Below the pieces are notes generated by a model that did not search any database, was not told where the DNA came from, and saw only the letters and a program-made list of their open reading frames with translations. A program made the translations under genes and the position numbers. Below are positions 1 through 64,000 of a DNA stretch of 64,000 nucleotides, in pieces. The stretch's first letter is position 1; the number at the start of each line of letters is the position of its first letter. Origin of the DNA: Octopus vulgaris (Eukaryota); contig OX597828.1 in assembly GCA_951406725.2 (NCBI GenBank), positions 30,442,001 to 30,506,000 of the forward strand, written 5' to 3'.

Positions 1-1170
1 TATACAAACAATAACAGTTTTTCTTTGTTTCCTTGTAACTAAATTGTTTGTTGATATATCTATATTCTAAGAGCAACACATTAGAAAATCTAGATACAAT
101 CTACATACAATGTACCTACAATGAATAATTGAATATATTTCAAAAGAGGATGAAAAGGTCAAAAACGATATAGCACCGAATAGAATACATTAGAGTATTT
201 AGATCCTACTCATTGTTAACGGTAAAAATAAATAGAAGGGATAAATTGGAGTACAATGTATGTAACCATCCTTCCTATCAAAATAGAAAGGGGTTCAGAG
301 AAATGTAAGCGAGGCCTTTTCGGTTGTAAGTTTCCTGGGAAGAGTAAAATGAAATGTTTAACAAACAAAGAAATGTAATGTCATTGTATTATTGGCTATG
401 TTGCCACTTTTAGTGTTTATTCAACGACCATGCTTGTACAATACCTGCAGAAAGTCCGTTTAGTGAATTATGTCACCCTAGAACTGTTTTTGGCATTTAT
501 TTCAGCGTTCTCGTAAGGTCGGAAATGATAGGTAAAGCTTGATGTAAGGGGAAAGAACTGAATAGATATGTGTGTAGATGTATGTATGTGTAAGTGTGTA
601 TGCGTGTGTGCGAGCGTGTGTGTGTGTGCGTGCGCCTGTGTGTGGATGAGTGACTTTATTCCAATATGTTGCGCGTTATCACTCACTCACTCTCACACAA
701 CTAGTTTTCTGCACAGCTTTGTCAACCGAATTTTATTCACAACTTAACCGCACGCCATGATAAGGTATATTTGTTCGAAATGCTATACACTGTAATCAGA
801 TCCGGCATCGCGAGTTTCTCTTCTTTATAAGAGTTCCTTATGCGTTTATAATTCTTTATTATTAAATTATCGGGTCACGGAAAGAGGTAGAAAATAAAGA
901 ATGAGTCATTCATAGTGAGAAAGCAGAACAGAATTTCAACAGCGGAATAGACATCTCTGGAAGTCCAGTCCACTATATTAAAACCAAGATACGTATTAAT
1001 CCTTAAAAATGCAATTTCACCTTCGTAGCTATGTAGCAATACCTCTATGGATGCTAAAACGAAAGAAATTCGTCAAATTAACTCGTTACAAATGTAAAAC
1101 ATTGTTATTTGAGAACAAATCTTAATATCCTTCTATTTTGAGGCAATGACTAGATATTATGAACATTTTT

Positions 1171-1260
1171 AGGCGCAGGAGTGTCTTCTGCTATAGCCCC
1201 GGGCCGACCAATGCCTTGTGAGTGGATTTGGTAGACGGAAACTGAAAGAAGCCTGTCGTA

Positions 1261-1302
<42 letters not shown>

Positions 1303-1523
1303 CATATGTATGTTTGTGTGTCTGTGTTTGTCCCCCTAGCATTGCTTGACAACCGTTGCTGGTGTGTTTATGTCCCCGTTACTTAGCGGTTCGTTAAAAG
1401 AGACCGATAGAATAAGTACTGAACTTACAAAGAATAAGTCCTGGGGTCAATTTGCTCGACTAAAGGCGGTGCTCCAGCATGGCCGCAGTCAAAATGAATG
1501 AAACAAGTAAAAGAGTAAAAGAG
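1171..1523 (+). mobile_element. SINE family A copy with tRNA-like head internally deleted
   Basis: Matches copies at 43737 and 58492 (GCCTTGTGAGTGGATTTGGTAGACGGAAACTGAAAGAAGCC core, internal TA/TG tract, GGCGGTGCTCCAGCATGGCC tail, AGTAAAAG terminal repeats). The head jumps from AGGAGTG directly to TCTTCTG. Confidence 0.9.
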
Positions 1524-2004
1524 ATATCATTGTCATATATTTTAAATTATTTACAAACGAACTTTAGGCGGCATTATTTACATTTCCTCACCGTTGATAA
1601 TTCTCAACACGTTTAGCATCGGTGTATTTGATTTAGAGCCATACAAAAAAGAACATGCTCGCCTTTTATAACTGAATATATTTGAGGTTTTTCAGAACGA
1701 ACTTACTTTAAATACTATATTTCCACAGTTGTAAGGCCGATTTCAATATCATTAAATATCTTCTAATTTGACTCTCCTAATTGGGACTCAACTTTCCACT
1801 TCAACTAAATTGTTAACTGTAATATTCATTATAGAGTGCATTATCTGAAAATACACGTTTACTTCTGCCCGTGTTAGCGTTGAAGTTTCTCCTTTGTCGC
1901 AATTGTTCATTTAACTGATATAATAAATTCCAATTGTGTTTTTAAGTCGATTGGACGCCTACAGTCAAAAATACAAGGAAAGCGATTACATGCATACATA
2001 CATA

Positions 2005-3226
2005 TCAGGTCATCACATAAGTTCTGTCCGAATTTTGAATAAAGGAAACAAGAGATCAAATATTATATGTAATTAAAATTTTATCATCAATGTAATTTCC
2101 CTGATTTTCTATGACTTCTTTCTGTCTTTTTACAAGCTTTTTAATCCCATCAATGTAAAAATTTGCGAAAATTATGTCTCCCAACTGATTCTGTAAACTA
2201 CGGAACAAATGGTAGTCTGAAGGAGCAAGGTGAGGAATATAAAGTGGATGAGGAATTTTTTCTCAACCAAGCTCTTCGATCTTCTCTGATATGATCTTTG
2301 CAGTGTGGGGGCGCATTGTACTGATGAAACATCACTCCTTTTCGATTCACTAAAGCGGATCTTAATTTCTTCAAAGCTTGGTTCAAAACTTCTAATTGCT
2401 GGCAGTAGACTTGAGCTTTGATTGTTGTAACAATTCAAAGTGAATTACTCCTTTGCAATCCCACCAGATAGACAGAAGACCCTTTTTCTCATGAAGTTCC
2501 CTTCCCGATTGTGGTTGAGCACTTTGCACTTTTATCAAGCCACTGTTTACAACGTTTAACATTTCGATAGAAGATCCATTTTTCGTCACCAGTCCCAAGT
2601 CTATCCAAAAAGGCGGAGATGAGATCGCGAGAATGGAGAGAAGAGCACATGTCAGCTCGGGATTTGCGGTTGCTTTCGGTCAATTCAGGAGGCACCTATT
2701 TTCCAGGTATAGGAATCTTTCCAAGTTGTTGAAGATGACGATGAACAGTTGTATGGTTTGAACGAAGCTTTATTGTCAATTCCTCAACTGATAATGCAGG
2801 ATTGTCTTCAAGTAATGCCTCAAGGAGCTTTTCATCAAACTCAACTGGACGTCCTGTTCGATCTTCATCTTCAAGGCTGAAATCTCCGCTTCTGAATTTT
2901 GCAAACCATCACCTGCAAGCTATTTTATTCAAGCATTATTTCCCATAAACTGAGTGTATATTTCGAGTCATTTCGACTGCAGATTTTCCTTTTTTGTACT
3001 CATAAAGCATTATGTGCCTTAAATGCACTTTGGATACTTTGATGTTAGGAAGGGTTTTAATGAGAGAAATTTTAATTCTATTATTCTGTAAAATAATATT
3101 TAATTAGTTTAAATGTACACAAACGCATGAAAATAATTTTAAATTCCATTAGACATTCTAAAATACTATTAAATTTCATTTAATTTTAAAAAGGTAAAAT
3201 CGGACAGAACGTATAGAATGACATGA
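2005..3226 (-). mobile_element. Mariner (Tc1/mariner, DD34D-type) DNA transposon, full length but decayed
   Basis: TIRs TCAGGTCATCACATAAGTTCTGTCCGAATTTT / AAAATCGGACAGAACGTATAGAATGACATGA, each flanked by TA. Frameshifted transposase motifs VPPEL, TGDEKWIFYRN, SIWWDCKGVIHFELL and FHQYNAPPH. Confidence 0.95.
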
Positions 3227-3390
3227 TATATACATATATGCATGCAGACATATATAGATACTTACATACAAATCTGCACCCATACATATATACATACAGA
3301 CATGCATACATACATACATACGTACATACGTACATACATACATATATACATGCATACATACATACATACATACATACATACATACATACA
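3227..3390. repeat. (TACA)n/(TA)n microsatellite abutting the mariner TIR
   Basis: Direct reading of the sequence. Confidence 0.9.
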
Positions 3391-5212
3391 CCTTTGATAC
3401 TGTTGAAATTCCAGTGAAAGAGCCTTGGTTCTAAGTTAGAAATAGAGACTCTTTTTCTATTGGCAAGAAATCTTGAAATAAACTGAATAATGACATACAT
3501 ACGTATATGCTGACTTTGTCTTTCATCCTGTTGGGGTCCATGAAATAAGTACAAGTTGAACTTTATGGTCGATATATTTCTCCAAATTCTCAGAGCGTAG
3601 GCCTACAGTAGAAAGGAGCATTTACGTCTTTTTCTTGGCATTACTCTGTATTTTATTCCTCTTGGACGAATAAGCCAAATGATGGCATAGAAATCGAACG
3701 ATTTGGTATCTTATATTCTCATTTCAAATGTGAAAACTTCTCAGTTCATATATCTAGATAGTTGTCTGGTACTAAATATCAAACCCCAGACCACCGTTTT
3801 AATATGCAGCTGATTCCATTTTATTCCTCTCCTGCTCATACTACTCGTTTGGGAGCCATATATTTCCCAGTAGTATATTTGTTTTTCAACGAAATATCTT
3901 GGTATTGGATTCATAACGAAGAAATCAATAAAAACAATTCAATAAAGATTATTACCATCAGAAGCGTTAGTCTTTTTGGTCAAAATGCCGTTTGCTATTT
4001 ACGTAGATACTATCACATTAACAAAGATCGTTCCGAAGTTACTTTTGTCAAATTTAATTAATTTTTTCGGATTTGATCAACAGTAGTCTTACTATTAATA
4101 CACCAAGTTGAATATGTATTTTAGCATTGCCTTTTCATTTAGCCATTTGCAAGTTGTTACAATAACTAATACTAATACACCAGTTTTTGACTTTTGGCAC
4201 AAGGTCAGTAATTTTAAATGAGTTGGAAGTTGGTTATATCGCCCACAGTCCTTGACTGATTAAAGGATGAAATGTAAAGTGGACAGAATGCTCTCTATTG
4301 TTCCAGGTCCAATTACTCGTAATACTTTAAATAGTATCAGATGATAAATTAATCCTTTAAAACATATTTGGCCAAATGTTTGTTAGAAAAAGTAAGTTAC
4401 AAATGATGGTCTCCCACATGTGCTCCCGCCATTTTATATATGTAAGTTAAACAATGGCTGTCACAGTATTTTTTCATTTACGCCGCTCATCTCTTGTAAA
4501 AATCATGGGCAATCATTTAAGACGTTTGCCCATGTACTCTGCATGTAGTTTCGAAGAAAATGCATTGTAGATTTATTATTGAATGCTATAAAGGGCTCAA
4601 ATTTTAAGAGTGCCCGACTGGCAGCGTTACAATATTTGGGTTCTCTTCTCTAAGCTCTAAATTTAGTTCATCGGCTTTCGCCCTACTATGTTATACATTC
4701 TAGCCTCTCTATCAATTTTGACTATGTCCAGTTTTCACAGAAGGTCTTACAACTGAGAAAAATGCTGCACTATGCAAATTGCAGTGCTGATAACGTCTTC
4801 AAAACCACTATGGTCCATTTCCTTATAAACAGAGTACTTTTTGAGGTTTCAAATTCTGTTCTTATTTTATTGATCAGTATTTAATTCTGTGACAGAGTTA
4901 AGTTTAGGATAAAACCTTATTGTAATACACGTGTAGATTAAAAAAAGCCTAGCGCTGATTAAAATACAGTTAATAATACTTCACATGATACGTGTTATTA
5001 AACAACAGGATAAAATTTATATTAGGTAATAAATTTATTTATCATTTTTGTAAGATATTTATTCACAGTCATTTTTTTTTAGCATGACGCTGTACTTCTA
5101 AATATTGAATGCACCATCAACTGGTGCAACTATGCCTCGAAATGACAACAATATATATTTCAACACGCGATTTTACATAATTAATTTGGCAAAACAAATA
5201 AATCCCTCTCTC

Positions 5213-5261
<49 letters not shown>

Positions 5262-5489
5262 ATAAAAGCAATTAAGATTCAAGTCAATTCTAATGAATTT
5301 ACTTGAATGCGGTACTTAACTTAGATGCACCAGAAAACTATATGGTGTTAACCATACATTAATGTGGGGTGATTGTAAACGAGAAAGAAGCAACAAGAAT
5401 GGATTAGTTTTTAGTACAATTGTTTCATACAAATACATGCTTTATTAAAAGTTGCAAAAAAAAATATATATATATATATATATGTACAT

Positions 5490-5704
5490 ACTTAGATATA
5501 TACATGTGTGTGTGTTCGTGTGTATATACACACGCAAATGTCGAATGATGACAATGATTGCTCAACACAGTATTGTAGGATATAATTTCTATATCTGTGA
5601 ATTAACGCTACCATTAGATTCATGTTTACAAAAGTAGGAAAATATCCAAGTCTCTTTGCAATTTTGTATGTATGTGTATGTATGTGTCTGTATATGTGTA
5701 TAAG

Positions 5705-5753
<49 letters not shown>

Positions 5754-5958
5754 TTGTATATATACATATACACATATACGTACAAATTTGCTACGACACT
5801 TGTATATTTTCCTACTTTTGTAAACATAAATGCAATGGTAGCGTTAATTCACAAATAAAGAACTGATATCCTCCAATACCGTGTTGAGCTCTCATTCTCA
5901 TGATTCGATATTTGCGTCTGTATAGATACACAAACACACATACACATATATATCTATG

Positions 5959-5965
<7 letters not shown>
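5490..5965. repeat. Diverged inverted repeat (foldback/MITE-like) centred on a (TA)n tract
   Basis: 5532-5677 (ACGCAAAT...TGTGAATTAACGCTACCATT...TGTTTACAAAAGTAGGAAAATAT) is the reverse complement of 5770-5917. Confidence 0.85.
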
Positions 5966-6015
<50 letters not shown>

Positions 6016-8693
6016 GTACACTAGGTGAAAAAGCAGAGAATTGAACATCAGTTACGGGTCACATGTGGGCAGCAGATAGAAGGAAAGAAGGATGAAAGAG
6101 ATAGAGAGAGAGAGAGAGAGAGGGCGATAATACCTGCATACAAAGTTATACAAATATCTTGTTTTAGCCTCACAACGTACAATACATCATACTGCAAACC
6201 TACCTCTACTTAACAGTACACATCGTTCATTTTTACTTGATGGCTTAACATATTTTGGTTGTTGTAAAACTTCCGAATCATTAATATTTATGAAGACGGT
6301 CGCATTCTTTATAGAAATGAAAACACTAAAAACACGGTTAAATTCTCCCCAGTTCAAGACGTCTCTTTCATTATTTAATGTATTTTTCGTGCAAAATATA
6401 TCTTCATTCAAAATTCTCTTTTGAGTTAAACATTTCTCATTCTTCTTTTTATTGAAAGTTCTCCCCGGTGAAGACAAATAATTACTTTGTTTTTCAAATG
6501 CTGTTTGTCATAAACCAATTTCTTTAATGGTAAGCATTTTATAATTTAATTAGACACTATGTCAAATATAATGTACTGGTGTCGTATGAAACTATTAAAA
6601 ATATATACTGTTGAGAGTTATAACAAAACCAATAGATGACAAGATGTTTCTCAGGGAATGTTCTATATTTTTGTACAGCTTGGAAAAACTGTTATAATGT
6701 GAAATCCTCGCCCACTTGTATTTTATTGTCGGCACTGTATTATTCTTGTCGCCACTCCTATGTTGTGGCGGTATTCGCGTCTTACCGTTGACTCGTCTAT
6801 CGTGCTGTCGCTGATAGCTCCGCAAGATAATGACTGAATCGTCTAACTTGGCGATGACTGGGAATTGTATGTCACGTAAATGACACTGACTCTAACTGAT
6901 AATTCGTACAACGATTCAACTACTACTGACCTTTTATAACGACCGACTGTCAGACTTTATAATGGCTTTTTCATACCACTTAGTCACGCGGAAAGAGGAG
7001 CACCATTTTGACAACAATAAATGCCAAGAATAATTCCTTTTCTTGCGATTTTTGTTTCCACGTCTTTATTGTGTAAGATATCATATAGAAAGTATATAAT
7101 AAAATTAACTCGAAACTATGAAGCAGAAAAAAAAAACAACAAATTATCTTGACACCAATACAACATGAACCAAGTGGCAACAAGAAGATCAATCAAACAC
7201 GTATATTATCTCTCTTTCTAAGACAAGTTTTGTTTATCACTGAAATGTATTGGAACAGACGATTCATTATTTTTTATCTATTCCATTCCATAATGAGGAA
7301 TATTTATGCATAATAAGCGAAAATGAACGAATAAATTGTGAGAACTATATATGTCAACATATTGTACATTGCCTTACGAGATATAACTATGAGAAAATTA
7401 AGACATAAAAGATAATAAATAGGTATGAAGTATACACCATTTTGTGCAATATAACCCTCATAAAATAAGAAGTGACGCACTGTAATGTAGAAAAATAAAA
7501 CATAAAATGAAATTGTTATAAGGTTTCTCTAACAAAATATCAAAGAATTTACATTGTGTGAATAGGAATTAAGTAATTTATCTAAACATTACCGTATCTA
7601 TTTTATATAGTTTAACATCTCATCTCGTTAATCACGAATAGTTTAAAGCGGAATAAATTGTAATTATGATGTTTATGGTGTGACTAAATTGCTGATGAGA
7701 ATTTATATCCTAAATGGTTTATTAATATAAAAAGAAATTTAAACACATTCGCTTCCTGAATGTAAAGGAAATTCCTGTTTACTTTCGAAATGGTATGTAG
7801 AAGATGTGTTTTGGATGTGGTTCTTTTACTCTTTTAATCATTGATTAGTTTAGGTTCCTCAGCCACGTCCAGCATTGGTCAATATTTTCACTAGATGTAG
7901 ATGATCACATCAACTGCAATATTTTTGTTTTACACTGTATTTAATTGACTTTCAATGTGGAAAATGTGGTGCCCATCTGATCAAAACTTGGGGGATGGGA
8001 ACAAAATATAAAAGGCGGCAAGAAAATATTAGTAGGTGTAATATTTGACGGTCTAAGTATGTGCGCGCGCGCGCCTCTGTGTGTGTGTGTGTGTGTATAA
8101 AATATGCAGTATTCTTTGTAACTGTCTTGGTTAAATGTTTATAATCCAGCGAAGCGAACCCAAAATTTACCCATCAGATGAAGTAAATTGGGTCTGCTTA
8201 CCTTCAATAATCTTAGGTGCTTCTTACAATCCGATGTGGTTAGCTATGACCGGGATTATAACTGTGTACTCGTAGGGTACTCGCCTGGGGAAAATACACA
8301 TACACATACACACACATCTAGTTATATGTATACCCATAACATCATCATTATCATCGTTTAACGCTTTTTTTCTATATGGGCATGTGTATGAATGGCAAGC
8401 GGCAAGATAGCTTGCGGCGCCAGTTTGAGATTTGGTATAGATTCAATATACGGATACCTTTTGTAACGCCATAACTTATAAAAAAACGATATTTAAACAC
8501 AACATATAATATATATATATATATATATATGAGTGTGTGTATCTATCTGTATCTGTGTATATATATGTATACGTGCATACGGGTGAGTGTGTATATATGT
8601 CTGTTCAGAAATAAAGACAAGGGATCGAAGAACCCGATTTCTATTAAAACGACAAGGCGAACAGCTTCAGAATGACGACTATTATTATTACAG

Positions 8694-8842
8694 CTGGTAG
8701 TTATTCGACGGCTACAACCACTCCTAAGAAAACAAGTGTTGAACACACTATTCAACTTACAAAAATAGAGAGTAGTGATTTACAGTCAGTTGAACTTGTC
8801 ACGCTACCAGAACCAAAGGAGATTATCACGTGGTTTTTTCAG
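8694..8842 (+). CDS. Candidate internal coding exon of an unidentified host gene (AGSYSTATTTPKKTSVEHTIQLTKIESSDLQSVELVTLPEPKEIITWFFQ)
   Basis: TTACAG acceptor and CAG|GTAAAA donor. The 149-bp frame is open (phase 1 to phase 0) with non-repetitive, protein-like composition. No homology recognised. Confidence 0.4.
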
Positions 8843-9079
8843 GTAAAACGAAAGTAAAATATGAATGTTAATCTTAATTTCAACTTTAATTTTTTAATAG
8901 CTCTCTTCTATTTAAATATTCCATTTTAGCACATATTTTTGATAAGGTTTTTCAAAAACGAAACACGTAAAAGGAAAATTATAATGTACCCAATTTTAAG
9001 TAAGTAACATTTTCGTTATTGCTTTTTATAAATATCTACTCGTGTGTTACCTCTACAAATATTTTCAAGTATTATCCCC

Positions 9080-10800
9080 ACCACGAGCTACGAAAAATGC
9101 CCACCAAAACAGACGCAAACATCCTCTCTATAAATGAAGAGATTCTAAAATAACTTGAGAACATAAACTAAAGCATAATAGTAAAACTCAACATCTCATC
9201 CATCTACAAAAAACAATGAAGATACCGAAACGAGCAAGGCATCTACCGAAATATATTAGAACCTTGGAAATTTATGCGAAACAATTTAAACATATTTTTG
9301 AAACATTTCAAATCAAGGACAAGAAAACGAGGAATCACATGGGTTGAACAACGTCACATCAACAGTCCAATTATAAAAACGACGTGTTACCGCAATGGAG
9401 AAGACTTCTTTGGAACGGAAAATTTGTGTTTTGGAAAATGATACAAAACCACAACAAAGCAGAGATATAAAAAAAGAGCTTACATCGACACCCTTAATCA
9501 TACACAGCAAATTACAAATACAACCCATCCTGGAAGAACCAGAAGCACAAAGGAAACTTCGAGAAAGAACGATACTAGAAAAAATGAAAATGGAAACGGA
9601 ACTGAGGGCAGAAACAAACGAAGAAACAGTAAAAAGCATAGACGAAGAAATCAACAAGGAACTCAACAAACAAGGCCCCAACACAGAAACAATGCTAAAA
9701 TTATGGAAAGAGGAGAGTGAAAAAGAGGAACTAAAACACCTCCAACGATGGGAAAAGAGCGCTAACTGGTTCTCGACTTACGAAACCAACTTCAAAAACG
9801 AACACAACTCCAACGACACCTTCCTAAAATTAAGAAAAACAAAACCTCAATCTATCATAACTGAACAAACCAACAATAAAATCGAACATACTTCCCTCCC
9901 GAGAAAGTCATTTTGAACGTACCCCATCCTATATAAACGCACCACAAAACACCTGCAGGGATACACCACACTATTTTAGGAACCGCAGTCTACATAACCC
10001 AAGCCACATAAATGCACCACGAAACACCTACAGGGATACACTACACAATTTTAGGCGCCACAATCTTAATAATCCGACTAAAACACACGAACGAAGACTA
10101 TACTCTCAGAACCCACCATGGAAGCATAACAAACAACAAACCCACTACAGAAGAAACAATTACCAACATCATACACCTGAAACACTAAGACGGAGCACGA
10201 GGTTCAAAAACACACTACGAAATAAGTACACCATAAACCCACTATAAAAATTACAGCAACTGGTGACAGATAAACAACACTATTCAACCCAAGCACACCC
10301 ACCATTTTTTAGACCCAGTACACAGAAAAAGGAAAAAACGATGGCACCGGACGTACCAGGGAAACCACAGGCAATGAAAATAGTAAATCTCTCTAATAAA
10401 GAACTTGCACCCAACCAGGTAGCCATACCGTCCAAAGGGCTAAAATTTACACCAGCCCCGCAACGACCAAATTACCATAAAATGAAAGACAATATTTCTG
10501 AATTTTGTAGAAAATTAAGACTAGCCGAGGAATTTTATGACAAGCACATCGCCGACGATTCAAGTGCTAGAAATAGCAGCGACTATACCTCTACAAAAGT
10601 AAAGTATAAAGCACGACCGATTCTCTGAGCACGTCAATCAACCTTATCAACTCACAAATAAACAAAAACCAGACCAAACTTCAGCAAGAGAGAATGGAAC
10701 GACCTTAACGAACTAAAAGAAGATAAAAACCATAACAATCAAAGAGGCAGAAACAGATGACGCAGTAGTCTTAATGAACACCAGGGACTATATAAATCTA
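9080..10800 (+). mobile_element. Penelope-like retroelement, 5' part (coiled-coil N-terminal region plus pre-RT region), decayed
   Basis: Peptides IVNLSNKEL..SKGLKFTPAP..SEFCRKLRLAEEFY (10263-10628) and NFSKREWNDLNELKEDK..TIKEAE..AVVLMNTRDY (10675-10792) are typical of the PLE region upstream of the RT. A-rich sense strand. Confidence 0.8.
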
Positions 10801-10829
10801 GTAGTATGTCTATAAGGGGGTGAGACATT

Positions 10830-10945
10830 CTTGTCTGTCTTTGTTTGTCCCCTGTGTGTTTAGCCCCTTGTGGGTAGTAAAGAAATAGGTATTTCGTCTG
10901 TCTTTACGTTCGGAGTTTAAATACCACCAAGGTCGATTTTGCCTG
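10830..10945 (+). mobile_element. SINE family B internal fragment
   Basis: TTGTTTGTCCCC..TTTAGCCCCTTGTGGGTAGTAAAGAAATAGGTATTTCGTCTG matches the copy at 38300-38420. Confidence 0.85.
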
Positions 10946-11056
10946 GAAAATGGTAGTTTGACAGGAAGAGTTAGGAAGAAGGGGAGACAATAAAGTACTA
11001 GTGACCCCAAATCGAAGCATATATATCTATAGTCAATTAAAGTAAGCAAGTAAAAA

Positions 11057-11451
11057 CTTTTCTGCTCTAGGCACAACGCCCAAAATGTTCAGCGAGGGGA
11101 GAGTCGATTAGATCGACACTAGTGCGGAACTGGTACTTAATTTATCGTCTTCTGAAAGAATGAAAGGCATAGTCGACCTCGGCGGAATTTGAACTCTGAA
11201 CGTAGCGGCAGACGAAATACATATTTTTTAACTACCCACAAGGGGCTAAACATAGAGGGGACAAACAAGGACAGACAAACGGATTAAGTCGGTTACATCG
11301 ACCCCAGTGCGTAACTGGTCCTTATTTAATCGACCCCGAAAGGATGAAAGGCAAATTCGACCTCGGCGGAATTTGAACTCAGAACGTAGCGGCAGACGAA
11401 ATACCGCAATGCATATCGCCCGCCGTGCTAACGTTTCTGCCAGCTCATCGC
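11057..11451 (-). mobile_element. SINE family B, dimeric form
   Basis: Reverse complement of the 38133-38528 copy, with two GGTATTTCGTCTG..GAGTTCAAATTCCGCCGAGGTCGAC units. Confidence 0.9.
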
Positions 11452-13424
11452 TTGAGGGAGATAGAATTTTGGAGATGCTTGAATCTTAATGATCACTTGA
11501 TCACTACAATTGTTTCGCCTAACTTGACATCGATTCCACGCGAGTGAGATTCTGAAAACTATATATATATCCCTCAATGTAGATGTGTCTCTTGGGGTGA
11601 TTTCTGTAGGTACATCGTGAATATGAACTCTCGTTCGCAAGATTTTCTCTTGGTCTTCGTGTAAGGTGTAAGGTAAATTAAGGTACACAGTTTCATTCTA
11701 ACGACATCCATAAAAAGTACCAGATACGAAAAGGAAGAAATACACAATACAGTGAAAAAGTATTAGTTATTACGGTTAGTATCTTCCGTAATATCTTCTT
11801 AAACACACCTGGCCTTGTATATTGTGGTTTGCAAACCAAATACTGTGTCATTGTTAGTAAACGATACTGACGTTCCAGCTGCCTGGTATATGTTTTATAT
11901 ATAAATTAATACTACACCGCTAAACCTCGTGGGTGGTTAAGCAATGCGTTCAGGGATAGTTGTGGGGGATACGTATATATCCATATATGTGTGTGTGTGT
12001 ATATACACAATGAGTATGTATTGGTATCAGTGTAGTTCAGTTCCTGTGCAGACCTACAATTAAGTCATCTTGTTATTCAATTAGTCTCTTTTATATTTTA
12101 AAAATTTCGTGCAGAGCGGATTGGCGAGAAATATATCCACATATTTTACCATCAGTTTTAAATAGTCGTTTTCAAATAAATAAAACAAATAATTCTTTCG
12201 CAAACGTAATGTCAATGGAATTTGTCTTTTCTTTCTTATGTAGTCGCAAAATCCTGTTCTAAAACATAGCAACAGTTGATTATTGAGCTTCACTTAATTA
12301 TACTCATTCCAATTAACTTATTGTAGAAATTTTTTCCTCTCGCGGTTTTGTTTGAAGAAGACAATTGTAATTTCGCAAAGTTTTTGCAGCAAAGTGGAAT
12401 CGGAATATTAAAAGAGATTGATTAAATGTTCGCATGTTCCATGAAATTTCACTTTACGGCTTTTTATTCACTTTCTCCGATCATGAATTTTATCTGTATT
12501 CAGAGATGAATGTAAATTTATTCGTGAAAACTTTTGATTACTTGAAACACATGGTATTTAAATGGTAAAATGTGACTATTATTCTAAAGGTCAGGAGGCT
12601 ATATGTAGATGCTTTATTTTCCTTTCTATAATTCAACTTGCATATTCCTAAATGTAAACAATGTGAAGTTATATATCAAAATAACTTTCCATATTAAACT
12701 TATTATTTCCAAGCTCGGCATTTTCTGTAGTTACAATAAATATGATAATTGTGTATACGATAGAATCAATACAGATGCATTTATTTTGGTTAAAATGCAT
12801 AGCTGCTTACTGCTGACGTTTAACACAACGTAAGGTATGTTCCAGTCACACTGAGCGTCTGGTTTTCCATAGCGATGGCTGCCTTACTAGTTGCTTATTC
12901 AATATTAAGGCGTTAAGAGGGGAAATTAGGTCATTATATTCATGAGACGTAGTAATCAAGTATGAATTCACGCATTGGTTTGAGGTATAAAATATATTTC
13001 TTCATGTTACTTTTTCTCAGTTCTCTGGAACTCTAGTGATAAGACTTAACGATGCCTGTGTGTAATTTGGCAAAAAATTGACCCCTATTTCTAATAATTC
13101 CAGCTAATTTAAACCTACTTACTAATCCCTCATTATAATCAGTACACATACTAATATGCATTTGTTGTAATAATAACGAGGCAGCATAATCCTTAATAAT
13201 CATACTTATTTCATATAAAGTGCGATTATGTTACTGGTCTTTGGTGTAAACAGTTTTCCAAAATGACGTTTAGCTGTATCAATTAAAAAAAAAGGCCTCT
13301 TTAGACAAGCAGACTATCAGAAAATAATCCAGACGTGAAAAAAGTAGTGGAAGGAGTAAGAAATTTGTTGAATACAATTTGGTAGAATGAGGTTATGTAA
13401 ACACAGTATTTCTATACGTTCATT

Positions 13425-14050
13425 CATTTATAACATTCAGACTTGTCGTTGAAAGTGTCAACATTAGCAGATAACTTAGACAATCGGAATGAAATATTTT
13501 AAACTAAATTCTTAGTGATTGCCCTAGAATGATTACTGAATTGGGTAATATACTTAAGATTGGTTGATGGTTTGTGGTATGGGAAGTACGATTTATCGCG
13601 TAAGGTAAGTATAATATCTAAAATGTTGGCTTTCGTTTCAATATCATCAAGAACGATGCCTACCCCCGTCTTTTGTACTTTTTGGTTAGAAACATTTTCA
13701 ACGTAAAGTTAGCAATCATCACGATATCGACCTCCATTGATGCTTGGGAACTTATAAAGTGATGTTGGGTTGATGGAGAAATAGAAATTAGAAATGTCAA
13801 GCTGGATAACCTTCTCACACTTTTTATTAGTAATAAAACTAAACCAGTCGACGACTTGGAACGAATTGGACCGTAAACTAAGCTTTAATTTTGTAACTAA
13901 GGTAGGAACATATATATATAATTTTACGAAGTACAAAGATGTCAGAGCTAGAAGGACAGATAAGTCATAAGGATGGGTTATTAGAAAAATGCTTTGTGGT
14001 CTTTTAAAATAAAACGATATTTCTTAGGATCAAATGGTTCTGTCTTCATC
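13425..14050 (-). mobile_element. Penelope-like RT fragment (inverted segment), internally deleted
   Basis: Minus-strand peptides ILKDHK..FSNNPS, VVDWFSFITNKK..IQLDISNFY, GRYRDD and NILDIILTL..PYHKP..SNHSRAI..RLSKLSAN. Confidence 0.85.
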
Positions 14051-15250
14051 TAACACTAAAAACTTTCACAAATTATCTCTTCACATAATATTAGTCTGAT
14101 AGATAAGAAGCCAATTACTGAAAATAATAACATCAATTTAGCTAATAGTAACCCTTCCCCTAGAAGTATTAACAACAGGGTTATTGTCTCTGAAGTCAAT
14201 TCCAACAGAATTACGTTTATGTCTAGTAATTATAAGACTAAAACCTATATACCAGTGTAAAAGTACTTCCGGTACCGATGTCTTTTTATATAGGTAGTTC
14301 TTCTCAGTTATCTAAAAGAATTTCTAATCATTACTCTACATTTAGGGATAGTAATAAACGCAACAGTACTAGGCTAAGTAAATTAGTTTGGTATCTAAAA
14401 GATCATAAAAAACAATTTTATTTAGATTGGTTGATTCTCTCCATTTCATTCCCATATGATAAAGGCAAAGACTTTTGCCAACTCTGTAATAGTGAAATAA
14501 TTTATATTCTATTGCTAAGAATCCACTTGTAAACACGTTTATAGAGCGTGCTTATCGATGTAAACATTGGCAGACACATACATTTAAAAAATAAAATGAG
14601 GTGGTTGCTGGCAGAAACGTTAGCACGCCGGGCGAAATTCTTAGCGGTATTTCGTCTGCCGTTACGTTCTGAGTTCAAATCCCACCAAGGTCGACTTTGC
14701 CTTTCATCCTTTCGGGGTCGATAAATTAAGTATGAGTTACACACTGGGGTCGATGTAATCGACTTAATCCTTTTGTCTGCCCTTATTTGTCCCCTCTATG
14801 TTTAGCCCTTTGTGGGCAATAAATAAGTAAGAAACATAACTTTAGTTCATAAAAGTGTTATCTATCATTCTATATAATTTGAACATTGCTTTTCTTCTTA
14901 CATTTCAGTGCCACTAGATATATTTATTTTCAAGCCTTTAAGCTGTTATCATAATTCACACATCGCTCTATTTATTAGTTTTCAGCTTATTCCTTCTTTT
15001 ACCCCTTCGCTTTCTATAGGCTACCGTTGACGTTATACCTACTAACGGTCTTTTAAGAAAAACTTAATGGCGTTCCGTTCATCATTATACACATCCATCA
15101 CATTCTGTTAAAATGTCTTATTGATAAGTGTCATTCCTTTCTTTCCTTTATCGGAAGATTGCATTGTTTTACACCATTTTATTCCTTTTGGAATAATGCC
15201 AATGTTGACTTCGAAACATATCGGAAGTAAAAGAATTTGAATAACACCTG
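14050..15250 (+). mobile_element. Penelope-like linker, GIY-YIG endonuclease and 3' non-coding end
   Basis: Peptides QIISSHN, IYQCK..FYIGSS..KRISNHYSTF..STRLSKLVWYLKD..CQLCNSE. Interrupted by SINE B at 14599-14830. The 3' boundary is approximate. Confidence 0.85.
14599..14830 (+). mobile_element. SINE family B inserted in the PLE 3' region
   Basis: GCTGGCAGAAACGTTAGCACGCCGGGCGAAA head, GAGTTCAAATCC B-box and family B body. Confidence 0.9.
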
Positions 15251-15275
15251 CGTTTAACTACATGTATATATATAC

Positions 15276-15387
<112 letters not shown>

Positions 15388-15599
15388 GATCGCAATGTTG
15401 ATTCGCTAGCTTCTGCACGCATTTTTTTCTCTCCTTGTTTCTTTCCGTGTTTCTTTTCTGTGTATCTTTCTGTTGAAGAGCGTAGGCTCGAAACGTAAAA
15501 GACTTGTTTTATTTATATTTCTGAGCGCCATACTAATACAATTGTTTGTTTGTATTCCACCTGCCTTCGTCTTTTGTTTATTTTCATAAAGCTTCCCGT

Positions 15600-15600
<1 letters not shown>
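15388..15600 (+). mobile_element. Short non-coding element in (TA)n carrying a minimal hammerhead motif (PLE pLTR/retrozyme-like)
   Basis: Hammerhead motif at 15465-15502. (TA)n tracts on both sides. Downstream CTGAGCG..AATAC..TTCCAC segment is related to 16360-16400. Confidence 0.7.
15465..15502 (+). ncRNA. Minimal type I hammerhead ribozyme motif (one core substitution)
   Basis: TCTTT-CTGTTGA-A-GAGC(GTAG)GCTC-GAAA-CGTA-AAAGA. Stem I TCTTT/AAAGA, stem II GAGC/GCTC, GUA cleavage triplet. The core is CUGUUGA instead of CUGANGA. Confidence 0.7.
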
Positions 15601-15690
<90 letters not shown>

Positions 15691-15730
15691 GTACATATAT
15701 AAGCATGTACATATATATATATGTATGTAT

Positions 15731-15802
<72 letters not shown>

Positions 15803-16204
15803 TATAAGTTAGAGGTTATGAAACCGTCTAAGGGATAAATGTTTCGGTAGGCACTACTCGTGTATTACCTATGTATAAGCATTGCTATAACGTTAAAACT
15901 AGTTGGTAATTTAAATTGTAAATCTTGGTTTATTATATTCTGATAAGAAAAGAAATGGAACAGCAATTAACAAGTTGATTATTGTTATTAATTTGTCATT
16001 GTTTAATTATAGTTAAAATAACATTTACAGCAGTTTCAGTTTGTTATTTTTGAGGTCAATTTGCATTTACCTCGTTCTATGTAACAAACATCGTCAGAGT
16101 GACTTAGAGTTTATCAGAGGAATATTGAAACGAGAAAAAGGAAAAAGGATAAGAAAAGGAGAAAAGGAAAAAAATGGAAAAATAGTCCGTTAAGCCTTTG
16201 GGCT

Positions 16205-16439
16205 TATATTTTTGAGTCCTTCAAAGGGTGCACGTGCGCGTCTCGTTGTACCGTAGGCGATTTTTGTTTCCTCAGTCTTCCCTTCTCTGGATCTTTCCTT
16301 CTCCTATGTTTCCGACGAAGAGCTCCACTCGAAACGTTGAACCCTCCTTCTTTCCTTCTTTCCTGAGCGTCCAATAATGCTATATTTGTTCCACGTCCTT
16401 GCGTTGAGTTTTGTTGTGCTTTCTTGTTTGGATTAACTT

Positions 16440-16440
<1 letters not shown>
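16205..16440 (+). mobile_element. Short hammerhead-bearing element abutting (TA)n, same family as 47780-47992
   Basis: GTTT-CCGACGA-A-GAG(CTCCA)CTC-GAAA-CGTT-GAAC at 16308-16342. Colinear with the reverse complement of 47780-47992. Confidence 0.7.
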
Positions 16441-16512
<72 letters not shown>

Positions 16513-16523
16513 GAATATATGTA

Positions 16524-16568
<45 letters not shown>

Positions 16569-16581
16569 ATGTATGTATGTA

Positions 16582-16645
<64 letters not shown>

Positions 16646-16657
16646 CATATATATATT

Positions 16658-16714
<57 letters not shown>

Positions 16715-17370
16715 AATTTCCATAAACACACCACAAATTTATATCATTCGGTTATAGTACCTCTCACCAGGGACACAATCGTTTGGAACGCAGCACTGGA
16801 TGTTACAAGTGCAATTCGGTGCTTAACCACGACGAATCATCAGGGAACATTTTATTGCATTATGTTACAGACATTAGCTCTTTGTGACATAATACAATAC
16901 TTTGTTCTCCCGTGATCTATTGTGCTTAAGCATGGAATTGCACTTAGAACAATGATTGAATGTGTTGGTCTGTATGTATATATATATATGTGTGTATGAT
17001 TGTATGTACGTATGTATGTATATGTGTATGTATGTGTATGTATGTATGCATGTATGTATCTACCTATGCATGTATGAATGTATGTATATATGTATATATA
17101 TGTACGTATGTATCTGACTGCATATGTAGAAAAACACTTGTGTGGACTAGAGGAAAAGAAAGTTGCTATGATACTGTTTCCCAGAAACCGATGAAATTGA
17201 ATCCATTGCAACTCCGCGCATTACACCTCAGTATCTCAGTGAAAGATAATAGCAGCGAAAGAATTGTGGAGGGGATGGTGGGGATTCGACATTTTAGCAA
17301 GAAAGGCATGCACATAGTGGTTACTACGGAGCTTGATAGATTTCATTCAGCAATGGTGATATAGTGATTA

Positions 17371-17757
17371 AAGGCGGCGAAATGCTTAGCGGTATTACGT
17401 CTGCCGCTACGTTCTGAGTTCATATTCCACCGAGGTCGACTTTGCCTTTCATCCTTTAGGGGTCGATTAAATAAATACCAGTTACGCACTGGGGTCGATA
17501 TGATCGACTTAATCCGTTTGTCTGTCCTTGTTAGTATGCTCTGTGTTTAGCTCCTTGTGGGTAGTAAAGAAGTAGGTATTTCCTCTGCCGTTATATTCTC
17601 AGTTTAAACTCCGCCGACGTCGGCTTTGCTTTTCATCCTTTCAGGGTCGATTAAATAAATACCTGTTACGCAATGGGGTCGATGTAATCGACTTAATCTC
17701 TTTTTCTGTCCTTGTTTGTCCCCTCTATGTTTAGCCCCCTGCGCGCAATAAAGAAAT
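17371..17757 (+). mobile_element. SINE family B, dimeric, with head deletion
   Basis: Two tandem ~190-bp body units. The head reads GGCGGCGA|AATGCTTAGC, lacking the segment seen in the 38133 copy. Confidence 0.9.
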
Positions 17758-20099
17758 GAATGGTACTATAGAAGCTTGAGTCAAAACATAAATGAAGGCG
17801 TAATTATTATATACTAAAATACACCGAAGGATGAAACAAACATAGAGATAGGAGGAATTTTATCCCAGAAGATATAAGTTGCAATAAATCAAATATCGTA
17901 AGGAATTTGGTGTGATGCTGCAATGATTGCTCCACTGCTCCTCTATATATTGGATTCCAAAAGTAGTAAAGACCAGATATTTTGAATGAGATTAATGAAT
18001 GAGATTTGAATGAGATACCTTTACCGCCATGAAGTACACATATACTTTTTAGATTCATTGCATACAGAAATACAGCAACCATACACTTTGAATCTAGAAT
18101 CTAATATACCAGGATACCGTCGATCTAATGACTCTGGACAAAACGTTTTTTATAGTCGTGATCGTAGTAGTGTAGTTATTGTTTCCATTTACATTTTTAG
18201 CCGTGCTTCACCGATATAACTGAAACACATAACAGCGTCTCTATTTACGTTTTATATTTCAAATTATATTAAATTTAAAGAGATTTATAGAGATTGCCTT
18301 GTTTCCTTCTTTGCTCTTTTCCTGTGAATAAACTTGTGATTTACTGCAAGCAAGATAAACATTAACCATTGAGTTGCAATACTTATCAGATTTTATTTCT
18401 CCTATGAAAGTTTTTGCGTGAACATTATCGCAGAAAACTTCTTAACTAATGGTTAAAATAAAGAGTAAAATAGTTGATTCATTAGGAGATTAAAACCGTG
18501 TTCTTATCTTCATCTTTTAGTATGCTGAATCCATTCAAAGTTAAATTTTTCACTGGAAAAAATCCATTTATTTTTTTCGTGCTTAAATTACTAAATGCTT
18601 ATTGGATATAGAAGCATGTAACAGAAATGCGATATGTTATGATGCGACATTTATTAACGTTTAACCATATTTTGAAGCAAGACCGATAGTTTTCAATAAA
18701 ATTGTGGGAAGTTATAAGCGGGAAACTGTTGATATTTTCTAGTTCACACGATTGGTATTGATGATTTTTGCCGTTTTACGGGACTTATTGTTCGTTAAAT
18801 ATTAATATATTGTAATATTTGTGTATACCTGCTGGCTAAGTATGGGTTTTCGGCCTGTTCTTTCATCACGCCAATGTCGGTATTTTAATTAACACTAATA
18901 TAAAAGCGTGTGCCAATATATAAAGGGAAACACTGAAATACATTCACAGTTGCGTTCTCATTCTTTAACATACACACACATCAGCAGAATACATGTTCAG
19001 AATAACATAAATGCACATGTTCATATATCAACATACCTACATACACGTAAGTGACTTTGAGCGGGCAAATAGTATATTGACGTGCACGATCCTGGAGAAT
19101 AATAGGATTTTCTCTAGTAGAACACCCACCTTATTTTTAAACCAATGTCTGTTAAATCCACCATTTGCAGGTTAATCTGCTACTCTGTATCTTCGGGCTT
19201 TTGAACGGAATTTATTGAACAAATTATTAATATTTAGATTACAACGACAAGACAGAATAATTCTTCAGAACAGAAAAATTGATTTAGTTCTCTGTCATGA
19301 ACACACAAATCCCTTGCAGCCAGAAATCCTGGAAAACTAAATAATTCTCTTAAAATCACGACTTTGCTAGCCAAGTAACTGAACATGAAACCTTACTACA
19401 CTATGTACTGAGGGCGGAAAATATTTGGAAAGGTGCATGCGTACGAGTCTCAAATGAATTGAATTAACACCGACAATAGTTCTTCAAGGTTCAATTTGAA
19501 ATAAAAGACTGCGATATCCAAGCATGTAGCACAAACAATATAAATTTGCTAGGGTGAAGAATGAAAAATTTTAAAGATGTTTAATTAAGTCCTTTCCTGT
19601 TTTCAGTTCAAATAAATATCGATCCCTCACAACTGTCCTTCATTCTGTCACAAAATGCACTCACACACACACACACAACAGGCTTAATTTTTTTAGCCCA
19701 AACTACACAATGATTTATGGCCTTCCTTGTATCTGTTACCGTACAAAAGGAAATCAATTGTTTTTCGTCACTGCAAAAACAGCAAAACAAAAAAATCACA
19801 GTAATGTTAATACATCCTTCTGTATTAGAAATGAGATAATAGTGGCGCCAATGATCAGAACAGCAAAGTTACAGAGTGTCTCTAAATTTTATTAGTGAAC
19901 AAAGGACTATTCCTACTAATTCAACATATCATATATCAGTTCAGTCAACATAATCATCCTCAGTATATTTTGGTAATAAGGAGTAACCTAATATGATCTC
20001 TGGTGTCACATCAATGCACATCACATTTAAGTGTAATCAGCAGAGTTCAGCCGCCTTCCAAATATCCATGTCCGATATGTTGTTAACAACGTTCTATCC

Positions 20100-20175
<76 letters not shown>

Positions 20176-21470
20176 GACTCTTTTAAACCATTTTCTGTTG
20201 TTCTCCATTCTTTCATAATACATTAGCTTACTTCTAGAAGTAAATAACATTTTACTATCGGTTTGATCTCAACACAACATTTCACGTAAGAACAAGTTGA
20301 ATGGTTAATTCCTTTGATATTTTGAATAGGTTTAATACCCCTTAAGTATTAGATGTTTTAAAATATAGTGGATATTTTCCTTTTTATAATAAATACTAAT
20401 GATTTCAAATATAGACAAATACTCCGACGTTTCTGAGGCGGTGTGTATCCAAATCAATAAGTTCTAGTTATTAACAAATGCGTATTTTGTCGATGTAGCA
20501 AACTGGGTGTAATTAGGTTACTTAGGCGAATTAGTTATCTGGTCTCCATCCTTCTTGCGTTTTTATTACCGTTGTATATCTATAAATTATAAGGTTTTCT
20601 TACATCATTACAAAATATGAATGGAAGGGGTGCAATAAAATCCCTCAGGCAGATTGATATAATTTCGACCTAGAATGTATTGAAAATCAAAGTTAATTAC
20701 ATCGGTGTTTGAACTGTAAATAATAAGAGACAAAATACTTCATTCAGTATGATGCCTACTGCACATATTATTTAACGTCACTGACTTTATATCTCTTTGC
20801 TTTATACATTTTCAACCGTCTATATTTTGATTTCAAGTCCCATTGCAATCGTTTTAAACTCTTATACAATTCATATCAGCGTCCATCATTGTTTTGATGT
20901 AAATAATGAAAAATCGCAACGGCTTCGATTGCTAATAAGAGGAGAGGCACGAGAATATGATGACAGTCTAAGTAGAAACAAAAAAAAGAAGAAAACAGTG
21001 GCCACTGTTCAACAGCAGAGATTAAGAACTTGATATAAATCCTAAGTAGCATTGAGAGAAATGTCACTAGTCAGACTGACATTGATTTGCCTACGAAGAC
21101 ACACAGCAGCCTCTAGCTTCTGGACCGAATGAGTTTATTATTTTTTTTTTGCTGTCTTTACTGCAGCTTCAGCAGTGATGATTAGCAAATCTTGATTGGC
21201 CTGTGTAGACGTCACTTTACCTCTCCCGACCATTTTACACCCTTCTGTTTCTTTATTGTGTCCAGCTTCAGATCATACTGTAATTAGGAATACTGATTGT
21301 TCCTCAACGGAAGGGCACTGTCTGCAATTCAAGCCCTAAACTGCGTTTTATACTTATTCATTTTCTTCCAACTAGAATTCTTCATGCAAGCATTTAATTT
21401 CAACATTGCTTCATGTTTGAGAAAAAGTGGGGAAAACATACATATCTAGTCCCCAGTTTGAACCTATATG

Positions 21471-21572
<102 letters not shown>

Positions 21573-22839
21573 ATAGAAAACTGTTCGTCTCCGTGCTGGT
21601 AAAATTTGAAATTACGATGTAATGCCACATAAATATACACGGCAAGCAGCAACTTCTTTAGAAAGTTTTCTATTTCAGTTATTCACCCTTCTTTTAGTTG
21701 ATAATTTACCACCGTGATAGATCATTGATTCCGAGAGTGGAAATTTGACAGTCTCTACTTCAGTGAAACTATATTTTGATTGTTTCTTATTGCGAGCCTT
21801 TACTAACAGTGGTCATAAAAATAAGCACATTAACAACATATTTAATTTTAGATGCAAGAACTGGTGAGTTAGCAAGAATTTCTTTCTAGATATAGAGAAA
21901 TCTTAATGTATGCTGCTCGTAAGTTTATCAATCTGTGTATATGTGTACACCTACATACACACTCACACACATACACACACCTATACGCACACATATATGT
22001 ATATGCATGTGTGTCTATGAATTTATATTGCATTTTCCTCAACCGTACACAGTCAGATGCTATTAGGAAATATTTAGTATTGTGTCTAATATGACGTACA
22101 TACATAAAATAGTTTGGCAAGAAAATGCGTCACTGCATTTTTATGACTTTTAGAAAAAGATTTAGGCTAACATGGCTTCCTTACTCGTCACAAATTAAAT
22201 TGTGTCGTAATGGCACTACTAGAAAATAGCAATGTTATCAACCTTATGCATGCCATAAGTCTTCATTTAGCAATAACAGGCATCCAAAAACCCATAACAT
22301 AAAATACAACCATTTGGAAACATCACTCATTGAAAATTAGAGTAATGCCAGATGACTAAAATATTAAGTGATAGCAGCAGCAGTAGTAGTGAAGAGAAAC
22401 AGAGACTTCACATAGAGCTTCATTTGGAAATAACAGTAATCTGAAAGTGAATAATGGCCTCTGACATGATTGGAAAGCGGATATTCGATAAAATATATTT
22501 TAAGAAAGTTTCCTGATAATTTTTGACATTCCTGACATATTTTACGCAAGCGAATTTTGTCGCCAAATAGAGACATATTTTGTACATCTGATCTATAATT
22601 TCGCCACGAAAATGATGGTGCTAGCATGCCGGTTTTATTCCGATGCAACAATTGTATATCTCAAAGTATATTAGAATATGTTTCGAAACAGATAGGCAAT
22701 CGAACACAAATTTTTCGCAATCAATGTGTACCAGTAGTTAACATCTGGGCTAAGGGCTATTAGTATACCGGGAGATCGGGATAATTGGCCGGCCTAGAAT
22801 ATGCAGCAATAATGTGCATGCGTTATCGATGAAATATTT

Positions 22840-23260
22840 GTAGTAATGTGTGCGAAATAATTTGCTTGAGAGCCATATGGTTCTGAGTTAGTTCTCTTGT
22901 AGTTCGGTTAAATGGTTCCTACTATGGCTCCGGGCCAACCACGTCCTTGCAAATAAATTTGGTAGACGGAAACTGAAAGCTCTTCATGTATATAAGTTTG
23001 TGTGTGTGTGTGTGTTTTATTTTTCATGTGTTTGTGTGTGTGTTTGCGTGTCTGTGTATACCTATGTGTGTATATCTTAGTGTTTGTCTACCACCAGTGT
23101 TGGTTTGTTTACTCCTAGTAATACGTATAACAGTTCGGCAAAAGACAGATAGAATAAGTAAGAGACTTTTAAAAACTAGATACTGGGCTCAGTCTTTTAA
23201 AGGAGGACATCCATCCAGTGTATCTGCATTACATTGACTAAAAGAAGTAAAAGATGAAAA
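22840..23260 (+). mobile_element. Old SINE family A copy
   Basis: TTTGGTAGACGGAAACTGAAAG core, TG tract and GTTCGGCAAAAGACAGATAGAATAAGTA. Confidence 0.75.
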
Positions 23261-24135
23261 AGGGAATCCTGATGATAATCTAGCTAAAAGAGTAGTACGG
23301 ATGCTTACTTTTGTAAACTCTTCAAGGGAGTAAAATTTCGACCCAACAATTGATTTACTCAATTGCAATATCTTCAGCTGAGCATCGATTTTAATTTAGA
23401 AATGTCTTGTAGAATATCCACTACATTTTCCCACACAAAAACATATATTGGAGAAGATAATATACATTGCCTTTTTATGACGTTTGAAAAGGGAATCGAT
23501 ATTGGTTAGTGATACAAGGTTGACCAATAAAATGAAAAGAAAATTTGTACTCATATGAATTCGATATTTCAGAGATTTCTGTTTCGAATGATTCAAATTA
23601 TTTTATTGTTTACCTGTGGTGTCGAATGGATGAGGATATTTAACCATTATTTTCACCAGTAGCAAAAATGCAACGAACTCGTGTGAAATATGTACATAAA
23701 ATATACAAGAATTAAACACAATAGTGAACACCGAATAGCGAACGTCATTCATGGCGAGACAACTGCCAATTGCGATTCCTGTACAAAATATATTTGACTG
23801 ATATCAGAGAATGGATATTTTACTGGTTCGTATATTTATAGAGCCGAAAGCTTCTCACCAGCCCTTAACATAAATCTTAAATTTTTTTCTCGTATCAATG
23901 TTCTAGGTGCGAATGCCCTGAGCCTTTCGAGCTTCGTATATGTTTTTTAATATATATTTTCTTTGAGTCTGCGTTCTGAATTCAAAATACAGGTAGCTCA
24001 AATTTAATTTCATCTACGCTGGTTGGTAAAGTAACAGCCAAATTTTGGGTAGTATTTTCTTGATGTGTCTGCCAACCTCTCTGTTTCTCACTACATCTTG
24101 TTTCCTCTTCCCTCCTCCACTAAATCATTTACTAG

Positions 24136-24300
24136 AACTGTGGGAAACGTCCCAAAACAACAAATGGGTGAAGTGTTGAACGAGAATGTGTTAATCGCTT
24201 CATATACTAAGAGATGTCTGCCACTAGAAATCACCAAAAGGCGGATGTGCGGCGCAGCATCGAATAGAAATTTGAAGATCAATGGTTTATTGTCACAGAA
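24136..24300 (+). other. Weak candidate exon (165 bp, symmetric phase 2)
   Basis: Pyrimidine tract plus TAG acceptor and GAA|GTAAGC donor. Only one frame is open. No recognisable homology. Confidence 0.2.
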
Positions 24301-27300
24301 GTAAGCAAAGTAAAACTTTTCAACTATGAAATAGCGATATGCTCTTTCAAACAAGAAATTACATACTAATTTAAATATTGTACTGCAAGCCTACATACAC
24401 AAGCATGCATGTACATATGAACATAACACACTTAATGTGTTCTTTAAAGAAGCATTTAATACGGAGAGCTAATTTAATGCTGACAAGTAGAACATAAGAT
24501 ATGGGAATTTCTTTGAAAGCCAATGGAATATTTAGCTGCGATGGAAGCAATATTCTTTTCGTAAAGATAAGACCGAAAGAACATATTCCCTTCTGGAAAG
24601 ATAACGTATGTGTGTCATTTATACGAAACTATATCTAAAAGGAACATGTTTGACACTTAATATTGAATTGCTTTAAAGAAGATATGCTGGTGTTTACGTC
24701 TTTCTTCATAAAATATAGGCAACCCGTCTGAGTGACATAAGATAATTCTTACAATGCATACGCCATTATATCCAAATCTCATAAACGTCTCGAAAAATCG
24801 GATTCATATAATGGTTAAACACCTATCATAATCAATTTTATATTAAACGAATACAGTTGGTAATGAGCAGTTGTTAAGTCCGAGAAAGCCGGATGACGAT
24901 TCGAAAACAATATGTGAGATAAAAGTTGAGCAAAATGTAGAGCTGATAAGAAAGCAATAATATATGCATAACGAACGCAGTATTAGCAAGTTATAATGCA
25001 GCTCTAGGGCTGTACTTTGTGAATTGCTATGCATACCCAGCTGTCATTTGTGTTGTTCCTTTGTACCTTAGTAGGTCATACAAAAATATTTATTAATACT
25101 GAAAGCAGAATTGAAGTTCTGTAAGAAGTATCGTGATACTATTAATAAACTAGATTTTTTAAACCAGTTTTCTGGTTTTAAGTTATGATTATGTGTTACT
25201 CATCTGTTCCATGTAACTGTTTTTTATTTCTAAAGTTAAAATTAATTCCCAGTTACACGCGGTAAATTGTAACATATTATAGAATTAAGGTATGTTACGT
25301 ATACATTAAGTATATGTTACAGGAAAATAGGAAAGTAAATTGTATGTATTTTGATTTTGAAATTAAATATTTAATGTCGGAATAAATATTTGCATTTATA
25401 GTAATCAGCGTTTTACAAGAAGTGGGAAAATATATCGGTGTGTACCAAACAATTAAAACACAACATGATTAAAGACAATTAAGACACAACTTGATTAAAG
25501 ACAATAACGAGTGGTAAAGAATGACATATATTAGAATATCCAACCCTGTATTCTTGAAGTATGAGAAATGTTAGTTGATAAATATATCTTACTTAAAATA
25601 TCGTGCATTCGCTTGCATAAAAATTATAATAATTCTGCACCCAACGTTTCTGACCCCAACCAATTTTTTTTTTAAAAACCGTAAAAGGATTACTTCGCTT
25701 GCGTTCGTTTTTTTGTTGGTTACATTTTAGAAATAAAGTATCAGTTCACATTTTGTTCGATGGAACGTAGGAATATTTGAAGCAACTTAGTTTTCTATAG
25801 ATAAAATGAAATAATGTGGGCACTTAAGAGAGAAGATAGCCTATTAACTCTTAACATTGCTAGACATTCAGAGCTTTCCATAACAGATTGTAATTCGCAC
25901 TATGTAGACGACTTTGCGGTAATCGCAATTGTCTGTGTATATCTCATGGCATAATTGACATTAAATATCATCAATCCAAATTGAAGCATTCTCACCGATT
26001 CGTCTTAATAGATAAAAGAGATTTGAAAATATATTCATACTTTCTCCCGAGTATAATTGACTCCGGAATTTCAAAGAAGACATCTATAATTATGGGCAAG
26101 TATAACGTAAGAATAATAGGTTTCTTAATGAATTAAAATGTTCTGTTTAAATGGATGCTGCAGGAAGGGAAGGCTCGAAGTTTTCTTCAAATTTTTTTCT
26201 TCTGGATTAAGAGTTAATGTTATTAATCACTGGATACAAAGCCAATTTTGTACTTATAGGAGGGATAACAGTTATGTATTTGCATCGAGGTTTTAGAATA
26301 ATGGCATTTATATTGGGGTGGGTGGGTATTATGACAAAGCATGTGTTAGGTCGTCACGTTCATCTGCATTCTTATATTCCATTACTTGCTTTCCTCAAAA
26401 TATATCTGTATAGTATTATATTCTATCTAGATTTTATCAGAATAAAACCTACTGCACTCGTTGACACCATGTCGCACTACTACCAAGAATCAATTAGAAT
26501 ATAAAAACGCATCAGAACGTTAGTATTAATAATATGAACAATAACAATCTCAGTAAGTGTATAATTATTCACAGATTTTCGGGTGAAATGTCACCTTCTT
26601 GTCAAATACAGCGCTCAATGTTTAACAGAAGTTAAACGTTGACTGTCGAAAATGAAGGCACGCACACATGAAGGAACAAAGCTGATTTTGTTTAAATACC
26701 TGTGGTAATCATTTATAAAACTAAGAATTAAATCTTAAGAAGTTTTCTTTGTAAATACATTAGTAAAAGCAAACTAGTAAACTTTACGCTAGTCTTAGAT
26801 CCTGATGTATAAAGTGAATTGCAGAACTACAAATCCTTAATGCACACAGCCTAATTTTATTTTGTATTTTTACTTGAACAAAGTAAGCTGTCTTTTGAAC
26901 CTGTGACGTATAGCGGCTTCCAATGGACACTAGAGAGAATTGCCGCGATTTACTTCCATCTTAGTTAGCTGCAATAAATGACATTTGACACCTAAGCCAT
27001 TATGCTGTCGACATTTTCCTGACTGGATTTAGATGATGTGCCGGCTAGTGGAATCTAATTTTAATACACCATTATTTCATCAAACATTAAAAGGATATAC
27101 TCATAAATCATTCATATTTACAATATGCATCTCTCTATTTCTCTCACTGACTCTCCTCAATATCTCGCTCTTTCTTTCACATCTCACACCTAATCAAGCT
27201 TACGAAATTGAATAAAAGCATATTGGCATGTATTGAAATACGCACAGTGACAGCTTGTTTATACGCAATTTATTGTTTCGGAAATGTTTGGTACACCATT

Positions 27301-27968
27301 TCTTTTACAAGATTACGGAACTTTAATTTCAAAAGAGCTACAAATATGTGAGGGAATATTTCTTCTTTGTGTATCTAATCAATCATCATTTGTTTTAAAT
27401 GCAGTTATTTCTGGGGAATGTTTTAAATTTTATAATTTAAGGAAAATAACGTTGATCGAATGATGGCTACACGTTTAAGAAAAGAACAATAATAATGCAT
27501 ACATACAATGTCGAAGCTTTGAATGCATAGAAAAGATTAGCCTCAAAGAAAGTTATGTTTGGTTTTTAGTTGTAAATTTATTGTCAGATTTAATGTTAAA
27601 GTTTGACAAGGGACGAGTATGTTCTTTATGATACTTATGTTTAGTACCTTGGTATATGTAATGAATAAAAATATGTGTGTGTATGTGTTAGGTTGTGTAT
27701 GGGGATTGAGCGGGAACGTAGGCATGTTTTTTTTTTTTTAACGTTTACTTTCTTCACTCCTCAGACTGCAGGCATCCAATACACGACCTTGGAAAATGTT
27801 TGTTCGAAAGAATCGAACCCAGTACTATTTGCATTTTTTTGTGTGTGTTTTAAGCTAGAACATATTCTATCCTCTTCTTTATAATGTAGACAAATCAAAA
27901 AGGGGCTAGGAAGAGAAAGAAAGCTACGCATAACCACAGACGCACATAATTCTATATAGAAAGAAATA

Positions 27969-28090
27969 CTTTCAGTTTCCTCCTACACAATCCACTCACG
28001 AGGCTTCGGTTGGCTCCAGGCTAAAGTAAAAGGAATGTGCTCAGCATGCCACGCAATGGGACTGAATCCGAAACCATGTGGATCTGGAAT
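27969..28090 (-). mobile_element. SINE family A head fragment, degraded
   Basis: CTTTCAGTTTCC..AATCCACTCACGAGGC..GCCACGCAATGGGACTGAATCCGAAACCATGTGG is the reverse complement of the family A 5' half. Confidence 0.75.
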
Positions 28091-28094
28091 CATA

Positions 28095-28218
<124 letters not shown>

Positions 28219-28857
28219 GTGTGTACATATATATATACATATATATGTAAGAAAAGAAAATGCAGATTGGGAAGTTAATAATTGTTTTGTTTTTATTAAA
28301 AGTAAATTAACAATCTTTACTTACATCTGTTTTCATTAATACTCAGTAAAGATTAAGTAAATATTAAATCTATATTTATATGACCTGAGCATAGTATCTC
28401 CAGGTAAAACAATATACGCTTGGATGTGTTGTATGTGTTTATGGATTTATTATAGTAGAACAATGATAAAGTTTAGGATTTGTATTGTTATATGTTCGTG
28501 CGTGGAGTTTACAGGTTTATTGGAGATACGTATGGGAACAGAATTAGAATAATAAATGAATAAATCAAATAGAGATTATAGAGGAAATTTAAATATATAT
28601 AAGGTAAGTTTATAGCTAATAAAAGAATGGAATATTCGTTTATAAAGTATGAATAAAGATTCGAAAATGTTTATATATGCAATTAAGAACGTATACATAT
28701 ACGCACATACATATCTGTATCCGTACGTCCTTATATATATACACAGAGACACGTACATATACCCACACATACACATGCCTACACATGTACACATCTACGC
28801 ATGCACGTATATGTGTATTTATAGAAAGGCATGCGTAAATACAAAAGTACTTATGCA

Positions 28858-28930
<73 letters not shown>

Positions 28931-28989
28931 GTGTGTGTATGTAGGTACGTGTATTTACTATTCTTAAACTCCACCCCTAAGAATAAGTG

Positions 28990-29068
28990 TTGGAAGCTAA
29001 AACAATGCGAAGCGCATTGTGTCCAGCGTAATGTAACAACATCTGATAGCTTGGTCGGCCACGGTGAT
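28990..29068 (+). mobile_element. SINE family C 3' tail fragment
   Basis: GCTAAAACAATGCGAAGCGCATTGTG..TCTGATAGCTTGGTCGGCCACG matches 32585-32645. Confidence 0.7.
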
Positions 29069-29092
29069 ATATATATATGTATATATATATAC

Positions 29093-29173
<81 letters not shown>

Positions 29174-29194
29174 CATACGCACATACGTGTATGA

Positions 29195-29234
<40 letters not shown>

Positions 29235-29752
29235 ATATATACACACAAGAGGCTCCAGTTTCTATGTACCAAGTGTTGACACAGATCACGGAATCATGTG
29301 AATAGAAACGAAACTTCGTGCCAGGGAGTGATGGATGCACATATACACTGGCACACACACACACACACACACAGACGCGTGCACACACGCACACACACAC
29401 GCGTACACACACACGCGTACACACACACACACACATTCTGATATGCAAAAGTAGATGCATAAGTTCTGTAAATATAGATTAGCTCTTTGGCGTATTCTTC
29501 TCATGAAATATAATTCTGTCTAAAAATTGTAATGTACCAAACATTCTATTGGTAATATTATTGAATGTTCATGCTATAATCTTTATATTGGATGGGCACT
29601 TGTAATTGGTACAAAGTTTTCGGAATATAATGAGAATTACTTGAGAGGTTGATGTTGCGATAATGTCACGGAATAAGTATATTGTGAATATACGAAAAGG
29701 AAGATATACACCGGTCCTGTCAATCTCTCTGTCTGTCTCTGACTCTCTGTCT

Positions 29753-29794
<42 letters not shown>

Positions 29795-29921
29795 GTGTGT
29801 CTGTCCGTCTATCTAGCTTTCTGTATATACGTATACTTTTGCGTACATATGTGTATACAAATGCATTTATGTGCGAACGGATGTATGTATATATTTATGA
29901 ATATGCATGTGTATGTCTATG

Positions 29922-29962
<41 letters not shown>

Positions 29963-30082
29963 TCACACATCCGTCCATCCGTCTGTTCATGTATGCATAC
30001 ATACATACATGCATACATACATACATGCATACATACATACATGCATATATAAATACGTGTATGTATATGTGTGTGCATATAT

Positions 30083-30156
<74 letters not shown>

Positions 30157-31448
30157 CATATGCTGATTTAGATATGAACTCTATCTGAGTTATTAAGAGA
30201 AAAAAAAACATTTGATTTTCCTGTTTTTTTTTATGTTCGTGCGGAATATGAATGTTGGTCTACAACTAGTAAAAAAACAACTAGTAAAAAAAATAATAAA
30301 AATAAAAACTATTTGCAAATATTTGTTGCAATCATTTTGGTGTAATTTTGACAATCAGTACAATATAATGTACGCGGATATAAAGAAACGAAAATTATAA
30401 ATAGCAACTGGAAAGAAGGATTTAAAATAAAACCAATGGACGAAAACGAAATGCAAGCTGGAAATTAGAAGCAATCTTGTAAAGAATCAAAATTATATTG
30501 CGTTATACGTGGGTAGCATTCTTCTGACCTAACTCCCTTACAGATTTACTAATCGTGTCAAAATATATTGTGCTAAACATGCACGATATACTTTTGACCT
30601 ATCGTCCTCACAAATTATTCCAAAATGAACAGGCAGGCATATTTTCATCTGAAAGTTTTACAAGACAATCTAGATCAACGCTTATCATTCGGAATGGAAA
30701 TTACTCTAAAATTGGTAGCGTGTATGCTACTACTTAATTGTTGCACTGGTCTACCATGGCAGCCTATTATCCTTCCGATTTCTCATATAAAAATAACACA
30801 TATTTCATAATGGAGGGCCAAAGCTTATCAAGACACTAAAAGATTCCTGCCGGAAGATATGGAACACAAAATACTGGCCAAAGTAATGCACACGGTTACT
30901 GAGGAAAACCATTCTCAAGAATGCACACTTGCCAGAATTGTAGTGAATGGAGCAGAATGTTATAGTTAAAAATATTCTTCATAAGAACGAATGGCTGGAG
31001 AGTGTGTGAGACAAATTACGTGAGGTCAGGAATCAAAATGTGTGAGGATCTTGCGATAGTAGTGCAAAAGTGAATGAAAATCTTTATAAGGTAATAAAGA
31101 GAGAATTCGTAGAGATTGTGTTTTAGAGTACATGTATTTCCGTTGTAAAGTTTTTCTACGTTTTTTCCTTATTGGCAAAGGATTAATACGTTTCTAATAG
31201 AAGTCATTTACCATAGTTGAGCTCTTGACTAACGAGGAGTGTATGCTGTTCAGTTTTCTAGATGGCTATAGTTTATGGCATCAATTCTGACAGATCAGTA
31301 TGCAGAGATGAATGAGAGAATTTTCCGAATTTAAATCAATGCTAAACACAAATTAGGAAATCATCAACTGCAACTAGTAACACAATTCGCCAATAGATGG
31401 TCAAATTGATCGGTGCACGGCATATATCAGATTATATAAAAATATATA

Positions 31449-31610
31449 AAGGCGTTGAGCTGATAGAATCGTTAACACATCGGGGAGAATGCTTTGCGCA
31501 TTCAGTCTTTTGTTCTGAGTTCAAATTCCGCTGAAGTCGACCATGTCTTTCATTATTCGATCAAACAAATACCGATTGGGCAATGGTGTCCATGGAGTCG
31601 ATTAAAACCC
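31449..31610 (+). mobile_element. Old SINE family B copy
   Basis: AAGGCGTTGAGCTG..TTCTGAGTTCAAATTCCGCTGAAGTCGAC. Confidence 0.7.
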
Positions 31611-32140
31611 ACCCCTCATCTTGCTGACAATTTGCAAAAATTTAAAACTAACATAGAAAGATTATATCTGCTTCTACACCCTTTCAATACAAAACTCCTA
31701 CATATGTCAGACCTCTCAAAATTACATATGAAGTATTTTAGTAATAACTAATTATGATTTTAGATGCAATTTAACTATTTATATTTTGTTATCTAAATGA
31801 TTCTACGACAGATGAATACTTATGAATATCTTTCTATGAGAATATTTTACATGAAACGTGTCCATTGGGTTACCCACTTGGCCACAGAAGACATCCTACA
31901 AACTAAATTATCTAACTTACATTACCATCACTTCAGCAAATTTAGGATTATCTAAAACTATGTTAAAGGCCATGCCTATTGTTCATTTATATTTATTCCT
32001 CTTACCACACCGAGACTTTTGTATATAAATATATATTTATATATACGCAAACACAGACATATATATAGATATATACATACATATATGTATATATATATAT
32101 ATACGAAAAAAAAAGAAATATATATACATATATACATACA

Positions 32141-32191
<51 letters not shown>

Positions 32192-32280
32192 TATGACCAT
32201 TATATATATGTATACACACATGTATACATATATATATGTGTGTATATATATATGTATACATATATATATGTGTGTATATA

Positions 32281-32357
<77 letters not shown>

Positions 32358-32359
<2 letters not shown>

Positions 32360-32726
32360 AGGCGCAATGGCCTAGTGGTTAGGGCAGCGGACTTGCGGTC
32401 GCAGGATCGCGGTTTCGATTCCCAGACCAAGCGTTGTGTGTGTTTATTGAACGAAAACACCTAAAAAGCTCCACGAGGCTCCGGCAGGGGGTGGTGATCC
32501 CTGCCGTACTCTTTCACCACTCTTTCTCCCACTCTTTCTTCTGTTGGCCTGCTCGCTTAGCCAGCGGGGTGGCGTCATTCGAAGGCTAAAACAATGCGAA
32601 CGCATTGTGAGCAGCGATGGTCTGATGGTCTTGTCGGTCACGTGATCACGTGATCACGTGAAAACACCTAAAAAGCTCCACGAGGCTCCGGCAGGGGGTG
32701 GTGATTTCTGCTGTACTCTTTCACCA
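32358..32726 (+). mobile_element. tRNA-derived SINE family C with (CACGTGAT)n tail and a partial internal re-duplication
   Basis: A-box TGGCCTAGTGG and B-box GGTTTCGATTCC. The tail is GTCACGTGATCACGTGATCACGTG. 32660-32726 repeats 32454-32519. Confidence 0.9.
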
Positions 32727-34537
32727 TATATATATATATATAAATATATATATATAATGACCATTCCGAAATATAATAATATATATATACGCACACACAC
32801 ATATATACGTATATATATGTGTATGTATATATATACATATACATATACACGCATATATATACATATATATGCGTGTATATATATACGCATATAGATATTC
32901 ATAAGCGTAAGATGTGCGTATGAATTATTCTATATTCTATCGCTCATTCCTCTGTATTTCTAGAATTATAGTAATGACATTATTTTTGAATAATGCATGC
33001 ATTGTTCCTCCTTTTTGGTTTTTATATCAGGTATTTCCCTCTTAGTGTTATTTCCAAATGGATATAAATGTATGTATAATCAAAAAAAAGAAGAGAAAAA
33101 AAGGAAAAAAAGAAATCAATAAAGAAAGGAGAAAACATTATATTGTGTCAGGTGATGCCGCAGCTAATTTTTTAAGGGTTTTATGTTCGCAATGTTTTCT
33201 GCTGTTGCCCTTGTTAACATTGCTGTTGGTTGGAACATAATGTGTTAATTCTAATTAGATAAGCACCATATTGTGATAAATGTTTCTCAAAATTCTACAA
33301 TGGACATTTATAGATTAATCACTGATGAAATGCACTAATTTAATTGAAAGGAATTATTTGTATTTACCGTTGTGTTCCTTTAAATGACTTACTCAATTTT
33401 GTTACTATTTGTTTTTTTTATTTATTGAATCGAGTAAGCGTTGGAAATTAAGTTCAGAGCCGTAATAAAATTTAATGGCAAAATTACTTGAAATCACGTT
33501 TTGTATTAGATATTATTTTATTTTATTCGCCCACTATTAACTAATTTAGCAAATGAAGAGTTAATAATCAATGGCATTTTCGTTGAATAGTTAAACGGTT
33601 TCTTTAAATTTTTGGATTTATTTTTTATAATTTATTCCAAGTCTGTAATTACATGATTGGCTCTCTGTTGCAGAGCAATATCTAACATTAATTATTTAAT
33701 TTGTTGCTTTACTTTAAGTCTATGGAGTGGAAATTGCTTCGAATCTATTCATATAGCACAGTGCAAACCTCAGTAGATTAAACTACCTGAAGCATCTGAT
33801 AGCTTGGTGTTAGCATGTTTTATTATTCGATGCCATGCATCAACCCAAACAAAGTTAAACAATTCATTGTCATTATCCTTTCAAACACGAATCTAAGGAC
33901 TCAAGCTTCGCCAATAACAGTGTCAATACATTAGTCATAATCCTATAGGATCTGATAATTTTGTAGTATGAGTCTAAATACACATACACACACTCATATA
34001 AACACATATGCACACACGTTCAGCAGAATAGTTTATACTTGTCACATAATAAGTTAAAAGGCTGTCTATAAATATTTGGAAGACGTCGTATAGCACACTC
34101 TGCATTAAAATATTGCGCTCTCCTCCGTATTTCCTCCAGAGAAGGGAATACCTGAAGCTCAGCTTAATCCAAACCCACCTTCCCCAAAATATCCACAAGC
34201 ATTCTCGTGTATATAACACATACACACATATTAAACACTAAGAACATTCTGTGCACTTTATCTGTTAGTTACTTCCTGTATTTTGTCCCTCGATACTCTT
34301 ATACTACACGTCATATGAAACGCTCCCTCTCACTATTGATACGCAAACACATACATATCTAAAACTGTATGCATGTGTGTGTGCGCGTGCCCGACGGTTT
34401 GCAAAATATTTATTTAAAAAAAAACAGAATAATATTTAAGAGTTTAGTCTTATTCACTCCCAAATAGACTTCAACAATTCCTACAACAAAGCAAACAAAT
34501 CTACTCTCAGAACAAGCCCTTCACATACATACACACG

Positions 34538-34581
<44 letters not shown>

Positions 34582-35501
34582 AGCACGCACGTATATGACG
34601 GTTTGTGCTTTTCACCGCACTATGTGCTCTTACCGCCTTTCACTCGTAAGTTAAAAAGCTGTCTACAAATATTTCGAAGAGGTACTATAACACATTCTGC
34701 ATTAAAATATTGCATTCTCCTTTCTACGTATTTCTCAAACCTTTTCCTCTATCTGACGAAGAGCCACATTCTGAAGGCCATTTCCACTCCTATTTCCCTA
34801 TCTAAAACTGTCATTAATATATTCATTCTCTACGTCTAGAAGATTTTTTGTCTTCTTTTCTTAGGTTTTATCTTTGATTTGCTTTTATATATATATATAT
34901 ATATATAGATAAATATATGTAATACAAAATTTCCGCTGATTAATCTTGAGATTGCTCCAACCTGGCCAGCCCCAAGGAAAAACTAAGCTAAGAGCATTAG
35001 ATTCCTTGGAAGAAAGCATCGAATGTATACGAAAATAAGGACGGAAAAACAGACAATGTTACACAAATATAAATACAATAATTATAATAATAACAGGACA
35101 TAACAAAAGGTGTCTTTCGATTGGGGACGAATTGAATTCAGTTGGCGTGTGTGGAAATGGAGCCTTACGGCAGAGACACAAAAGTTTCACAAAGACAGGG
35201 AAGAATATCGATGATGCACTGACCACGGTCAGACCCAAAAAGAAAGCTAGCAGTTGGGCCTGTCGGTTTCATGGGAAGAGAAGAGAGAGAAAAAGAGGAA
35301 CAAAAGAATTAAGGAGGGGGAAGAGAAGAGAGAGAGTTGTAGAAGCAGATGGACAGAAGAATTAAAGAGGGACAAGAAAAAATGACAGGGACATAGTGAA
35401 GTGAATAGTAATAAGAGAAGAATGCAAAGAATTGTGAGAGAGGGGGAAAGAAAGAACGAAGAGTGGAATGAACAAATGAGCGTGAAAGGGTTGGAAAGGG
35501 T

Positions 35502-35564
<63 letters not shown>

Positions 35565-35879
35565 ACATCTATATATATATATATCAGCAGCCGTAAAAGA
35601 TAAACAAATAATAGTGGAAAGCTACAATTTAAAATGTGACATGTAGATACCTGTACAAGTTGTTTCCTACAATACCCGAAAGTGGTTCAGGGGAAATCTT
35701 TAATGAATACTTCTTGTATTCTTCAGATGTAGTAGAATCCAATTATATTTCGACTTCTGATGGCAAAATGCATTTGTGGGAGCCGGGAGAGCAATTTCAG
35801 AAATTTCATTAGAGTCAGCTTTGTTTTGTCATAACGCTCGGGGAAATAGTTTTTTGTCAATAAAATGCTTTGACAAGAA

Positions 35880-36622
<743 letters not shown>

Positions 36623-37917
36623 ATATATCCGCTCTACAATGAACGTATGAAAAATTGTAGAGAAACTTAAAATTCCTTTTGATGTTTTATCTTTTGCATT
36701 GAGTCTTTAAACAAGTATAAATTTATTTGTTAGTGCCGTTATATACAGAAAAGCATAGTAATTTCTTTTCATATATTACACTTTCTGTTGTACTTTTACA
36801 TGTGAGAAAAATCTCCATATTAAGATAATTTATAGCAGATATATATTTAATTCAAATAGCAAAAGGTTTCAGTTCAAATGTCTCTAACAATGTGCATAAT
36901 GTTTGTTTGGTTGTAATGTGATACAGGGACAATTGACCACTTTTGTACTCATGGTACAATGCAACGTCTGTCAGAAAGCCAAAGGTAAATATGAACAGAC
37001 TTTGAAAGTTTTACTGCCTGACCTTAAAAAACGTGATGAAAATTCGTGATTCTCTTTGTACTCAAGAGAATAAAAGAAAAAATTTTCTTTTACGCTTGCC
37101 AACCTTTGGTCAATCATCCGTAGATACCCTTACAACTTCCTCTTGCCAAGAGAAATTGATAGCATAACTATAACAAATAATCTAGGCGCATTAACTAGAG
37201 AAACTGGTAAATCGTGTCCTTATCTGCCGCGTGTATTCGAAAACATTGCATAAATTTAATTTCTTTCATCTTCGTATGACAAAACTTACAACATGTAAAC
37301 ATATTTGCTAAAGCATCCGTAGCACAAGTCCTTTATTCTGCACTTTAATATTATTAAATTCGTCTTAGATTTTGCACTGTAGTAGTGCAGTACATAAATA
37401 TTTCTTTGTTTCCTCGATACGCCGTCAGCAAACCATGTGCGAAAAATATACTAATGCTCTTAGGTTACTTCAAATTTCAGTATAATTTCACATACATACA
37501 CAAAAACTTACACATACAAGACGGTTTAATCTGCACGAATATGTAACAGGAAAATCATTGCAAATATTTGAAATAAATTGAGCAAGGAAGTTTTAAAATC
37601 CTGATATAGTATATTTCCATGTTCAATTATTTGAAAAGCTCAATAAATTGCTATTCATAAAGCAAATCATAAACCTGCAGATTTATTTGCTGCCTTTTGA
37701 TATCATGCCGATTCTGACCTACCACATCGATGATCAAATCTGGTTTGGTCATTCCTATCCCGTCATTTTCTCTGCCATTACATAAAAAAACCTGTACCAC
37801 TGAATGTATTATCTTCTGTACGAAGAGAATTGTTATAATTGAAGGGAGATTTGGCTGCAGATTCTAAGCTAGTACACTAAGATTGCTGTATTAATATTTT
37901 AATAATAGGAATCGGAA

Positions 37918-38125
37918 TGCGGAGAGCTGTCACAAATGTTAGCACACCGGGCCGAAATGCTTAGCGGTACTTCGTCTGTCTTTACATTCTGAGTTCAAAT
38001 TCGTCGACTTTGCCTTTCATCGTTTCGTGATCGATAAATTAAATACCAGTCGCGTATTTGGGTCGATCTAATCGATTGGCGCACTCCCACCAAATTTCGG
38101 GCCTTGTACCTAGAGTAGAAAAGAA
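37918..38125 (+). mobile_element. SINE family B monomer
   Basis: Head, one body unit and the end GGGCCTTGTACCTAGAGTAGAAAAGAAT. Confidence 0.9.
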
Positions 38126-38132
38126 TAATAGG

Positions 38133-38528
38133 AAGGCGGCGAGCTGGCAGAAACGCTAGCACGCTGGGCGAAATGCTTAGTGGTAGTTCGTCTGCCGTTA
38201 AGTTCTGAGTTCAACTTCCGCCGAGGTCGACTTTGCCTTTCATCCTTTAGGGGTCGATAAATTAAGTACCAGTTACGCACTGGGGTCGATGTAATCGACT
38301 TAATCCGTGTGTCTGTCCTTGTTTGGCCCCTCTGTGTTTAGCCCCTTGTGGTAGTAAAGAAATAGGTATTTCGTCTGTCTTTACGTTCTGGGTTCAAATA
38401 CCGCCGAGGTCGACTTTGCATTTCATCCATTCGGTGTCGATAAATTAAGTACCAGTTACGTACTGGGATCGATCTAATCGATTGGCCTCCTCCCACCAAA
38501 TTTCGTGCCTTGTGCCTGAGTAGAAAAT
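38133..38528 (+). mobile_element. SINE family B dimer, directly downstream of the monomer
   Basis: GGCGGCGAGCTGGCAGAAACG head, two body units and the GCCTTGTGCCTGAGTAGAAAA end. Confidence 0.9.
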
Positions 38529-38699
38529 AATATTTAATAATAAGCATCATTGCCTGTTTCCATCACATATTGACATTACTTACATTTTTAATACTTTCTG
38601 CATTAAGTATTTTAACATCAACGTGTGACAATTAGTTCCGAACCATGTATTATTACATGTCTTAAAATCATAGATGTGTTTTGTCACATAGTTACAGCT

Positions 38700-39855
38700 G
38701 TTGCTTGCTTCATGCACTTGCTTGTTGAGGTTGGGGTCATCTCAGATGATTGGACCCGGAGAAGTCATCATGCGTGAAGCGGACCATGTCCACCAGTTAC
38801 CTCCATTGCTGGCAATCCCATGCCTGCCCTCTCGGCATTCACCAAGATGACGTAGAGCTTCTGGAGGCGTTGAGCTATCTGGTACGTGCCCCTACCATCC
38901 CGCTGCTTCGGCGTCTAATGAGATTAAAGCCCTGCTAGGTCTTTTTTGTGGGAATATTTCCTTCATAAATGAGCCCATATTGATGTAGTACAAAACGAAC
39001 ACGAAAATAAATCTTGCAGGTGACGGAGGACATGTCCTTACCAGCGCATGTAACAGATATCTATGATGGGGAAGTCTTCGCGTTGTTTCCTGTATGCATG
39101 CAGTTCTTTGTTGGAAAGGTTTTGGTACCATATGATGTTATCGATGGTTTTCAGGGCTCTACTTTCAAAGCCGTCGATCCTCTTTGCCAGGGTGACGTTT
39201 CCACGCCAAAGAGGAGAACAGAAAGAGCCTTTGCGTTGTAAATGCCGAGTTCCTATTTGGGGGTGATAAAACAAGGCTTTTCCATAGGGAGAAAATGACC
39301 CCAACGGCTCCATAGCCTCCGTTGTTGGTGACAGTGGAGCCCACGAAGATGAAAAAAACTGACAAACACCACGATGTTGAGGCCAACACTCCTGAAGGTC
39401 ATCTTCGCTCATTCTTCTCTGTATATGGTCAGTGCGTCCATGAGCTGCTTGATCGAGTTGGGTGGTCAACCGTACACACCAGGTAATTAGAGTGGTAGTT
39501 TCTGAAGGTAAAGCCAGAGACTGGCTCACAGATCTTGGGCATCCGATAATGAATGACACATTTTCAGAGGTCGAAGGCGGAAATGCAGCCCTGTCTAACC
39601 GCTCTGTTGAAGGGGAACCAGCCGGAGCCTTTCCCGTCCAGCCACAGTCAGCTCCCGGCACTGTTATAGAGACAATGGAACAGGACGGTAAACTTGGAAG
39701 CCCATAGAGGAGCTTGAGAATTTTCCAGAGGGGTACGTAATTAACCGTGTCGAATGCCACATGGAGATAGACGAAGGTAGTGTAGAGGTAATGATCGGTG
39801 CGGGACTCCCAAGTACATTCAATGATGAGAAAAAGGGCAAAAATGTAATTTGATA
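38700..39855 (-). mobile_element. RTE-like LINE RT and 3' end fragment, decayed
   Basis: Peptides FVYLHVAFDTVNYVPLWKIL..YGLP, VRQGCI and IDGFESRALKTIDNIIWYQNLSN, followed by a short AAGC-repeat 3' tail. Confidence 0.8.
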
Positions 39856-40882
39856 TTAACAGATATTATATATATAATATTTTAGCGATCTTCTTATGCA
39901 ATTCTGTTTCTGCGTTCTGCATTAGCTAAATTGGGAGTTATACATTTTATGAAATTAGGTAGCACTATTATACTGAATATGGAAATTATCAGGTTGAGGT
40001 ATTTTGCTGAGCTGAAGCAAAAATTGACTCCTCTCACGCCGCTGAAATATTCTAAGACATGATAAACATTATCTTGCACTTAAATATTATTATGTTGCCC
40101 TTTAATGAAAATCATGTTTGTGCGAGCAACATATAAATCTCTATTTTTATAGCAGAACTACTAGAAATCACACGTAACTGTCTTACGTTATGGAAGAACA
40201 ACGTCCATGCTGTAGACGTGCAAGGAACACCTTAGAACACAGATCCTTTCTCTGCCCCATACGTTCTATCAGCAACTAAACAACTTGATAAACCAATAAC
40301 ATAATAGGCAACATGTTTGCACAAAAATAACGGGAAATATTTAAGTGAAGGACAATCTTGATCTCAAGAATAAAATGGAAATATAGAAATAAAATTATAT
40401 TTTTTGAATTTCAAAACGGATTTTCACATGAGCAGAACAATTAAATTATAAGCAGGAATGTTTATTTCGATGCAATGGGTTTTATTTCACAGAATAAAGA
40501 AAAACAGATATATTTTTCAGGTGTTCTTTTTATACTTGCTTGTATAAATATTTTAGTGATAAATTGAGCAATAACATAAAACCAAATGAAACCGTTAGAG
40601 AATTGATATATTCACAGGTTAGCATTATTTTTGTGACGGTAATATTTCAATCTGCTTACGCATGGTGCATGATAATAATGTGTAATAATAATCGAGAAGT
40701 TTGTGATATATATCACATTATATCTCTCAATGCGTCTATCTATAAACCTCAACAAAAATGCATCAAGCAAAAAATATATATTTATTTCAAAAATGAGATT
40801 ATTCGCTGAGAGCAATCAAACTTTCTCGAATAGCACTGTTCATTTTAATAAGTGATGGTGTAAAATACATAACTAAGTTCAT

Positions 40883-40929
<47 letters not shown>

Positions 40930-40931
<2 letters not shown>

Positions 40932-40993
40932 CCCAGCTTGGCCGCAGTCTAACCCCAAGATTCCGAGTTCGATTCCAAGCAGGTGACCTCCAT

Positions 40994-41073
<80 letters not shown>

Positions 41074-41100
41074 TAATAATAATGATAATAATACTACTAC

Positions 41101-41139
<39 letters not shown>

Positions 41140-41280
41140 TAATAACATCGAAAAATACCTTAGGAATGAGAGCGCAGGTTCGAAATTTCCCCAAGACACC
41201 TGATGAAGGCTGGAGGCTATATCAACCGAAACGTTGTGTTGACAACAATCAAGATGAGGACAAATATCCGTCTAATGCAT
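40930..41280 (+). mobile_element. Composite short element: tRNA-like B-box head, (AAT)n, then a hammerhead-containing tail
   Basis: GAGTTCGATTCC at about 40965. (AAT)n at 40997-41143. Hammerhead at 41195-41240. Treating the three parts as one element is an inference. Confidence 0.6.
41195..41240 (+). ncRNA. Minimal type I hammerhead ribozyme with intact catalytic core
   Basis: GACAC-CTGATGA-A-GGCTG(GAGGCTATAT)CAACC-GAAA-CGTT-GTGTT. Stem I GACAC/GTGTT, stem II GGCTG/CAACC (one mismatch), palindromic AACGTT in place of stem III. Confidence 0.8.
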
Positions 41281-41289
41281 GCCGGTAGA

Positions 41290-41735
41290 AAGTAAACTCA
41301 AAAACGAAAGGAAAACAACAAAGTTGCGGTGTTTCCTTGTATTTCTATATTTCGGGGTGAAAACCCCTTCGTAAGGACATTTGGAAAAAGCAGTAGTTGG
41401 AAATAGTCAATGCTCAGATGTATGTTGGAGGCGAGGCAAGGGATAAGGGAGGAATGTGACATACGCAGACTGGTGTTGCTATAACGACCAGTATGCTTCA
41501 TGTAGTTCCTTACGGTTGTTCGTGTCTGGTCTCCATTTGTTTGTAAATAGTGCTGCCATAATTCTCAGATTTCCCCTGCTGATTTGGGTTGCCTTGATGG
41601 AAACTTTGAAATTCTGGATTTCGCATTTCCTAAGGTGTTTCCTTCTCGAAGCTTCCGTGTGCAGATGCTCCTATATCCGGATGTGTAGTTTACTAATGAA
41701 AGTGCAGTCGCGTAAAGAAACTACTACTCTCCGGA
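41290..41735 (-). mobile_element. Penelope-like 3' fragment: GIY-YIG C-terminal half plus pLTR with hammerhead
   Basis: Minus-strand peptide KLHIRI*EHLHTEAS..KHLRKC..NFKVSI..LRIMAALFTNKWRPDTNNRKE. Hammerhead motif ATGTC-CTTACGA-A-GGGG(TTTTCA)CCCC-GAAA-TATA-GAAAT at 41380-41341. Confidence 0.75.
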
Positions 41736-42637
41736 ATAAGAAATACACACACGCACACACACACATATATTATATATATATATACATAAGTGTGTGTGTG
41801 TGTGTATGTGTGTGTGTATGTGTGTGTGTATGTGTGTGTGTGTGAGTATGTGTGTGTGCGTGTGTGTGTGTGAGTATGTTTATATATATATATATGAGTG
41901 GATTTGGCCTATCGTGTATATATATTTATACAACGCTATTGTTCTGGAGAAATACACTGCAGAGTAATAAGAGTCTTGTATAAATACTACTACTACTACT
42001 ACTACTACTAATAATAAAAATAATGATGATGATGATGATGAAGTTGATGATGACGATGATGATAATAATAATAATAAATATTTTTGCTTCATTCATTTCA
42101 GAACGCGGTAATACATCAATATTATATTCTTAATAAAAGCATGAAGAGATAGCAGCTTGTTTTATAAAAGTTAGATGAACACACATCATTACAATAGAAA
42201 CGACCAAACAAAAACGAAGGATAACTAAATCAGATAAATATTTTTTGTAGGTAATATTTCCTTCATAAATGAGCCCATATTGATGTAGTACAAAACGAAC
42301 ACGAAAGTAAATACATAAAAGCAAGCTTTGATTTCCTTGCACAAGCAGCCCGCGGCAATATTCATATTACCTATAAGAGTTACTATCAAATACTAGGCTT
42401 TCTCCTTCGAGTTTTTTCTCTTTTTTTTTTATAGATAATAACGATCACCAACCTTTGAAAATATGTAGGATCAAGAATAGATCAGTAGTAAAAATAAAAA
42501 CATTTTGATCGGAAATGTATTCTAGATCCTGCTGCGAAATTAAACTTTGAGCAACATGTTACGTTTAAAGATATGTGTGTGGGTATAAACATATGTGTAT
42601 AGACATATATATATATATATATATACATAAATACATG

Positions 42638-42668
<31 letters not shown>

Positions 42669-42809
42669 TTTTTATTATAAATATATGTATATATATATAT
42701 ATATATATATACATACATACATATATACATATATATATATATACATACATACATACACACACACGCATGTGTGTGTGTGTCTGTGTGTCTGTATGTATGT
42801 ATTACTCTT

Positions 42810-43170
42810 TAATCTAATGGATGAATTTTTCCTCACTCAATTGATGCTGGAACCAACAAGACAGAATAAAACGATCTTGGATTTAATATTAACCAAGCAC
42901 TGTAGCTTCGTTCACAGTATTTCAGTTGAAAAACTTTCCTCTCAGTCCAACACATTATACTCTGCAACTTTAATTCCCGGCTTATAAAAACCAAACCAGC
43001 CAATCCCACTACAATGCACTTATTTGACGACATAAACTTCCATAAAGCCGACTGGGGAGTAATCAGACAGGATCTATCATTCATATATTGGTCCTTTACT
43101 CTCATTTCCACTGACATTGAGATAGCATGGCAGCACTTTCAAGACATTGTCACTATGCATACTGAAAATA
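42810..43170 (+). mobile_element. LINE (CR1/L2/Jockey-like) APE endonuclease C-terminus and linker fragment
   Basis: Peptides FLTQLMLEPTRQNKTILDLILT and [27 protein letters not shown]. Confidence 0.8.
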
Positions 43171-43281
43171 GGCTCCTCCGAAATCCACAAACAGATACAT
43201 ATGTATATACGTACATATATGTATGCATATGTATATATCTATGTATGTATGTATGTACATCCATATCTATATATCTATATG

Positions 43282-43321
<40 letters not shown>

Positions 43322-43469
43322 GTGAAATAGAAAGATGAATAATCTTGTAGTAGATTAATCAAAGTTTAACCGATACCTTAGTAGCAAAAATCACAGCAGT
43401 AAAACAGCACGGTTGGAGGTACAACCATATGGTGTTGCAACCGTGCGTTGGTGCGGATATTGAAATTAG

Positions 43470-43677
43470 AACATATTGGTGAATTGAAGAAATGGAGCTG
43501 AACGCAGATTGAACAGAAATCGTTTTATTTCATTCTACACGTGTTTCGAAAGGCACAAATTACCAAATTACCATCGGATTTTGGTAATTTGTGCCTTTCA
43601 GAAACACGTGTAGAATGAAATAAAACGATTTCTGTTCAATCTGCGTTCAGCTCCATTTCTTCAATTCACCAATAATG

Positions 43678-43679
<2 letters not shown>
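43470..43679. repeat. Near-perfect palindrome (arms ~100 bp, 12-nt loop)
   Basis: 43470-43567 is the reverse complement of 43580-43679 apart from two single-base indels. The loop is TTACCATCGGAT. Confidence 0.97.
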
Positions 43680-43736
<57 letters not shown>

Positions 43737-43738
<2 letters not shown>

Positions 43739-43897
43739 CGCAGGAGTGTGTATGCGGTAAGAAGCTTGCTTCCCAATCACGTGGTTATGGGTTCAGTCCC
43801 CCTGCATGGCACCTTGGGTAGGTGTCTTCTTCTATATCCTCGGGTCGACCAAGCCTTGTGAGTGGATTTGGTAGCCGGAAACTGAAAGAAGCCCGTC

Positions 43898-43940
<43 letters not shown>

Positions 43941-44155
43941 AGTGTTTCTTGTTTGTGTCTGTGTTTGTTACCCCACCATCGCTTGACAACCGATATTGGT
44001 ACGTTTACTTCACCGTCACCAGCGGTTCGACAAAATGAGACCGCTAGAATAAGTACTATACTTACAAAGAATAAATACTTGGGTTGATTTATTCGGCGAA
44101 ATGTGTTGCTCCAGGTTGGCCATAGTCAAATGAGTGAAACAAGTAAAAGTAAATG
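43737..44155 (+). mobile_element. SINE family A, full length
   Basis: Head with GGTAAG..GGTTCAGTCCC, family core, internal TA tract and tail. Confidence 0.92.
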
Positions 44156-44156
44156 A

Positions 44157-44259
<103 letters not shown>

Positions 44260-44813
44260 TATATATAAATGGATATATGTGAAAAGGCTTCGTTGGCCAG
44301 ATTTTTCCCTTTTATGGTGCGAAGTGGTGAGAAAATATAGGAGGAAAAGGTAAAGGCACAGAATGAATGTATGTTTTAGGATAACAAACATATACGTAGT
44401 CAGCCGGTGTCGCTTTTGCTAATCATGACTAAGAAGATATTGAAAGTATTCACTGAAGGTAATAATTTCATTATTTACTTCCTTGTAAGTTATTACGTAT
44501 GATTCTCTATTTTAAATCATAACAGAAACATTTTGTGCATTTTCCTTGTATACATTCTACTATAATTGTTTATGTGCGCGTCTGTGTATCTGTGTCTGTG
44601 TATGAATATATATAAACCTCCATACAAATTATGGCGTTTAGTTCTCAGTTGATTTAAACGATTAGGTACGCTAGGTAAATGCTGAAAGGGATTACTGGGA
44701 CTGCAAGGTTATAGCCGAGACGATAGTTTTGGAGCCATTGCAGATTTCCTATGCAGCATATATATAATTGTTAAATAGGCCGTCAAATATTAAGGCAAGG
44801 CAAACGCCCAAAG

Positions 44814-44866
<53 letters not shown>

Positions 44867-44989
44867 AGTATATTTATAACTATATATATGTATATGTATA
44901 AAATAGTGTACATTTAAACAGACGAGAAGCTACCTTCAATAGGCAGCTTCACACGCCAGAAGAAGCAGTCAAAACGAGTATATGTGTGC

Positions 44990-45033
<44 letters not shown>

Positions 45034-46002
45034 ATGTGTGTGTGTGTATATATTTATATCTATATTCATATGTATGTTTGTAAGAATATTTGTGCGTAGG
45101 CGTGTGTAGACGTGTGAATGCATGTGTATATGCATATATATGTGCACGTCTTTTCGTGTGCATATGTTAGTGTGCGTGTGTATGTGTGTGCACGCGCGTG
45201 CGTTTGCTTGTGTGTATATACGAATGTGAGTTTTTATTTAGGGGTATGTTTGGAATTTAGCATTCTTTAAAATATTTAAAATATTTCACGTTCACCATCA
45301 TAACTAGAAATCTATTCAAAATTTTGTTGACGTTTGTTCCTAGATGATTCTGTTTAAATACGATACTTGTCATCCGACACTATATTTAATGACCATCGTC
45401 TAAATGGCAATATAATAATAATGATAATTTAATTAAGAATTTAATGTCAATTTATGAAAATGAACAGAAGTGTAACATTTTACCGTTAATCTATTTAAGG
45501 CTTTCATTGAAACCAATATTGTAACGGTAAGACCATATCGGTTTTTTCAGATTACCTTAATTTTAGTTCTTAGGATAATTTTTATTATAACCTTCTGTTA
45601 ATATTTTTACAGTTTTATGTAAACTCCTATAACAGGCGCAATATATATTAGATTGTTGTAGAAAAAGAGATAAGACCTGCTAAAAAAATTGTACAGTATG
45701 AAAAAGATGTTGTAATGTCCATTATATGTATTCACACAAACACACAGAGACACACTTCGAGATAGCATGTGCGCATGAATTTATCATCCAAACTGTGCAT
45801 CTGTGTAATCCAGTAATCAAATTTATATATGTACATATTTTACATTAAACGAACAAACTCTTACGAATAAGTTGAGTTCTTGGTTCCACACGTTTGTACG
45901 TGAATGTATATATCTAACATGAATCTATTATATTTATGTGATTATTAACGTTCATAAAATATATTTCTCATTTATAAATAAATATATATATATATATATA
46001 TA

Positions 46003-47260
46003 TTGATTGATTGATTGATTGATTGATTCTAGTTTTAGCCTATGAGCTGTGGCCATGCTGGGGCACCGCCATTTGGTGTTGCTACTTGGTTTCACTTCAT
46101 GGAGGCTTTCTAGCAACTGCTATTTGGTGCATGAGAGAGTTCGATGCAGCTGCCCTCATCTGCCCCTCCTGCCGTGAAGTTGGTTCATCTGGGACACCTG
46201 ACAGGAAGAGATCCAGCTTCATTTTAAAGACATCTGTATCCACCCCATGCAGGTCTCTCAGGTTCTTCGGGAGGATATTGAAGAGCTGTGGGCCTCGGAA
46301 GCCCAGGCTATCACAGAATCTTGTCCTACATCTTGATGGCAGGTTTGGAGTCCTAGGCACCACGCAATGGCGCCCAGTTCTGGCATTTGCGTAACTCTCG
46401 ATGCCAAAGTTCAGGACACTTCCCTCCAGGATCTTCCAGATGTATATTATGGTATATCTTTCCCGCCTACGCTCCAGGGAATATAATTTTAATCTCTTGA
46501 GTCTTTCCCAGTAGCTTACATTCTGCATAGAGGCTATCTTCTTTGTGTAGCTTCGTTGGATCGCCTCAAGTTCTGTGATCAACTTGACACTGGATGGTGA
46601 CCATAGCTGAGAGCAATAGTCAAAGTGGCTTAGGACAAGTGTCTTCCAGAGGACCATCATGGTTTCTTGTTCTCTTGTTCTAAAGGTTCTAAGAATCCAT
46701 CCAGCCAGCCGTCTACATTTCATTGTCAGTTTAGCAACATGTACATGAAAGGTCGCGTCATCACTCATGTGAATACCCAGGTCACGCACTGATTGTGCCT
46801 CTGGGATTGCAATCCCTCCGGGTCCAGTGTATTCATTGGGTATTGCATTCAGTTTTGCATGCTGATAGTATAAAGCTTGAAACTTTCCAGCATTGAACTG
46901 CATGCTATTGTTTTTAGCCCACTTGTATATTTCGTCCAGCTCACATTGCAGGTGTTTAGTGTCCTCAGGGTTCTGTATTGCCTGTGAAACTTTTGTATCG
47001 TCTGCATAACTTGTGATCGTGGCTCTCTGCGTGGCTGAGGGCATGTCTGAGAGGGCCATTATGAACAGTAGTGGTCCCAGAACAGTGCCCTGCGGAACAC
47101 CGCTCACTATTTGTGTGTTAATGGAGGTGGCCCCATTGGCTACTACCATCTGACTTCTATCCTTCAGAAAGTCATGAAGCCATTCTCCCAGTTTTCCAAC
47201 TATGTTGAGATCACGCAGTTTGTGACATATCATTCCATGATCGACTTTATCAAAGGCCTT

Positions 47261-47263
<3 letters not shown>
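46003..47263 (-). mobile_element. 5'-truncated CR1/L2-group LINE with uninterrupted RT-to-C-terminus frame, 3' UTR and (AATC)n tail
   Basis: Motifs AKAFDKVDH, SGVPQGTVLGPLLF, YADDTK, RDLGI and LYSLERRRERY are open from 47263 to the stop at 46097. (TA)n on both sides. The N-terminus of the listed 424-aa ORF is microsatellite-derived. Confidence 0.95.
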
Positions 47264-47320
<57 letters not shown>

Positions 47321-47779
47321 CATACACAGACACAAACACAGGTACACAGACTCTGACAAACGCACATACACACAAAGCCCATGTATGTATAGCAGAAAGT
47401 GTTCAAGGAAGAAAAATGCAGAAAATGTTTCTTTTGTTGAGATAAAATATTTACGTAATCAAACGAAGTAAACCACGATCAAAGAAATTATTACAATTTC
47501 ATGACTCAGGAAGGCCCAAGTCAAAAGTAGAACTTTACTACTACTAACATAAACATAACGCACATTATGATATCATGAAATTGTAATACTTTCAATATCC
47601 TCTTAGTCATGATTAGCAAAATCGACACCTTCAGACTGAGTAGATGTTTTTTTTAATTATAAAACATACACACAGACACATACACAGAAACACACACACG
47701 CACACACACACACACACACACGCCCACACATATGCACATACACACACACATACACACATACACACACGCGCATATACAT

Positions 47780-47990
47780 ATAGTTAATGCAAACATGAAC
47801 AGAGAGAAAACACAACGCGAGGACGTGGAATAAGTATAGTGTTATTGGACGCCCAGGAAAAGAAAGAAAGAAAGAAAGAAGGAGGATTTAACGTTTCGTG
47901 CGGAGCGCTTCGTCACAAACATAGAAAAAGGAAAGATCCAAGGAAGGGAAGACGGAGAAAGAAAATCGCCAACGATACACACGCGGTCAC

Positions 47991-47992
<2 letters not shown>
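47780..47992 (-). mobile_element. Short hammerhead-bearing element, same family as 16205-16440
   Basis: Minus strand GTTT-GTGACGA-A-GCGC(TCC)GCAC-GAAA-CGTT-AAAT (47920-47886). Flanked by (CA)n and (TA)n. Confidence 0.7.
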
Positions 47993-48049
<57 letters not shown>

Positions 48050-48989
48050 CTGTTAGAAAATTGGTATGTCTAACTGCAATTCACTATTTGTAGGTCATAG
48101 TAATTAATTTAAGTCGCTTTCCAAAACGAAGTTTGGATCATTTATCCTAGAACATATCAAGTAACTGCTTCACAGAGTTTTGGTATATTAGTGCATAGTG
48201 GCAGAGAAACTAACATTTCCTTCCCTCGAACATGCATCTGTAGATTATAAGTATTATGTAGACATTTAAGGCCTGGCTTTGTGTATACCTCTATTCTATA
48301 CATTCTCGCACCACTCACCTTGTGGTAGAAATGTTCAAGTCGTTCAGAATTCGCTTTGAATCGATGACGCTGCAATATTGTTTTCGTGCATATAAAGGCT
48401 TGGACTTCGATATATTCTTCAAGGCATATATAGAAAGCGGCCTCTTGAATGCATTTCCTTAAAAAATAGCACTTACAATAACAATATCAGTAACAACTGC
48501 AACAACAGCAACTACAGCAACAGCAGCCACAACTGTAGAACCACCAGCAGCAACAGCAACAACAATAGCAGGTACAACAATGAATATAAAAATATTCTCT
48601 AATAATAAATACCAAAACGGTTTTCTGTGTATCAGTGTGTCACACTTTACCCGTCTCTAACTATTCAAAAATACTTTTACTCTTCCTCTTACTGGATGAG
48701 AGTTATAGTAGACATAGAGACGGTGAGGGCTGTAGTATATTAACTGTTGTCATGGTAATGGGGTGATAGTAATAGTGATAGAGGCTGAGGCGATTGTGAC
48801 GATGGTGGTGGTGACGCTAGCCGCGGCAGTCAGGGATAGTAAGTGATATGAAAGACAGTGGTGATGATGGTGCAGGGGAAAGCGGCGAAGTCAAATGTAT
48901 TGATGGTGGTGGTGTCAGAAATCTGAATGGCGTGTGTATGGCAGCTGCAGTGACGATGGTAGTGGTACTTGTGATGGTTGAAAACATTC

Positions 48990-49026
<37 letters not shown>

Positions 49027-49559
49027 TAGAAAGAAAGAGGTGAGACAGAAAAGAATTGTACTGAACCCCGAATGGGAAGACAAAATATAATGTTTATCAT
49101 GCAGCTTTGCAATAAGTTCCAAGTACAAATTGTATCATATTAGGGCGGCTTTTAAGCTGTTTTGTAATATAAACGCTTGGTGAGTCACTGTCGGTCACGC
49201 AATAGGAAAATATCCGACGAGGTAAGTGTGAGTGAAAGTCAGAGGTGTCTAACTACAGGCAAACTGTTACGAGCTCTAAATTCACAAACATTTTCGTGAA
49301 TATAATTTATATCGTGAATCATAGCTATCAATTTCCCCCACCCACACAAATACACACACACACACACACACACACATTCACATACGCGCAAACACACGCA
49401 CACACACACCACATATGCACAAATATGCATACGTGTTACATCAATAAAATGATTCCACGGATCTAAACATAGGTGCGTATGCACACAAATTCATAGCATA
49501 CACACATATGTATGCACGTGCATAGAGGTAAATGCATAAGTATGCGTATGTATGAGAAT

Positions 49560-49995
49560 TTATTGAGGTAAAACATTCTGAAGTTGTGTTGTGTGATAAT
49601 GGCGCAAATATCGATGTGCTCTCTTAATCCTATTTTTCCGTATTCTCGTACTTTTCTGTATTCTCGTATTTTTATCTGGGGTTTATCTAACGCCATCCTC
49701 TGGCGTAAACTGTTTTTAATTTGACCAATATATTGTTCTTGACACCCTCAGCAAGTTAGTACATATATTAGGTTTAACGAGGCACATGTGAAGTTGTTTT
49801 TCACTGTGAAATGTTGATCCTGTTTGAAAGAGAAGTTCGATCCCTCAGTTAGGTTGACACATATACCACAATTATGTTTTACTGTCTGTGTCGAAGTTGT
49901 TGACCAGTGTACTCGGGCCTGTGTTAGAAGACTTTTCATTGATTTGGACTGTCTTTTGCTCTTTATTATGGTGTGTGTTGGAAGGATTTGATCCA
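49560..49995 (-). mobile_element. Penelope-like (Neptune-type, Cys-rich linker) GIY-YIG endonuclease fragment
   Basis: Peptide SKRQSKSMKSLLTQA..CGICVNL..FTCASLNLIYVLTC*GCQEQYIGQ..LRQRM..EHIDICA..NFRMF, in one frame with a single internal stop. Confidence 0.88.
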
Positions 49996-50106
49996 TGTTA
50001 TGTTCCCTGTTTAGTACGCCGCTACACACAACAAACCCCAACACATACCCAAGGTACACAGAGCTGCACTCGGTAGTGCAGAGAAAGCAGGTGATAAAAA
50101 TGACTG

Positions 50107-50575
<469 letters not shown>

Positions 50576-51154
50576 TTGATTATTATCATGTTGATTATTA
50601 TTAGGGTTGCTGAAGCTAAGACAGAGAAAAAAGATGGCACACACCAATGCTACCAGTCGAAAGCTCTGCATACTGGAAACCAGCAAGTGTATGGTGTCGC
50701 CTGGAGAGAATGCACGCCGTTTTGGTGCCTACCTCTCCACGTCATCATTGCGCACCGGCCCCCTCACTGAAATGAGACCCCGCTTGCTTGGTCAGTTGGT
50801 TACCAGATATGCTCAATATTCTTCCAGACATCGCTCATCGTTTGTGTTTAACCAAATCCAGTGGCTTACCTTTTCCACTGTAGTTTGGATATCACGCTTG
50901 GTAGTATTTGCTTTACGATGAGTTAGGTCTAACGATTAACAACAATCGTCTCACACTGCGTCCAACGAATCGTCTACGTTCGACTTCGATTGGAAAATGC
51001 TCTAATTTCTAGCCTGTGTCTTCTCATCCCTCGAGGAGACTTAGATACCGCACAGTCGTTCGAGCCCGAGCGGCGTCCTTGTTATCTTCATGAGGAAATA
51101 TTAACTCCACTAGATTTACCAATTTCTTTCACACCATATTATTATAACTGTTTA

Positions 51155-51370
51155 AGACGGTGCGCTGGAAGAAACGTTAGCACACCGGGGGAAATGCTTA
51201 GCGGTATTTCGTCTTTCTTTACGTTCTGAGTTCAAATTCCGCTGAGGTGGACTAGGCCCTTCTTCCTTTCGGGGTCAATAAACTAAGTACCAGTTGCGTA
51301 CTGGGGTCGATCTAATATACGGCCCCCTCCCCACAAAATTTCGGGCCTGGTGCCTAGAGTAGAAAAGATT
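51155..51370 (+). mobile_element. SINE family B monomer, followed by a second truncated head at 51399-51435
   Basis: GAAACGTTAGCACACCGGGGGAAATGCTTAGCGGTATTTCGTC..GTGCCTAGAGTAGAAAAG. Confidence 0.9.
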
Positions 51371-51639
51371 ACTCTTCTTCTTATTGTTATTATTATTAAG
51401 GCGGCGAGCTGGCGGAGTTGGTAGCAAGCTGGACTAAATTATATACAGTTACATCGTAACTGGGATGAGAAAAAATCCTTGGCACCCTGGTAAATCTGCA
51501 GACACCCCAAAATAGCCGTTCCACTTTTCATTGCTCACAGAAAGTTTATTCTTCTTGAAACGGATATGCTGTCCTGAGCGCACGAAGCTAATGAAATGTC
51601 TAGTTGGTACTTTTAATGGTTTTCTTGCCAATATTGATG

Positions 51640-51815
51640 AGTGCGATTTGGTCTTAAATTTAGTGGAAAGGGAACAGTCGATTAAATCAACCACTGTGTT
51701 TGACTGGCGACTGCGAAAGGAGGAAAAGCAAAGTCTGCCTCGCCGGAAATGGAACTAAGAATGTGAGGACGGCTGAAATGCCGCTAAGCATTTTCCCCAG
51801 CGTGCTAACTCTTTT
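51640..51815 (-). mobile_element. Old SINE family B copy
   Basis: CCGCTAAGCATTT..CGTGCTAAC and GCAAAGTCTGCCTCG are the reverse complement of family B sequence. Confidence 0.7.
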
Positions 51816-51848
51816 ACCAGATCACCCAAATTAGTAATAATAATAATG

Positions 51849-51903
<55 letters not shown>

Positions 51904-51906
51904 TTA

Positions 51907-51947
<41 letters not shown>

Positions 51948-52215
51948 TCAATGATAATGATAATGATAATAGCAACTACAACATGCATTAAAGCAATTTC
52001 GCTCATATATAAAAGTTGTTAATACGGTTACTACTTAAAGTGTTCAAATAAATTTCGTATACTCACGTATATTCATTTATAGGTTTTCATTTTTTGCCCT
52101 TCTCCTTGTCATTTTCTTTACCTGTATGCCTGTATATATATATATATATATATAAACTATACATATATAAATATGTATACATGTAAATATATATATATAT
52201 ATATGCATGGAGGTG

Positions 52216-52259
<44 letters not shown>

Positions 52260-53449
52260 TGCAGGTATATATGCATATGTGTGTGTGTGTGTGTACGTAT
52301 TCACATATGTATACAAATACACACGCACATATACGTATATGACTTCAAAGTGAACATGTGTATATACCACTATATGAAACTGCATAATGCTGTTTATATT
52401 GAACTGCTTGCTCACTCTTATAAGTGTGTAAGTGAAACGAAGCACTCACTTCATTTAGAGCCACTTGATGTTTTTTCATCATTCTATGTTGTTTTAATGA
52501 GAACATTATGTTGAAACCTAATTTTTTTCGACTTTTATGTATTCCCATGTGTCCATGTATTTTTATTTTGGTTTGTATTTCTCATCATATGATGCTAATG
52601 CGTTTGGCTTTTTTCCGTTCTTTTAAACACTTCAAACTGATAAAATTAATGTCAGATAACAATCGAAATGATTCACCGCAAAGATGTTTGTTATCTGTTT
52701 TTCTCTTTGATATTTAATTTTGTTTCATTTATGTATAAAATCAATTTCACTTCACTTAAAGTCAATTAAATGCCATTTTTTTTCTTAAAATTTTAATCGA
52801 TGTAAATTTAAGAACGAGATATCCTATGTAATAAAGTATTTTATCATTCATTATTTTTTTTTAACAAATTCGTTTGCCTGAAAGTGAAAATTCTTAGATA
52901 CACCCGTAAAAGATGTAAGATCAAGAGAATCAATAATGACAATGATTGGAATTTTATAAGCGGCTCTCACGTCAGATATCCAGTTCGAAAACAAATTAAT
53001 AACAGCAAATTTTCTGTTGTTTATAATTGGTGCAATATTCGAAAACCTAAAAATTGAAATTTAAAAGAAAAAAACAATTCGACAATAAAACATGCAGAAA
53101 GAACATAGCTTGACGTTCGTGACTGCTTCCAACATACAGAACTATGCAATAACGTGCTGTAGTAGATTCAATTCACTAACACCATGCGCTTCAAGTTTTA
53201 CTGAAAATTATTTACTCATATATGTCAGTTCACCAGTGCAAATCTATCTACTATCATAAATGCATACATATACTAACATACACGTACGAACAGACAGACG
53301 TACACACATGCATATATACAATTGCCATGTGTACCTATGCAGTAATATGCTGCAGTAAATTCAGTTCACTGCCACTCTGCGTTTCAAGATTTACTGAGAT
53401 TTATTAAAATATATATGTCTATCGATCCACTAACATAAACGCATACACA

Positions 53450-53795
53450 CGCCTGGAACACTTTTTATTTGAATGAAGCGACTCCGGGACTCATTTTTGT
53501 TTTAAGCCTGGTATTTATTCCATCAGAATATTTTGCCGAACCTCTATGTAAGGGAGACGTAAACAAACTGAAAGCAGACACAAAAATTCACACACAAACA
53601 CACACACACATACACACACACAAATACACACACACACAAACACACGCATGCATATACACACATTCACATGCATATATATACACACATACACATACATAAA
53701 TATATGTATGTATTTATGTATGTATATAAAGGCAGGCTTCCTTCAGTTTCAGCCTATCAAATTCACGCCAAAACGTTTGGTCACCTGGCGGCTAT
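53450..53795 (-). mobile_element. Old SINE family A copy
   Basis: TTTTGCCGAACC..GACGTAAACAAAC, a (CA)n tract and GGCTTCCTTCAGTTTC. Confidence 0.65.
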
Positions 53796-53845
53796 TGGAG
53801 AGCATATATGCATACACTTATATATATATATATATATATATATAT

Positions 53846-54329
53846 GCCTTAAAGCCTTGAAACTCTACTCTCTCCAGCTTTGCCGTGAGCGGTATATCAT
53901 TTGTACGATGTGGAGAATATACCGCCAACTTTGCCCAAACGACCTGAACATTAGCTTCAAGGTTCATCCAGGACTGGGACCACGGGCCATACGTCCCCTG
54001 CCCAATTCAAGATCACAGCATACATGTACACTGCAACATAATTTCTTTTCCTCAACAGGCCCTGCCCTATTTAACATTGTCCCGAAAGAGAACAAAGAGG
54101 AACATGATCCCATCAACTTTAAACGGAGTCTGGATAGATTCCTTCAAGAAATGCCAGATAAGCCACCAATAATTGGATACAACTTACCCAACAAAAACTC
54201 ACTACTTGAATGGACCATAAACAAAACTTGACTTAAACAGGTTTCAAATAATCCTATGAGGTGGTGCTATTAAGTTAGACATGGCCTGGGCCAATCTTTG
54301 GTCGAAACATATCTAAGTTTATCTAAGTT

Positions 54330-54332
<3 letters not shown>
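53846..54332 (+). mobile_element. CR1/L2-group LINE 3' end, related to but distinct from 46003-47263
   Basis: Peptide LKALKLYSLQLCRERYII..GPALFNIVPK..FKRSLDRFLQEMPDKP aligns with the C-terminus of the 46097 ORF. TATCTAAGTT x2 tail. Begins at a (TA)n tract. Confidence 0.88.
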
Positions 54333-54384
<52 letters not shown>

Positions 54385-54648
54385 TGACAATCTCTTCAAA
54401 ATGGGGTCATAACCATGAAATGTTGAATACAATGTAAGTCTACATTAATTCATATATTTGTTGTCTTGTGATTTGCCTTGCATTTCCTACGTGTTCTGGC
54501 CTTAGACATGATCTTTATATAATATGTTTATATATATATATATATATACATATGTATGTATGTATATATATATATATATAAATATATATATATTTGTGTA
54601 TATATATATATATACATGCATATACATACATGTATACATTCATACATA

Positions 54649-54714
<66 letters not shown>

Positions 54715-54724
54715 TATATAGTGT

Positions 54725-54962
54725 GGAGGCGCAATGGCCCAATGGTTAAGGCAGTGGACTTGCGGTTTCGATTCCTAGACCGGGCATTGTGTTTATTTAG
54801 CGAAAAAACCTAAGACCCCACGAGGCTCTGGCAGGATGTGGTGGTGAACCCTGTTGTTCTCTTTCACGACAAATTTCTCTCACTTTCTCTCCCTGTTTCT
54901 GTTGTACCTGTATTGCGAAGACCGAGCGTTGTCACATTGTGTATCAGTCTGAATCTCCCTGC
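54725..54962 (+). mobile_element. SINE family C variant (same head and body as 32358, different 3' part)
   Basis: GGAGGCGCAATGGCCCAATGGTTAAGGCAG..CCACGAGGCTCTGGCAGG. It diverges from the 32358 copy after the CT-rich stretch. Confidence 0.85.
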
Positions 54963-54964
54963 GA

Positions 54965-55175
54965 GCTCCTTGTGATTCGAGTGAACGTGACAACTCAACG
55001 CAGTAATTGGCAATTCTCGAGTCGTCAACAACAGATTTTATAGATTTGTAAGTACGTCCATCTCCTGGCAGAACTTTCTCGAGTCTTGAATTTAAATTAT
55101 TCACTGTGATATTCTTTGGTGCCATGATTTCTCTTTCGCACAACCATTGTCAACGTCATATATTCGTGTAATGAA
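54965..55175 (-). mobile_element. Helitron PIF1-like helicase fragment 1
   Basis: Peptide [42 protein letters not shown]. Confidence 0.8.
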
Positions 55176-55429
55176 TGTTATTTGTATTTTTGTTTGTTTT
55201 AATAATTCAATTCAATAAATTATTGTGCGTTTAAACCTTAGACCGGTAATTTATTTGATCGGAAGTTTAAAGAATGTTAAATGAAATAAATATATATATA
55301 TTCTGATAAAAAATATATTTTCAGAAAATTCTATCAGATGACGTGAGTATAAACAAACTTATTAAAAAAATCCTGGAATCAGTTACAGTTTAATTTTGTA
55401 GAACATCTATACAATGCTTTCAGAATGTC

Positions 55430-56035
55430 CTTTAGTTGGGGTACAAATAAAACGAGTTTTGGGACTTCCAAATCATGAACAGCCTGTATATAATTGCTCA
55501 CGAGAGACGTAAGAAAAAGGAGAATGTTAATTCCAATAACCGTAGTTTCGCTGGAAACTAGAACAGTTGAAATTCAAAGGGGAGGTCAGATGGAATTAAC
55601 AGATTCCGTGGAATGAAAACATCCTCACTCTTATGTTTCCTAATGATATTTGCTGCCTCTAGGACATGGGGTTGCATCGTTTTCACGACTATTCTGATGC
55701 TATTGCATAGGTGAGGTGGAAATTGATTCATGAGTAGCATGACAGGTGCCCCCTTTTTAAGTGTTAATTTGTGAGGTGGCATCTCAGATGGCTGTAGAGA
55801 GTTCAGGAACTCAATTGGAAAAACTGCAGCTTGGTCCTCACCAATGACAGCGTCGATGGATTTGAAAGACTATTCTTTTCCTGGCAACAGCTGCAAGAGA
55901 TCGCATTTGATTTTGTCAACAGCAACATTACGTGGAGCTAAGCTGGCTCGCTCAAATAGCTATTGACTGTTGTTAAAGTTTTGTGCAATGCTTGGAAACA
56001 CTTGCATTTTGAGATCATAAACAGTTGGCAACGCA
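55430..56035 (-). mobile_element. Helitron PIF1-like helicase fragment 2 (C-terminal part of RepHel)
   Basis: Peptide VFPSIAQNF..ERASLAPRNVAVD..FKSID..FPIEFLNSLQPSEMPPHKLTLKKGAPVMLL..LCN..VFIPR..LPFEF..QLYTGCS. Confidence 0.92.
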
Positions 56036-56408
56036 AGCTAGCCTGTGGTGAGATAGTGCCACAGGTTAGCTTGTGTTGCTGTTACAATTCTCCATATAAA
56101 TGATATCAATGTGTGTATCAAATAAAATTAAAATCCTGATTCATTGACAAAACTATCAAGTTTGTAAAGTTTTAAGGATTTTGGTAACATCATGTTCGCC
56201 ATTCTAATTAAATATTGAAAGAGAGAAAATGCCAATCTCTCTTTTACAAGAGAAATGAAGTTAGCTTGGCTCGTGTAGCGTGCATGACATCGCCTCTAAC
56301 CCTTTCCAGTGTCCAATATGAACATGTACAACCTCTAGACATTTATGAAAGTTGAGTAATAGGAAGGTTAAAGGGATGCTCGGGTGAGGAAGAGGGGTGT
56401 TGGGAAGG

Positions 56409-56526
56409 TAGGGGAGGGGTTTCTCGAACCCCTTACCCTATACCCGGTGGGACAATGGAGAACGGTATAGGGAAAGGGTTTCTCGAACCCCTTACTCTAT
56501 GCCCGGTGGGACAATGGAGAACGGTT
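56409..56526. repeat. 59-bp tandem duplication, each unit containing a G/C-rich hairpin
   Basis: Two copies of TAGGG..AGGGTTTCTCGAACCCCTTAC.CTAT.CCCGGTGGGACAATGGAGAACGGT. Confidence 0.9.
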
Positions 56527-56849
56527 TAAAGAAGGGTATAGAAGGGAGACGCAGCCCCAATTCTGGGACTGGAGGCGTCGCCCCACTTCCGCCAGTTATG
56601 TAATGTTAGTTATCAGCATACAATATGTTTTAATCTCTATCCAAGTATAATTACTCACAACTGATTTAAAATAAAAGTATCCAGTGTTAAAAAGTCGAGT
56701 TGCTTCACGTATATTAAAAATAGGTAACGTAAGTTAGTAGCAACAGTCGTTACACCTTGTGCTGTATTGAATATATGGTGTGGTTTTAAAGCCAAGTTAT
56801 TTCAAGCATGCTGGTATCTGTTAGACACCCTTATTCATAATTTTAATAA

Positions 56850-56920
<71 letters not shown>

Positions 56921-57020
56921 TTGTCTTTATGTGTGCATATATGTATATGTATTTATGTATACCGTATGCGCGTTTCTGTGTGCGTGCGCGACCACGTGTA
57001 TGTTTGTGTGTATGTGTGAG

Positions 57021-57350
57021 TGTGTGTGTAATCGACGAATAGAGCTTTAATGCGTTCTTAAATAAAGCGATCCGTCTTCAACCTCTCTTTTGTGTGTGTA
57101 ATCGACGAATAGAGCTTTAATGCGTTCTTAAATAAAGTGATCCGTCTTCAACCTCTCTTTTGTGTGTGTGTAATCGACGAATAGAGCTTTAATGCGTTCT
57201 TAAATAAAGTGATCCGTCTTCAACCTCTCTTTTGTGTGTGTGTAATCGACGAATAGAGCTTTAATGCGTTCTTAAATAAAGTGATCCGTCTTCAACCTCT
57301 CTTTTGTGTGTGTGTAATCGACGAATAGAGCTTTAATGCGTTCTTAAATA
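57021..57350. repeat. 70-72-bp tandem array, four full units plus one partial
   Basis: Unit (TG)nTAATCGACGAATAGAGCTTTAATGCGTTCTTAAATAAAG(C/T)GATCCGTCTTCAACCTCTCTTT. Confidence 0.97.
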
Positions 57351-57869
57351 TTTTGTATGTGTGAAACATTTATAGTGTCTCGTATTAGCAGGTACATATT
57401 TCATAACACTCCACCCTATCATAATTGCTCAAGATTTATTACATCCTGAATTTCAATTTGAACTGGTAAGACAGGTAAGTCTATCAAAGGCAAACAGTGC
57501 ATTTGACATCAGTAGAAATAGGTGTGGTACAAGAAACACACAAAGAGTGGTTCCGCTGGAGTGAAATAATCAGCAATATCGAATTATTTTGGTGGAAAAA
57601 TAACCTTCGGTAAGCGAGACGGCGCCGCTTTCTTATGGGGTGTGCGGCGATCGAGCTTGTGTGCTGCTATTAGTCATGGCGTAGTACAGCTTGCTGGCCA
57701 GGTCTCCGTAGGAAATAAAATTGCTTTTACCTCGAGTTGCAAACGGGGGCACCCAACCGAACCATTCAATTGTAATCACGTGTCGATTCTGCCAATCCCT
57801 CGCTATCAAGCAGTTCTACGCCGGCCACGACTAATAGCAGCAGACGAACTTCCTCGCCGTAGGCCCTGA

Positions 57870-58360
57870 CACATGTACGAAAGCGATCCGTCTTCAACCT
57901 CTTCTTTGCCAACGTGACGGCATATCATGCCGCTTAAGTTCCAGATACACTGGGTGGGGTACCTCTCGAGGATGAAGGACCATCGCTTGCCTAAGATCTC
58001 GCTGTATGGATAGGTCTCTACTGATCATCGGGTCTGAGTGGCAGTAAAGATGTGATACTAGGACTGTTCGAAAAAAAAATCCCTTGCTGCCTGTCACAAC
58101 GATCAACACCGTTGGTCCAACTTAGCTGACGAGCATGATGCCTGGCATCTCGCCATCTAACAATTTTTCTCCCCCTTCGAAGACACCAGCAGGGCCAGTC
58201 TCAAAGACAAAAGCGCAGGGAGAAGAACCATAAAAATACGTCATCGACCGTCACTAAACACTCAGCTGCAGCCACTGTGGCCGCGCTTTGTAGCCTGCAC
58301 ATTTAGGAGCGTGCCGGCAATACTCATGCAGCAACCACTCCTTAATCTTAACCAAGCCAT
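57870..58360 (+). mobile_element. RTE LINE 3' fragment
   Basis: Peptide QIHWVGYLSRMKDHRLPKISLYG, a C-terminal CSHCGR zinc-knuckle remnant and a CCAAGCCA end. Confidence 0.8.
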
Positions 58361-58426
58361 CACACACACACGCGCACGAGCACCTTGAGTCATTCTGTAA
58401 CTTCTAAATATAAATATGAAAATATA

Positions 58427-58491
<65 letters not shown>

Positions 58492-58494
<3 letters not shown>

Positions 58495-58894
58495 CGTAGG
58501 AATGGCTGTGTCGTAAGTAGCTTGCTTACCAACCATATGGTTCCGGGTTCATTCTCACTGCGTGGCACCTTGGGTAAGTGTCTTCTACTATAGCCTCGGG
58601 CCGACCAAAGCCTTGTGAGTGGATTTGGTAGCCGGAAACTGAAAGAAGCCCGTCGTATATATATGTGCGTGCGTGTTTGTGTGTCTGTGTTTGTCCCCCC
58701 CAACATCGCTTGACAACCGATGCTGGTGTGTTTACGTCCCCGTAACTTAGCGGTTCGGCAAAAGAGACCGATAGAATAAGTGCTAGGCTTACAAAGAATA
58801 AGTCCCGGGGTCGATTTGCTCGACTAAAGGTGGTGATCCATCATGGCCACAGTCAAATGACTGAAACGAGTAAAAGAGTAAAAGAGTAAAGAGT
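58492..58894 (+). mobile_element. SINE family A, full length, low divergence
   Basis: Intact head TGGCTGTGTCGTAAG..GGTTCATTC, core, tail and GAGTAAAA terminal repeats. Confidence 0.95.
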
Positions 58895-58919
58895 ATATAT
58901 ATATATATATATATGTGTG

Positions 58920-58974
<55 letters not shown>

Positions 58975-58977
58975 ATT

Positions 58978-59222
58978 ATTTTACGAGTTTCAGTTATTTG
59001 GCTTTGACCATGCTGTAGCACTTTCTTTATTTGAGAAAATCGACCCTAGGACATATTCTTTGTAAGCTTAGTATTTATTCTATCGGTCTCTTGTGCAGAA
59101 CCTGTAAGTTACGGGGTCATAAACACACCAGCATCTATTGTCAAGTGATGTTGGGGGAGGGGACAAACACACACAAATATATACAAACCCATGCATATAT
59201 ATACACTCACAGACACACACAG

Positions 59223-59295
<73 letters not shown>

Positions 59296-59450
59296 CGACG
59301 GGCTTCTTTCAGTTTCCGTCTACAAAATCCACTCACAAAGCTTTGGTCGGTCCGAGGCTATAGTGGAAGGCACTTTGCCCAAGATGCCACGCAGTGGGAC
59401 TGAATCCGGAATCGCGTGATTGGTAAGCAAGCTACCTACCACACAGCAAC
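58978..59450 (-). mobile_element. SINE family A, inverted tail-to-tail with the preceding copy
   Basis: Reverse complement of 58500-58880. Confidence 0.93.
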
Positions 59451-59452
59451 AA

Positions 59453-59496
<44 letters not shown>

Positions 59497-61498
59497 GAAT
59501 GTAAAATAGATTATGAAGGATATATCGTGAACAAAACAAAATTATTTACTAATATAGCTATTATAACGGAGAGGGCTGCAAAAGCCTTTACAAATCTAGA
59601 AATAGCAGTCACAATCGCTATAAAGCCACTATGACCTCCCGTGATTTATTTCTTTACAATAAAAGCGGGCGACATGGCATAAAAGTCAAACCTAAATAAA
59701 AGGCAAGTCTTCTACTGCAATTTTGAAGTTAGGAACCAAAACGGTTCCACTCTTTTCATCAGGAGAGCATTCCCGGAGATACAAATTAACACATAAAACA
59801 TACATTGGGCCTTAACATGTGTCCCGACCAGCTAGAATGATATGTCAGCCTCTATCTACACCTTCAAATTCTGAATTCCAGCGTATGCAGAGCGTTTATG
59901 AGAATAGACCAGTGAATCAAGCCACGGCGAAAAACTGTATATGAGTGAAAAAAGGAAATTATATAAGAGGAATGGAAAAATACATTACGAAGGATATATC
60001 GTAACTGAGAAGTTTTAACTGCTATTTCTAGACATGTAATTGTTTTTGCAACTGTCTCCGCTAGAATGACAGAGTGAGAGAGACATACAGACAGACAGAG
60101 TAAGAAAATGAAAAGCTTTAGTCTGGCAGTCAATATGACAAACTTACAACTAAATGTGTGATAACAACAATACGTGTACTCATTATTGTGTTTGTAATTA
60201 AACCACATATAAATAAATGTGAGTTTAGAAAACCAAATATCTATTTATTTAACAAGCATGCAGTTCTCTCGTGGTAGTAATGCAGATTTTTAAGTATGGC
60301 AATATTATTCATATAAGTGAAAGTTCCGTCAATCGAACTTAATATTTCAAATACCGCATCAGAAATAGTGATGATAGCTGGAAGAAAATATAGGTGAAAT
60401 TTTTTTGACATTTCCATAGAGCATATGTCCATTAGAATTTTAATACCATGTAATCTTTCGTTTAAATGTATTTTTCTCGTTAATTCATAACTGTTTTAGA
60501 AATAATGTTTAATTTTTTTTCTGTCTGACTGAGATTGCTTCAAACGTAATTCACTTTGTGCGCGAAGGTATCATATTGCCGATAATTGACTAATTTAATT
60601 TTAATTAGTACAGCATCTTGATGTTCAGAAATGTAGAATGCACAATTTTAAGATCGAGTAAATGGCATTGTTGTTTTCAATTAAGGGTACCTGCATATGT
60701 GTGGCGTATGGGGTATTTAATTAAGTCATCTTATACTTGTTAACGTCAATATCTCTGGTAAATATTACTAATCAATAACATTGGTACTGTTTTGATTATG
60801 AAACCATCTATATTAATTTTAGAACAACAGGAATTATTTTAGTCAAACAACATGAACAAATGGTACACATTATTTTTTTCTCATTTCCTACATCATATTT
60901 TAAACAATTGCATTTCATTTAATAAATGTTTCTTTAGCCAAACGCAATTATAAAGGTATGTATGTACTCCATTAACAATTAAAACAGGGAAATTAATAAT
61001 AATTCATAAAACAAAAAGTTACTTATCAATAATTAAAGATGAGATGAAGAAAATAAAAACAACACTACTGCGTAATTCCTTTAAAGAACTTTCGTAAAAT
61101 GTGTTATTACGTACCTAGCACATGATTTATTACGATGCTAGAATATGTGTGTAAGTGTGTTTGCGAAATAATAAAATTTAGCTTGTGTAATATATCATCT
61201 AAAACAAAGTGGACAGATGGTATATCCAATGCCGCTCATGTCGAGTGTGCAGAGGCACGTTGACAGCTAGCGGAATGGGACTGCCAGCGTCTACTAAATT
61301 CAAAAGGGCCAATTGGATAAGTTAGCATTGAAGTCAAAGTTTTTTTAACGGGGACAGCGATTGTATATCAGCTGAGGAGATACAACGGGGTGCCATTATA
61401 TAGGTAAACGTTTGCTCTATGTTGGATCTATGTTGTATCGAAACGTATAGTGTTTATTGAATAGTTGTCTAACCATACTCCTTCTTCGCTCTATTTTG

Positions 61499-61582
<84 letters not shown>

Positions 61583-61597
61583 ACGTATATATATGTA

Positions 61598-62705
61598 TCA
61601 GGTGATCCTATACGTTCTGTCCGATTTTACCTTTTTTAAAATTGAATATTTAATAGTATTTTAAAATGTCTAATGGAGTTAAAAATTAATTTTATGCATT
61701 TGTGTACATTTAAACTAATTAAATATTATTTTACTGAATAATAAAATTAAAATTTCTTTCATTAAACCCTTTCTAACCTGGAAGGAAACTCTGCAGTCGA
61801 AGCATACACTCAGCTTATGGGAAAGAATGCTTGAATGAAAGAACTTGCAGAAGATGGTTTGCAAAATACAGAAGTGAAGATTTCAGCCTTGAAGATGAAG
61901 GTCGAACGGGATGTCCAGTTGAGTTTGATGATAAGCTCCTTGAGGCATTACTTGAAGAAAATCCTGCAATCGTGAATTGTCCGAAAGCAACCGCAAATCC
62001 CGATTTGACATCTACACTTCTCTCCACTCTCGCGAATTCATTTCACCTTGTGACTGGTCACGAAAAATGGATATTCTATCGAAATGTTAAACGTCGTAAA
62101 CAGTAACTTAGTAAAAGTGAAAAGGCTCAACCACAACCGATATAGGAAGTTCATGGGAAAAAGTTTCTTCTTTCTATCTGTTGGGATTGCAAACGAGTAA
62201 TTCACTTTGAAATGTTACCACCTAATGCAACAATAAATGCTCAAGTCTACTGTCAGCAATTAGAGCGTTTGTTCCAAGCTTTGAAGAAAAAAAGACCTGC
62301 TTTGTGAATCGGAAAGGAATTATGTGTCATCAGGACAATGCGCGACCCCACACTGCAAATCTCACATCACAGAAGATCGAAGATTTTGGCTGGGAAAAAA
62401 ATCCTCATCCACCTTATTCTCCTGACCTTGCTCCTTCAGACTATCATTTGTTTCGTAGTTTACAGGATCATTTGGGTGACATAACTTTCGCAAATCATGA
62501 GGAGTTCAAAATTGACATTTAAGAATTCTTCAATTTCAAACCAAAAGAGTTTTACATTGATGGGATTAAAAAGCTTGTAAATAGATGGAAGGAAGTCATA
62601 GATAATCAGGGAAAGTACATTGATGATTAAATTTCAATTAGATATAACATTTGATCATTTGTTTTCTTTATTCAAAATTCGGACATAACTTATGGCATGA
62701 CCTGA
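61598..62705 (+). mobile_element. Mariner transposon, same family as 2005-3226, with internal deletions
   Basis: TA-flanked TIRs TCAGGTGATCCTATACGTTCTGTCCGATTTT / AAAATTCGGACATAACTTATGGCATGACCTGA. Motifs RRWFAKYRSEDFSLED, VTGHEKW, HQDNARPH and HPPYSPDLAPSDYHLF. Confidence 0.96.
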
Positions 62706-62931
62706 TATATAAAAGACGAAAATAATTCGTTCTCTAAATTCATTATTTCTTATAGCATTCAGCTGTTTCAGATATCCGTTTGAGCTCGTTGTTGTTTCAG
62801 CCTTATCAATCGATCCATTGATTGACTGAAAATGTTCGATCCTCATCACTAAGTTATATCATTCAGAGGCGAAACAAAGCAACTGCCAAAAAGAGAGTAA
62901 TAAAGGAAAGCATGTGCCATTATTATAAAAC

Positions 62932-63062
62932 TAGGTAGAGGTCAATTTTGCCTTTCATCCTTTCGAGGCCCATAAATTAAGTACCAGTTGTGCAATGGGG
63001 TCGATCTAATCGACTAGCCTCCTGCCCACAAATTCGAGGCTTTGTGCCTATAACAGAAGGGA
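62932..63062 (+). mobile_element. SINE family B 3' fragment
   Basis: GAGGTCAATTTTGCCTTTCATCCTTTCG..GGGGTCGATCTAATCGAC..TTGTGCCTA. Confidence 0.85.
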
Positions 63063-63189
63063 TCATTATAAAACTAGGTCATGTATTATAATCCTAAGCG
63101 GGTGAATGGTACTGATATGAATATGAAATAAATTGTAAACAGTGCTCTGGTGCATTACAACGAAGAAAAAGCAAAACAAAAGCCATCAG

Positions 63190-63670
63190 GTGTACTGTTG
63201 GCGGATTCAACGAAGCATGGACGTGTTGAATGATTTAGTGTCTCGACAGCTGACAACTGATGCAGGTAGTTTATTCCATGCTTCGACAATTCTGAGCGCG
63301 AAAAATGTTTCCGAGAGGGCTGTGTTGTTTTTTGATTTTGTAAGCATGTCCACGTGTGTTTGTCATATGGAATTCAAGAAGGTGCCCAAGGTTGTTGTTG
63401 GAAAGATGCTTGATTATTTTTTAGGTGTATACCAAGTTAGATGTCAGACGTCTGAGCTTCAATGTGTCCATGCCCATGGAAGCTAGTCGTTTATACTATG
63501 GGTGAGAACTGACAGCGGCTTTTCGTTTTGTTGCACGTTTCTGAACACTTTCCAGGAATTTTATATGTTGAGCAAGATAGGGTTCCAGACTACTGATGCA
63601 AATTCTAAGTGCCGACGTATTATAGTTATATACAGTTTTAAATAGATAACTGGCTGACAAAGGCTTGCCT
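63190..63670 (-). mobile_element. CR1-like LINE 3' fragment
   Basis: Minus-strand peptide RHLEFASVVWNP/YLAQHIKFLESVQKRATKR..MDTLKLRRL..TRGHAYK..RIVEAWNKLPASVV. Confidence 0.85.
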
Positions 63671-64000
63671 GTGTAAAAAAAATTGATATCTACTAACTCA
63701 TCATCATCAAAGGCAGATTGTTCGCGGTTACGTGTGTATGTTGAAAAAGATTGAAAAGCAAAGCGTTAACGACTATACAAAAGCAAAGATACCCTGAGGA
63801 CTACTAATTAGTATAGCCTAAATTATTAGAAAATTAGTTATTTGCCACGAATTAAGATTAAGTATAAACAGCTTACAGCAATAGTTAAAATTAGTAATCA
63901 GGGATCATAAATAAACTATAGCAGGTAAAGTAACAACAAGTCTGTAATATAATCCTAAAATATAGCCCTAAGATATCATTGGTAAAGCTGTAATTGTAAG

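Follow-up and report, generated by a model that had tools for sequence, protein, structure and literature searches.

Sequence evidence for a tRNA-like segment in the pLTR of an autonomous Penelope-type retrotransposon of Octopus vulgaris

Introduction

Inverted pLTRs, 5' truncation, two 3' ends and a hammerhead ribozyme are given as textbook marks of Penelope-like elements (PLEs) in published descriptions of the group (10.1101/2021.04.23.441226; PMC3846280). As described for Anolis carolinensis, Poseidon_Ac (PAc) has a single ORF for a reverse transcriptase (RT) with a C-terminal GIY-YIG nuclease, a pLTR that overlaps the ORF start, a hammerhead at that start, AT-rich targets, and two internal start sites of reverse transcription about 110-150 nt into the ORF that give rise to an optional tail (PMC11167929). 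This internal priming was shown in vitro, with reverse transcription beginning at two positions from 111-118 nt into the ORF, and ribozyme cleavage was protein-assisted and dispensable for insertion (PMC11167929). The octopus family examined here resembles PAc in all of these structural traits. It differs in that the account of the PAc pLTR describes neither a tRNA-derived segment nor a microsatellite, and in that the PAc ORF starts at stem II with the cut at +26, whereas the octopus start codon lies before stem I and the predicted cut falls at +70 (PMC11167929).

The minimal type I hammerheads reported from metazoan PLE pLTRs have a helix I of 4-5 bp, an extra base before helix II, the pair G10.1-C11.1 and a palindromic remnant of helix III, occur for the most part singly, in truncated copies, and show little or no cleavage as monomers (PMC4209133). 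The octopus motif follows this description with a helix II of 5-6 bp, and nothing essential sets it apart.

Three further systems combine some of the same parts. The Schistosoma retroposons Sm-alpha and Sj-alpha also place a Pol III-type promoter ahead of a hammerhead in a short unit; as described, they are non-coding and often tandem, with cutting demonstrated, whereas the octopus unit is the terminal repeat of a coding element and its hammerhead is minimal and itself coding (PMC6765202). The TRIMp3 elements Helenus, Ajax and Cassandra likewise carry a small-RNA-derived Pol III promoter in the terminal repeat, with the boxes kept and the RNA structure lost, but they are LTR elements that are non-autonomous and no longer than about 1.3 kb, and whose autonomous partners, in the author's view, lack the Pol III repeat, while the octopus repeat is part of an autonomous PLE (PMC10886601). 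Metazoan non-LTR retrozymes share the type I hammerhead and a relation to PLEs, but are described as promoterless head-to-tail non-coding arrays, in contrast to the dispersed copies, inverted pairs and ORF of the octopus family (PMC7761336; 10.64898/2026.07.22.740005). Our literature search, outside which Repbase and Dfam may already list the family, retrieved no PLE with a tRNA-derived pLTR promoter, and the available text and the supplement of a recent paper on octopus repeats describe no PLE with a tRNA-derived pLTR (PMC13282606). The tRNA-derived, putative promoter segment in a PLE pLTR appears to be new, while a hammerhead SINE in Schistosoma and the Pol III repeats of TRIMs were known.

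Results

Composition of the window copy

The window is a 64,000-nt stretch of the Octopus vulgaris genome (assembly GCA_951406725.2, contig OX597828.1, positions 30,442,001 to 30,506,000). An earlier note on this DNA had proposed that 40930-41280 is a SINE-like, non-autonomous element with a tRNA-like Pol III head, an (AAT)n body and a hammerhead tail that uses ribozyme processing and Penelope-type machinery. The B-box, the (AAT)n tract and the minimal hammerhead were all located where that note had placed them, and the locus resolved into the following features:

40881-40928, no strand: (TA)n microsatellite, the 5' flank and insertion context
40931-40952, plus strand: 22-nt piece from another interspersed repeat that is abundant, outside the Penelope head
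40949-40989, plus strand: 3' half (+35 to +75) of the pLTR segment that is tentatively tRNA-Arg-like
40965-40976, plus strand: B-box word of the window copy (B box proper, 40967-40976)
40990-41143, plus strand: (AAT)n spacer inside the pLTR (5' UTR)
41144-41277, plus strand: 3' part of the pLTR (the "tail"), with 7 differences from the family majority
41166-41276, plus strand: initial 37 codons of the Penelope ORF, with the start codon at 41166 and homology to the N-terminus of the PLE protein P0003
41195-41240, plus strand: minimal type I hammerhead motif, lying within coding sequence, with a predicted cut after 41235 (ORF +70)

The head, which had been taken to span 40930-40996, is chimeric. 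Family homology begins only at 40949, which is +35 of the tRNA-like segment, and the preceding 40931-40952 piece is linked by a 4-nt microhomology to the Penelope copy; matches to it occur in L064, L038, L150 and other loci, there with that repeat's own flanks. Truncation to +35 explains why the window copy has a B box and no A box. The (AAT)n tract, read as 40992-41145 by its period of 3, holds 51.3 copies with 93% matches. At its other end the copy stops at ORF +112, 10-45 nt before the two usual 3' ends of the family, so that it terminates in PLE ORF sequence and not in a LINE-type 3' tail. The longest direct repeat across its ends measured 6 nt and lay inside the element, and no target-site duplication was found. 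The window contains a single copy of the element, without head-to-tail tandem non-coding monomers. This copy is a 5'-truncated, decayed pLTR copy, that is, inert debris.

Several other repeats and open frames were seen in the window: an open frame of 179 codons, coiled-coil-like and possibly belonging to another retroelement (9377-9916, plus strand); a near-perfect, MITE-like hairpin of about 115 nt (43516-43632); a perfect (AAT) x155 tract beside a short ORF fragment (50110-50574); and tandem repeats with a 59-bp unit x2 (56409-56525) and a 72-bp unit x4.6 (57020-57350, 98% matches).

A tRNA-like head joined to a tail across a variable spacer

In other copies the full head is a 76-nt tRNA-like segment with both A and B boxes. 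The claim of a tRNA-like head fits the intact family copies, though not the window copy, from which the A box is missing. Compared with a host tRNA-Arg(TCT) gene, the head is identical at 9/11 positions of the A box, 9/10 of the B box and 30/52 of the remainder, and only 2/7 pairs of the acceptor stem are left; the boxes are kept and the cloverleaf is not. Among 35 tRNA sequences covering only 7 isotypes it was nearest to the host tRNA-Arg genes, which tentatively suggests tRNA-Arg as its isotype. ARAGORN called no tRNA in the window or in any of 30 loci, and Rfam yielded neither a tRNA nor a hammerhead match. The tail contains a further B-box-like word (41178-41187), which was set aside as coding sequence.

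Two unrelated observations were made at host tRNA loci. A hammerhead-like GAAACGTT word lies just before a tRNA-Arg(TCT) gene (L128:1490-1500), with no CUGAUGA upstream, and is likely due to chance; and at a tRNA-Cys locus (L133) at least 7 tRNA-Cys-like genes are found within 3 kb, some with an altered anticodon.

The searched genome comprises 2.8 Gb in 227 contigs, with 2,232 candidates from the tail search and 103 from the head search. Duplicates (23-28 identifiers) were removed before counting variants, stem pairing, head-tail linkage, junctions, T-runs and partner arms. That the head and the tail occur together, separated by a variable (AAT)n, was borne out: a same-strand tail lay within 1.2 kb of the head in 28/29 other head-anchored loci and likewise in 51/62 consecutive, unbiased heads from one contig, and a tail variant and a head variant were linked across the spacer (p = 4e-8). 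The spacer has a median of about 20-28 nt in the family and ranges from 0 to >800 nt, with AAC, AAG and GAT variants also present.

The unit belongs to a Penelope-type element

By its sequence context, we identify the B-box, (AAT)n and hammerhead unit as the pLTR of an autonomous Penelope/Poseidon-type retrotransposon. Two head-anchored loci extended upstream into the end of an ORF with RT-thumb and GIY-YIG-type motifs, and in long copies the stop codon of this RT and GIY-YIG ORF lies 29 nt upstream of the head. The order along the element is RT, GIY-YIG, stop codon, 29 nt, tRNA-like segment, (AAT)n, start codon, hammerhead and 3' ends. When loci were anchored in the ORF, 23/30 reached the head and 20/30 reached head and tail (the 30 include six segmental duplicates of two places); among copies chosen by the 3' UTR of the ORF, the head was present in 41/42 and the tail in 40/42. 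The L116 copy is arranged as pLTR-ORF-pLTR, and L117 begins at head +4 and continues through the tail into the ORF. Together with L118 and the inverted pairs, these copies display pLTRs in direct or inverted orientation, 5' truncation and an optional 3' tail. Head-to-head junctions numbered 83 among the loci examined, and 3' ends fell into two classes (13/29 and 16/29). A long inverted duplication of the 5' part of a Penelope copy, 99-100% identical, was also noticed at L091/L092 (G000:C11 near 56.266 Mb).

The tail corresponds to the first ~130-155 nt of the Penelope ORF. Over its first 205 codons L117 shares 39% identity with the N-terminus of P0003, an 847-aa PLE protein that is 53% identical over the RT-nuclease part; the window codons across the hammerhead align with it at 12/25, which suggests that the ribozyme is kept within coding sequence in this relative too. 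Pfam searches matched RVT_1 in the element ORF, and L189 holds a 569-codon open frame with RT motifs and C-terminal nuclease motifs. None of the Pfam models matched the nuclease part, which we take to be GIY-YIG from its motifs and from its PLE relatives. The element protein has 55 PLE-like relatives, the best 68% identical, whereas a PDB search matched only group II intron-like RTs. The single ORF, as read from its motifs, is that of an EN+ Penelope-like element with RT and C-terminal GIY-YIG. L077 and L189 show no zinc-finger linker separating RT from nuclease, which would fit a tentative placement in Penelope/Poseidon as that clade is described, as opposed to Neptune/Nematis (10.1101/2021.04.23.441226). 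The Penelope-type machinery that had been postulated for the unit is thus encoded by the very element that carries it.

A protein search of the source genome returned this Penelope family only (30/30 loci). The family is present in contigs of four organisms, with the bridge from ORF end to head seen among the listed contigs for 3/4; a search of sequencing runs listed no RNA run containing it, and a metagenome scan with P0003 found no DNA of relatives. No intact ORF was found among the copies examined and long copies are ~90% identical to the majority sequence, so the family is probably inactive now.

The hammerhead does not set the copy ends

In the window, stem I (41195-41199/41236-41240) is followed by CUGAUGA (41200-41206), one extra A, stem II (41208-41213/41222-41227) and GAAA (41228-41231), with the palindrome AACGTT at 41230-41235. 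The core and the palindrome in the place of stem III are thus as had been noted from the letters. Of the two stems that had been called paired, stem I holds with 4 Watson-Crick pairs and one G.U, but stem II carries a C.A mismatch (41210/41225), which elsewhere occurs in 1/45 short and 0/36 long unbiased copies; the energy of stems I and II goes from -13.0 kcal/mol in L012 to -5.8 in the window copy. The window has one occurrence of the core pattern where 0.03 would be expected, and 3/100 shuffles contained one.

Across the family, stems I and II pair in 82-99% of ~155 copies per pair and the core is intact in 69/162 copies. Polymorphism in the core is confined to position 7, the free one (23%), and the same change is a conservative Asp/Glu codon change. 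None of the 11 pairs changed on both sides among 18 distinct rows; no covariation is expected, the copies being neutral descendants of few masters. Neither the free fold of the monomer (z 0.04) nor the co-fold of two copies gave a hammerhead or hammerhead dimer, folding being uninformative for such minimal motifs. Cleavage is predicted to occur only as a dimer or with help from the protein.

We saw no sign of the ribozyme processing of element ends that had been proposed: 5' ends do not pile up at the predicted cut site and copies continue through it. Inverted arms starting inside the tail, counted by hand, began at 89-91 in 3/39 cases and at the predicted +93 in 0/39. Raw RNA reads from three runs of one study, placed on L066, showed no position where many molecules start or end and no canonical splice joint; strands were about equal, and depth climbed toward the 3' end as copy number does. 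These reads are of mRNA type, and in them element transcripts are not separable from read-through. The hammerhead is an ordinary minimal PLE motif, and it does not set copy ends.

Copy number steps up at the start of the tRNA-like segment

Exact 20-mers occurred genome-wide 11,919 times for the tail, 5,148 for the head, 865 for the 3' UTR (-32..-13) and 668 for the endonuclease (-122). Corrected by the respective exact-match rates (23/69, 17/57, 25/55 and 20/58), these counts translate into ~36,000 tails, ~17,000 heads, ~1,900 3' UTRs and ~1,900 endonuclease segments, the last computed by hand. Copy number therefore shows a nine-fold step where the tRNA-like segment starts, with a plateau upstream.

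The ends of individual copies point to the same place. Automated calls of 5' ends overshoot at palindromic junctions or halt at indels, and were corrected by hand where stated. In 62 consecutive heads from one contig, 45 copies (46 after hand correction) ended at -7..+8, none ended from -8 to -19, and 4 by script (7 after hand correction) passed -12. In a second sample of 57 copies anchored at the 3' end and hand-corrected, 22 of the 40 that bear a head ended at -7..+7 and 3 passed -10. Of the near-full-length copies examined, L117 alone has its start at the head. The region -7..+5 is spanned by a 7-nt near-palindrome at which many junctions fold back; this makes the start uncertain by a few bases and could contribute to the pile-up.

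Partner arms of inverted pairs behaved differently according to the length of the insertion. They passed the head in 9/11 long against 4/16 short insertions (p = 0.006), and in 8/10 against 3/25 after hand correction (p = 3e-4). Since the arms of long insertions read through, the head is no built-in block to reverse transcription and the step reflects a template end; its absence from these arms makes it likely that the 5' boundary at the head is the RNA's 5' end.

Short and long copies share their variants

Subfamily variants were found in short and long copies at 17/55 vs 14/33, 11/46 vs 4/37 and 6/46 vs 4/40 (p = 0.36, 0.16 and 0.75), the haplotype comparison being based on 58 short and 42 long unbiased copies. 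Across 253 columns of 180 copies, none of the variants was confined to the short ones, and the near-full-length L122 has the same minor haplotype as many short copies. At polymorphic non-CpG sites of the ORF, 17/26 changes fall at the third codon position, and the main tail variants mostly do likewise.

A tRNA-derived SINE would form a non-coding lineage distinct from its autonomous partner; here the head sits in an autonomous element, the tail is coding and the haplotypes are equal. The sequences give no indication of a separate non-autonomous SINE lineage, at a power that is limited for a small short-only clade. The earlier note's SINE-like, non-autonomous element is accordingly replaced by a pLTR, the head being present in nearly all copies chosen by the 3' UTR and the tail being the ORF start; a Pol III SINE with a hammerhead is moreover already described, in Schistosoma Sm-alpha (PMC6765202). 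A non-LTR retrozyme was rejected because of the inverted pairs, the linkage to an ORF and the single copy in the window. Other tRNA-like SINE heads do occur in the genome (32367-32423 of the window, plus strand, and many loci), 57-70% like the Penelope head, and are a possible source of the captured segment.

Discussion

We favor, with a probability of roughly 0.7, the reading that the window holds a pLTR copy of an autonomous Penelope/Poseidon-type element with a captured tRNA-Arg-like segment that likely served as an internal Pol III promoter. Transcription would start at about -7 to -3 of the tRNA-like segment in the upstream pLTR, and the element protein would prime reverse transcription internally, ~120-155 nt into the ORF, as was shown in vitro for the Anolis Poseidon (PMC11167929). 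Priming at the first pLTR-ORF junction would lead to run-off at the RNA's 5' end after 250-400 nt and yield SINE-shaped short copies, whereas priming in the downstream pLTR would give ORF-bearing copies; the window copy would be a cDNA of the short type that stopped at +35.

In type 2 Pol III promoters the start is expected 10-14 nt upstream of the A box. The start suggested by the copy ends lies at this distance and would match such a promoter, so that the RNA 5' end at the head is probably a Pol III start. Pol III signatures were also sought in the coding strand: its 2,712-nt majority line has 0 T4 runs, a lack that fails to reach significance when codons are shuffled synonymously (P = 0.09 and 0.43); P falls to 0.02 only if the null resets the use of Phe codons. 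A control, the fragment of a LINE-type reverse transcriptase ORF at 46097-47458 of the window (minus strand), equally has 0 T4 runs in 1,161 nt, and we dropped T-run depletion as a Pol III signature. In its boldest form, the preferred reading would have the whole 2.7-kb coding RNA made by Pol III from the captured tRNA promoter and translated uncapped, its strong-stop products having spread through the genome in great numbers as SINE look-alikes. Translation of an uncapped Pol III RNA would call for an unusual route, and we consider this form doubtful.

The same pLTR might instead start its RNA at a Pol II promoter of the Inr/DPE type or at an RNA-processing site, with the tRNA-like segment a passenger from an old SINE insertion. 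The only Penelope promoter studied, that of D. virilis, is described as internal and TATA-less with a DPE, like those of Drosophila LINEs (PMC2377424), which makes it conceivable that Pol II starts at the same position; an ORF needs translatable RNA, and the similarity of other SINE heads in the genome would suit a passenger. Such a passenger would hardly explain why the 5' boundary falls within 7 nt of the start of the tRNA-like segment, or why A and B boxes and the tRNA spacing were kept while the cloverleaf decayed, and we judge a Pol II or processing origin distinctly unlikely. The pile-up could also be a stop of reverse transcription, or a fold-back hot spot, at the small palindrome before the tRNA-like segment, with no RNA end there. 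Many junctions are indeed fold-backs centred on it, and palindromes at inverted junctions are reported as common in PLEs (PMC3846280); yet most partner arms of long insertions go past the palindrome, and in many short copies the junction is with flanking DNA or with an unrelated stretch of the other arm and shows no fold-back, which leaves this explanation barely credible.

Short copies with intact boxes could themselves be transcribed by Pol III and re-mobilised in trans, as a PLE-driven SINE budding from the pLTR. Head-bearing short copies outnumber ORF-linked ones about 9 to 1, many have both boxes intact, and in rotifer PLEs pLTR sequences are reported to suffice for trans-mobilisation (PMC3846280). 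Against this stand the lack of any short-specific variant, the equal haplotype frequencies and variants that remain synonymous, as coding masters would give; moreover, the template of the Anolis Poseidon is described as needing the first 172 nt of the ORF (PMC11167929), and the short copies hold at most about +155. We regard budding as quite improbable.

Little is known about PLE promoters or about how solo pLTRs arise. In this genome the 5' ends of thousands of copies place the template start at a tRNA-derived A/B-box segment, and the coupling of arm lengths in inverted pairs points to two template classes, providing a genomic test of the internal-priming model derived from Poseidon in vitro. 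The ~17,000 SINE-shaped copies in this genome would otherwise be wrongly classed as a SINE family. Should Pol III be confirmed, the family would be an autonomous protein-coding retrotransposon running on a SINE promoter, and a full-length Pol III RNA, if true, would show a route by which a PLE-dependent SINE is born.
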